From Eremomyces bilateralis CBS 781.70 (lineage: Eukaryota), in the NCBI GenBank assembly GCA_010015585.1, contig ML975152.1: a stretch of DNA of 64,000 bases. One strand, 5' to 3'. Each line of letters opens with the position of its first letter. The first letter of the stretch is position 1. Of the stretch, positions 1 to 64,000 are shown piece after piece. The notes beneath the pieces were generated by a model. That model searched no databases, was not told the DNA's origin, and saw only the letters and a list, made by a program, of their open reading frames with translations. The position numbers and the translations under genes are program-made.

Positions 1-962
1 ACAACCGGAACCTTACCAACTTTGAGGTCGATCTAGAAACCACCAGTAGACTCATGGATATGGTCCCCAAAGAGACTATTGTGTGTGCCCTGAGCGGCAT
101 TTCTGGTCCCCAAGATGTCGAGCCCTATCAAAAGAGCGGTGTCGGCGCGGTACTTGTGGGCGAAGCCTTGATGCGGGCGACGGACCTCCCGAAATTTGTT
201 TCCACCCTTCTCGGGGGTGGACAGAGCGTGAGCAAGACACCAGTCAAGAATGCGCCACTTGTGAAGATATGCGGCACACGGACTCCGGAGGCTGCAAAAG
301 CCGCTATTGAAGCAGGGGCCGACTTGATTGGAATGATCCTTGTCTCAGGAAGAAGTCGGTGCGTCTCTCGAGACACTGCGTTGGCGATCTCAAAAGTGGT
401 GCATTCAACACCAAAAAGAAATGGACCGACAAGGAAATCCAGTTCATTGGCAGGTCCATCTGATTTCTTCGAGCTCACTTCCTCATACCACCTGTCGTCC
501 ACCACACGCAGCCTTCTTGTCGGAGTCTTCCAGAACCAACCGCTCGAGTACATCCTGCAACAACAAACAGAACTTGGCCTGGATATTGTCCAGCTTCATG
601 GCGCCGAGCCGGTCGAGTGGGCGCGATTGATCCCCGTTCCCGTCATCCGCAGCTTTAAGCCGGAGGAGATCGAAGCTGGCGTGCGAGGATATCACTCCAT
701 TGCCTTGTTTGACGCCGGGGCCGGCGGCTCGGGCAAATCAGTGGACCTGTCATCGGTTGTCAGCAGACTCAAGGCCGACCCGAACTTGAAGGTCCTCTTG
801 GCGGGTGGACTGAATCCGGCATCGGTACAAGATGTTCTTCGGCAACTTTCCAGCGTTCGGAGCCAGGTTGTTGGGGTTGATGTTAGTAGCGGTGTCGAAG
901 AAGATGGGGTTCAGAGCATAGAAAAGATCCAGGCTTTTGTGAAGGCAGCTAAAAGTGATTAG
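1..962 (+). CDS. TRP1: Trifunctional tryptophan biosynthesis protein (IGPS + PRAI part; 5' truncated by window edge)
   Basis: Frame is open from the window start ([15 protein letters not shown]). Motifs [40 protein letters not shown] match fungal TrpC/Trp1. Confidence 0.95.
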
Positions 963-1641
963 ACCTTTCTCTAGAATCTTATACAGTACACCCAATGGCA
1001 GGCGGCATGCTGCTGATATTTATCCTTGGGGCCATCCATAATGGCACATGCAACAGTGAAGACATACCTGCGTCTCCTGTCATCACTGATACACTGAATG
1101 GTTGCCTCATTCTCATCGTAACGAATTCACGCTGGTCAGTGTTGTCCTGCGTAATTGTCAAGCCTCGCTTGTACACTGATTGACCACTGGAGCCTCTTAT
1201 TCAACTGATTCGACTCCTAATATCCTTCCTAATATCATGTCACTTCAACAACAGGACTCTATGGGTGATCTGACTCATTCTGCGTTCAGATCTTGACCTC
1301 TAAATCAGTTCGCTCCCATATGCACTGCAGGATTCCATATGTGTCTTCTACTTCTCTGCGAATTTTACAATACCAGCCCCAACTCAGTACCTAGTCAATT
1401 AGTCGACGATATATCACCTTTTTTGCCGATTTCTATTCACTCTGATTTATGAATGATGGCTACCAACTCTTTTTCCTTTCATTACCTTCATCCCGTTACT
1501 GTATCCAGTGCAGCCAGTGGTCATCGTGCCTTGAACACGCACTTGATCTATCGAGCATCATCCCTCAGCCGATGACATGTCTGGTCACTAATCTGAGCAA
1601 TCAGTCTAGAATACGCAGCTGTGGTACATTTCTGGGTCACC

Positions 1642-2785
1642 GTAGGAAAAAAGTACGGCGCCTTGACGAACTGCGTTATCGCTGCGACGGGGGGACTTCG
1701 GCGACAGTCACAGCCATGAGAATCTGAAGCGGTGGGCCACAGATAATGGAGGCCGAGGGAGACCATGTGACGGATGGCCTGACCCATCTGATTTGCTCCA
1801 AGTACCACTTTAAAAGAAAGACCGTTTTAGGTGGGTTACACTATGCGGCCGTGAATAATGCAACACTGACTTATGCCCGTCAGTTGCTTCCGCCTTGAAA
1901 TGGAAGAAGAAGATCGTCTCCTACGACTGGCTTGAGGATTCATTGCTGCGTCACAGCAAGCAGAGAGAGGGCACGTACCAGCGCACGAATAACAGGATTG
2001 AAGGGACAGAGACGAGCGAAGGAAGCGAAGTCACTGAAGGCAGAAGGTACCCACTCGCTTTTCATTTTACGTAGGTGTGATTTAGCACCACACAGTAACA
2101 GACCGATTCCCCTAGAAAAGCGGTTCAACGATGGCATTAAGGATGCCAAGAGAGACTTGGTGTCAAGTACGTCGGAGTCTCTCTCGTCGTCGCCCACATC
2201 GGCCGTCGAATCCCTCGCCCGGGCCCGTCAAATGAGGGCGTTAGTAGAGGGGAAGCCCTCGCCCAGGAAGAGATCGAAAGCTGACGGATGGCGTGCTGCC
2301 CCAGACAATCATCACATCTACCAAGACGCTAGCGGCTTCAGTTTCTACTGCTGCCTCGTGAATTCCGACGTGACGACAAACGAAACCGAGAAGTTCGAGC
2401 TCCGAGTACGTTTTCCTGCTTCTGATTCCGTCCACGACACACCTAACCGCGCCCCAGGTCTACGAATCCCACATCCTACCACACGCTTCCATCGGACTTT
2501 CCGTCTCAAGACGCGACTGGAGTGGGCGAAGCGCTTGGGAGGGCGGGAGGAAATCAGGGCGTTGATCCGGTCGCGGACGAGCGTGCAGGAGGCGGAGGAG
2601 GGGTATCGGGCGTGGTCGTATGTTCCGCCGAAGGAGGGGAGCCGAGGGGGATGGAGTTGGGGATTGTGGAGAGGAAGGTGGAGGTGCGGGATGAGTCGGA
2701 GATGCCAGATGTCTCTGATGTCGAGGTTGTCAGAGCGCTGTCGCTCAAGTCTGACACGCCGTCGAGCCTTGATCTACCTTTCTGA
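1642..2785 (+). pseudogene. Disrupted BRCT + WGR-like domain gene
   Basis: Manual translation gives CVIAATGDFGDSHSHENLKRW..GG / VTDGLTHLICS / KIVSYDWLEDSL (BRCT), then DNHHIYQDASGF..YESHILPH..FRLKTRLEW..YVPP..EPRG (WGR-like). Introns are present, but the blocks lie in different frames (shifts near 1755, ~2485, ~2640). Confidence 0.7.
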
Positions 2786-3286
2786 AGGGACGGGCTAGCC
2801 AGCCATATGGGACGATGATTTAGAATTCGTTACGACAATGCATATGAGACATTTATAGCGTCTTATCAATCTGAAATATATTGACCGTTGCTGGTTGATC
2901 CTATGAGTAATCTGCCATACGGTTCGACAGAGCGACGTGGAAAACTGGAAGACAAGGCAAGGGGATTGCAAAAATTCCAGGCGATTGATATCGACCGATG
3001 GAGGAAAGGTAACGCGTGGAACTGTAGAACGGCTCAGAACCACCACTTAAGTTACCATTGAGTGTCACTGTGGATCAGTCATGCCCATAACCAAACGGGT
3101 CATCCACTTAGTGATTAATTTGTATATGATGAACATGTATCTAGGTATATTCCGCACCTAGCGACGCTGCCTTTAGATCGAGGCCGCAGAAACCCAGACT
3201 TCCTTGTCCAAAAGCCCGGCTCTTCCCCCCTTTCCCCACGTGCAGTATTACAGTGAACGCATTACAGCCCAAACCAAAACCCAGCA

Positions 3287-5505
3287 TTATGCTACAGGAC
3301 TGACCTCCATCGTGTCCCGCTCCTTCGCATCTTCCAACTCCGCGAGGATCTCGTTCAGCATTCCTTCCACATCCTCTTCCTTCACGCCGAGAGCCCCCGT
3401 GATGAGCCGTTTGTAGTCACTTTGCCGCTCACTCATGCCGGCCACGCTCAGTTTCTGCACGATCTCCTTGATCAGCTTCCGGCGGGTTTCCTGTGCTTTT
3501 TGGAGCATCAGGGCAAGGGTGACGCGGTCGATCACATTGCCATCATCATCCTTTCCGTTACCTCCTCTTACACCGCTCGTCGCAGCGCCGTCGGCGATGG
3601 CTCCTGGGTTCTCTTTGTTCGACTCGTGATTGTTCTTAGCGTTTGATGATGCCGCTTTCTCCTTCTCCAAGAGCGCCTTCAATTCGGCCTTCTGCTCCAT
3701 CTCCAGGATAGCCTCCGCCTCCATCATCAGGGATGCTAGTTCCTCTTCTTGTCGTTTGTCGATTTCATCACCTTCGTCTAGCGGCTCCAACTCGGACAAT
3801 CGCTTCCGAATGACGTCGAGCTCTGCCTGCCGCTTTCTGAGTACTCGTTGTGCCTCGACCAGCTCAACATCCTTCTCTTCCAGCTCGCCATCGTAGGCGG
3901 TGGCAAGTTGTGAGAAACGGTCAAAGACGTTCGGGGCAATCTTTTGCATGAGCGTGTTGGCAGTCTGCGAGCGGTAATGTGGTGTGGATTGGATAGTATT
4001 GAAGGCGGATGAGGAAGTGGGGAGAAGTGCTCCGGCGTTGCCATTGGGTTGAGAGTCAGGGGCAAAGGGGGATGAAGATGCCTGGCGCATGCCGTTACGG
4101 TTCTGGCGGCGGATATTGAGGTCACGGATGAGATCATCTGCAGTTTCCCCGAGTTGGTTACGAATGTCCACCGAGGCATTCCGGCCCAGTAGCGCGCGGA
4201 CAAGTTTCCTTGCTCCGTTTCGCGCAGCGATGATGATGGCCGTATCGCCGTTCTGGTCTTGGAGGTTCAGGAGACGAGTTATGTCGTCGGGGGACCATGT
4301 TTCGCTGAGAACGTTGATAATGCAATCGAGGTAGTACCTTGCTGAGACGTATTTGTTCTTGCTGCTGGTAGTGGCTGCGATGTGATGGAATACGCTTGAG
4401 CCGAACCAATCCGTTTTAGCGACGGTACTGGCGAACGTCCGAACCATCCGAGGCATCGTGTTCTTGTCGAAGTTATTGGTGAACATGACAGCTCTCATCA
4501 AAGGCGTCTCGAAATTGTTGGAAAGACAATCGATACGCGCTGCGCGATTCATAAGATCTTGAACCACATCAAAATCGCCCATTGCTGCAGCCCAATGCAT
4601 GGCAGAGTGTCCTTTCTCGTCGATGGGCCGGTCCAGGTTGACTCCTGGTGGAGGTTCCGGTGGGGCGGGAAACCGGTCGTCGGACTCTAGAAGCATGAAA
4701 TAGTCGAGTAGTTGATCCGCCCAAATCTGGTGCTGCTGGTCTTGTACCGACATGTGGTCGGCTCCGCGCTTTCGTTTTCTAGCGCTTCCGGTGAAAGGTG
4801 GGCGCATCCCATCATCTTCAATTACTGAGTTTGTGACGACGGTACGAGCATCGTCACTAACATCATCGAACTGAGCGCTGGTCATCTCGTATCGATCCTC
4901 GCTGATTTGACTGAGTACTTTCAGAAGTTAGCGGGGTGAACTGGCCCATGGATATCGTCATAAAGACTAGCGACAAACCTTCGACCTTGGGAGCTGCTTT
5001 CTGACGAGGAGCTTTTGGCTTGGCCGATGAAGCGGTCGCATGTTTGGGAGCTGGAGGAGGGCTATGTTCGCCCGGGACATAGTCGAGGATGGGCTGTAGT
5101 TTGTGGAGGACTCCATTGCGCTCTGCAAGGCCCCGCCCATCTGGAAGCGGTACCCAAGTTCCTTTGAATATTTGTTAGAAAGATCCATATCGCAGGCATA
5201 GGAATCACCAACCCTGGTATTTGCCATAGCCGCCCTGAACCTTTTCATGAACTCCCTTCTGCACCTCGCGCTCCAGAATCCGGGTTCGGGCAGGCTTATC
5301 AAAGTCGGCCACCTTCAGGATATGGGTCGCATTGATCCAATCGTCGACGCGGCGGCGCATGACCAAATTGCCATCGGCGTTGAATTCGTAGACGGGCACC
5401 TGCAGTGCTGTTCAGCCGGAGCGTGAGGCAAGGGAACGCGCAGATGGAAGCACTTACATTGCTGTATGTGGCCGAATAGATCTTCGTGTTTGCATCAACG
5501 GGCAT
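3287..5505 (-). CDS. MBP1: APSES (KilA-N)/ankyrin cell-cycle transcription factor, MBF subunit (spliced)
   Basis: [65 protein letters not shown], then ankyrin repeats ([24 protein letters not shown]). First intron is 5457-5400. Confidence 0.9.
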
Positions 5506-5630
5506 TTTGGGGCGATTGGTCCGCATGCCATAGAATAGAGTACGGCGATGAGATAGGTGGTGAGGAGTTCAGGTGTATGAAGGAGGGGATGACACTTTTC
5601 GCCGAGCGATGGAACACGAGATTGAGCGAG

Positions 5631-5729
5631 ACGCGTTCGCGTCAGGAGCCCAGCCAATTTCGTGCAAATGAGGAAAGAGCGGCGGAGGTTTCGCGGGGAT
5701 GAGGGGTGCACGTGATGTAAATGCACGTG
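5631..5729. promoter_or_regulatory. MCB-like (ACGCGT/CGCG) and twin CACGTG boxes in the ~400-bp divergent MBP1/NDUFB7 promoter
   Basis: ACGCGT at 5631-5636, CGCGTCA at 5638-5644, CACGTG at 5709-5714 and 5724-5729 (TGCACGTGA twice). Confidence 0.45.
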
Positions 5730-5903
5730 ACCTGAATCATTCAGTCTCTGCTGCCTCAGGCAACTGATATTTATAAGGCACCAACCCATCGTTTTGCTCA
5801 CTGTGAACCGTGAATGGCAGCTTTGCGGCTTGCGCCCTTCATCTCCGGCTATTGAGCTTCGCACAGCTGCTGTTGCATCCAATCAATCCTTCAGACAGCA
5901 ATC

Positions 5904-6302
5904 ATGACCATCACAGAGAAGATAAAAGACGCCGTTGGCATCAGCCATGACTCTACTCCCACAGCACGTAAGTTCCATGCGCGACCCGCGAGAGATCCAT
6001 CATCAACTAACCTTCCGTAGCCGCAACCAGAGAGCAGATGTCGGAAGCCCGATTACCATTGGCGTATCGGGACAGCTGTGCACATCTCCTAATTCCGCTA
6101 AACAAATGCCGATACGACAATTACTACCTTCCGTGGCGATGCGAGGTATATCTTGGCCCAATGGTTGCCAACGACTCGAACTGACAGGGACCGCCAGGAC
6201 GAACGACACGGATACGAGAAATGCCAGTATGAAGAGTTCAAGAAGCGGGTTGCGAAGATGGACGAGCTCAGGAAGGAGAAAGGGGGCGCGAGAAGTAACT
6301 AA
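5904..6302 (+). CDS. NDUFB7: NADH:ubiquinone oxidoreductase B18 subunit (NDUFB7), 2 introns
   Basis: Spliced translation MTITEKIKDAVG..ATREQMSEARLPLAYRDSCAHLLIPLNKCRYDNYYLPWRCEDERHGYEKCQYEEFKKRV has the twin CX9C pattern. Not shown in the ORF track. Confidence 0.93.
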
Positions 6303-6589
6303 CGCAATTACTGTACAATATTGGGCCGTTACGATTTCTGTTCGCCGCCGTGGAGGGATGGATATACGGTACTGGGTCAGCTTGGCCTCAAAAAGATACT
6401 CCCAACCATGATCAATTGACATGGCTATTGGTAATCCCTAGAATTTACCGGCATGGCAAAGCGAATTATGTTTTATTGAAACGGCCGTATGAATTTCTCC
6501 CAACCGGATCTAATTGACGGACCAAATCAACCTGTGGCTCCCAGTCGACATGCAGACATACGAAGAGATGCTAAGATATGGACCAAAAT

Positions 6590-8479
6590 TTACAGCTTTG
6601 CCGCTGGGGCTTCTCCCTCCGCTTTCGCCTGCTCCCGCAACAATTTCCGGAGGATCTTTCCCGACTAAATACAACGTTAGCTTATGACGAGGCGAGCAAT
6701 GAGCGCGTTGTGTCTTACCGGATTCTTCGGGATTTCGTCGACAAACCTCACACCGCCAACCAACCTCTTGGCTCTTGAGACCCTCGGCTCCATGAACTTG
6801 TGGATATCCTGTTCCGTGGGCTTCGAGCCAACTTGCGGGATGATGTAAGCCCTGGGGTACTCTTCTCCGTTCCTATTCCATGTTCGTGAGCATTTATAAC
6901 ACGAGGACAATCCGGCATGCTTACACTGTGACACCAATGACCGCCGCATCTGCAACATCAGGATGCTCTAAGAGCAAGGCTTCAAGTTCTGCCGGGGCGA
7001 CTTGGAGGCCTTTGACTTTAATGAGTTCCTGGACAATGTTAGCAAGGTTCACATTGCCGGAATTGCACCATGTCGGACCTTCATTCGATCGACGATGAAG
7101 AACTTCCCGTCCTTATCCATATAGGCAATATCACCGGTCTTCAACCACCCGTCTGGAGTCAAGGTTTCCTTAGTCGCCTCCGGCTTGTTCCAGTATCCCT
7201 TCATGATATTCGGCGCGGTGCACCAGAGCTCGCCTCGTTCGCCCTGGGCGACCTCCTTCCCATTCTCGTCGACGATTTTGACCGCGCAGTTCGCGTTCGG
7301 TTCGCCGACGGAGAACGACTCGGAGATCTCATCCGGGTGCCACCCCAAGATGGAGCAAGTTGCCCTAGATCCGTGTTAGATCCAACGATTCCCGCTGGCT
7401 TTCCCAATGGCTCCCACTCACTCAGTCATGCCCCAACCTTGCTTGACATTGATTTTCCCCGCGGGCCACAGCTTCTCCAGTTCGGAGCACACGTCCCGGC
7501 CCAAAGGCGCCGCACCAGATCCGACCCGCTCCACACTGCTCAGGTCAAACTGCTTCGTGGCCGGATGCTTCGACATCGCCACTACAACCGGCGGCACCAG
7601 CGTCAGATCCGTGATTCGGAACTTCTGCACGCACGCCAACATGTCCAGGAAATCGAACTTGGGCATCAGATAGACGGGGATCCCCCGCTTGGCCGCACCC
7701 ACGCCGAAGATGGTCTGCGCCATGGCGTGGTACATGGGAAGGAAGCACAGCAGCCGCGTCCGCTTCTCCTTCTCCTCCGAATCAGCCGTCAACCGGCCCA
7801 AGTGCGCCATCTGCGCCGTGTTCGCAATGTAATTCGTGTGTGTGATCATGACGCCCTTCGGCACCCCCGTGGTTCCGGAACTGTAGTTCAGCGCAATGGT
7901 GCGATCCAACTGCTCTTTCGTGGTCGCCTCCTCCCATTTGAATCGCTCCCCCTCGGCTTCCGACGCGAGCAGCGAGGTCCAGTTCTTGATGTTGCCGACA
8001 CCTTTTCCCCGTCCCTCGAACGTAGCGAACCCATCGTCGAACGCGAAAATATGCGACTGGTCCAAGCCCACCTCCTTGGCGGCCTCCAGCGCAGTATCCA
8101 GACTCCCCTCGGCCGAGATCAGGAACTTGGCTCCCGAGTCCCGTAGCTGATATGCCAGCTCGCGCGCCACGTACGTGGGGTTCGCGCCGGTGAAGATTCC
8201 CCCGGCCATGATGGCCCCTTGAATCACAACGGGGAAGAACAACGTGTTCCCCGAGAACAGCAGCAGGCGGTCACCCGGCTGGAAGCCGGCGGCTTGCAGG
8301 CCGGCGGCGAGGCGCTTCGACCATTGTCGGTATGTGTGGAGGGAAAGGTAGACGGTGTCGGGCTTGACGGTGGAGATGAGCGTGGGGGTGGTGGGCAGAG
8401 GGCCATCGGGGGAACCGAAGAGGTAGGTTGGGAGGGAGACCTGGGGAATGTCAATTGACCATTTTGATTTAACGGGCAT
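6590..8479 (-). CDS. 4-coumarate-CoA-ligase-like AMP-binding enzyme, peroxisomal (spliced)
   Basis: [36 protein letters not shown] motifs. The C-terminus is AKL* (PTS1). Confidence 0.92.
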
Positions 8480-10831
8480 CTTGAAGGGGTTAGGAGGTTG
8501 ATCTGGTCGAGGAGCAACGCGCAGGGGAAACTGCAATTGAGAACAACACGACGTCAAGGTAGTAGTGAGCAGAGAATGGGGATGAAGATACGAAGCTCTG
8601 AAAATGTGCAATTGTATTGTAATTATTGGGTTTATCTACATATCCGGCCTTGAGCCCAGGATTTGACTGCCATGTGGATTGCGGGGACGATCTTTGTACC
8701 CGAGGGGAGCCAGAGTCAGTCATCCCGACTAACTAGGCCAAGCACGAATGGTATGCATATCTCCACTCTAGGACCATGCGTTCGACTCGACGCTGGACTA
8801 TCGAGGCCAGGCGGCCAATGTGCCCGGGCGCTGGATCCTCCTAGATAGTAAGATAGTAGATGGTAAGATGGACCAGTTCACATTGGCTTTCGCATGAGAT
8901 GGACGGTTGGGAAAGATTCCATTTGGATATGGTACAGCAGCTCTAGACCCTGAGATGATATGCACCCCATAACCAATTTCTGGGGAAGCCTCAGGCGTCG
9001 GGTTCCCGAAGGTACACCCGTACAGGTACCCGGTAACACATCCATACGCTGGCCTGTGAGTGGTTCGCTGGACTCTTCAGTCCGGCAATCCGCAAGCTTC
9101 CGGTTAGAATTACTGTTCGGGTGTTGTCGTGTCGTCGTTAATTCCTAACGTTAAGAGTTGATGTGGGGAAGACCCCGAGAGCACCGAATACGCTAGTCGT
9201 AAAGAGACCTGTTAGCAAGCCTCGGCAGGCCCCTGATTGGATTATTATCGTATCCGCGCCCCTGGTTCGTCAGCTGAAGCTTACCTCATCCACACTGTGG
9301 ACGCTAGATCCTTAATCTAGCGCCTACACTCTAAACGATAATGTCGTCTAAACGATAACTTGATGGGAAAAGATCGACCTACACCGTACAGTAGTCAGTA
9401 TGTCATGTGATGACTGATGAGGCTCCCCGTCCAACTTCGCGACGCCCAACGTATCGCGTCGCGTCGAAGTTGAAACCCCCAGATCTTTGCACCCCCTTCC
9501 AACTTTCTTTGTATCACGACCTAGGATCGAGCCAACTTCAGACCGAACCTGTCGCACACAGCCGGACTGTTGCTTCAGCGGCATGTCCGCGGAACAAGAC
9601 GAGCGCGTGCTCGGTTCTCTGCTCCACGCTTCCCTCTTTGGATGTGATGATCATGAAGTCTTCCAGAATTGGTTCGGCAGGGACCTAAATCGCACGAGCT
9701 TGGGGTTCGGGAAGCTTAGTCTTTCTTATGAATGCCGCCACTATTAGGATGAGAGTCTCGCGAATATCCCTATTGTCATCGACATGGGGTTTACCATCAT
9801 GTCATAGTTTCGGCATCCTTGAGACCGGAAATAGAAACGTGGTATACCCTCCCGGTTGCCCAATTCTTCCAATTTGTGGTCCAATGGCTTGCTCAATGGC
9901 CGACAGCCTGGAGGGGGTTCGACCGCGGTTTTCATAAATGCCAAAGCTGTTCAGTCGCAAGTATTTTGAGAATCGATGGTACACATCACTAGCGATGGCT
10001 CCTGTGCATCAAACCTTTCTGAGGTTGCTGTGATGTGCACTGTGCCGCCGACAGTCTGTTTCGGCTGAGGATGGCACCTGGTTGCATCGGATCCAATTCG
10101 TCGGTAGGGCAACACCCGAGCGTCGAGACAGCAAACAAGTTGGGGGGATTTCTGCTACCGAAAGTAGAATCCCCTTTGCAACTGACCGATACCTCGTCTT
10201 AATACCTCAGCACATCTGGGGCAAGCCGAGCAGGGGTATGGGCATGTGTCGAAACCGTTCCAGATCGGCACCTTCTCCCCCTTAGGTGTTTCTTCTATCT
10301 CCTCGCTATCTTGCACTTGGTACTATCACTATTGGTTTCGCATGATCTTTGGTGGCTCTGCCTTGCTTTGGGCCTCTCCTTCAAGTCACCTTTGCCGCGG
10401 ATGTTCTGCCCTACCGTTTCTACAGCTAGTTCATCGCGACTCACCGATCCCTTCGAGAAGCTCTCGTCATCTCCTGATTTCAGTGACGTATCATCAGCAT
10501 CGTATTCCCCCATGTCTTCCACTGCAACAGCAGTAGCCGCCCACTGTGCATGGAGCGAGTCGTCGCAGAAGAGGGCTATCTTCTACCGCCGATGCCATAA
10601 TGCCTCCTCTGTCTAAGATCATATCCAAGATGTAGCGGCTGAGAGATTCATAAGTATGGCCTTGGCCAGCGGACTGATTCCAATTTTTCGTCTCTCGATT
10701 AACAGTCCTTCGTTCCATTCAAGGCTCAAAGCTCTTTGACCATTCTTTTCGATTGCGCAGGTCGCTTCCAACATTTCATTCAATTCATATTAATCCTTAC
10801 GATAAGATACACTACCTCCACTTCAATCACC

Positions 10832-11817
10832 ATGCACTACTCAATCGCTATTATTCTCGGCGCGACGGCGGCGTATGTATCCGCTCACGGTCTCGTCACT
10901 GAGATCCAGGGTGCCAATGGTGTGACCATGCCCGGTCTTACAGGTATGGCGAGGAGAATAAAGAACAGCATACAAGAGACACTGACCTGATGTAGTCATC
11001 GATGGAACTCCCCGAGACTGCTCTAGCAACGGATGTGGCTCTCAGGCCGATACTGCCATCATCCGCACCCGAGAGGTCGGGGGCCGCGCCTCTGCTCTTG
11101 GCCGAACGCAAGGCGGCGGACCGGTCGATGCCGCCGCTGCGATCTCCATGTTCATGACGGGCCAAGCCGGTGGAAATCAGAATCGGAACAAGCGCCAACT
11201 TAGCCAGCTGCTCGGCGGACTGCGGGGCAAGGGCAAAGGAAAGGGCAAAGGAACCCGTGCCCAGACTGCGCAGGGCGCGCAGACTGCCAATACTGCCGCC
11301 GAGGGCGGTGTTGCTCAGGCGGCCGGGTCGGGCGCCACCTCGGGCCTCCCGACCACCGATGACAACGGTCTGATCACCATGAACTTCCGCCAGGTCAACC
11401 AGGACGGTGCTGGCCCGCTCACGGCAGCGATTGATCCCACCTCTGGCGGAACCGATGCTACTGCGTTCCAAGATGCCCAGGTCGCGCAAGACGTTCCCGG
11501 TCTTGGCTTTGGCGGGCTCTCGGGTGCTACTATCGAGGATTTCCCCCTCACAGTAAGTAATCCCCGTTCTCGTCATGCGGTGGTACTCTCTAAATCAATC
11601 TCAGGTCCAAATGCCCCAAGGGATGACCTGCCAAGGCTCTGCTGGCGGTGCCGACAACGTCTGTATTGTCCGGGTTCAGAATTCCGCGCTTGCGGGACCC
11701 TTTGGTGGCTCCGCTGCGTTCACCCAGTCGCCAGCTGCCCAGAAGCGGGCGGTCGAGTATAATCTCCGCAAGCGACACATGGCCCGTGGCATTCTCGGCA
11801 AGGACAAGGAGGCTTAG
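10832..11817 (+). CDS. Secreted GAS1/gEgh16-like (DUF3129) protein, 2 introns
   Basis: Signal peptide followed by AHG, DGTPRDC, QVNQDGAGP, C..RVQNSALAGPFGG motifs. Confidence 0.88.
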
Positions 11818-12099
11818 TTCCACTTTAGATGTTAGGGATGGGACGTAGATCCGGCAAAGGCTGGGTTGCTGTGCAAGCCGCTTTGCAACATATGGATCTG
11901 CTTCGTCCTCTGCGTTCTCTGTATATGGAATCAGGGCCCGTTTCGGGACACAGAATATCCAAACCTAGAAATTAAATCTCGTCTGCGAAAGTTTATACAG
12001 AAGCCAGTGAGGGTAGATTGCGAGCCTAGTCGCACACTTTTGGTTGGAAGACTAGAATTTTGCGCAGATACTATCTCTCCTTTAGTATTGCCATCTATA

Positions 12100-14447
12100 C
12101 TAGATAAGAGTTGGACCAGTAAAAAATGTTGTTTCCTTGGATCTTCCTCGGATATCCTCCCTTAACAGCACGAACTCCACTCCATCCACGTTGCCAGCAC
12201 TGTAAATCTCCGCATCCAGGGCAGTAACCCACGGACAAAAGCTCACCAGTACCAAATGCCCTTCCTCATAGCTGCTTGCCGAGCTACGGTTCTGTTTTTT
12301 CCGAACCAGGAAGACGACGGTCCGCTCATCGGAGGCCGCAGCGATGTCAATCGGAGCGAAGCAGTCTCGGTTTGTGTGGTGAGGGTTCATCAGCCTATGT
12401 ACTTCTTGCGACGAAACCTGCTCAGTTTCACAGGCGTGCGTTATGCTTGTAGTAGTGGGTGGCGCATTAGACTCCGGTAGAAGCGGAGGGGGCCAGAGAG
12501 TGATGGGGGAGTAGCGGTATCCTCGAACGCTTGCCTCTGTTTCCTTTGGTTCTTCGTCGAGGTTCGTTGCTAAAATATCAATGTCGAAAGCGGTCGGATC
12601 GTCAGAATCCACCAGATCCTCGAAGTCCATATCCATCCATATCAAGTCTAACCTCGGCGAACCTATCTCTGAGTTCGCTCGCTGCTTGCCCTTCCCGGCA
12701 TCTGGCTTGCTCCAATTCGAAGGGAAAGGGGCGAGCCGCCTGGAACCAGTGCGGAATCGAAGGCACCCTGCCATACTTTTTGCTGACGCCTCGCAGCAGT
12801 TGCTGTCACTCACCAGATCTATAAACGTAGCGGATGCTAAGTTGTAGGATCGGTACCGCGTCCGTGCTGCTATGAACGGCGGGCTACTTCTATATCGGGG
12901 GTGTTCTCTCTCTGGATGAATGGTTTCGGTCTTGAGCTTCAGGCGCGGTATGTAGTTCGGGCGGTTCGCGCTCGTCACGATAGTGACGTATGGGTCATCT
13001 TCAGGCAGCTGGTGCGGTTCTTCACCGTCGGGGAAGGTGATATCCGCCGTGTAGAACGTTCGATACGCCGAACTGCCGCCGTTGGTCCATTCTCTTCGAC
13101 CCTCGACGATGGTCAGCTTGCCGATATCCTCTTTGACTTGTAAACCCAGAACAGTCCATAGGTCATCTAAGGGACCTTCGTCGTGTTGCCTCCTATAGAT
13201 CCTCTTATTTCTCTTGAGGTCAGCACTGTATGGCTTCGCAAGGGGAAAGCAGATGCAGTCAAACAAAGAGGTCCAGTCGATCTCTTCATTGTGCCACGAA
13301 GTCTGATTCGACACACCGTAGAAGTGGTCCTCATGAATCTCAAACGCGCATGTAGAGCTCATCTCAGATCCCACGAAATCTGGAAGTTGTAGACTTGCTA
13401 CGCTAGGAACACGTCCATCCCGTTTGGCATCTCCCCAGTCTCGGAACAACGTTCCTTTGATTACCCATTCAAGGTACACATGGCTTGCGCGGCCGCTCTG
13501 TGTCCCCCAGAAGATATAATTCTCGTTGTGACGAACGAAAAGCTTCTCTGTCGTCTGGAGTGCTGCTCGAAAAAGCTCAATGCCTTCATCCCCTTCGTTT
13601 GTGGTGATACCGAGCGCGAGAAGCCAAGCACTTACGCCTTGAGCGTCCTCTTGCATTGGACGGAAGCAAAGCGTTAAAACATTATCAATAAAGCCCATGA
13701 GTTCGATCTCAGACTCTGAATCAACGAGATTAAGGTCATCCCACTCTTTAGGAAAATTGACCACATTAAAAGGGGCATGATGGTCGTCCCCTATGAAGTC
13801 TCGAAGTTAGCCGTAAGTCAGTCTGCAGCCTGGAATTGCCCAGAAAATCCCTAGATGCGTACATCCCTGTGGGAAGCGGTGGTTGCCACAATGTAGAACC
13901 ACTCACCACTGCTGTTCTGTAAGGCTCCATTACATGGCTGCTGCCTGGATTTCGGTATCCGCTGCGAAGAATTCCCACTCCGCACATTGCGCACGAAGAT
14001 TCGCTTGTCACTGATGAAAGCTAACCAGCCATTTTGATATACAAAGCTCAAACAATTCCCAATCGAAGTAACACTGAAAGGTAGCCCATTTCCGACCGCC
14101 GATCGACGCTGGTAGATGTTGTTGAAACCAATTTCTGCGGTTATGAGTCCGGCTTTGTACTGCCGCCATTCCTGGCTGAAAGGGGCCCAGAACTACAAAT
14201 CGGTTAGCATGAACAGGCGAATTTACATCCCCGAACGGAAGAGGTACAGCATTGAATACAACAGAGCAAAAGCACGACTAGAGAGCAGATGTACTACCTC
14301 AATTGCAGATCGACAAATGAATGGATCCTGAGCAAGGAACGCAAGAGCTGGAGAAGCCTGACTAAGATGGGTAATGTCGTTAATGTCAATATAAGATGTG
14401 ATGTTTACGAGAATATCGAAAGGCAGTGAAAGTATGGTAGGAGACAT
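12100..14447 (-). CDS. F-box domain protein (spliced)
   Basis: N-terminal ILSLPFDILVNITSYIDINDITHLSQAS is an F-box. A long downstream exon has RRQHDEGPLDDLW and EGRREW motifs. Exon boundaries are approximate. Confidence 0.8.
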
Positions 14448-16661
14448 TGGTTAACGCAGGGACTTATAGAATCTGATTCTGAGGGATCTCCCATGAGCCC
14501 TGAGCATAGATGGAAAGAATGTGTACAAGGAGTAGCGGAATATTGACAGAATGAGCAGTATGACTGGACGCTTGAACACGGGAGTTAAGGAGAGCCTCCT
14601 CTATCCACGCCACAGACGCGGAGCAGCAGTTATGTAGCCAGTGAGGCTCTAACAGAGTCCGTAGCCTTGCCGCCCTTCGGAATCTTTGGTGTATTACCAA
14701 ATACAAGGCAACCCCACATATTAACGTCCAGTACCCATACCCCATCTCTGCTGCAGCCTTAGGGACGCGGAAGGTGTAATATGGCTACGTGTTTGGTGAT
14801 ACGACGGAGCGGGATGAATCAGGAATGGGGGCACAGCATTACGATAGGTTAGGCCCTCAACAGATGAAAATTGATACAGATGAAATTGAGGCTCTGCTAC
14901 GGGCTTACGGCCTCTGCAGTTCAGGGGGGTTTCGGCGACTGCATCACGCAACTTAGAGTATTACTGACCAAGAGGGTGCAGGTCGCCCCACTCTCAGAGA
15001 GACTTTCGCCTGGGAATCCTGAATCCACAGACCATGGGGCCCGGGGCACATCACGTGACTGAATGAGCCAAACTACTTCTCACTCTCAGATGAACCTTCC
15101 AAAATCTATGCATAGCTTAATGCATTAGGAATACATTTATTATAGCCAGTTTATAAAGACTTGGTAATATATTAAAGATTCATTCTTAATTCATTTCTAA
15201 TCTAGTAGAAGAGTTCCCCAAAGCCGTGACCGTTCAGAATGCCTTCAAAATGCCTTCACAATACCAGCTTGGCGATTCTCATGCGAAAGTTTACCTACCA
15301 TATCTGAGAGTGGAGTGGAGCGAGGTCAACATCATTTAACACGTGATGCGGCTCTTTTATCAACCTGGTGACATTCAACATGTTTTCGCCTCTCTTTTGT
15401 CTCAATTCCCAGTTCCCCTCACCACCAGCCTTCAGGTACCCAGCTCTCGCCCACCTGATCAGAAGTTTTTCCCAGTTTCCTCCATTCTGCTCATCGTACG
15501 GTACGGAATAGTTCGTTGTAGATCATCCTTGAAGCCTCAGTTCTGACGGGTGGTGGGCTACGTTCTCGTCTCCTTCCCCCCTTTCCTTCTCTTATCTTCC
15601 TATGCTCGGCTACTGGTTCGTCCTTGAAGACATCGTTGTACTGCTTGATCAATAGGAAACATCCGCCACGCATTGCCCACATTTGCCGAAAGCAGCTTTT
15701 TCGATACTTCTATACTCTGCACATATATGCCGGCAGGCGAGGCGGCAGCCCTTCCCCGGTCTATATCAGTGGTGCCGCTGCACGGGGCGAAGCATTCAAT
15801 CCCAATCCCAAATTATATGTTTATCTGGTCTTTCGTTGGTTTTCGTGTGTTTTTCGCTTTCTGTGCTTTTAAAGAATCGTCGTCTATCCCTCGTATGACC
15901 TGTTACGACCACTTCGGCACCTGATTGACTGCCTCGAGAATTGGGTAGCGCTTCATACCGATATTGATTTTCACCCGTCCAAGTTTTCTCAAACTGTTGT
16001 CATGTTGCTGTTGTGAACACAGGGCACTTGGGAGTTGGGACCGATTTTACGTACCAGCTAAGGCTATTTTTGCCCCCGTATCTGCCGTATGCCTTGTCGG
16101 GCAAAGAGTTCCGTTGATTTGGTCTTGTCCATCCATTCATGGTTTGCCAATGCATCATTCCGAGTATATCTTATATGAGTATCTCTTGATAGGTGCAATG
16201 TGGCACATGACCCGTCGATATGACGTGGATCAGGCCCCCCTACATCAAACTCAACAAAAGAATGACATTTGACCGAGACATAGTCCCGTCAGTTTACATT
16301 AAATGCGGCTTGCACCTGCCAAATCATTTGAAGGAGGCTGTGCAATGCCAAAAAACACCTGCCAATTGAGAGCCCACGGCTTGCCGCCTTTTATGTGCGG
16401 TCCATTGGGTCCAGATTCATCTCCATTTCCAAAGAACAGAACCGCGCTCTGCCAAGTGCTAGAGCACAAGCGTGGGACCCGAATGCAGCTCACTGCGCTT
16501 CTACCAAGATAACCATCGAGAACATCGGATTTGGCAGATTGTGATTATATTTCATACAGGGGACCTATCGATTTTTTCTGCAAATATTCCATCTTATTAT
16601 TGTCGCACCAAGTCCTTTGCTCGTTCCGTTTGTTTAATTATTATATGAGGCCACTATATCC

Positions 16662-17669
16662 TTACAGTTTTGATGACTGCCCGGCCCTGTCAGTGAATTT
16701 CTTGATGCTAGCCTTGCTATCATCGCTCGCAAATCTTGCTCTCAAGTCATGGCCCTCCTTTAGGCCAGCTTCCTTCTGTTCTGCCAATAGCGTCTCCGTG
16801 TTGACAAGTTTCTTTGTCAACCTCAAGCTCTCCGCCGAGTTCTCGGCAATCTTCTTTGCCTTCGCACAAACAGCTTTGTGGAATTCTTCCACACTTCCCG
16901 ACTCAATAACCTTGGTCACTAGACCTGACACATACATATCTTGCGCCGGTATGCGGTCACCTTCAACTAGCAGCCGGTTCGCATGCTGTCGGCCCATCAC
17001 TTTCGGGAACGAATAGGATGATGCACCTTCGGGAACAATTCCGAGTGATACGAACGGGGTCTGGAAGAATGCGGAAGGATGCGCATAGACCAAGTCAAAA
17101 TTAAAGAGCTGCGTACAGCCCCAACCGATACTAGCCCCATGGACGGCGGCGACGAGGATTTTCGGGTAACCGATGAGCCTTGGTCATGATCACGCTCAGC
17201 AGATGCTCGTTTCTGACATTTGGGGTAAATGGCTCACACTTGACCGAGTTTCCCGCCAGCCTCGATCTCCTCATTAGGTGACGGTCCCTCGCCTGGCGCA
17301 GAGAGTGCCTTGCCTACGGTTTATGAAACGTATCAGTATTCTGGCCCATCCAAGGGTCGGTTATCAAGGCTGTGAAGGTATAATATGCAAGACCATATAC
17401 GTGCCTGCAGAATAGTGCTTCCCTTTTCCACCCCTGGGCAAGAACATGTCAGCATATATAGTATACCACGCCTTACTGCGTGTGAGAACGTACTGCACGA
17501 TGACCTTGATCTCAGGTTCGTCCCTGGCCCACTCTAGCGCGACCCGCATATCAACCCATTGCCGTAGGGTAAAAGCATTGGCGATCTTAGGTTGATTGTA
17601 CAAGAACAGCACCGCGCCCTCGCTGAGTCGCTCGATGGAAATTGTGTCTAGCCTTGGTACCGGCGCCAT
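16662..17669 (-). CDS. Peroxisomal enoyl-CoA hydratase/delta3,delta2-isomerase (crotonase fold, spliced)
   Basis: NQPKIANAF, YPKILVAAVHGASIGWG, TPFVSLGIVPEG motifs. The C-terminus is SKL*. Confidence 0.9.
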
Positions 17670-18914
17670 GGTTCGTTATACTATTCTGAAGGGCGAATAA
17701 GAGTACTCCGTGTGGTGGACTGCGGCGAACCGGTCAACTAAATACGATTCAATAACGATGCACACATCTTAGTTTTCAAAGAAACCGGCACTCTTATTTC
17801 TATCCAAACTCTATCAGGCACTAGCTCTAGGCGTTTCATTCACGGATGGCTATTGGCGCTGAGGCGCCGGCAGTGGAACACCTCGGATACATCAATATCA
17901 CGGTCTCATGAACGACATGCAAGCCGAGAGTCGGTAGCTTGAGCTGCTCCACCTCCACGTTCCGGCAACGGAAAGGTGGGGTTGAAGCGGGCGTTCCACC
18001 TGGCCCGCTCCCACCCTTCCGCCCCGCTCCCGCACCTAAACGATCGGCTCCAACAAAGCAAGGTTCTTCGCACAGCAATTGCTCAAGGTATTTCCGATGA
18101 TAATAAATTAGATTGGAATCGAGGCTGTGAGAAGGCTTTCGTCCTTCTTCGCCTTAGGCTTGCGACAATCGAGATGCACCTTCCGCGCGTTGCCTATACT
18201 CCATCTGTACCTAAGTTAACTAGTTAACTTAATTAGTTAACTAAGTTGGCAGTTTTCAACAACCCGCTTACCTATCTTCGACGAAATCCAGCATGCCGTA
18301 TTTCAAACGTGGCAAGTTACTATTGTCTTACACTGCAACAAAGAAATGTCCGCTCCGAGCGACAACTTGTTCAGCTAGCATTTAAGCGTTCAATCAAGTC
18401 AGCCAGCCGTACCATTGCGCATTATTCCTAGGAATGATCAAGACGCCCATCACGACAACACCTGAATTGGACTTATTGAAGATCCACCTGGTTAGCACGT
18501 TCCCCTTTGTGGGGGAACAGCCGGTCCTATACCAACCACGGCTAGAGCGATGTCGGAATGATAAGTCGGTCTGAGCAGCGCAAGCCCAGACCCACGGCCA
18601 TGTTCAAAATCCCTGCTGGAGGTACATATACTCTACAGTACTATGCAGGTAGGGAATCTTTGCCAACGCTGTTGCTACTTGCCAGACCGCTGGAGCCGAA
18701 TGATAGAGGTTGGAGAGATGATGAATGAACTCTCACTCTCTCAGGTATTAAGCTATGCTGGATTACTGACTTATCGAGGTGGGACTGGCAAGAATCCGCT
18801 CTCTTTATTCCCTCCCCCTCGTATCTCGAAGTGCATCGTCCAGTTCCCACTAGATCAAGGTCTTAATTGCTATCAGTACCGTGGTCTATCCAGTAGCCAA
18901 CGCTGATTCTCACG

Positions 18915-20691
18915 ATGTCGATCCTTGAAGCGGTCCTGACATCGATCCGCGAGCACTGGCTAGCTGCGGGTCTTCTGGTACCGATCATCTATATTGTGAG
19001 CGTTGCCTTTTATCGTCTGTATCTGCATCCGTTGGCAAACGTCCCAGGACCGAAGTTGGCGGCGGCGACGTGGTTGTACGAAATATATTTCTGGAAAAAG
19101 TTCGTGATCGAAATCGGAAGGTTACACGACATCTACGGTACTGATCCCGCCGATGGTTCTTTTCGTCGCCTTCCTTTTCCATCTTCGATGGCCTGACGCT
19201 GATGATTTCGACGCCATGGAATAGGCCCGATTGTTCGAATCACGCCAAATGAAGTCCATGTAAATGATCCAGCGTTGATTGACGCTGTGTATCCTGGTGG
19301 AGGGAAGAAAGTTGATAAGGATCCCTACCAAGTTCGCATGTTTGGGATACCTGATGTGAGTCTCGGCCTGCCCGTTCGTATGAGCCTCCATGTTTACGTC
19401 GAACCACAGACAGCGTTCCTGACTATCGATCACGAAACCCACAGGATCCGGAGAGGTGCACTCAACCGATATTTCTCGAAGGCAGCGGTTAATAAGATTG
19501 AACCGTACATCCGCGAGGCAGCTGAGAAACTATGCAGCTGCATCGCCTCCTACGCCGGCTCCGATACGGTCACTATCTCCGTCGCGTTCTCAAGTTTCAC
19601 GACGGATGTCATCACTGAGTACCTCTTTGCGAAGAGCTACCACATGATCGATAGACCTCACTTCCTGCCCAACCTACAAGCCGGAAACGACTCGCTCGGG
19701 GAGCTTCTTCCCATCCTGAAGCAACTCCCGTTCCTTCACACCGTAATGCGCTGGATCCCGCAGGAACGGATGCTAAAGATGAATCCTGGCATGGCCTCTT
19801 GGATCCGCGTTGAGCAGGACTGCCATCAGCAGGTCAAGGACGCCCACGCCCGTCTCGCAAAGCCGGACCGTGTCTACTACACTGTAATTGACGAACTCCT
19901 TCATGCGGACCTCCCCCCGGAGGAGAAGCGTGACGATCGGTTGTTCCTGGAGGCTGTAGTCCTCATTAACGCGGCCACTGAGACAACCTCCTGGAACCTC
20001 TCTCTCGCAACCTTCTACCTCCTACACCAGCCCCATACCCTCGCCACATTGCGCCAAGAGCTCCTGACTGCGTCTGGAGACTCCCTGGAACTCCCGTCTC
20101 TTACTACCCTCGAAAACCTCCCGTACCTCCAAGCCACGGTTGCGGAAACACTGCGGCACGCTTACGGGGTAGTCCAACGGCTGATTCGTGTCCACCAGGA
20201 TCCTGTGCACCTGCGCTCGACTGTCAAGATCCCAAACCGGGATGGTTCCGAGAAGGTTCAGGTAAAGGAGGTGAGCTACGTTATCCCCAAGGGATACTCG
20301 CTGTCCATGACGTCCCTATGGATCCACAAAAATCCAGACCTCTTCCCCGATCCGGATAAGTTTGCGCCGGAGCGATGGTTGGACGCCGAGGGGATGAAGA
20401 GGAAAGATTTGGACAGGTATCTCATGTCTTTCTCGAAGGGGACCCGGCAATGCCTTGGGATCAAGTACGTCCCTTGCTCTTTTCTTTCGTTATCGCAATA
20501 CAATTATACTGACTTCGATGTCAAGTCTTGCATATGCAGAATTGTACATCTGCATCGCAGCAGTGGTATTACGTCTCGGGGACCAGTTGGAGCTGTTTGA
20601 GACAGATAGGTCGGATGTGGAGTTTGATCATGATGTTTTCGCAATGAGGCCGAAACCTGAGACGAAAGGTATCAGGGTTACGGTTAGATGA
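18915..20691 (+). CDS. Cytochrome P450 (trichodiene oxygenase/CYP58-like), spliced
   Basis: N-terminal TM helix, HPLANVPGP, GPIVRITPNEVH, AATETT, ETLR, PERW, heme motif FSKGTRQCLG. Confidence 0.92.
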
Positions 20692-21104
20692 AACTTACAT
20701 TCTCTAGCTTGGTACGTTTTACTATTCGCTTGACGGCCTAATTGATTTTGGCAGGCAGTGACCAGTATCAGTTCCCTGCCTGTGGATGCGTTTTTATATG
20801 GCACAAATTGCATGGGCTTTCTTGTCGAGGGTTTAGGGGTAGGTATATCTCGGATCTTGGTAGAGGATGGCGAGGAATGTCAATACATTTCATACGCTTC
20901 AAGAATTCGAGTTGAATATCTCCCATTGATGGAATGATAGAATCATTGGCGCAGCTAAAAGCTTACTGAATAACAAGGAGAATCGTAACAGTCGTGTGAA
21001 GTAGTGTACTCAGTCCAAATAATGCCACCCACAATAACGTATCCACCTGGTGGCATTCGAACAGTCGGAAATGCGGTATGGTCGCACCTTTGCAACATGA
21101 ACAC

Positions 21105-22618
21105 TCATGAAGTCCCCGCCGGCGGCTTCTGGCCGTAGATGACGTGACTAGCAAGATGGTAAGACCACATCCAGCGACATAATATGGGATCAGAATGGGG
21201 GGATAGAACGTACTAGTTGTGGTAGAAAGGGAATTCCTTCATCGCTTTTCTAAAATCAGCGTTCAGCACTTGAGCCTCTAACGTTGACCAGCCCGCTAGC
21301 TGGGTCAACATCCGCAAACTGATCGCCTCCAACCCCTCGTCCAGGGCCAACCGGTAGCACCTCCCAATTTCTTTCAACACCGGATCCTTGGGCCAGATGC
21401 CAATAGGCGTCTTCAAAACCGTCTCCTGCACATTCACGAAACCCGTCTTGGTCACCCGGTCCTTAAGACCCACCGCCGGGGTGGTCGATCTCCCTGCCTT
21501 CTCCTCGGCCGTGCTCATGACCACTTTGTGCCACTTCTTGACAGTGTTGTCGGGGAGATCGAGCGAGCCATCGGGCAAGCGGGGGCGGTAGTCCCAGTCC
21601 TTGAACTCGACCCATCCGCCTGGGGTGAGGTTGTCGTAACACTGCTTGACGAGTTGGTCCCAGTCGCGGATGGACCCGGCCAGCCAGCTTGCGTGGATCA
21701 ATTCGAAGGGATGTCGGTAGGTCCATGGCTCTTCCATGTCGTCGACTTCGAAGTAGCAGTTCGGGGGGACGAATTGCGCTTGAACTGGGCTGAGGTCGAT
21801 GCCCGTGACGACTGCGGCAGAATACTTGTCCGCCATGTCCATAGCCCAGATTCCTATGGCAACCATGCTGATGAGAAAGCGGAAGGATTACGGGGAGGCT
21901 GCGAGAGGAAACGGAGACGAGATCTACCTGTTCCGGCCCCAAGGTCCAATACACGCCCGGAGAAGTGCTCATCCAGGGGAGCAAGATGCAGCTCGCCATT
22001 GAGTTGGAGCAGCATCATATGATGGTGCATGTCTAATCGGTCGGCCTCCTGCTCATCGTTCGGCGAGAGGTAGGCTGAGATCATTCGCAAACATATCAGC
22101 GATGCTGGCAGCAAGAGCGCAGGTTCTGGAAATCGTGCATACTTCCAGCCTTGTACGAATGATATCGTCGGCCATTTTCGTATTGGTGATTCCGAACCGA
22201 TGAAGCCAGCGACGTCGTCTCGCTTGCGCTGCTACATGCTCAATGCTGATCCTTGCGACATGTACAAGTATTGTTGTATCTTACGTATCGCCAAACCCAG
22301 AATCGAGATCACCGAAGCCCTGTGTCCCGGAAGATGGTTAGCACGGGGTCTTTCAATCATAACGGAACGCTGTGCAGTGAGCAACGATGGGACACCAAAA
22401 CATCGGCCATGCGACCATGGAATGTCCTCTGACTTGGACACCGGTCCGGGGTCGCGGTAACACGGCAGAACGGTGATCGACAAGGTCGGTCTAGAAGGCT
22501 AGAAAGGATGCCGTTTCTTGCTAACCTCTGCCGTATCCACCTCAATATGGCCCACACCCTGTGGTTGGTCCGCTGGTGGGGCGCCTGGCGCAGGCGGCGT
22601 GGTCGAGGGGTCGGACAT
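21105..22618 (-). CDS. LaeA-like SAM-dependent methyltransferase (spliced)
   Basis: YENGRRYH, PNDEQEADRLD, VLDLGAGTGIWA, GIDLSPVQ, LTPGGWVE, PIGIWPKD, YGQKP motifs. Confidence 0.9.
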
Positions 22619-23586
22619 GTTCAACGACACCACAGTCTAGTAGGATCGGGGGCAAGCAGATATATGGTCGCACAACAGGATGGATCTGCCTTCCGTGGTT
22701 GATAGCGAGTACCTGAGTATATACGATGGTCTGCGTAGTAGGAAATGAAAGACTAGGGGAGATGGAGGCTATATAGTAGTTTGATGGGATAATTAGGGAT
22801 GGGAGGCTCTCACGGCTCATGTAGCCATGCCCCTCAACGGCTTCAAAAACGGTTCCAGAATCCAGCTGGACGGTGGACTTCCTTTGTCGCTTATAGAGCT
22901 GCAGGTTCTCCGTTATTGCTTGTCAGTTATCCAGGCGTCCAGTGCGTCCGTCTGCTCGCTTGTACCGACATGGAATATAACTTAGACCCTTACTCTGTAA
23001 GGAATGGTCCATGTACCAGATACATGAAGTATCTGGTTATTCGGGAACAAGTATTAGCAACTACTGGAGTGCCGAATCCTCGGGTCCATATCACATATGT
23101 ATGTTTGTATTCCCCCACGTCAGTTTCGTCCACTCACCCGCGATGACTGCTGCAGTTGGCCCCATTAGGAGCAATCCTTCTTTGTCGGAGCCATCAACTA
23201 ATAGAATGCGATGTGCTGCAGTACGACTCATGAATCTAATGGAACGTGAGACCTCTGATGGCCGATGTTAGTTGTTAGGACCGAGGACTGGGAGAATGCG
23301 ATCCAATCATCCGTATATGTAGCCTGATTTGGAGATCCGAGATGATACAATACTTAGGTGGGATAGCATGGAAGAATGATTCGTGATTCCAAACTCAGTT
23401 TATGACATAAGTTCCAGTTAATTCCGGAGTTCCCAAAATGATACGCCGGGGACATAACGCACTCCGAAGGTACACAATAAATGGTTGGGTTTACTTTCTC
23501 CTGCAATATTATACAAGCAAAATTGCCGGATTCTCCCCCCGATGAACAACGACACGATCAATCGACTCACCACCTATGCAAAGCGT

Positions 23587-24264
23587 CTACTTTGCCTGGG
23601 TCTGTGGCGCACCATACTGTGATGGGACCATCATCCCCGCTGGCTCCTTAACAATGATAGCACCATTCGCGGCCCTCTGTGCCACGATGTTCTTGCAGTT
23701 ACTACACGTATGGACGTACTGAATCGTTTCCGTTTCCATGCATGAAAGGCAGCAAAGCGCCGGCCAAAACACCAGGCAGATGAGGCATATCATCACCCTA
23801 CCGGTATTTAGTCCGTGTCCCAGCCATTCAGATCCGAAATATATGGTACTTACCCTGGAATTGGCTCTTTATCCCTCTGAGTGCGGACCTCGGTCGTCGC
23901 CTGGCACTTGCAGAACTTACAGTCTATAGCTGCCGGCGTCTGTTGAAGTTGGCTAAGAGGCGTAACCATAACAGGAGCAGGAGCTGGGACTGGATGTGCT
24001 GCCGCTTCGTATTGAGGTGGTGGATGTATGGTATCGGGATGTGCGATTGGCGTGGAGATTGGTCTGCTTGCTCTTAGCCTGTGTTTTCGCAAGGCAGCTC
24101 ATTGGTACTCACCCCATCTCTACTCCCCCATCTGTGCGCTTTGCATCAGGGGGGTAACTTGAATTGACAGCCGGCGGACTCGCTGGCGAGATTCCATCAC
24201 TCGCGGCATCTGTCGTACCATTGACTGGTAGGGTTGCCGGTGCAGGTTGCTGATCGCTTGACAT
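23587..24264 (-). CDS. LITAF-like zinc-ribbon membrane protein (spliced)
   Basis: Pro-rich N-terminus with PPQY, then PAAIDCKFC, a hydrophobic Cys-rich segment and HTCSNC. Confidence 0.8.
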
Positions 24265-24935
24265 GGTGAAAGCAGTTCTCTTCACACTTCAAAGTCGGGT
24301 TTTTACAGGATCCAACAAGGTGAAAGCATTTGGGAACCCCAAGACTTTATACGAACCTGCCTCAATATGTAAAGACCAGGATCTCTACCCCAGTTCTTTA
24401 GCGGCACAGACGTTTGGCAATTTAGATGGGCATCGCACCGACTTGAACTGGGGCATTGCCGTCAAAGTCTTCCGCGGCGCGGTCGAGTGTCGTCGATCGA
24501 AAGAGTCGATCAGAAGGCTGAGCCGCATTTTCATTGGAATCGCGTCTCGTAACCATCATTTCTCGGGATGCGGCTCTTCAAAAGTTAAAATCCCACAGTA
24601 TTGCAGATTTCCATTTCACATGATGAGCATGACTAGTGACGACGACGAGCCGCCACCGAAATATGCCTTACCTTTTCCCTGCCGTATTAATATAACCAGG
24701 GCCAAAGCGGAGTGGTTCACACGTGCAGGGCTGTCTCAAGAGGGTGTTGCACTCGAGAACTAGTAGTAGTACGGAGTACATTTGCCACAAAAAGAGGCTG
24801 TGAAGCCAACTTTCCAACATGGCAGGAATTAAAGACGAATTAATATCCGACTGTTCCGGAAGGTGGAAGTTCGGCAGCGCCGCACGGAGGATGTCATTGG
24901 CTACTGCGAGTACGAGAGCGCGTCTCAGGGATGTA

Positions 24936-26831
24936 TCCGTGCCCCATGACCGCCCCACAACCTCCGGTTGTGGGTGCTCTCACACCAAACGCTCAACCCA
25001 CACCAAAACCTCAATTTGACTACCATCATCTATATATCAGAACTCGGGATGTAAATCAATATAAAAACCGAGATCCTCCGTACCAGTAGGTTGATCGAGT
25101 ATAGGAGATGGTTTCTGCTGTTTTTCCTGTTGATTTTCCCGCTGCCAGTCCCGCTGTGCCTTCCTAATTACCGCCTCCCGCTCCTTCTGACCACGCGCCT
25201 CGATATGGCCGTTCGCCTCACTAACGTACAAAGCACCGGTCTAGCTAAGTCCTGTTTTAACCTGGCGGCGACTCTTTTTGGTTTGCTGGCGGTGTGTGGC
25301 TGAAACGGACCCCTTATACGCCTCGATCTCTTCGACCGCCTTGATCAATGACTCCGTAGCTTGGCGAACGCGACGTTGGTATTTCCGGCTAGAAAGTTGG
25401 GCCTCAGGCGTATTTATGATCTTCTGTTGTGTCCGGCGTACCGTACGAATAGTATTTGGTGGAGATACGCTCGGTGTCGCCGTAATACTTGACGTTGGGG
25501 GCGAGCCATTGAATATCTGAAGCTCCTCTGCCTCTTGGTCAACCTGTTGCCGAAGGGTTGGTAAAATCTGCTCAAGATCCCATGGCCAAAGACCCCTCTC
25601 TTTGAAAGCGTGTCGAATCGTACGCGATTTGAAGGCGTTTTGGCGGATCTGGGGCATTTCTGTAAGGAATGAGGCCTTTTCCGCCGCGTCGAATCCCCAC
25701 CGTGAAATCTTCGTATTTGTCTGCCGGAAGTAGTGTTTTAACGCAAGAAACGACTTCCCATCAAGCGGCTGAAGGAAATGGGTCGTATGCGGAGGAAATG
25801 GGACAAAAATAATATCAACTTTTTCGCAGAATTGAATAAACTCATAGGTAAGATGCGAAGTATGGTTATCCATCAAAACGAGTCGTTTCCCCTTCTTAGC
25901 CCGGTGACTTATATACCGATGGAAACGCTGGATCCAATCGAAGGCAATGAGGTCGTTTGACCACCCAGTCTTAGAGATATTGATACGGTAATCGTCTGGA
26001 ATCCGGTTTTCGTACCATCGTTCAAGATGGTTCTCGCCCTTTAGGATAAAGTACGGCGGGAGAACGAAACCATCAGCAGCGATACACTCAATATCCGTAA
26101 CCGATTCGCATGACTCCGTACTAGGACTGCCTCATTTTGCCCCCGGTCGGAAACTGACTACTTTTTGGCGCTTCCCTTCACCAAGGCGGAAGCCACTTTC
26201 GTCGAAATTATATATATTCCGGGCCTCGATTCCATGCTCTTGAATCTGCTCCTGAAGGAGTTGAAACCAATGCTGTATATGTCCAAGATCCTCAGCACGT
26301 AGCCGGTCGTCCTTAACTGGTTTTTGGTCGATAAGCGGAAGGGTATGGCGCTTAATAAACTTGTATTTCCAGTTCTTGCTAACGTGGGGTGGTGGCTGGG
26401 TTGTATCGAGCGCGTTTCTTCGGAGCATAGAGTTGGCGCACGCTTCGATTTCTGTAGGCGTAGGAGGCGCTTCCCACTCATAAAGCTGGTGGATCCAAGC
26501 TAGGAGAGCCTTTTCTTGTAGCTGATCGAGTTTGGTAGCTTGTACGAACGGAGAACGATTGGTATAGGATGTTTTTCCTTGAAGGCGGCCTTCAAGGACG
26601 AACCGGCTGATTTGGAACTCACGCGCCAATGCTGAAATATTGACGGCTTTTCCTGGTTTTTTTTTTGTCTGTAGCCTCTTGACTGCTTTCTGTATAGACT
26701 CCTCTGGATATTTGACGCGTTTAGGCATGTTTGGTGGTATATACTTGAAGATAATGGTAAAATTGAGATTTCGGTGTGGGTTGAGCGTTTGGTGTGGGAG
26801 CACCGGTTGTGGGGCGGTCATGGGGCACGGA
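24936..26831 (-). mobile_element. Full-length Fot1/pogo (Tc1-mariner) DNA transposon
   Basis: TIRs at 24936-25017 and 26760-26831 (TCCGTGCCCCATGACCGCCCCACAACC...). TA duplication at 24934-24935 and 26832-26833. Internal DDE transposase. Confidence 0.95.
25037..26728 (-). pseudogene. pogo-type transposase (HTH CENP-B + DDE_1) with two in-frame stops
   Basis: One continuous frame: MPKRVKY..IYNFDESGF..IECIAADG..GWSND..LVLMDNHTSH..PPHTTHFLQPLD. Interrupted only by TGA at 26134-26132 and TAG at 25243-25241. Confidence 0.9.
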
Positions 26832-27114
26832 TACCATATTAAATTATTACCTTAACATTGGCTCGTGGTCTCGTGTTTCCGTAACTTTTCTCTGCGTTCT
26901 CCGTCAACATGTCAATGCGTTACGAGACAAAAGGGCATGCGAGCGCTGATAGGCTCTGTATATCAGGATAGGAATAGCGACAGAAAATGCCCTACGACTG
27001 CAGAAATCTGCGAATGGCATACCAGAGGCCAATGGATCATTCCAACCGCTCTCAATGGTGGGCCTGGCTGTGTACCCTCTCAAGTCAGATCTGCACCCCT
27101 TCTAGATGCGGGTA

Positions 27115-28736
27115 TCACTCGTTGACGGGAGTAAAATCTAGGAAGCATCCCCCATTTGGAATGACCAGGAAATGGTCGGTCCACTCCATATTCTCCGGCT
27201 TCATTGTTTCGTTCAACGTCACCGCGTAACGTTTGATCAGGGACGCTACTGTCAAACGCATGGTCAACAGCGCCATAGGCTGTCCGATGCAGTTCCGCAT
27301 GCCTTTCGAAAACGGCATGTATAGTTTCCTCATCTCATCAGTCCCGTTCGGATGCTCCAACCATCGCTGAGGACTGAAGGATTCGGGATCGGGAAACACC
27401 TCAGGATCTCGGTGGGTGGTGTGACAGGGCACGGAAACGATGGTCTCAAGTTTATTCTTAGCTTCGTCTACGTCAATGACTAGAAGAACCTTACCTTTGC
27501 GGGAAAGAAATGACCAGAAATCTTCTTTCCTCCTGTTGGAATAGCTCGAAGCAAGCCCATGGGAACCGGAGGGTGTTTTCGCAAGGCCTCATTGATGACG
27601 GCATTTAGAAGAGGCAGATTCAGAAGGTCGCGGTGGTCTGGAACCCCTGCTCCAGCGCTCACTGAAATGTCTTTCAGTTCTTCCCGCATTTGAGCTTGAA
27701 GATCGGGTTGCTTGGCCAGTTCCCAGAAGAGGTAAGTCAGGGAATTGCTTGATGTGTCTGTAGCAGCAAAGGTCAGATTACTAATCTCACCGGCGACTTG
27801 TGCGTCAGTCAACCCTTCTTTCTGGTCCAGCGATCGCTTGACAATCTTCGTGAGGAGATCTTTCCGGCCGGATTGTCGACCATGACGAGCCAAGTAGCCA
27901 TCGAAGGCCACGACACCATGGGCGTAAATTCGGTCATCTGCGGTCAAAAAATGTCGCACCGCTTTAGATGGCAGCGTGCTGATTAATCGCATCAGGGTGG
28001 GAAAACGGCCCCGGAGATCCCAGACGATGAAAGCAGAATCTAAATCTTCGATATACTGCGGTGCTTTCTCACAGTCGAGACCACCGAAGGGCTGGCCGAG
28101 AAAGACGGTGCCGGAGACATCGAAGCTCAACATTCGAAACCAATGCCGAAAATCCTGCGGACCCTGGCTACGATGGGTTTCAGTCACTCGCATCAGCTTC
28201 TGCACCTGATCACGGATCAGAGGTGCCATATCATTGACGCTTGCGGGCGAAAAGGCATGATTTAGCAGCTTCCGTCTCTCGCGGTGCGGGCCATGTTCGA
28301 TCCTGTTGAAGACACCTCCTCGGGTCATGTTCTTGTACCATGGAGCCTTTGGAAAGAGGCTTTGAACGCCGTATAATGCTTCGATTGCGTCGACAGTAGT
28401 GAAACTGACTTCACTAGGTGCGAGCTGGACGACAGGGCCATATTTTCTATGCAACTCATGGACAGTTTTGGCTCTCTTGCCCGCCATTTCAATGTAGAGG
28501 AGCCATATACCGGAAAATTTTGCGAGAAATGGCCCTGGAACGTTCCGGAGGGGAGAAAAGAGGCGCACGTAGAGGATCTAGGCCAATCAGTCCCAATAAC
28601 GTAGCATTATAACTGGCAATAAACTCACTTGCCAGGTAACATAAATGAGAATCGCGCAGGCGCCCAGGCTCAGGCCTTTGACGACCATCACATTACCGTT
28701 CTCTGGGAGAACTTGTTTAAAGTTCTGGATCGACAT
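27115..28736 (-). CDS. Cytochrome P450 (spliced)
   Basis: SPLRNVPGP, YGPVVQLAPSEVSF, AATDTS, EALR, PQRW, heme motif FSKGMRNCIG. Confidence 0.92.
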
Positions 28737-29440
28737 CTTCGATGTCTTTGGCACACAACGCACTCGATGCAATATTGCAATGATTCCATCAGGGCGGACT
28801 CAGGAGATAAGCCTGCTTCTTAAGCAGAGGTATCAAAGGGGAGCCCTCCCCATCCCCTCCTTTGGAGGCTGCCGATCATACCGTGCGCTGAGTTTGAGAT
28901 TCACATTACACACGATGGGATGGGAACGTTGCAAGGCCGTGATGCACAACCTGACGCAGTCATCGAGCCGTCGATGTCGCAATTGGACATTTGCACACTG
29001 AGAAGCACGCTAAATGCTTTCCTCAGTGGTCTACAGACAGGAGGAGCTGGGATGCATCCAAGAATGATTAGCAATGCGCCCTTGATTGGTTTCGCTTGGA
29101 AAAGAATGCAGGTCGCTTGCCCGGCGGCACCGGCCCGCGGCCGCTAGTGTTGGTCAGAACTTAAAGCTTAGACAGGAAACCCCTCAAGCCCCCCACCCAT
29201 AGACAATGCGCTTTACAGGGGATTTGGGACCAGCTGCTGCGGGTGGGAGCGGTAAGTTTAGCACTATGCTCAACTCTGCCAATGCTGTGTGGGGTGGGAG
29301 TTGCGATGGTGTGGAATGTGAGGTTGGAAATACCTACCGATTCCAATCTCCATTCAAAAGGACGTCTTTGCCAGACTCGCCTCACGCCCGCGAACCAGTC
29401 TCGATCTCTTGAAGGCAGCAGCTCTTCACAACCGTCGCCC

Positions 29441-30682
29441 ATGGCTTCTCAGGATTTGGAAGTCGACGAGTACGCCTCGGACTCGGCATACACAGGGAAC
29501 GATGACTCGATATACACGTCGATTGCGTCCAGCATTCGCTCCTATCGCCACGAGCACGGTTCGTACCTGTGTTCCATTGCATCCCGATTCGAAGAAAAGG
29601 GAGAGGATGGCGAAAACTCTCGGATATCGATATGACCGACCACATGTACCCCTGATGATCCATGGCATCGCTGAGTAGATTTTAGGCAGAACGTACCACG
29701 CTTTCAAAGACGTGCGTGTGTTCCCAATCCCTCGGCAATATTCGTCCATTGACAGCGTGCTAGGGCGCATACTTCATGCCCAATGACGAGAAGGAGAACG
29801 ACCGCCTGGATATGCAGCATGCGATGTTCGTCAAGACGATAGACGGCAAACTCCAGCTCGCACCGATCGGCGAAGTTCATAATGTCCTCGATATTGGAAC
29901 TGGAACCGGTACGTTTCTCTGTTCTTTTTCCGTTCCGGATGGTGTCCAATAATGGTATCAGGGATTTGGGCCGTGGACTTCGCCGATCAACATCCCTCTG
30001 CCCAAGTCACTGGGACGGACCTGTCCCCGATTCAACCTCAGTTTGTGCCACTGAATTTGACGTTCCTCGTGGACGATGCGGAAGACGAGTGGGTATTCGA
30101 TAACAAGTTCGATTTCATCCACGCACGAATGATGTGTGGATCCTTCGCAGATTGGCCCAAGTTCATCCAGCGGACGTTCGACTGGTTGGAGCCCGGTGGC
30201 TACGTCGAAATCCAAGATATCGGCATGCCGTTCAAATCGGACGACGACACCCTGAATCCGGACACGGCGCTGTGGAAATGGAGCGACATGCTCATCCGAT
30301 CCGGCGAGGTCATCGGGAGACCCCTCAACCATTGCGGACATCTCACGAAATGGATGGAAGACGCAGGTTTCGTCGACGTCGTCGAAGTGGTGAAAAAGTG
30401 GCCTCAGAATCCGTGGGCCAAGGATCCCGAGATGAAAGAGCTGGGCCTGTGGAACATGGCGAACATGCTGGAGGGAATCCACGGTCTTTCCATGAGGCCG
30501 TTTGTTGGCGCGCTCGGAATGACGCCGGATGAGGTGGAGGTGTTCCTTACTGATGTGCGGAAAGACGTCAAAAATCCTAGGATCCATTCGTACTGGGTGA
30601 TGTAGGTAGTGAGATCCGATAGCCACTGAAAGCGTACTGATTGCGTTACAGGTACTACGTGTACGGACGGAGACCTGCATGA
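29441..30682 (+). CDS. LaeA-like SAM-dependent methyltransferase (spliced)
   Basis: EHGRTYHAFKD, PNDEKENDRLD, VLDIGTGTGIWA, GTDLSPIQP, LEPGGYVE, WPQNPWAKD, YGRRP motifs. Confidence 0.92.
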
Positions 30683-31208
30683 CCGTAAGCAAGGTCCGTT
30701 ATTAACCACACACATGTCTCTATTCCCAACGATTGAATTGTGGTTGTAGAGCTTCCCCTTCTGCCTGGCGTTGGCAGCCCACGTTCCTTGCTTTGCGCAT
30801 TCGGTTTTATCAGCGAGCGTAGGATAGGTAGTCGCGAGAGACACCGGTTATTGTCAGAACTCGTAACACCTGACCATCGATGCTTATCCATGGAGTACCA
30901 AATCTATATTTGTCCCATAATACCATATTCATAGCAAATTCATATCCTACGCTAGTCTCCCATAACTAATGTGAATGATACTGCGCCGGTCCTACGGTAC
31001 AAATGGACTGGTGCTGGAAAGCTGATCCGTTGTCTAGAAACCTGATTCCCAATAAGAAACAGTGGTCCAAAAATGCCATCTCACCATGCGTCGCCTTCCA
31101 GTTTAGAATGATATATGCACACTATTAGGATTGACGGTCGATGATCTTGGAATTCGCTCAACCATCGTATCTTCACTCGTTCCGTTTTCTCTGGTATACG
31201 CCCGGCGT

Positions 31209-34200
31209 CTACCACAAGGCCTGATCGCGATCAAACCTTGCCAACTCCTTCCCCGAGTCCTCCACATCCTTCATCGCCTTCATCCGCATGTAGAAGATCG
31301 GACAGTCGCGACTACTGCAGATCACGTTATTGTGCATGCTTCCTTGGCACCGTTGACATTGCGTCCATAGCCGCGCGAACCGCACCTCCAGCTCGCTCAC
31401 CCGCCCCAGCGTTTTCTGATACAGTTCCCCGAACCGCGGCCGGCAGTCGGAGCACACCGCACCGTCCCGCTCCTCCGCGCTCGTGAGCGGCTTCTTGCAC
31501 CCCATGCACGTCTGTGTCTTCTTGGCGAACTTCATGAGCCCCCCCATCGTCGGCGCGGCGACCGCGATGCTGCGAGTGTGCGCGCCGGTCAGGAGCTGCG
31601 AGGCCACCTTGTCGCCTAGGATGGGTTCGAAGATGCGGCCGAGGGGTTTGGCGAGTTGGTTCTCGAGGTAGTATTTGGTGTCGATGGGGAGGTTGTGCTC
31701 GAGGACGTAGAGGGGGTCTTCGCTCTTTTCGAAATTGCGGGAGCCGGCGGCGCCTTTGACGATCACGTAGGCGACACGATCGCCGAGGGCGGGGGCAGAT
31801 CCGGCGTCACGCTTTTTCATGCGCTCGGCGAGCTCGACGTGCGCCTGTTTGGCGGCATAGTCGGACTTGGTCAATGCCTTGGTAATGACTAGGTTGGACA
31901 TATCGACCTTATTCTGGAGTAGGTCGGAAATGGTTTCTTTGACAAACCTAATCAATCCGTTAGTAGGGTTTTCGACATGATGATGCTGCTGGACTTACTC
32001 CTGCGCCCCTTCGACATCTCGGTCGATGAGCAACATCTTCAGTGATGTCTCAATGACAGTTTGCACCAAACGACAATTGTCCCGACGAACGGTCTCGATG
32101 CCCTTGGTGTCCATCTTGTCCCACTTGTCGGGATTGGTCCAGTAAAGCCCGGCATATCGCTTCTTGTTGATCAGCAGATACGGGAAATATACCTTCTCGA
32201 ATTCCAGTTTAATCGGCTTCAGGAACTTGGACGAGACATATTTCGCCGCCTCTTCGCCCAGCTCCATGGCTTTCGCAAGATCGGCCGGCCCGAATTTGAC
32301 CATCACGGAATCGGTGTCGCCGTACACAACCTGAGCGTCGTGAGAATACCCATTCGCCATAGTATACTTCGCTTCGACCTCATGCTTCGTCTTCTCGATC
32401 ATCTGTCGCCCATAGCTCGTGGTACTGCTTGCAATCGCAAGACAGGGCAGCTTGCCGACGGTGGCACCAGTGAGACCGTACACACTATTGGCGCTGATCT
32501 TCAAGGCAAGCTGACGACCGTTCAATACCGCTTTCTTGAAGGGGTCAGTCTCGACAGCCAATTCCCGTTTGGCCATTTTTCGCGCCCCCAGAAGCTCCTC
32601 CAAGATCTGAGATAGAAGGCCTTTACGGACTTTGGCGGTACAGAACATGTCGCCATTCGGGGTGACGATATAGTCGTCGTCTTTTTTCAACTGGAGTTTC
32701 TCGACCGCGGTTTTGTTCAGCAATGTTGTGTAGCAGAGGTTGTGTGCCTGGATGATACTGGGATACAGAGACGCAAAGTCCAGGGTGGCAATGGGAACAC
32801 GGTAATAGGATCGCACGGGTTCAATGACTGTCGCTCCTTCATACTGCTCGTCCGTGGCCTCGGACCGGAGATTTGGAATGACCAGATCCTGCTCGAGAGC
32901 CTTCCGGAACAACTGGCTCAAAAACTTGACTTGCTGTCCTCGAGAGAGAAGGAAATTGAAAGGGACTCCCGTAACTCTTGCCATCTCGGTGTAGTTGACG
33001 AGACACATGAGCTTGTCTAGAAGACGCTGCGGCAAATAGGCGTCCTTCAAGCAGTACACTGCGAGACGGCGCCTCGTGTTGGCATCGCCATTGTAGAGTT
33101 CGGTGATCATCGTATGGTGCACATCTTCCTTTTGTTCATTTAGGAAATGGGCACACACGGAATTCAACGTGTAACTCCGGAGTTGATGATCGCGCTGAAC
33201 GAGCTGAAGGAGGTCAAGTTGAAGTCTCCCGTTGGTGTTGGTCGTTTTCGTGTCTCGATTGCCCATTTGTTTGCTGGAGAAGTTGGTGCTGGTATGCTGC
33301 GACCTGACATTCCTCAAACGGGTCCAATACGGGAATTTTGTGACCTTGAGATGCTTGGCTCGGTCCAGTAAGTACGGAAAGTCGAAGTTGGCGATGTTGT
33401 AACCGATAATGACATCCGGATCCACTTTCTCGAGGAAATTTCGCCACGCTATGAGCATGTCTTCTTCTTTCTGGAACTCGAAGATCTGTGTGTTCACGAT
33501 AAGGCTGCAAGTGTCCATAGCGAAAACGTTTCGGACGAAAGGTTTCTCCTCGCCATATCGTGTCACAACGTTGGCAATCTGGATAACTGGGTCTTGATCG
33601 GCTTCAGGGAAGATACCTTTTCGGCCAGCACACTCGATGTCGAACGAGAGAACACGAAGAGGGGCCATCTTGGCCCAGTCACCTTCAGCTTGGTGAGCAA
33701 TGAGATCTTTGTAGTTGACTTCGGCTTCGATTTGGCAGTTGGAGTGTCTTTCCTTCTGTGGGAGCAGTCTGTATTTTCCGGCCGGGGCTTCGACCCACGA
33801 CATGCCGGATATCTGGAGATCATTAGTTTCACCATTATGAGAGGTCTAGAACACCCATACCTTGCAGTCGATCATGAATCGAAGAATGTATTGAATGCTG
33901 TCAAACGTGAGCACGCCTCCATCGGGCGACTTCCACAACCCCTTGTAGTTGGCATTTCCGGTCTCGATGCATGTCCGGACACGGTTGATCCATCGCGGAT
34001 CCGACACGGTGATTTTGAGGTATGCCGCTTTCTGATTTCCCTGGAAGCCAAAAATGTTCTCTTTGAGGACGATTTGGACGGAGTGGATCGTGGGCTGATG
34101 CTGGGCGAGCTTGCCGTCCAAGAAACGGCCGAAGGGTTCGCAGTCTTTCGGTTCAAAGGACACTGGCGCTGCAACGTATAGGTAGTGCATGAAACCTGTG

Positions 34201-34673
34201 ACATGGACAAGGACAGAGTGGCCGGTCTGGTGTCGGCACGTTAGCGATGCCCGCGAACAAGTCATCTAAACATGGCATACCTCCGTTACACCAAACAATC
34301 TCACTGTCGTTCTTCCTCCATGTAGTGAGCCTTCATCCGCTTCAATTTGCTGGAAGCAGATATTATCCGTCTCCTCGCTGAAATCGCCCAGCGGGGGTCG
34401 GGCCCACTCTTGGTCAGTCTCGGAGTTCCTCTGCTTCAAGCCATTGATATCCTGTGACAACTTCTCCAGCACCTCCTCTTCAAAATGACTCTTCCCCTGA
34501 CTGGAAGCTGGGGCGCCATTTACGATCCTCGTTGGAGCTTTGAGCTTTCCTGCTGGAGAGTCGTTGAGCCGCCTCTTCTTTGCAGAGTGTGGGGAAAGTT
34601 GGATGTTGGCTTTGGTGTTTGTCGATTCAACCAGCACTCTCTTGTGGGGAGTTTGAAGGGCAGTTGCCGGCAT
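31209..34673 (-). CDS. POL3: DNA polymerase delta catalytic subunit (3 introns)
   Basis: FDIEC exonuclease motif, [23 protein letters not shown], and C-terminal CysA/CysB motifs. Confidence 0.98.
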
Positions 34674-34790
34674 TTTGGATGTGATGGCAGAAGAAAGGGA
34701 AGAGAAGCGAGCAGGTGGTGGATGGTTATTACTTTCACTGGTTTAGCATCGTGGAGTGGTGTGGTTGTCAATGGAACATTTCAGATGGAC

Positions 34791-34898
34791 TTGACGCGAA
34801 TCTCCCTTTCAGACCCCTGACCGCGTTCACCAGCGCGTCATGACCGTGATGAAGCTGCATGTGACACATGCACGTGACAAGCTAGGGAGAACCACGTG
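34791..34898. promoter_or_regulatory. MCB-like CGCG cluster plus twin CACGTG upstream of POL3
   Basis: TGACGCGAA at 34792-34800, CGCGT at 34822-34826, GCGCGTCA at 34833-34840, CACGTG at 34871 and 34893. Typical of G1/S replication-gene promoters. Confidence 0.5.
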
Positions 34899-35027
34899 AT
34901 TATTTGTGATATTTCGTTTGCTTCCACCGTTCCACATTCCTTCCTTTCATAAAGTCCAACGCATGTAATTAGTCAGCTTAGGTAGTTCCCCACATGGGCC
35001 TCGCCGAGAGGCCTGACGGGCGTATGA

Positions 35028-35047
35028 ATCTCTCTCTCTCTCTCTCT
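35028..35047. repeat. (TC)n microsatellite
   Basis: About 10 TC units. Confidence 0.8.
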
Positions 35048-35898
35048 TTCATGAAGTCGGATCTGGATCCTCGATCTTTGGGTTGCTTAATAGTCAAGCA
35101 CAAGCGTTATCTCCTTGCTTAGAGTCTTATTGCTCGAGTACTGGATGGACTGACCACAGTGGAATGGTTGGTTTTCCCTAACCTCGCCAGCCTCACGGTA
35201 CCAAAGTCCGGAACAGACTGAAGCTTTAACTCAACACCAATGTCCTCCTGGCTACAGAGTACAGATACATACATGTAAGGCTCTGTCATCCAAATTACGG
35301 TACATTTAGGGCACCACATTCATGGCTAAACGATGAGGTCTTAACTTCCTCTTGGCTCCTGCTGGTTCGCAATGGCACTTTATGGCAGGTCTGTCCTTCA
35401 GTTCGCAGCGAGGTGTCTCAAGTCTAGTGGTAAATCCGGACCCTATTCTCCCGTTCCCTACTTGGTAGTTGCAAGATGCAGCAAAAGATGTAATCCTACA
35501 TCTCTAGCTCTCTTATCCGGGAACGAGAAGACATAGAGATCTTCATTTACGTGCTATTGGATCAGACTAAATACAGGATCGTTGCATTCACAAGGAACAG
35601 CACTATCACCTGCCCCTCCGAGCTATTGGTGAGCTCGCCCCAGAGTCTCAACCAAACCCTCAACGAAGAAGCTCGCTGCTCATGCAGTGGTCCTCAACAT
35701 TGAATGATGGCTTTATTAGGGTTCAAGGATAGAAAAACTAGAAACTTGGCTTTGCTTTCTTAACATCGTACGATACTGATTCTAGTCAAGTTATATACGG
35801 CCCACCCACCGTCCAACAACTCCATCAATTCTACCAATCTACCGTCCACCCCTGAGTCACTAGCACCCCTATCGGTCTTCGCCCTCGAACCCTTCACC

Positions 35899-37039
35899 AT
35901 GAAGCTCGCCGTCTTTTCCACCCAACCCTACGACCGCACCTACCTCACCCAGGCCATCGAAGCCCACAACACCTCCAACCCCCCCACTCCCCTCGAACCC
36001 CACTTTCACGCCCTCCCCCTGAGCCCCGCCACCACCCACCTCGCCGCCGCCTGCCCTGCCATCTGCGTCTTCGTCAACGACGACGTCTCCGCCCCGATCC
36101 TCACTGCCCTCCACGCCGCCGGCGTCCGCCTCATCCTCCTCCGCTGCGCCGGCTTCAACAATGTCGACATCCCCACCGCCACCGCGCTGGGCGTGCGCGT
36201 GGCGCGCATGAGCGCGTACAGCCCGGAGAGCGTGGCGGAATTCGCGCTCGCGCTGACGCTGACGCTGAATCGGAAGACGCATCGCGCGTTCAATCGAGTG
36301 CGGGAGGGGAACTTCGCGTTGGCGGGGCTGGAGGGGTTTCGGATGTATGGGGCGACGGTGGGGTTGCTGGGGACGGGGAAGATCGGGCTGTGCGCGGCGC
36401 GGATCTTCAAGGGGTTCGGGTGCCGGGTGTTGGGGTATGATCTGTTTCCGACCGAGCGGTTTACCGAGCTTGGGGGGGAGTATGCGTCGTTGGAGGAGGT
36501 GCTGAGGGTGTCGGATATTGTGAGCCTGCATTGTCCGTTGATCGACGCGTCGGCAGACCCGGAGGAGGCGAAGACGGAGAAGGGGAGAGGGACGAGGCAT
36601 ATTATCAACGCGGAGACGCTGGCGATGATGAAGCCAGGGGCCATGTTGGTGAACACCTCTCGCGGCGGGCTCATCGGTATGTATCCTGACGCCCTTCTTG
36701 TCCACACTCCCGAAACATCTACTCTAACCATCCGTTCCCGTAGATACCGCCGCCGTCATCACCGCGCTCAAGAAGAAAACTCTTGGCTCCCTCGCCATGG
36801 ACGTCTACGAAATGGAATCCTCTCTCTTCTACGTCGACCACTCTGGCGAGATCCTCGACGACGACGTCTTCGGCCGCCTGATGACCTTCCCGAACGTGCT
36901 GATCTGTGGGCACCAGGCGTTCTTCACAAAGGAGGCGCTGCAGGAGATCGCGGATGGGACGTGCCAGAATTTTCAGGACTGGGTTGTCGGGACGAAGTCG
37001 CCGAATGTGGTGGTGGAGGGGAGGGCGTTTGGTTCATGA
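35899..37039 (+). CDS. D-lactate dehydrogenase (D-2-hydroxyacid dehydrogenase), 1 intron
   Basis: LRCAGFNNVD, YSPESVAE, GTGKIG, SLHCPL, VNTSRGGLID, DVYEME, GHQAFFT. Intron at about 36677-36743. Confidence 0.93.
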
Positions 37040-37606
37040 AGGGGTGGGCTGGGAAGCTTGCTTGGCTTGAATGGGAGAGGCGAGGCTCCTGTGATGTTTT
37101 GAGTATGGATGGACACGTCATTGTGGTGATGACATTTGTATCCGTTAGCGATGAGCGTTTGATCGTGATGTTGGAATTCGTAGAATAGATATAATCCACG
37201 TGGAGGAACGTCCCTCAAATCTTATTCGATATTTTGAATTTTCATCTTTGAAGGCTATCAAGGTCATCTCAGACCCATGCAACTACATTCGGTTATCTTG
37301 AAACCAGAACATCCTCCTGCCAGTGATATTAGACAAGTACCCGGCGCCCGAGGGCTTTTTATGCCAATGCGAAAAACTCCACAACAATGGTCCCATACGA
37401 TCCCCAAACCACGACCAGATAATGGCATCGTTCTGAAAAAAGCCCAGACTCAGCATCGCTACCCAAACCTTACTCCAAAGATTTTCCGCCTCGTGGCAAT
37501 CGAATGGCAGCATCGAGAGGTCTAAATCGGCTGTTGTTTGCAAATCGTCGTGAACCGCAACGATCTCGTAAAACACATGGATACCAAACTCTGCTTCCCG
37601 CATCTT

Positions 37607-38460
37607 TCACCCGAGAAATACCGACGCGCAAATCCCAGCAATCATGACAACCCACCCGCCGTTCCCCACTCGCATCTGCCCGGCCGTACTGAGTTCAAAC
37701 GGACTGCCACCCCCTCCAGACTGCGGTTTCGCCTCCTGCGTGCTCCGTGGCGCTCCCGACGTCGAGCCTCCGCCAGGAGCTACTCCTGCATCCCCCGGTG
37801 GCGCACCCGTCGCCGTTTGTATCGGCAGATCCGACCCGTCACCCGACGTTTCCGACGACGAATCCCCGCCCCCCACGCTCGTATCCAACGTGGTCGTCGC
37901 GACGACAGGCGGCGTGCGCATCGGCGGTTCGGGCCCGCTCCTCGTGTCCATGAGCAGCCCGCCGGACTCGCCTGCTCCGGCATCTGGGTTAAGGGACGTC
38001 GGCCTCGCGTCGGGGCCAGATGGAGTGGAGGTGGAGATGATGGTGGTGCGCGCGATGGGGGTGCCGCAGAGGATTTCGATGCCTTTGCCGAAGAGGAAGA
38101 AGGCGAGGAGGGAGGTTTCGGGGAGGTCGACGTTGCTGCAGGCGAGGCGGAGGGAGGACTCGACTTGTGCGAGGCCTTGGATGCAGGAGGTGCTGCAGAC
38201 GGTGCCGCGGCTTTGGTTGGTCTGACGGAGACGGTTAGTGGGGAATAGTGGTGGGTGATGACGTCGCTTACTGGGAAATCCGCTTTTTGACATGATGGGA
38301 TGACGGCGGTGTAGGCGCGGGCACAGTTCGCCGGGAGAAGGTTCGGGTTGATTGCGGGCTGGAAATCGGATAATGAGACGGCCGTGATAAGTGGTAATAA
38401 GGTGAGGATGGAAAGGAGTATCGCTCTCGACGATAGACTCCGGGATGGACGTCGAGTCAT
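37607..38460 (-). CDS. Secreted/GPI- or TM-anchored Cys-containing, Ser/Thr/Gly-rich cell-surface protein (1 intron)
   Basis: Signal-like segment ILLSILTLLPLITA, Cys domain (C..AY..IPSC..DF..CSTSC..C..C), S/T/G/P linker, GGGSPF and a hydrophobic C-terminus. Confidence 0.75.
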
Positions 38461-38884
38461 GTTGTGAAGGTCTCGCGGGAATGCTGAGTCCGAATCGGGT
38501 GAGTATGAGGGGGGATAGAGAATCGTACGATCGATCGTCGGTCTAGTTTTCTGCAGATGTTGTTGCAGAGCGTTGTCTGATAGCTCTTCTTCCCGCTGAC
38601 CGAAGTACAGCAATGTCTTGGATTCGACCAGTGTCCAGAGAGCACACCAGATTAAGAACTAGATATTCCTACGGGGGTAGCTGTTGAAAAAGCGCAAGGA
38701 TCAATCAGCAATATAGCAAAGGGGCGGATTTTGCTGTGGCCAAGTGGGCCAACGATGAGGCCAGGCAGCTCTTCAATGTTGATTAGAAACGTCCGAACAG
38801 AAAGCGACCTTCCGGTGCTATGGAGAGAAAGGAATGGTCCAGAAGGAGAGGATGTGGAAAGGTCTGGAGTGACTGATGGCCAGG

Positions 38885-40340
38885 CGAGGGAAGACGAAGC
38901 TGAGACGCGCAGCGTTTCGAGCTCTCCGCGGCAGTCCTTCTGCGGAGAATAAGAGATCCGAGACTGCCGGAATACCAAAATTGTATCCCCGAATTAGACA
39001 GCCGAAAGGGCGAATTAAAACAGGTGTAAGCCCAGTTTAGATCTCGAACAAAACCCTCTGTTAACCGTTCTGGGTAGTGTTGGGGGAGGTACCGATATTG
39101 GTACAGCGGCGGGTATATTGCGAAGGTCGGTAAGGATGCAGTTGGATTTTCTTAGGATCCTTGAAAACGTCTCGAGCCGAGCCTGTCCGGTTTCGAATTG
39201 AAAGCCTGTGGTCCTGAGGCTCTTGAGAGGCGTGTAATGATGTTGATATGGAAACTTTGGTGGGTTGTTGTTTGGTCCGGAAGCGGAAATCGAGGTTTGT
39301 TGATGACTATCACCCGACCAACATATTCCTCTTCAAAAGTATTTTGGCTGTGAACCCGAAATAAATGTTCAACCTTATTTCTTCAGCTGCCAGTCCGGTA
39401 AATTAATAAATGTGAGTCGCTAGGTCTAGTCCGTTTTATTTCGTTGGCTCGGAATGGTGCAGAGAATTGAGACAGCGACAGATATCGTCCAAATAGTCGT
39501 TGGATCCGCGATGAGCAACAGTCAAATCCAAAAGAACAACTCCAGATTCTTTTGCAACGGTCGTACGAATTCAATCCCTCAAATTGATCGTTGCGATGCG
39601 AGTATGCGACCCAAGTTTCGGTTCCTGAAGCCGAAACAAGCAACCCGGCGGCCCGGGATATCAACTTCAAACGAGCTAGTCCACCTCACGACCCCAACCC
39701 AATGGAAATAAAGAGCCCGGGTAGTAGTGAAGCTGAGGCTGAAAAAGATCAGGTGTTTGAAACTTAATGAAAGAAAACCGTCTTTCCGTTTGGTTGCCAG
39801 ACAGGGCGCAAACGTCCGATTTAAACGAGCTCTGACAATGCAGCGGCCGGCAAGGAACAGGTCTAGAAAGGCAGAAAAGAAACTCAAACAAAACCCTAAT
39901 GGCCGCCCAGGGCTGGTCGAGAGCTTTAAGGAGTACAGGGTCGACGCTGGGGTGTTTGAGCGACAATCCGACTGGAATTGTGGCCGGGTATCTGCGATGG
40001 AATGCCGGATTAGGGTGGTGATGAACACCGACTTGCGGATCACGGGGAAAGCCTCGGGGTCGAATTCACGATCGCATGCCAATGGAGGAACCGAAGGCAG
40101 ACCGTTCAAAATAGCGATGGACAGCACCAGCACTGCTGAGTCCAGAAGCAGCAATGATGTAGTGGATGCCCGTGGATAGGGCCGGGACCGGAGATGGTTC
40201 GCGTGCTGGCGGTCGATCTGTGACCCGTTCAGGTTTGAATGCAAAGCACCAGTCTCAGACCGTGTGCGAAACCATCTCGTTCGTAAGACGATGAAGAAAC
40301 GAAGTCGAAAAAATGATGAAGAGAAAAAGAAGGCGGTTGC
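38885..40340 (-). ncRNA. Candidate long structured non-coding RNA or structured 5' leader (hypothesis)
   Basis: No credible ORF. Pyrimidine-rich TSS-like tract near 40290-40340. Nested helices with G-U pairs on the minus strand and two homologous hairpin modules (see findings). Confidence 0.45.
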
Positions 40341-41248
40341 AGGCGACACAAGATGGACTGCATAGAGGGCAAATTGCGAAGAATAACGCCCGCGTTTTAC
40401 CTCGAGATGCGGTCCCTCCATTTCACGTATCCCAGGGATTGGAGATGGCTAGCGACAAGAAGGCTGGTCATATCAGCTTCGGCGTCTCACCAGCGCCAGG
40501 TCTGAGGTCACCACCAGTTTCGCATCTCCAGCTGGTCGCCAACTTGTCATCCGATACTGGTACTGAGTGGAAAGTTGCGAGATGCACTAATATCTCACCG
40601 ATAGGGGGACAATTGGACAAAATGCGCCTGCAGCCAGCATCCGTTCGGAAACGCAGGGAGTTGAAGCGGTTACAAAGGTTCGGGGAGATATCGATTCGCT
40701 GGTCGATCGCGTTTCTGAAACACGGAAGACACGCTGGACGCCACTGCGTCATTTCCTTGGCTCTCTGCCCTGCTGCCCCTCCATCCATTCCCAGCCTCCC
40801 ACGTTGAACGTTTCAGGCTGTTTGCTCTCCATGAATGAGGAATCCTAATTTCCACCCGAATCTGATGGCTAATGGACGATGGTGATGTGTTTTCCACGTG
40901 AAAGCTCCCCTGACACCAGCACGTGATCCATAGCCTTGTGGCCTAAGGCTGCTGCCTCGATCCACTACAGTGTTGAGCGTCCAGGTCAAAAGTCAAGCCA
41001 AACACCACAAGTTCAATCAAGTGTTCAACATTCATTCCCTTTGGTTCCTTCATAAACATATGCTATGCTGGGTACCGGCACTCCGTATGAGTCTCCGGAT
41101 CTTATCAAAAACCCTTGCCATGCCATAGTCATCTTCCGTTGACATCCAGGGGGGGTCCCGCAGTGTCTTTTTCTTAACCACGAATCCATTACTCCTCTCC
41201 ACACAAGCCTCTGCTATTCCCTTCTGCAGTATTAATGCTTCCTCGTTT

Positions 41249-42400
41249 TTAAAACACCCATCTCTTCGCTTTGACTTTCGCGTAATGGACTAATCCCTCC
41301 AACTTCTGCCTTACCTCCGGATCGCCGCGACAATTCGGAGCGTCGAAATCTGTGGTGAACACGCTCACTGCAACGGCGCACTTTTTGATCACGAGCGTCT
41401 CGCCGGGCAAACGACAATCGCCGTTGATGCAGGCGTTAACCCCATCATTGAGATCATCACCATATTTGAATAGCCCCGTCGTCTCGTTATAGACCGCAAT
41501 ATCCACAACCGCGCCGCCAGTGAGTCGCGTCTGCACGTAGTTCGGTTCGGTGCAGGTATCTGTGATCAGGGGAATGTTGACATTCAATCCATATCCGAGT
41601 GGCAGCAGACGGTCTGAATCCTTCCTACGTCGCCAGTGGCCGTGTCCTTTGTCGAAGTTTTCTGCCAACCGGTCGACAATCGCCGTACTCAACTTTGCAT
41701 GCACCACCGCAACGTCCGCGGTGTCGCCGTCAGCCACGTCCGTGTACCCACGGTGGGTGCTGTTCACTGCGGAGAAAGCAATGCTCGGGATGCCGCGCTC
41801 GACGGCCGAATACGCAGCACCAAGAGATCCGGACAGCGTGAAGACGAAGGGTCCTGCGTTTGATCCCACATTGGGACCGGACACCATGAGGTCAGGCAGG
41901 ACGCCGGGGCCGAATGGTTCCTGTCTCGGGAGAACGTAGTCGAGGGCGAAGAACGTGCATGCTGCAGGCGTGCCGTTATAGTACCACATATGAGAGTCGT
42001 TGGGGTCTTGACCGAACTGTTCGAGCGTTAGCGTTGACGCCTCCAGCAAATCCATCTCTCTGGTTATTTGGACTTACAGATGGCGAGCCGGCTGGCACCG
42101 AGTCGAACTCACCAGGCGTAGTGAGGTTGCGCACGTCAGCGAAGACAACCTAATCCGTGTCAGCTACTGTTCAATTCATCTTCACGTCAACCATCCAGCT
42201 AAGTCACTTACAGTGCCGCCTTTAGCCGACTGCTGCACCGCGGGTGCCACGAGCAGGACATTATGACCCGACGCTTTTAATGCTTTGTAGAATTCTCGAA
42301 TGTTGGCTGCCGCCCAGGAATCGTCATTGTTCACCAATATGTTGAGCCCGCAGGCGGACGAGAGGAGCGATGCCCCAGCAACGATAGACGGCAACCGCAT
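41249..42400 (-). CDS. Secreted SurE-family 5'/3'-nucleotidase / acid phosphatase (spliced)
   Basis: Signal peptide, NILVNNDDSW, VAPAVQQSAKGG, NGTPAAC, DLMVSGPNVG, TLSGSLGAA motifs. Confidence 0.9.
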
Positions 42401-44135
42401 GATGTCCAATGATTCCAAGGATAACTAATTGAGCCTCCAAGTAGTCAATTGATCGGCCGTGGGCCCGGCTGGTTATTATTTAAGCTGGGGAAGACCCTCT
42501 CCCGTCTACACTTGTCTTATCCCAGATTCCTTCAGGCAATTTCGGCTTTCGCGGCGCCTTATCAGAACAATGCAACAATCGGATTATCGGACAGATCCGA
42601 CAGTCAATTGAATTTCCCGCCGTCATTCCTGGCTTCTGCGACAGTTGTGTATCATTGGCGCCCGCGGCATAATGTGGTCCCCATACGAGACTGCTCCATA
42701 GATGCTCACTCCGCTTGTACAGACACAGTAGGTGATGATTCCTCCCGCCTATCAGAATAATCGAAATTTCCCTAGGCGACTTGCGATAGCCTGCCCAACC
42801 TCGAAGGCGCTATGATCGGCGTCTACGGAGCGGGAGCACTTGTACGGATTGGGAAGCTGGTGCGGGACGTGATAGGAAGTAGACGCATCATGCAAAGGGT
42901 TACTATGTAATTAAGGAACATAACGATAAACTTGCTAATGCATGGCGGGGATACCGATTACAATCGACAGTAACAATAATATCTCGCAAGGGATATAGAT
43001 GCTAAAAGGGCCCTCGTTCCTCAGGTTGCGACCTTGATGGAATTAGGAATTGGTAAGAATTGACACATGCATGTTGGCTACGCTAGTTAGTAGAAAAGCT
43101 TGGTGAGCTTAGCTTAATTACCTATTGCTAACTAGTTAGTCAACTTGGGTTATGGTAACTATATATCAGCCACCAATTTCTTCTCTTTCTGTCCGATTGC
43201 CATGCTCCATCCCTACTGCTGGCAGAGCGAACTAATTATCGCCTATCATTTCTTTATCGTTGCATGAGACGTCCACATATGGGGCCATCAACTCTATCTT
43301 GCCACGCAGGGCACTAACATTAGGCGAATGGCCGACCAACGCACAATGGATCGTTCGTCGTCCAATTGAGCATGATACGAGAAGAAGCAGCCGTGGAATA
43401 GGTACAGACAACAAAAAAAAACAGTAGATCATGACTGACCGAGGTCTCTGGCGGCCCGAAAACGTGGTCGATATTCCGTTTGCGGGTTGTTGGTGTTGCT
43501 CGCCTCCTCGCATTGTTGAATATGCGTCTCCCTTTTGAGGAAGTGTACTGGTTCCCCGGAATCTAAGCGTACGTCAGTTACGGAATGTTTCGTTTCTGTA
43601 TGGCTCTCTTTCCTTCAGAGGGGAATTTCGGCTTTAACCGGCATATTGATGCTCGTGATCTAAGCTCACGTACTGCTAGATTCTTGTTTGCGTCTCGCCT
43701 TAGTCGGAAGGTATTATGGGATACTCAATATGGGATGAGCGACTTTCGTTTGATCAGCGGAAACGTTAACGATTAATGCTCATCTGACAACAGAAAGTGA
43801 GAAAGCCCAAACTCCTCACTACAGTTCTGAGGTGAGGATAATACTGTTCGATAACGGATGTGCGGGAGATGGTGTATTCTAAACCAAGGTAACTGGATTC
43901 AAGGCAACGAATTGGAGATTTACCAACATCCATAATCGTTTGTGACAAACATGGGGAGTTGAAAAAAGAGCAATGAAACGACACTGTGACCCAATCACCA
44001 CTGACGTGTCCTAGTAGCTACACCCCTTAGGCTGAGTATAAATATCCACAAGATAGGCTAGTTGGAAGGCCTGTAAAAGGTCGTCAAATTCCTGACTATA
44101 ATCATAACGGGAAACAGCTAAAGAAACCGAACACG

Positions 44136-45245
44136 ATGAACAACCAGCAGCACCAAGGTCCCGATGACGAGAGCATATGGTCGCCAAGAAGAGCGCACGC
44201 TTGGTATGAGAACAATCGCGCCCCCAGGCCAGTGAATTTGCAGTCTCACAGGCCGGGACCTGGCTCCTGGAATAGTTACCAGCCTCACAACATCGGTCAG
44301 CGCAATGCGATATGGCGAGGGTCCTCTTTGGTCAATGCCAATTTCAACCGGAATCTCAATTCTGATCAAGGCGCTTTGAATGATTTATGGGTCGGAAGAG
44401 GACGCCTTTGCAATGGGTACGGCCCTCACGATCGGACTCCAGTCTCTGGTCCACACGGACAGCCCACCCCTACTCCAATGGAGTATATCAGCCAAGCTCG
44501 GAGGCGTCCACTAGAGGACCACGTTTTCATGGACGCGTGGGCGACGTCGGAAACGATCGATCAAGCTGTCGGCCAAGGTCCCAGAAGACTGCACGCAGTT
44601 ACTAGAAGACGGTACGGATCCAGCACCACGAGTCCTACCAATGTAGTCTGGATCCACGATTCGCACACTGAGATTCCAGAACCAGCTAGGTCGACTTACT
44701 ACCTGGAATGCACGTTCGGATCCGATTGTCGTATCCTGGAGGACCATGCAAGGGCCGAGTCCTCTAGACCACCCAGCATAGACGGGTTGGTCCCGGATGA
44801 GATGGATGAAGAGCAATACGACCGGCTTGAACTAAGGGGCGGCGGAGGAAGCGTGTTAGAGGAGCATGAATGGCAATGCTGCAAGAAGAGTTGCAGAGGA
44901 CGCAAGAACACGAGCAGCCACACTTCGGGACGCCTGTGCAGATTCTGCGGGAGCAAGAAATGCGAGAATTGCATCGAGAAGCCAGAAATCTGCTTCTTTT
45001 GCAGCCAGAAAGGGGAGGAGATGTCCAATGCCCTTATCGTCTTCCGAAAGAAGTTCTCCAGGCAGTATTGCATGGAGTGCGGAACGAAAGCGTTGCAGTG
45101 CGTCCAATGCGACCAGACAAAAGGGGTCATGGCAGTGAGTGGCGACGCGAAACTTAACGAAGGAGAAGATCGATACTCAATGATCTGTCCTGATTGTGTC
45201 AAGAAACAGAAAGCATTGGCCCAGTTCAAGATGTGCAGAATGTAA
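44136..45245 (+). CDS. Orphan protein with disordered N-terminus and Cys-rich multi-CxxC zinc-binding C-terminus
   Basis: 369-aa intronless ORF with WQCCKKSC..CRFC..CENC..CFFC..CMEC..CVQC..CPDC. TATA-like elements at ~44037 and ~44097. Confidence 0.65.
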   Translation: MNNQQHQGPDDESIWSPRRAHAWYENNRAPRPVNLQSHRPGPGSWNSYQPHNIGQRNAIWRGSSLVNANFNRNLNSDQGALNDLWVGRGRLCNGYGPHDRTPVSGPHGQPTPTPMEYISQARRRPLEDHVFMDAWATSETIDQAVGQGPRRLHAVTRRRYGSSTTSPTNVVWIHDSHTEIPEPARSTYYLECTFGSDCRILEDHARAESSRPPSIDGLVPDEMDEEQYDRLELRGGGGSVLEEHEWQCCKKSCRGRKNTSSHTSGRLCRFCGSKKCENCIEKPEICFFCSQKGEEMSNALIVFRKKFSRQYCMECGTKALQCVQCDQTKGVMAVSGDAKLNEGEDRYSMICPDCVKKQKALAQFKMCRM

Positions 45246-45910
45246 GTTCAAAAGATATTCAACCACCAGAAACTCGGGTAGAGGATTGATCAGCTTCGAC
45301 GACATGTGCTATTGAGTTGCATTGCTGATGGTGAGGACTAGTCCTACCCTGATACATATAGCTAGTTTAAAGAGAATTTAGACAATGAGAGACTTCCGTA
45401 TCTTATCCCAGCCGTTTGAGTGGCTATCTTGGATGGTATTTTGAACCATATACATTGAGTAGCTCAAGCTGTCCGTATCATGATGGGTGGGGATTGTGTC
45501 TACGGACACGATAATGTCAACGCCGACCAAACCGACATATCCCCGTTCCATTGACAGTCTGCATCGATCGGATTAATTGTGACGTATAGAGCCTATTTTC
45601 CTGGAGGATTGTCTATGTATGTACGGAATTGGGTGTTGTCGGTCGAAGTGAACCGAAGCCGGAGGATGTTGCGGGGAGAATATGAACTGTGGGTCCCGGA
45701 CTGGACTTTGTCAGCTCGTGTCGGCGATGTGTCGATGTCAACTCTTCCTGTTCATCAAACCGAGTGCATTGGCTTATCCCATTGACAAACCTGAGTCGAC
45801 ATTATTCGCTATACATTCTTTCGCGAGTGGTGTTGCAATGAAGGCCATCGCTTATGATCGACGATACCACGACCGTATAAACTGTGTACAAGTCAGGTGC
45901 ATTCGTTAAG

Positions 45911-48900
45911 ATGGATCCCCAAAGAACCCATACGGCCGGGACCGCCGGTGACATGGACAGATCAAATGCCAAAGCAAAAGAAACGAAGAAGAAGAGCTTG
46001 GTCAATATGATAAAAACAATATGGGCCAAGCTGGGTCTCGATGCTGCGACGTTGATGCTGATGGCAAAAGGTGGAATCGCTCCAGCGATTGCAGCCGCCA
46101 TGTATCAATCCACAGCCGTTGCAAACGTTTATCAGCTCCTTGGATACCTTATGGCTGTCGTATCTTTGCTCGGATTTGCCATTATGCCACGGGCAAAGTT
46201 CATTCAGACGATGATGTTCAACATCATTAGTATATGTTTCGCGACGGCCGTTTCACTCCTGTGCATTTACTGCGTCACCGAAGCTCGACGACATTCAAAC
46301 TCCCCTGGCTCGGACCCAACGGCATACAATTCGTCTGCAAGTGCAGTTGCCGGTATATGGTTGTTCTTCCAGATCTACTTGGTCAATGCTGTTAAAAGCG
46401 CATATCCCCAATTTACATTTCCAACTATCTTGTACGCCATTTTTACCAATGTGTCTGCAACCTTTTCTCCTCAATTTCCGAACATGACGGCCGGCGTGAC
46501 CTTCGCCACGCGACTGCTCACCACTTTCTTAACGGGGTTCGGTATCGCTACAGGCGTATCCCTCTTTATTGTGCCTAGGAATTGCCGTACAACTGTCTTC
46601 AAAGGGATGGAGGGCTATATCAAGCTCTTGCAAAGCTCGATAAAGGCTCATAACGCATATTTCACCTGCTTGGAAGGGTCCGAGACTCTTACCAATTTGA
46701 TTAGAGTGAAAACAACGACCGGGAAGAAACCGGCCGTCGCGGAAGCAGAGGAAGTTAAAAAGACCTTCTTTGCTCTTGCAGCACTTCATGGCAAATTAAG
46801 CGGCGATCTTAAGTTTGCCAAACGCGAAGTTGCATACGGGAAGCTTGGGCCGCAAGCCATTGGAGAGATCTCGAAGCATTTGAGAGAGATTCTGCTTCCC
46901 ACAATTGGCATCTCCTCTGTGATCGACATCTTCGATCGCCTAGCCGACCATGACTGGAGAAAGATATATTTGCAAGAGGAAGAGGAAGAATCCGAGGAGA
47001 TTATTCGCTCTCGCATTGTGGAGGACTGGACGTCCATAATGACAATCGTCAAGCAGCCCTTCGGTGATATTTCAATTGCACTAGACCAAGGGTTGCAGCA
47101 CATCAGCTATGTCTTACAGTTTTCTAAACCTCCACGAGCGGAAAGAAACGGAGCGACTAAAGGAGGCGAAAGAGATATCGAAGCGGAGGCAGACGTGGTC
47201 AAACCCGGTCACAAAGAGTTTCTCCTGTATCTCGAGCGTCAGGCGGAGGCCTTTGCTCTGTCTAAGGAGTCCATTCTCCGAGCCTGGTGCGAAGACAAAG
47301 GTGTTACGTTATCAGAGGATTTCTTTCGAGATCATTCAAGCGGAAGCTTCTCCGTTCCGGATCATACCGATTTCTCATTGAAAAAGAGGAATCAGCGTCA
47401 GCTATTTGTGCTTCTTTATATGCACTATCTGCTCGGCTGCCAGATGAAAGCCATCCTCGCTCTCGTACGTTACTCTGATAAGAAAAAAGATGAAGGAACG
47501 TTCCTGAAGAAACACTTGATCGTTCCCGGCCACCGGCGTTTTGCTAAATGGATCCGAAGTATCGGGAAACTAGATGACGGCGTGGTGGACCACGAGAGCG
47601 ACGACCTCCCGGATCTAGGAGGTACCAACACACAAGTGCACCTCGGACAAGCTTATAATGCACGAAAAGACCCGGAACATCTACCTGCTCAAGGCTGGAT
47701 CGAAAAGATTGGCGACGGGCTTCGAAAAATCCCACGTTTTTTTCGTTCCCAAGCCTCAGCATTTGGCTTCCGTGCTGCGTGTGCGACAATGTCAATCGGA
47801 ATCATGGCCTATCTAAATCAGACTCAACGATTCTTCAATCAACATAGGTTGGTCTGGGCAATGATTATGACGGCGATCAGTATGAGCCCGACCACAGGCC
47901 GGAGCTTCAATAGCTTCGCGCTACGCATTCTCGGGACCCTGATTGCCACGGTTGTGGCATTCCTGATCTATTATATCCCCAACGGGAAGACCCCGGGCGT
48001 CATAGTCTTCCTATGGTTTTTCGTTTCTCTGGGTCATTACATTCCTATCAAGGCCCCAGCCTTTACCATCGCAGGTATGATCTCCATGGTCACCATAACA
48101 ATGATCACCGCGTATGAACTAGAAGCGAATAAAATCGGAGAAATCGCAGTTGCCAGCAACGGGCAGTTGTACTATCCCCTTTACCTTCTCGCTCCATATC
48201 GGCTGGCCATCGTTACTGCCGGCCTTGCGGTCGCTTTCCTCTGGACCATCATCCCGTACCCTATATCCGAACATTCCGAGCTCCGGAAGAGCCTTGGTGG
48301 TTGTCTTTACCTCCTTGCCAACTACTATTCCATTGTTCATGAAACAGTGCATGCGAGGATTCGTGGCGACGAAGGAGACCTCGACGACAAGTATGGCCCA
48401 GGACGGAGAATGCAAAAGGTACGGAACAAGATCTACTCGAAGCAGATCCTGATTCTGGATGGGTTGCGCACGTATTCGAGTTTCCTCAAGTGGGAGATAC
48501 CCATTGGAGGACGTTTCCCCAAGAAGCAGTACGATCGTATCATCGACTACGCCCAGCATATCTTCAACTACATGTCTCTTATTAGCTACGCCAGCCAGAC
48601 GTACAGTGACCTGAGCACGGATTCAGCTACTCAATGGTTCAGCGATTTCAGAGCCGTGATCGGGGAGCTGAAGCCAACATCTCAGGCCATTACATCTCTG
48701 CTCTCCCTACTCTCGGCAAGCATATTGAACGGACAACCGCTACCACCATACCTAATGGCTCCGCAACCGTACGTACTGTCCCGCAGACTCGAGGAACTGG
48801 ACAAAGACATTCTCAGTCTCCGGCATATTGGGGACCCAGGTTATGCGGCTTTCGCAGTGATTCAAATATCCGCGAGGTGCATCAGCTCGGATCTGGACAA

Positions 48901-49095
48901 GCTTCTTCGGTACGTCAATCGGAACTTCTCAATTCATTTCTACATAGCTAACAGGCGTTTTCTAGCGCAACCAAGGAACTCGTTGGGGAATTGGATTTCA
49001 CTTTCCACACCGTCAAAACCCATGAAGGCAGCCCGACGTCTTCTTCTTCTTCCCTTTTCGAGGACTACAGTGGGAAGCGAGGGAAGAATGATTAG
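45911..49095 (+). CDS. Integral membrane ArAE_2/FUSC-like (ER 6TM) transporter-family protein, 1 intron near the 3' end
   Basis: Two hydrophobic blocks, PRAKFIQ, DPEHLPA, FGFRAACA, EIPIGGRFPK. The spliced terminal exon reads ATKELVGELDF..KND*. Confidence 0.85.
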
Positions 49096-49625
49096 AGCAC
49101 CAGTATGGCGGATAAAATTACTAAACGAGCATATGATCTTTTCAAGGCTGGCACGTGCAAGTCGTCCTATGGTGAATTATGGTAGTGGATACAATCACAT
49201 CTTGATGTTTTGAGACGCCCTGGCGAGTAAGTGAAGTCGCTCACTACATTTGTACCTAGGCCATGTTCATCTTCCCACTATCACAAGGTTCGACACTCTG
49301 GATTTCCCGCATTTGAAACTCGCTTAGAAGTGAACGTAAGTATAATATCCCGGTATCCTCCACCTACTCCCTGCGATGGACGACTTCAAATGACATATTT
49401 GGGATATGTAACTCTGCATTATTTTGCGGATTTGTTATGTACTCTCTTGACCAGAATTCCGCTTCCGATGCGCTTGTTTGTCAATTTAGGCACAGCAATG
49501 ACTGACTCACTATCAGGGCCACGTGCTTCACGATCAAACCAGCCATAACAGAACCGGCAACTGCATATACGTACTTTACTACTCAAGTATGTAGCCTACA
49601 CTGGTTCCTCGCGAGCTTCAGCAAG

Positions 49626-50342
49626 TTGACCAGTATATGCAGGACAAGAGCTCGCAGCCACATGTCGGGTCACGCATACAACCCCATCGGTAGACTGGGC
49701 TCACGGTTCTCTGGTTCCTATGGAAGTTCGAGCTTCTCCAGTCCAAAATCATCTCAGTCTGCTTCCGAGAGCGCTCAGCTGTACCGAGCTTCGGTTCCTC
49801 CGTCCGCGAAACATAGCACCGATAGATCTCTTGGTCTCGATGCTCCTGGTGGAGTCGGCTACTGGACCACGATGACGGCACGGCAATCCAGTGACGGCGG
49901 AGCAGATGCGAATACGAAAGATGCTGGGAGAGGAATAGAATGCCATTCCGGCACAACTGCAGTCGGTGGAGGAACTGAGGAGGACTATATATTCGTGGAC
50001 CCAGGGGAGGTGTTAGTGATGGCGTCGTCCCAGGACCGGCACGCTGAGGAACCGGAACGAAAGTCTGACATATCAACGAATAGTACGGAAGACGAGAAGC
50101 TCATCCTACGTATGGCTAATTTCTCGCACCATCCGCCTCCTAAATCCCGTTGGGCCACCCCGCCACCCCCCAGCAAAGGCAACGTCTACGGGGTTCAGGC
50201 CGAGCCAGTTCTGAGAAAGTCCGATCCAGCCAACCCGCTCATCGATTGCTGGATCTGCTGCAAATGCGTGTACGACAATGGAGGACAGGAGTGGCCGTGC
50301 GAGAAGTGCCACCATGTACGGTGCAAAGTGTGTTTCTTTTGA
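49626..50342 (+). CDS. Orphan Ser-rich protein with C-terminal double zinc ribbon
   Basis: The ORF ends WICCKC-x9-CEKCHHVRCKVC. The start codon is uncertain (ATG at ~49662 is plausible). Confidence 0.55.
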   Translation: MTSICRTRARSHMSGHAYNPIGRLGSRFSGSYGSSSFSSPKSSQSASESAQLYRASVPPSAKHSTDRSLGLDAPGGVGYWTTMTARQSSDGGADANTKDAGRGIECHSGTTAVGGGTEEDYIFVDPGEVLVMASSQDRHAEEPERKSDISTNSTEDEKLILRMANFSHHPPPKSRWATPPPPSKGNVYGVQAEPVLRKSDPANPLIDCWICCKCVYDNGGQEWPCEKCHHVRCKVCFF

Positions 50343-51283
50343 AACTATCCTCAAAGCTGGATCATGCCTCAGATAACAAAGATGTCGCTACGATGGGATG
50401 CCGCAATGGGATGCCGCAATGGACGTAAGGATAGGCTCCTTTCAAGCAATGTCGAACAGGGGCTGGTATGGAGCCCTACATAGTAGCGATTTATGAGCAC
50501 ACCTTGTGGATTGCCTGTTGGCAGAATCTAGACTTCGAGAACTATGTGGTCGTCCCGTCATCGCTTGGTTGGGAAAAGGGTAACGCACCTGCGGGCTGTG
50601 GCTGGATATGCGCCAAGCCATCGAAGGGTACCTGTAAGTAGAAAGCCGGTGTCGCAGAAGCCGGAGACCTCTCGGAATATGATTTCCTTCGTCATATTAT
50701 TAATCTAGTTCGCCGACCTACCTAGGCTGCTGTATCCGAGTGATGAGTGATCTCGAGCAGAGGTCCATGAATATCACTTTAAATTTGCCTTCCATGATGA
50801 TGACAGTGTTCCCGCATGGTCGCTCTGAGATGAATGCTATTTCATTGAGAAGATAATTGGTTATTGTATCGGATTTAACGATAGATCCATAAGCAATCAC
50901 CAATTAGCATTAACTATTGCAGTCTTCTTTAGTTACAGAAGATCCCAGCACCGGGCTTAAACAACCCTTGGGTCTTAACTGTGTATTCGGTGTTGAAGAA
51001 CAGTCTGGTAGAGTTGAGGTCATGATTGTGCACACAAAATACCACCAGTTTCACATCAAAGTCGGGGAAGGCCTTACGGAGCTGGATATGTAGCGCATGC
51101 AACTAGAAAATTGCCTCGTCTGCATTAATAATTGTATTCGATTCTACGGAGTATAAAACCTGTATCAACCTCGCAATCTCCTTTGGTAGATATTCCAATC
51201 CCAACCTCCTAGCCTTACAACAACCTACCAGAAGCTGTTACACCACTTAAACGACGCCGCAATCGCGAAAGTTTGATCAGAAT

Positions 51284-52702
51284 ATGTCTCCACCAACTCT
51301 GCCAAAGACATACCGGGCGGTGGTGGTTGAAGGTCCAAACCAGCCGCTCGCGATCAAAGAATTTCCTCTCGAGGAGCCGAAACCCGGCGAGATCCTCATC
51401 AAGGTATCATCGCAGAATGCAGATAATGGCAGGAACGGTTGACTGACTCCTATCTAGGTGCATTGCTGCGGTGTCTGCCACAGTGACGAACTTCTGATCA
51501 AAGGCCTATTCGGTCCCATGTGAGTGAAATCCCTCGCTATGATAGCAATAGCGGGCTAGATGGGCATTGGTGCTTGCAGCCGTTCGGAAATACCAAAGGG
51601 TTGGTGCTAACAGCTAAACCAGGGCCAAGTTCCCAGCTATTCCCGGCCACGAAACCATTGGGACGATCGTGCGTGTTGGCTCTGGTGAGAAGAGATGGGA
51701 GATCGGAGAGGTGGTGGGGGGAGCATGGCATGGCGGGCATGACGGCGTCTGCAAATCCTGCAGCCACGGAGACTTCCAGATGTGCGACAATGCAGAGGTT
51801 AATGGCGTAACGAGATCCGGAGGATGTAATTATGCGACCGTGCTCTTTCATGGTCAAACCGCATGGCTAACGTATCATAGATGCAGAATACGCATATCTC
51901 CGAACTGAGGCAGCTGTTCACATTCCCAAAGAGATTCCCGCTTCCGAATATCCAGCCATTGCGCCATTGCTGTGCGCAGGAGTCACGGTCTTCAATGGCA
52001 TCCGCGAGATGGACATCACGCCGGGAGGAACAGTGGTGATCCAAGGTCTTGGTGGGCTTGGTCATCTTGCCCTTCAGTTTGCCCGGAAAATGGTGAGTGT
52101 TCCTCGGATATCTGTCGTGGTTCTCATTGACACCCCCCATCAGGGTTACCGAACGGTAGCATTAAGCTCGAGCGAAAAGAAGAGAGACTTTGCCTTGGAC
52201 CTGGGAGCGACGGACTATATCGATGCTAGCAAAGACGATGCAGCGCAGCAACTGCAGGCGATGGGCGGCGCCAATTTGATCGTGGTCACAGCACCGAACC
52301 CTGAAGTAGTTCCGCCTCTTCTCAGCGGGCTTGCTGCGCGTGGAAAGCTGCTGATTCTCGCTCGTAAGTTAAAAATCTCCCTTATTGGCTCGGTGTTTAG
52401 ACTGACAATGGTCTAACAGCGGTCGGCGATGTTCCTGTAAACACGGGGATGATGATTTTGCGGGGTATAAGTGTTTGGGGTAAGTCCTCCTCTACATCAT
52501 ATTAGGTCTATTGCTTACGTTCCTTCTTTCATTAGGATGGCCTAGTGGACATGCGCGTGACGCAGAAGAAACGATCGACTTTGCGAACAGACAAGGCGTT
52601 GACTGCATGATTGAGAAATTCCCCATGGACGACGTGCAGAATGCACTTGACCAAATGAACAGTGGAAATGTCCGGTTCAGGGGCGTCCTGATGATGGAAT
52701 GA
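51284..52702 (+). CDS. Zn-dependent alcohol dehydrogenase (MDR family), multi-intron
   Basis: CGVCHSD, PGHETIG, GGHDGVCKSC, PLLCAGVTVFN, QGLGGLGH, GWPSGHA motifs. Confidence 0.92.
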
Positions 52703-52977
52703 GGAGAAGCAAAATCAGAGGACTTTGATGTAGTAATAGTGGACAGAATGGCGAGTGTGCAGTGACTTATTCGTGCAAGCCGGAATATTAATACAGATTT
52801 GAAAGATTCTGCCAAGTTTCGTAGGGGAGTGATGGCGCGTGAGTGATTGGATGGAATAACTTCGGTTAATCTTACCTTGCACCCCTGCAAACCCGAACCT
52901 CAATGCCAACGTGAACCTCAGGAATATTTCTCTTCTGCGATATTGGAATGTGAGCTTAGTATCATTCTCGGGGCGCC

Positions 52978-54129
52978 ATGCCACCTCGTTATCTTCTCAC
53001 CCAAGCGCAGAGCTTTCTGCCCACCTGCGCCTGCCGAATCCCGGCCGTTCTCCCCGCATTCCCCCTTCGCACCCAAGCCCGATTCGCATCCCTTCTCGGC
53101 GACCTCCAGAACGTCCCGACTTCCTACAGCAAAGCTATTCGACTTGGACGAGGTCCGTCGTCAGGGAAGGGCAAAACCTCCGGACGGGGTCACAAAGGAC
53201 AGAAACAGCATGGAAAGGTGCCCGCGGGATTCACAGGTGGACAGACGAAGCTGGAGGTGACGAATCCGACGCGAGGAAAGGACAATGAGAAGTATGCGCA
53301 ACAATAGACATGATATACGATCAATGGCTGAATTAGTCTAGTTTCTCATCGGATCTAGCGCCGTTGAACATCGACCGCATACAGGAATGGATCGATCAAG
53401 GCAGGATAGACCCGTCGAAGCCCATTACAATCAGAGAACTCTATCGGTCGAGATGCGTGAACCGAATTGGAGAGGGCATCAAGCTGCTTGGTCGCGTAAG
53501 TCTCCTGCACAAAACCCCAATGAACGATCGTTCTGATGGCATTGCAGAACTCCACCGCGCTTCGCTCGCCTATCCATATCACCGTCTCCCGTGCATCTTC
53601 ATCCGCAATCGCGGCAGTTGAGAGGGCCGGAGGCACCGTCACCACTCGATACTATACCGAGTTTTCTGTAAAGAAGATCTTAGCCGGCCTTATGCACCCG
53701 ACAATCTCTCTCCGCTCCCACCCGACCACTCAACCTTTCGAACTCCCCTTTGCGAGCGGCACTTCATTTCCGATTCGGGATCAATCGCTCCTTGCTCTGC
53801 CCCGTACCTCCAACGAGGGTGAAATTGTGTCAAACTCGTCTGTATCTTCGAATTCTACCGGCGAGGCGCAAGAAGCACAGTCATCCGATCCCTCAGCTCC
53901 GCTTTGGGAGCAAATGCAAGAGATTCGACGGCAGTTTAAGTATCGATTGCCGGACCCCATCCGACGAAAGGATCAAGAGTACTATCGAGATGCTGCTCAT
54001 CGAGGATACTTGCAGCACGAGGTCGCTGAAGGAGAAGGACCGAGTCTGTTCTTCCGGCCAAGGCCGGAAGGTATCCCGGTGGCGCGTACAAAGAAGGTCA
54101 AGAAGGTGGACGAGAACAAGTTGTGGTAA
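52978..54129 (+). CDS. MRPL10: Mitochondrial ribosomal protein uL15m (2 introns)
   Basis: [64 protein letters not shown] motifs. Confidence 0.92.
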
Positions 54130-54250
54130 AGCTCCCGCGAGCTGGATGGAGGTGCCATTTGTAGGATAAGCTTGTGAATTATTCCCCCATATGAAGCGTT
54201 GGTTCAGATATATGTCGAAATAAAAAATGCGCCCTCGCTACCCATTCATT

Positions 54251-55618
54251 TCAAATCCCATTCCCTTCCACGGGCGTCTGCTCTTCCGACCCACTGATCA
54301 CGACGTTGTGGTATATCTTCCCCTCGTGGACGCCGCCATCGACCTTGCTATTCTCCACCTCACAATTGGTCAGTTCGGCGTCCCATATCTGCGACTCCTT
54401 GACCGTCGTGGCCGCTAGCGTCGAGCCAAGGATCTCCGAATTTTCCACTCGGCTTGCTTCCATTTCTGTTCGTTGCAGGTCGGAGCATTTCACCGTCGAC
54501 CGTATTATTGAGCATGTTACCGCCAGCGAGTTGCTGACCTCTGATTGCCGCACGTCGGAGTGTGGTAGGTGCGAGACGTTGTCCACGGTCGAGGTGCGGA
54601 CCTTCGGTGTCCCCTCAATCAGTACCGAATGTCTTCTGTCGACCGTGGGTGTGGGGGCTCCTGATTGAGGAGGCGGTTGACGCGGCCCTGGTGGTCCTCC
54701 TGTGAAGGTCCTCCGCACGAGTTGTGTCGGTGGTCTGCGATCATCTTCCGGGTCACGACCATCGCTATCAAGAGACATGCACGGTTCGCGTAGGTGCGGC
54801 TGACGCAGATTTGCCAGCGGAACATCGCCCACTCGGCTGCGAGGGTACCCTCCGCCAAACGCCATCCGCTGTCCTTGGTCGTGGAGACTTACACCCCGTT
54901 GGAGCAGCATGTCACTCAGCGAGCTCGAGTTTTCAAAGAAACTGGCGTACGTCGGCGAAGGATTCTCCGTTCGTCGTCGTTTCACACTGTCAGCGATCCC
55001 TACATGTGATGTATGGAACGGCGAGTTGGTTTCATATCGGCCCCTATGGATCGTATCTGCATGATATTGGGGGGAAAAAGCATCTGAATTCCGCTGATGG
55101 GCCACTTGGTCGTCCGCTGTATGGAACCTAGGAAACCTCGCAGCAGGCTGGGACGCCCGGGTACGTTCGACGGCGTCGCGAACCCATTGATAGAGCGTAA
55201 TATATTTCACACCCAGCTCGTCCGCCGCCTTCTTCTTATCAATCCCGCGTTCCTTCGAGTGCTTTAGAAAATACTCGACCGCCTTGGCCTTGTCTTCCGG
55301 AAAGTACGCTCCTGTCCTGCCTTCGCGCCGCAGCACGGGGACACCGAGGAGGGGAGCATTTGATCCGACGACCTGGACCGCTTGTATTATAGGTTGGATT
55401 GCCTCAATTCCATTTTCAATGTTGACTGGAGTTGGTTGGTGTGACTGCCGTGCAGAGACTATGGAGTCTTCCGAGTCAGATGATGAGCCGATGTCAAGGA
55501 CCAGGGGTGGTGAGTCCGATGAAGCCCCCGATGAAGCTCCGGGCGAATGCCCTGGTGAATGCCCCGGTGAATTCCCCAAGGAAGTTGAGATTGGTTGCTC
55601 TAGCGAATGCGGCAGTAC
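54251..55618 (-). CDS. Orphan protein with HTH-like segment and C-terminal 5-residue periodic repeats
   Basis: Long intronless ORF containing EDKAKAV..KKAADELGVKYITLYQWVR and a periodic S/T-x-V/I/L tail. Confidence 0.6.
   Translation of the reverse strand, partial: VLPHSLEQPISTSLGNSPGHSPGHSPGASSGASSDSPPLVLDIGSSSDSEDSIVSARQSHQPTPVNIENGIEAIQPIIQAVQVVGSNAPLLGVPVLRREGRTGAYFPEDKAKAVEYFLKHSKERGIDKKKAADELGVKYITLYQWVRDAVERTRASQPAARFPRFHTADDQVAHQRNSDAFSPQYHADTIHRGRYETNSPFHTSHVGIADSVKRRRTENPSPTYASFFENSSSLSDMLLQRGVSLHDQGQRMAFGGGYPRSRVGDVPLANLRQPHLREPCMSLDSDGRDPEDDRRPPTQLVRRTFTGGPPGPRQPPPQSGAPTPTVDRRHSVLIEGTPKVRTSTVDNVSHLPHSDVRQSEVSNSLAVTCSIIRSTVKCSDLQRTEMEASRVENSEILGSTLAATTVKESQIWDAELTNCEVENSKVDGGVHEGKIYHNVVISGSEEQTPVEGNGI
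55519..55577. repeat. 12-bp tandem coding repeats (SPGH/SSGA)
   Basis: GATGAAGCCCCC twice, then GGYGAATGCCCY three times. Confidence 0.7.
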
Positions 55619-56321
55619 TGGGGCGCTAAACGACATCTTCGAGTTATTGACTCAGCTCAGAAAGCTAAGCAGCTACAATGGCTTCTTGCTGGGGTGAGGG
55701 ATTCATAAGTAATGAATTGTCCTAGTTGCAGTTTCGCGTTCGGGGAGTTGCGCAAGTGTGATACGATCCATGTGTTAGTTACTGCAGAGGATTCCTAGCT
55801 CTTCCTATGCTAACGTTCCTCGCAAGACCGAAACGGTCGGTATGCCATTGATCATCAAAAGAAATAGTGTTCGAGGTGAAGGACAGAGTGAGTATTTCGA
55901 GAACAACACCATTTATTAGGGAAGATTAACTTTCCCATCAGTTTAAAAGCAATTTAACTTTGATTTAAGCCACAGCGTCCTCTATAGTGAATCTGAATCT
56001 GAATCTAAATCAATCTTAAGGCATCGATAATTGATGCCTTTCCAATGTCCTGGTCCTGGTCCAGGCGCAAGGCATCAATCTTGACATCACAACAGAACAG
56101 TTCCTGATGTACAGTACAAAACAGTATTCCGTAGCCAAATCATGATGCCGTTGATATGCGCCAGTGACCCAGTGCGGATGGACTTATGATCGGATACCTG
56201 CCGTATTGTGTGTTGAAACATTCCCACCAGCCAAGGATATACGGAAAACTTTGAAGTCACTCATCTAGATTGAAATGATCGCCATCATTGAGGAATACGA
56301 CTGCTAGACCAACAGGACACC

Positions 56322-58054
56322 ATGGGCAAAGGTATGTCGCCTTCCTAGTTCCATTGAAGCTATTTTTGACAGATCTCGAAGGCACGGATAAGCTATACAT
56401 CACTCACTCCGAGTGGGCGTCAGGAGATGCCTTTGGAGCGAGTGCCGGCTCAAAAGCTGGCAAACAAGCGGTCGACACAACCTTCAAACGATTACCTTAT
56501 AACTACTGTGCGGTGTCCTTGCAGCCGTTTAGCGATCCTGTCTGCACGGAGAACGGGACCATATTCGACCTGTCAAATATATTAGCGTGGCTTGCGAAGC
56601 ATAGAACGAATCCAGTGGATGGAACACCGCTGAAGCGCGCCGACTTGATCAAGTTAAACTTCGCGAAAAACGATGACGGAGAATATGTCGACCCGGTAAC
56701 GTTCAAGGTCTTCACAGACAATACCCATATCGTAGCGTTAAAGGTTTCGGGAAACGTTTTTGCTTGGGATACCGTTCAGCGACTGAACATCAAAGCCAAG
56801 AATTGGAAGGATTTGGTCACCGACCAAGAGTTTACCAGGAAGGACATCATCACCTTACAGGATCCACATAACATCGAAGCAAGGAATCTCAGTTCATTTC
56901 AGTATTTGAAAGAGGGAGAAAAACCTGTAGCCGCACACCAGGATCCCGACGAAAGTAATGGAATCAACGCGTCAGCCCTGGGAAGCTCGGCGAAGATTCT
57001 CCGAGCAAAGGAGGCAGTGGCTAAAGCACGCGCTGAGCGTGCTACGGAGGGCCAGCAAGCCAAAGGCCAACTATCGCGAAATGCACAGAAGGCGGCCTTG
57101 AGTGGCAGTGGTACAGTACGAAAACTTCCACCGAAGAATGCCGCCCACTACACCACCGGGCAAGCTGCTGCATCATTTACTAGCACTGGTCTTACCCCTC
57201 AAACCGACGCCAGCCTCGCAATCCTGTCCGACGAAGAGTATATGCTCAAGCCCAAACGAGTCAAGCATAAGGGATACGCCATTCTTTCCACCAACCTTGG
57301 CGACCTGAAGGTTGAACTATACCCCGAGTGGGCCCCTCGAGCCGTGTGGAACTTCATTCGCCTTGGCCAAAAGGGCTACTACCGAAATATCGACTTTCAC
57401 CGAAATATCAGAAACTTCATGCTGCAGGGCGGCGACCCCACGGGGTCGGGACGAGGTGGCTCGTCCATATGGGGCAAGCCATTCGTGGACGAGATCGAGG
57501 GGCCTCTGGCGCATGACGGACGTGGCATGTTGAGTATGGCCAACAAAGGCAAAAACACCAATACCTCGCAGTTCTTCATCACGTATCGAGCATGCCCGCA
57601 CCTCGATCGGAAACACACCATTTTCGGCAAAGTCGTCGACAATCTCGACGTCCTGGCACGGCTGGAGGCGGTCAAAACGGACGACAAGGACCGACCCACA
57701 GGCGGAGACGGCGGAGAAGCCATTTTGCAAGATGTCACGGTTCTCATCGATCCATTTGAGGAATTCATGAAGGAGTCGGCCGCGCAAGAGGCTGAAAAAG
57801 TGCACAAGGAAGAGGTACGGCGACAAGGAGGGACTGAGGATGATAAACTGACTTGGACGGGGAAACGAGTCCGGGGCACAAAAGGCAATAGCGACGGCGC
57901 TTCTACCGGTGTTGGCAAGTATTTGAAAGCCGCCATGAATGATGATACCCCAACTGGGCACGACGAGATCATCGAGGAATGGGACGAGCCCGAGCAGCCG
58001 ATGAAAAAGAAGGGGAAAATATCTGCTGGGTTTGGCAACTTCGATAGTTGGTAG
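56322..58054 (+). CDS. CYP8: Peptidyl-prolyl isomerase-like 2 (U-box + cyclophilin; PPIL2/Cyp8)
   Basis: MGK|GTDKLYITHSEW with a short first intron, U-box CAVSLQPF, cyclophilin FHRNIRNFMLQGGDPTGSGRGG and SQFFITY. Confidence 0.93.
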
Positions 58055-58602
58055 CATCAAGGTCAAGGCTAGATGAGCGAACCTCGTGGTTCGTTCAGGG
58101 CTTTCGTGACTTGTTTTGCCGGCTATTTCTCAGCCGTCCCTGCAGCAACATCCTTTTATATTGCTGTTACTGCCATACCGCCGCATTCCTTTCCTAGGGC
58201 CGAAGTGGACAGAGTACGGCGGGTGTGCAAGCAACTAAGAAGAATGGTTGCTGAAACGGCATCCGTCTTGTTGGGAACGGACGCGAGAATGGAAGATATG
58301 GCTGACAGGTCGCATGCCGCTGGCTCAACTCCTGTTCAAAAACCAACCGTTCGTTTCGGCCACAATTTGAAGAGATGTAAACAGCCTGTCTGGAGCCGTC
58401 AAAATATTGAAGATGTTCCCGATGACTAAGTCAAACCACTCTCCTGAACCGAACTCGGCTCCTTCTCGCCAAGGTCCTCAATCCTCACACTCATCCGCGC
58501 ACTGTCTCGGACGACAGGTCCGCTCGAGTGTCACCAATGGACCTCCGGCCTCCTTATTCGTTTAAAAAAGAGTAAAAGAGACGACGGCAAATTGACCGCC
58601 GG

Positions 58603-58831
58603 TGACACGGTCTGGATGCGCAAGGTCTGCGATTACCAAGTTCCATTAATCTAAACTGAAGAGAGAGAGAGAGAGAAGAAATCTCCCGGCACCTTTGTGC
58701 GCGAGATAGCGACTCTCCTCTCCAATGCCCTACTGCTGTGTTACCATGTTTGTTTGCTTCTCTGATATAATCCACCAGCCACGTCTTCAGCCACAACCAA
58801 GGGAACAGGCCGCAGGCCTGGGACCATAACA
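58603..58831 (-). mobile_element. Solo LTR (family A) with 5-bp TSD
   Basis: 229 bp with TG...CA termini. GCCGG on both sides (58598-58602 and 58832-58836). An inverted copy lies at 61263-61491. Confidence 0.9.
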
Positions 58832-58896
58832 GCCGGTTTTGGCAGGCTTCCGTTGTTGGTATACCCGATCCCACTACTATAGCAATCGTGGCCCAC

Positions 58897-59119
58897 TGTA
58901 ACGAACGCGAAACCTACAAGATAGGGATATCAAGAAAAACGGTTTCTTTCGTCATATCAAAGCTACAGAAGAAGAAGAAGAAGAAAGAAAGAGAAAGCAA
59001 ACTGCAAACAGCTATTTAAAAACGACGAAAGCGGGCGTTTGCAAAGGAAACGGCGATAAGGCCACGAGGCACCAGGGCGCCGAGGCACCAAGGCGCTGTC
59101 CACCCATCGAACCGTGACA
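58897..59119 (-). mobile_element. Probable second solo LTR (family B)
   Basis: Termini TGTAACG...CGTGACA. On the minus strand a TATA-like TTTAAATA is followed by a CT-rich tract. Flanks are GCCCAC/GCCCGC (imperfect duplication). Confidence 0.65.
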
Positions 59120-59475
59120 GCCCGCAGCCCTCGATCCTCCCGGTCATTAGCTCACTCCTATCATCCGAGGTTTTTCCACCAGCACTCTTTAGAAATGTCT
59201 ATTATCTCATCACATTGATCGAGACATCCTCTACCGGGAGAACATGATCAGCTCCATCCTGTCACGCGCCAGAAGGAAAGGGCCTCCTTTGGTTCCAAGC
59301 AGGCAGCAAGGCCACTTATGGAAAGCGACGGCCCCGCCCTGACCACTTATTAGGACCGTGACTAGAGTACTCCATACCAAGGAACGTACGCCTTTTAGCT
59401 GAAATCAAGCGGCTCATCTCCAACGCAACTTCAACGAACGGAGTGCCCGCATATGAGAAGTCCCAGCTCACCATT

Positions 59476-60378
59476 ATGGCTTCTCCAACTTCACCAACTT
59501 CTCCAATCTCTCGAACTACAGAAACCCCACCGTTCGATGAAATGACTCCTAAGGTTCCACCAGCTGCAGGACTCGAACAAGCCCAAGTACTGCCATTCAG
59601 CATTGCCAATTTCAAGCGTGCTGTTGCGGATCGTCTGCGAGCTCTGGACGGCGACGGCGGAGACAATACACAGCGATGGATCGTTTTTTCGGCCTTTAAC
59701 CACTCGAAGCTCACCTACATCGACCGACTCCGTTACCCAGTTCGTTTACAACTTGATGACGATAAATTAATCGTCAGGATGGTGACCCATGTGCACGAGA
59801 ACATGCACGCCAACTTGCATGCCGAAATAATCATGCAGTTGAGGCTTATGGGTCTCCAGCTTAATCTGGAGTTTACGTGTTCCGGATCAGGCCGGTGCCG
59901 CCATCGCTCAGGCAATTCATTCAAGGAGGCGGACAGCTCAATAACACCTTCTAACCCCCCTCCATGGCCCGCCTTAATCATCGAGGCCGGTTGGACAGAG
60001 TGCTTAGGGCGTCTTCATATTGATGCACAATGGTGGCTATCGGCTCAATTGCCCCCAAACAATACTCGAATGGTGGTTCTAGCTTCGTTCAACAAATCAG
60101 GGCGTACCTTCCGCCTTGAAAGGTACGAGCTCGTCACCGTTGCTGACGCTAATCGAACGCGATCCGCGCCACTCGGAGTTCGAGATATCGCGATGTGCAC
60201 GGCAGCTACGACGATTGACCTCAGATCGACACCCCCAATCATCACTGGTGCGCCATTTGTGCTGCCTTTTAAGAAGATCATGCGGCGCCCTAAAGCGGCT
60301 GCTGAGCAGGACGTCTCGTTGAGCGCGGCCAATCTCGAGGCATGGGCCATGGGTATAGCTCGTTTGTACAACGTTTGA
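59476..60378 (+). CDS. PD-(D/E)XK restriction-endonuclease-fold (Uma2/CR-REase-like) protein
   Basis: Intronless. LIVRMVTHVHE..H, KEADSS..P..WPALIIEAGWTE..L..DAQWWL is the motif pattern of fungal REase-fold proteins. Confidence 0.7.
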   Translation: MASPTSPTSPISRTTETPPFDEMTPKVPPAAGLEQAQVLPFSIANFKRAVADRLRALDGDGGDNTQRWIVFSAFNHSKLTYIDRLRYPVRLQLDDDKLIVRMVTHVHENMHANLHAEIIMQLRLMGLQLNLEFTCSGSGRCRHRSGNSFKEADSSITPSNPPPWPALIIEAGWTECLGRLHIDAQWWLSAQLPPNNTRMVVLASFNKSGRTFRLERYELVTVADANRTRSAPLGVRDIAMCTAATTIDLRSTPPIITGAPFVLPFKKIMRRPKAAAEQDVSLSAANLEAWAMGIARLYNV

Positions 60379-61262
60379 GAGGGTCTAAAGCATGAGCATC
60401 TGAAGCTGGCGTCGTGTGGAGGAGTGAGCATCGATGGAGGTCGCGCCGTGTGAGTCATACAGCCAAATAGACCCCCGAAAACGGAGGTCTTCTTGCCGTC
60501 TGGTTGTTTGAGTAATAGATGTCTGATAGACGAAGATATTAATTCACAACTAGAGCTGTAATCCACCAGCGACCTAGCCACACCACCGAGTTAGTCACTT
60601 CAGCTCAATAACGACGATCGGTACCGTTTTTTCGAGATGCCTCGACAACAACAGCCTCAATTGTCCTCAAACGAGGCTAATATAAATTTAGCTAAAATGG
60701 CTATTGATTAAGGCCAAATTCGATCGAAGGATTTTATCTCTCTCTTTTGTTGCTTCTAAGTTAGATGTGCTGCCAGATCCAAAAATGACATCATCGAGAA
60801 CCGTTGGGGATCTCGCTGTGGCTGTGTGTAGGATCCCCGGAGCTTGGCGTGGTCGATCATACCAAGCTCCGGGGCGGCCTGGCACGACATCCTTCGCACG
60901 CTCTCCTGGTTCCGATTCTGGTCCCACAAACAGTATTCTACCACGGAACCATCCGCACGCTCCGTAGATTGCACGCTGGCTCTTAAAAGTGCGCTCTTTT
61001 GGAGTACACGCTCCCTTCCGTGTAGCCCTCCTCCCACGGCTACTCTCGTAAGATCTCGCTCCCACGACCACTCGCCCACGAACACATTAATACGAACACT
61101 TCCCACAACCATTCTCTCTCACGGTCGCCGCTCCACGGACATCCTCTCACAATTGCCACTCTCCCACGACCACTCTTCCACAATCCCCACAACCGCACGG
61201 TCGTTGTCACATGATCAGAGATATCTCTCCTCCACCACAGAGATGTCGTGTAACGCATTTCT

Positions 61263-62030
61263 TGTTATGGTCCCAGGCCTGCGGCCTGTTCCCTTGGTTG
61301 TGGCTGAAGACGTGGCTGGTGGATTATATCAGAGAAGCAAACAAACATGGTAACACAGCAGTAGGGCATTGGAGAGGAGAGTCGCTATCTCGCGCACAAA
61401 GGTGCCGGGAGATTTCTTCTCTCTCTCTCTCTCTTCAGTTTAGATTAATGGAACTTGGTAATCGCAGACCTTGCGCATCCAGACCGTGTCAACAACGAGC
61501 ATTATAGAGAAAGCCAACGTATTAGAAGAAATAAAGAAGGTCGCCGGAGAAGTAAGGAGGCGATACCCAGGCGAGAAAACGATAGATGAATATATCGCTG
61601 CCCTTCTAAAGGATATTAAGGAACGAGAAGGACCCGCCGCTGCGTAAGCGAAGGACTAGGTATTATTAGGACTAAGCCGTAGTATCCTTCCGAAGCTAGT
61701 AACCTTCGACGGTATTAAACGATCTAAATACCCGACTTTTAAAGATTAGGTAAAGAATAAGCTCGCGGTTAACCTGGCTAGAAATAACGAAAGCATACGA
61801 GTAGCCTATATATAAGCTTTCCTCGTGGGTCAAGCAGTAAAATACGTATAATACTTCATCTCGTCGGGACGAACTCTTAATATACTAACGACCGTTAGCG
61901 GCCTGTTTAAGTACCTTAACCGACGCTATATAGATCCCTATAAAGCGACTCGAGCGATAGATACCTACGGACAATTTAAGCAGGGTAATATAGACTTTAT
62001 CGAGTTCGTATCGGAACTCGACCGTCTTTA
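61263..62030 (+). mobile_element. Truncated Ty3/gypsy-like retrotransposon: 5' LTR (61263-61491) plus RIP-mutated gag
   Basis: The LTR matches 58603-58831. The frame from 61504 reads ..LPKLVTFDGIKRSKYPTFKD*..L..RYIDP..FKQGNIDFIEFVSELDRL. All its stops are TAA/TAG and TpA is in strong excess. Confidence 0.8.
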
Positions 62031-62160
62031 AATAGAGGTAAGAATTAATAAGTAAAAGAGACGACGGCATGTCGACCGCCAGAATGGCTGACTTGCCCCA
62101 CTGTGCACGCTTATATTAACTTAACGAACCTGACCCTATCAAAATCGCCCACTACTTTAA

Positions 62161-62400
62161 TAGGCCTCGGATGGGTGCGGTTCGAACCGCAGGGTTTGGG
62201 TTTGGGTTTGCGTAGAATGAAGAAACCCACCCCTCGCGGTTGGGGTCCGAAATCCGGCGGTTGCGGTTGGGGTTGGGGGGGTCTGTCTGTAAAACCCAAC
62301 CGCAACCGCTGCCAAAAACCGCGGGGGACCCGCGGGTTTGGTTTTTCGGCGGGTGCAGCCAACCCCAACCGCCAGATGGGTTTGGTTTCTTGGCATATAT
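62161..62400 (+). mobile_element. hAT-like DNA transposon terminus with subterminal AACC(G/C)/(C/G)GGTT repeats
   Basis: Starts TAGGCCTCGGATGGGTGCGGTT. Many GGGTT/CGGTT/AACCG units occur in both orientations. No second end is in the window. Confidence 0.55.
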
Positions 62401-62604
62401 CGGGGTACGATTAGGTTAATTGGCGCACATTTCCAGCATAATAGGCTACTATATATAATAATAAGAATCAATTTAACGTACTATCTGGATCCCTTTCGGG
62501 TCTATGAGCACGGCATTCTATCTGGTCTATCGCGGGCAAAAGTTTCCCCGTAGCCATGAGGCTGCGGGTACATAAAATCCCACCTTCTCCCCTTGGTAGA
62601 GTAT

Positions 62605-64000
62605 CTCAATCATTTTTATCATTCCGCACGAGTCGGTGTTTCCGCCTACGCGGAGAGCTTATTCTGGCACGTCGTGGAGGACCTGGAACGGTTTCCAGTC
62701 CTCTATTACCTCCTTCTCAACTTCCTTGGCTACCCGGTATTGCTCTAGGCCTCCCGCATCGATCAGCCACCTTGCTGCGTGGCGCACCTTGTCCCTGTCA
62801 TGCAAAATCCTCTTAAAGTCCGTTGTTCCAGCTCGTTGGAGGAGCGCAATCCTCTGGTCGGTCCGCTGCGGGCAAAACGCAAGGAGATGGTAGAGAGACT
62901 GTCGGGGGGCACCACACTCACACGCTGGGTGGATTCCAGGGACACCAATTTTCGCGAGCCATCCCTTAACTCCAACTACCTCAGTCCGAAGTGCCATAAG
63001 CGCCGAGGCCTCGTGTTTCTGAGGGCCATCGTACCGGTTAAGGCACTGAGTTTCCCACGGGTCCTTCTATGTCCTTGCTCTCCTTCCTGGTCTGGCCGCT
63101 TCGGCTTGCCATCTTTCCCTCCATTTCGCCCGATACTCGTCCTGGATCATCCGGTGCGGGCCTTTTCGCTGTTGTGTTCGATATCCCCTAGCTGGTTCGG
63201 GCCGGGGGAACAGGAGTCTATCATACTGGGTCCGGAGCGTACACATTGCGGGTTCAGGTTTAGACTGTTCGTCTCGGGGGAGCAGACGCAGCATCCCAGA
63301 CTTGCGTCAGGGCTCCTTCAATCTGGGTAGTGACCTTATGGGAGTTCGCCGATGCTGCTCTTTGAGCGGCCCGTTCTTGGACGTAGAGCTCGATTGGGGG
63401 AACGTCCACCTCTTTCTCAAGCGCGGCGATTGGTGTCCGTTTGTACGCCCCTAGAATCTTTCGAAGGCACTTGTTCTGAACCTTGGCCAGGTCCTTCATT
63501 TTGCCTTCAGAGATTGGCTCACCCTGCTGATCGACTCCCCAGATTGGGGCGCCGTATGTCATAATGGGCCGTGCAACTGCTGTATAAAGTAGCCTCGATT
63601 TCCGGACAGATGGTCCCCATACCGACGAGGTTACCCTCGCTAGGGAGTCAAAGGCCCTAAGTCCCCTCTGTGTTGCCCGGAGGATATGGTCCTTCCATGA
63701 GAGAGACGGGTCGAGCCAGACCCCTAGCACCCGGAGGGATGTAACCAGTTCAGCTTGGTGTCCCTGTATCTGGATCGTAGACCGGAGATCAGCGGAAGAA
63801 TTACGTTTCTTGGTGAAGTGGATAATCTGGTACTTAGCCGTGTCTCCCCAGGTAATAAGTGTAGTATCATCAACGAATCCGAACCCAAGCACGTTACCCT
63901 GAACCTCTTTGAACTGTTTTAATAGGTCAGATATAAATAGGATAAACAGCGCGGGTGATAGGGTAGATCCTTGCGGGATCCCAGTCTCCGTGTCGAACCA
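62605..64000 (-). mobile_element. Tad1-like non-LTR retrotransposon (LINE), 3' part of ORF2, degenerate
   Basis: RT motifs GIPQGSTLSP..FVDD, LGVWLD, LYTAVARPIMTYG, QNKCLR, and C-terminal zinc knuckle CECG..HLLAFCP. Internal deletion after ITWGDTA and a frameshift near 63270. Short 3' UTR. Confidence 0.9.

Follow-up and report, generated by a model that had tools for sequence, protein, structure and literature searches.

Fungal mRNA leaders are usually 100–300 nt long, and kilobase-long leaders are rare in fungi. In Candida albicans, the leaders of which are described as 'mostly under 100 bp', the 5′ UTRs of WOR1 (1997 bp), CZF1 (1662 bp) and EFG1 (1139 bp) lie in this range and that of UME6 is also long (PMC4552353). 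In the same report, the WOR1 5′ UTR is described as having no AUG uORFs and as lowering translational efficiency (PMC4552353); the EFG1 5′ UTR is the subject of a separate study (PMC6034079). The kilobase leaders that have been tested, namely those of WOR1, UME6 and EFG1, are reported to control the translation of key developmental genes. AUG-depleted 5′ UTRs of kilobase length are rare, but as regions of translational control they have been described before.

Other known transcripts also bear on long transcribed regions of the kind described here. LUTI mRNAs, such as NDC80luti of budding yeast, are 5′-extended isoforms which remain undecoded through competing uORFs. ICR1 and PWR1 at FLO11 are lncRNAs which traverse the promoter of a cell-surface gene and are separate from its mRNA; we know of no selection against AUG in promoter-traversing lncRNAs of this type. 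The telomerase RNAs of Pezizomycotina are long non-coding Pol II transcripts of the 1.2–2 kb class, and that of Neurospora crassa is given as 2049 nt long with a template of 9 nt (Qi et al., 2012; PMC3592445). According to a further report, mRNAs for cell-wall proteins of fungi are bound by Ssd1/GUL-1 at CNYUCNYU sites in their 5′ UTRs (PMC8934651).

The locus that we report here lies on contig ML975152.1 of the filamentous Dothideomycete Eremomyces bilateralis CBS 781.70, upstream of a gene for a predicted cell-surface protein. A first-pass annotation, made from the sequence alone, described positions 38885–40340 as a non-coding region with nested long-range helices on the minus strand, which would represent either a stand-alone ncRNA or primary small-RNA transcript or a structured 5′ UTR of about 1.9 kb. 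The analysis presented below leads us to reject a folded stand-alone RNA; the region is most likely a very long, nearly AUG-free mRNA leader.

Sequence data and analysis

The window is the whole stretch of DNA analysed, of 64,000 nt, and all coordinates refer to it. RNA cover was taken from Logan contigs of one run (X1) from one study, the only run in which the locus was found, the kind of run being guessed. Such contigs carry no strand, ends or local level and can merge overlapping transcripts, so that a contig bridging two regions (record 4, described below) is not proof of one molecule. The run represents spliced RNA, as seen from four joints with GT..AG or CT..AC ends. Folding energies were compared with those of dinucleotide shuffles, taking a z score well below −2 as the mark of a structured RNA. 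Covariance-model searches used the 4227 models of Rfam 15, which include telomerase RNA (with an ascomycete model), RNase P/MRP, SRP, snoRNAs and riboswitches.

The downstream gene

The first-pass annotation took 38460 to be the next minus-strand ATG of a real gene, and this position is indeed the annotated start: the product of 38460→37607 on the minus strand (P0002) matches an E. bilateralis hypothetical protein at 100% identity, and the window is fungal. Exon 1 (38272–38460) encodes a signal peptide and the beginning of a cysteine-rich domain. It is joined at 38221/38272, with CT..AC ends, to exon 2 (37607–38221), which encodes the cysteine-rich domain together with a stalk rich in Ser, Thr, Pro and Gly and a C-terminus that is hydrophobic; the 50-nt intron between them (38222–38271) is spliced out in the RNA contig. 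The product is predicted to be a cysteine-rich protein of the cell surface, either secreted or of the GPI type. The context of the start codon is favourable: CACAAC-AUG, in which A occupies position −3.

The only homologue found for the protein is very distant (40% identity over 22% of the query), and a search with the cysteine-rich domain (residues 25–130) returned only the self-match among 34 candidates. The nearest structural cluster in an Atlas structure search carries the automatic name 'Extracellular membrane protein CFEM domain-containing protein' (TM 0.73). We treat this CFEM assignment as a lead only, because a Pfam search with the protein matched no family. An Atlas feature search gave no usable match.

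Transcription and AUG depletion upstream of the gene

The region upstream of 38460 is transcribed, and the RNA contig that covers it is continuous with the spliced gene. This contig (record 4, 3619 nt) spans 37128–38221 and 38272–40796, with the intron of the gene removed. At one end it runs into the 3′ end of a convergent dehydrogenase gene (37128–37188); at the other it extends about 450 nt past the transcription start that we favour, to 40796, into sequence of normal ATG density. The mean depths per contig were 108.7 for record 4 and 16.7 for record 5 and were not used for ranking. Within 35000–45500 contig cover is absent at 40797–40866 and 43073–45500, which was not counted as evidence.

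The minus strand is strongly depleted in ATG over this region. Between 38461 and 40074, a stretch of 1614 nt, it contains one ATG compared with 16.3 ± 3.3 expected, and none of 5000 dinucleotide shuffles came down to this value (minimum 6). Over the 1880 nt from 38461 to 40340 there are three, where 19.5 ± 3.5 would be expected (again 0 of 5000 shuffles). Counts on the plus strand are normal over the same intervals (28 versus 28.0 and 39 versus 35.0, respectively), as is the minus strand further upstream (10 versus 11.9 expected at 40078–40796). Among the 64 trinucleotides none is depleted as strongly as ATG, which has an observed/expected ratio of 0.12, the next lowest being 0.62. Counted per 1600 nt, minus-strand ATGs in the window average 27.1 (s.d. 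6.6), and the minimum of 2 falls in this region. The depletion takes the form of two adjoining ATG-free gaps of 864 and 753 nt, the lower of which terminates exactly at the annotated start codon; neither strand of the 64-kb window has another such gap of comparable length, the next being 483 nt. AUG-initiated uORFs are nearly absent, and each of the three ATGs opens a mini-uORF of 3–6 codons. These comprise six codons at 40255–40275, which may lie too near the transcription start or upstream of it, three codons at 40066–40077 and four codons at 39310–39324, the last being the sole ATG in the final 1.6 kb. A transcript beginning at 40796 would hold 12 upstream AUGs, including that of a 280-codon ORF; eight of the minus-strand ATGs, the start of this ORF among them, lie between 40788 and 40363. 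Strand-specific depletion of ATG in such long gaps is the signature of a ribosome-scanned leader.

In our view, with a probability of roughly 70%, the region upstream of 38460 on the minus strand is the 5′ leader of the mRNA for the predicted cysteine-rich surface protein, with a length of at least about 1.6 kb. The core of this leader (38461–40077) corresponds to the two adjacent ATG-free gaps and is covered by record 4. Its full length is probably about 1.8–1.9 kb, with the 5′ end in the segment 40078–40340, around which the ATG density shifts from normal to depleted. We infer from the contig that leader and coding sequence are carried on one molecule, and the start would be placed just downstream of a CT-rich tract at 40287–40336. 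The very long 5′ UTR proposed by the first-pass annotation is supported, by the spliced contig running from 40796 to 37128 and by the minus-strand ATG depletion from about 40340 or 40077 to 38460; its description as structured is taken up below. The remaining transcribed segment upstream (40341–40796), to which record 4 assigns no strand and in which ATG density is normal, could represent the tail of the SurE-like gene further upstream or read-through from it, but also a minor distal start or antisense transcription.

The tract at 40287–40336 confirms the pyrimidine-rich tract, described as start-site-like, that was noted earlier at 40290–40340. Its minus-strand pyrimidine fraction of 0.84 is the top value in 38461–40900 and exceeds the 99.9th percentile of the window (0.80), and we regard it as a candidate promoter-proximal pyrimidine box with the transcription start just downstream. 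A second CT-rich tract on the minus strand (38823–38872; pyrimidine fraction 0.80) lies about 365–410 nt upstream of the start codon and is a possible proximal promoter box; if it were the main promoter, the long form would be a minor isoform. Within it, three CNYUCNYU-type motifs cluster at 38850, 38836 and 38831 on the minus strand. The motif is not enriched overall (5 versus 5.86 ± 2.41 in shuffles, 1405 of 2000 of which reach 5), and a reading of these sites as Ssd1-type motifs was rejected on this ground.

Folding of the region

The complementary segments listed in the first-pass annotation, comprising an outer helix (39738–39761 with 39368–39387), an inner helix (39692–39712 with 39435–39454) and several hairpins and stems, are all present at their coordinates and are complementary. 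The hairpins at 39615–39637 (7 bp), 39529–39554 (8 bp) and 38929–38969 (8 bp, perfect) exist. Its remark that the helices use G-U pairs available only on the minus strand is also correct, since the duplex energies are better on that strand (−14.9 and −16.6 kcal/mol for the outer and inner helices, respectively, versus −12.6 and −12.0 kcal/mol on the plus strand).

The analysis did not bear out that these nested long-range helices exceed chance. For the 411-nt core (39360–39770, minus strand) the MFE z score was +0.13, 56 of 100 shuffles reaching an energy as low or lower; the plus strand of this core gave −0.29. Thirty sliding 150-nt segments of the minus strand had a mean z of +0.13, none being below −2, and no excess structure was found on the plus strand in the core or in sliding segments. 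The start-proximal 1-kb piece gave a z of +2.08, 19 of 20 shuffles folding at least as well, and the second 1-kb piece gave +0.22 (12 of 20). The first-pass annotation had itself named a z score indistinguishable from that of shuffled DNA as evidence against its reading, and this is the result obtained. The outer helix appears in the MFE structure only when the RNA is cut at 39360–39770 and is absent in all three larger contexts, while the inner helix is absent in four of four contexts. Only two of the claimed stems survive every folding context, and both are local: the hairpin GUUUCGG/CCGAAAC at 39615–39637 (minus strand; seven pairs in four of four contexts) and the hairpin CGGCAGUC/GACUGCCG at 38929–38969 (minus strand; extended to 12 pairs in the MFE structure and seen in both contexts that contain it).

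We do note an excess of short complementary runs. With G-U pairs allowed, runs of at least 9 bp number 140 on the minus strand compared with 95 ± 11–13 in shuffles, a value reached in none of 40 shuffles and in none of 25 under each of two nulls; the leader interpretation does not account for this excess. The plus strand has 141 such runs, a number reached by 0 of 25 whole-sequence shuffles and by 4 of 25 shuffles in 50-nt blocks, and one of five control strands (42600–44055, minus strand; 110 versus 83–91) also lies above both nulls (0 of 25 in either case). The longest run measures 12, and each of 40 shuffles contains a longer one. As about 95 runs of at least 9 bp are expected by chance in 1.4 kb, nested helices paired by hand in a region of this size are themselves to be expected and do not amount to structure without a z score.

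The absence of excess structure, and the z score of the proximal kilobase in particular, fits a scanned leader. The earlier term 'structured' is the part of the 5′ UTR proposal that finds no support. AUG depletion in the region is strand-specific and is accompanied neither by excess structure nor by coding signal.

Alternative interpretations

A stand-alone structured ncRNA or small-RNA precursor on the minus strand, which was the first-named reading of the first-pass annotation, would be in keeping with transcription of the region, with the existence of the listed helices and their better energies on this strand, and with the excess of short complementary runs. That excess, however, is shared by the plus strand (against whole-sequence shuffles) and by a control region, and both the z scores given above, on either strand, and the loss of the outer and inner helices in larger contexts argue against a folded molecule. 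Nor did the cmscan searches proposed earlier for telomerase, RNase P/MRP, SRP and snoRNA models identify a family: no Rfam match reached its gathering score in the whole window, and at E ≤ 10 the region 38400–41000 gave a single junk match to HIV-1_SD (E = 2; 18.8 bits versus a gathering score of 30), one more match lying outside the region. No tRNA was found. C/D-box snoRNAs depend on a UGAUGA box and hence on an AUG, of which there is only one on the minus strand in this stretch. Taken together, these results make a structured ncRNA barely credible. The label 'non-coding' fares better, in that no coding signal was found in any ORF of the region, but it passed over a 280-codon ATG ORF on the minus strand (P0001; 40421→39579) inside the leader region. 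This ORF could be an unannotated orphan protein gene, the mRNA of which would overlap that of the downstream gene; it lies within the RNA contig, and an open frame of 289 codons was reached by just 4 of 1000 leader shuffles. Its product, however, found no homologue at E ≤ 0.01 among 2032 candidates from a collection of 5.8 billion proteins, from which it is itself absent while the neighbouring annotated protein is present, and it matched none of 1.84 billion representatives and no Pfam family. Its codon score of −0.044 compares with +0.04 to +0.26 for 11 real exons, and its GC content is flat over the three codon positions (0.51/0.50/0.56). Moreover, the start is the sole Met, the R/S/L/F-rich composition resembles random translation and the ATG-free zone crosses the 3′ 166 codons. 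We take the ORF for a frame left open by chance on a strand rich in pyrimidines and consider an orphan gene very improbable.

The contigs, being strandless, would equally accommodate an RNA mainly of the plus strand, antisense or divergent, which would run from the promoter of the surface-protein gene to the 3′ end of the SurE-like gene as a lncRNA or a telomerase RNA. The 3′ ends would then converge at a distance of about 70 nt (40796 versus 40867), a natural arrangement, Pezizomycotina telomerase RNAs are similarly long, and an 8-nt telomere-template-like sequence, AACCCTAA, occurs at 39892–39899 on the plus strand. Against this, AUG depletion is confined to the minus strand and the plus strand has no excess structure. 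The AACCCTAA match is at chance level (four such 8-mers occur in the window and about 0.4 are expected in the stretch); it is the only template-like match in the region, at 8 nt rather than about 1.5 telomere repeats, and is shorter than the N. crassa template. No Rfam telomerase model matched either strand at E ≤ 10, and none of the Rfam models gave a match to a pseudoknot or P6/P6.1 three-way junction. On these two grounds, the chance-level template and the lack of a matching model, telomerase RNA was rejected, and we hold a plus-strand RNA of any kind to be very unlikely. An interpretation that deserves somewhat more weight, although we still consider it unlikely, is a separate sense ncRNA that crosses and represses the promoter of the surface-protein gene, in the manner of ICR1 at FLO11 or SRG1 at SER3, or a LUTI-type isoform, with the productive mRNA starting near 38823–38872. 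Record 4 reaches 40796, past the AUG-depleted zone and through the eight minus-strand ATGs at 40788–40363; the second CT-rich tract lies some 370–410 nt upstream of the start codon; and contigs are unable to separate overlapping transcripts. However, neither a promoter-crossing lncRNA nor a uORF-silenced isoform explains why about 15 ATGs should be missing from one strand along 1.6 kb that end exactly at the start codon. A LUTI is also defined by competing uORFs, and the last 1.6 kb of the leader contain a single one, of four codons; this feature would fit only a form starting upstream of 40363, which is hypothetical as one molecule.

Proposed role of the leader

If the region is a leader as we propose, the 40S ribosome would load at the cap and then scan its entire length to the first good AUG, at 38460. 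As the whole leader would have to be scanned in this way, selection would have stripped it of nearly all upstream AUGs, leaving the mini-uORFs of 6, 3 and 4 codons, and would also have left it without stable structure. Translation of the surface-protein mRNA would be expected to be lowered or gated by such a leader, be it by its length, by dependence on a helicase or RNA-binding protein, or by a choice between distal and proximal promoters. A more specific proposal, which we offer tentatively and regard as possible rather than probable, is that the leader, over at least 1.6 kb, is a selected, AUG-free and unstructured platform for controlling the translation of a filamentous-ascomycete surface protein, paired with a proximal promoter at 38823–38872, with long and short isoforms that are translated differently or with cap-independent entry under stress.

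An AUG-purged leader of 1.6–1.9 kb in a surface-protein gene of a Dothideomycete suggests that this layer of translational control is present in filamentous fungi and in surface genes too. To our knowledge the long-leader mechanism has so far been tested only for Candida regulators; if our reading is right, it would extend from these to Pezizomycotina and to surface proteins. The strand-specific AUG-desert statistic can assign a long 'intergenic' transcript to a gene and a strand without stranded RNA data, and AUG deserts abutting start codons would then provide a sequence-only signature for such leaders in unannotated fungal genomes.

Comparison with known systems

The locus resembles Pezizomycotina telomerase RNAs (Qi et al., 2012; PMC3592445) in length and in its 8-nt CCCTAA-type match on the plus strand, but differs in the chance level of that match, in the lack of an Rfam match to the pseudoknot or P6/P6.1 elements and in having its AUG signature on the opposite strand. 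With the targets of Ssd1/GUL-1 it shares a surface-protein mRNA, a pyrimidine-rich leader and the three motifs at 38831–38850, although CNYUCNYU is not enriched. As at the ICR1/PWR1 locus, a cell-surface gene is preceded by an unusually long transcribed region; ICR1 and PWR1, however, lie outside the mRNA. The likeness to LUTI loci consists of perhaps two promoters, the distal near 40287–40336 or further upstream and the proximal at 38823–38872, and of an RNA contig that runs on through the coding sequence. Unlike in a LUTI, the 1.6 kb before the start codon is nearly AUG-free, and this speaks for a long form made to be decoded.

The Eremomyces leader is known from sequence and an RNA contig, its transcription start and translational effect being proposed from these, which sets it apart from the WOR1 leader. 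In other respects the two are alike: each is a leader of kilobase length where fungal leaders are usually short, and each is without AUG uORFs or, in Eremomyces, with three mini-uORFs that may be present. The WOR1 leader is continuous with the coding exons, and the Eremomyces leader probably so, judging by the RNA contig; structure has no demonstrated role in either. In contrast to the C. albicans leaders, the host here is a filamentous Dothideomycete and not a yeast, and the gene encodes a predicted cell-surface protein rather than a transcription factor of the WOR1 type.

Transcription of the region and its neighbours

Spliceosomal introns with GT..AG ends, removed in RNA, occur in the fungal DNA of the window, and Pfam matches identify a 2-hydroxyacid dehydrogenase (35899-37188, plus strand), a SurE-like gene (minus strand, from 41249 upward), a family-B DNA polymerase and an ArAE/FUSC transporter. 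The surface-protein gene lies on the minus strand, with its start codon at 38460; its exons 1 (38460-38272) and 2 (38221-37607) flank a 50-nt intron (38271-38222). The region studied here (38885-40340) lies within the 2.8 kb that separate two genes of the minus strand, this one below and the SurE-like gene above. An NCBI entry of 267 aa from Eremomyces bilateralis CBS 781.70, named 'hypothetical protein', matches the surface-protein gene product (P0002) at 100% identity. P0002 combines a signal peptide and a Cys-rich domain with a Ser/Thr/Pro/Gly-rich stalk and a hydrophobic C-terminus. It matches no Pfam family, and the single further homologue found shares 40% identity over 22% of the query. 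Among ESM-Atlas structural clusters, the nearest (TM 0.73) is auto-named 'Extracellular membrane protein CFEM domain-containing protein', and we treat a CFEM-type identity as a lead only. We also note a 404-codon open frame at 44031-45245 (plus strand) with no Pfam family and a weak codon score (+0.043).

The RNA evidence comes from the only public run found to contain the locus, from one study (X1, its kind guessed), in which 0.93 of the sampled words match. Over 35000-45500 this run contains four joints with canonical intron ends, one GT..AG (36675/36743) and three CT..AC (38221/38272, 42016/42078 and 42147/42210), and it therefore includes spliced RNA. Its 3619-nt contig over the locus (record 4) spans 37128-38221 and 38272-40796 with no further joint, difference or break. 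The whole of the supposedly non-coding region is found in RNA, contiguous in this one contig with the spliced surface-protein gene, although such contigs carry no strand, end or local-level information and overlapping transcripts can merge in them. Record 4 also extends 60 nt into the end of the convergent dehydrogenase ORF (37128-37188, stop at 37188), which means that the two convergent genes overlap or abut at their 3' ends in the RNA.

Depletion of upstream AUG codons

ATG counts were compared with shuffles and with both strands of the 64-kb window. The minus strand of 38461-40796 has 12 ATGs against 28.2 in shuffles, all but one of them above 40076. Between 40074 and the start codon (1614 nt) there is one, against 16.3±3.3 in 5000 dinucleotide shuffles (minimum 6); from 40340 to the start codon there are three, against 19.5±3.5, a count as low being reached by none of 5000 shuffles. 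The plus strand of these two stretches has 28 ATGs against 28.0 and 39 against 35.0, and the upstream minus-strand segment 40078-40796 has 10 against 11.9. No other ATG-free gap on either strand of the 64 kb is as long as the two found here, of 864 nt (38460-39324) and 753 nt (39324-40077); the next measure 483 and 480 nt, and the lower of the two terminal-region gaps, that of 864 nt, terminates exactly at the annotated start codon. Within the desert ATG is the most depleted of the 64 trinucleotides (observed/expected 0.12; next lowest 0.62). The three upstream ATGs left over open uORFs of only 6, 3 and 4 codons. As is established for scanning initiation, selection against upstream AUGs in a leader scanned by ribosomes produces this kind of depletion, of one trinucleotide on one strand, ending at a start codon. 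From the strand-specific depletion the RNA can be attributed to the minus strand and to the gene downstream, with no need of stranded data.

On the plus strand, 60785-62069 holds two of the three longest ATG-free gaps of that strand (426 nt, 60785-61211; 483 nt, 61586-62069) and the 1600-nt windows poorest in ATG on that strand (10-11, the mean being 29.5); the gap-ending ATGs give only short ORFs. A further long leader is one possibility here, a plain effect of base composition another.

Coding potential

The codon bias of real exons is absent from all 14 ORFs and frames tested in the region, with frame-0 scores of -0.126 to +0.077 compared with +0.043 to +0.263 for 11 real exons and -0.027 for the exon-1 control. 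The label 'non-coding' given by the first-pass annotation holds as regards coding signal, although that annotation overlooked a 280-codon ATG ORF on the minus strand (40421 to 39579). The start codon of this ORF is its sole Met, its codon score is -0.044 and its GC1/2/3 values are flat (0.51/0.50/0.56). It has no Pfam family, and searches returned no match among 2032 candidates in 5.8 billion proteins and none among 1.84 billion representatives. An open frame of this length (289 codons) is somewhat unusual and is matched in four of 1000 shuffles. We regard the ORF as having arisen by chance on a strand rich in pyrimidines. Three of the six frames are open together at 39700-40180 (289 and 129 codons on the minus strand, 155 on the plus), which indicates a locally low density of stop codons with no coding signal.

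RNA folding

The nested helices proposed earlier can all be located, with complementary arms at the positions claimed. The long-range duplexes, an outer one (39738-39761 with 39368-39387) and an inner one (39692-39712 with 39435-39454), are indeed stronger on the minus strand (-14.9 and -16.6 kcal/mol, against -12.6 and -12.0 on the plus), and the local hairpins are present as perfect 7-8-bp stems. Folding energy does not carry the structure beyond chance. For the 411-nt minus-strand core (39360-39770) the folding energy is -108.7 kcal/mol, that of 100 shuffles -109.5±5.7 (z = +0.13), and 56 of the 100 equal or surpass the core in stability; on the plus strand z is -0.29. In 38461-40796, thirty windows of 150 nt have a mean z of +0.13 on the minus strand (sd 0.99, minimum -1.89, none below -2) and of -0.08 on the plus strand (one below -2). 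For the longer minus-strand segments 38885-39884 and 39341-40340, z is +2.08 and +0.22, with 19 and 12 of 20 shuffles, respectively, folding at least as well. The outer helix forms 17 minimum-free-energy pairs solely when the RNA is cut at 39360-39770 and none in three larger contexts, and the inner helix forms none in any of four contexts. Robust folding is confined to two small hairpins, at 39615-39637 and 38929-38969. Rfam gave no match at gathering score in the whole window; at E<=10 there was one 17-nt junk match (E=2) within 38400-41000 and one outside the region (E=8.8). No tRNA was found in the tRNA search. The sequence observation is real, yet it does not amount to evidence of structure, and the stand-alone structured RNA fails the test proposed in the first-pass annotation itself, its z-scores being indistinguishable from those of shuffled DNA.

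Complementary runs of at least 9 bp (G-U allowed) are in excess on the minus strand of 38885-40340 (140 against 94.9±11.6, reached by none of 40 shuffles), and the count also lies above about 95 in whole-sequence and 50-nt-block shuffles (none of 25 each). The plus strand has 141, against 104 (none of 25) and 119 (four of 25). One of five control strands, the minus strand of 42600-44055, is likewise in excess (110 against 83 and 91, none of 25 each); the other four are not. The longest minus-strand run in the region, 12 bp, is below that of all 40 shuffles, and the excess on both strands has no matching drop in folding energy. We read it as a higher-order sequence texture rather than structure, though it is unexplained.

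A probable long leader and its relation to known systems

In filamentous fungi, CT boxes are found immediately ahead of transcription start sites. The pyrimidine-rich tract noted earlier is confirmed: 40287-40336 is the richest 50-mer of the region (0.84, against a 99.9th percentile of 0.80 in the window). Transcription would start just downstream of it, giving a leader of about 1.8-1.9 kb, of which at least 1.6 kb is backed by the AUG desert. Ribosomes would scan this putative single molecule to the AUG at 38460, which is in good context with A at -3. We assign the long-leader explanation a probability of 0.7. Of the very long structured 5' UTR suggested by the first-pass annotation, the length is supported by one RNA contig and by a strong, independent sequence signature, while the structure finds no support in the z-scores: the leader is not structured and near the start codon is, if anything, less stable than shuffles. 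The expected sources of any regulatory effect are its length, proteins bound to it, or the use of either the distal or a possible proximal promoter.

A second CT-rich tract lies on the minus strand at 38823-38872 (Y fraction 0.80), some 370-410 nt upstream of the start codon, and holds three overlapping CNYUCNYU-type motifs, including CAUUCCUU, with no statistical enrichment. The tract is a possible proximal promoter box, or an Ssd1/GUL-1-type protein may bind there. Overall, motifs of the Ssd1 type show no enrichment (5 against 5.86; 1405 of 2000 shuffles reach 5).

Segment 40341-40796, also within record 4, has a normal ATG density and may represent the end of the SurE-like transcript, RNA from a minor, more distal start site or an antisense transcript. 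For the part upstream of 40340 two known transcript types compete, LUTI isoforms and lncRNAs that traverse a promoter, but neither predicts the AUG desert, which a scanned leader does. Telomerase RNAs of Pezizomycotina are about 2 kb, with a 9-nt template in N. crassa (PMC3592445); this candidate was rejected, the sole template-like match being a plus-strand 8-mer at chance frequency, with no Rfam model matching.

The proposed long leader has its closest counterparts in the cell-fate regulators of Candida albicans, with which it has its anatomy in common: the 5' UTRs of WOR1, CZF1 and EFG1 measure 1997, 1662 and 1139 bp, whereas those of other genes are mostly <100 bp (PMC4552353). Unlike those cases, the present one belongs to a surface-protein gene of a Dothideomycete and is known from sequence and an RNA contig. 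The locus would join a known class of long leaders.
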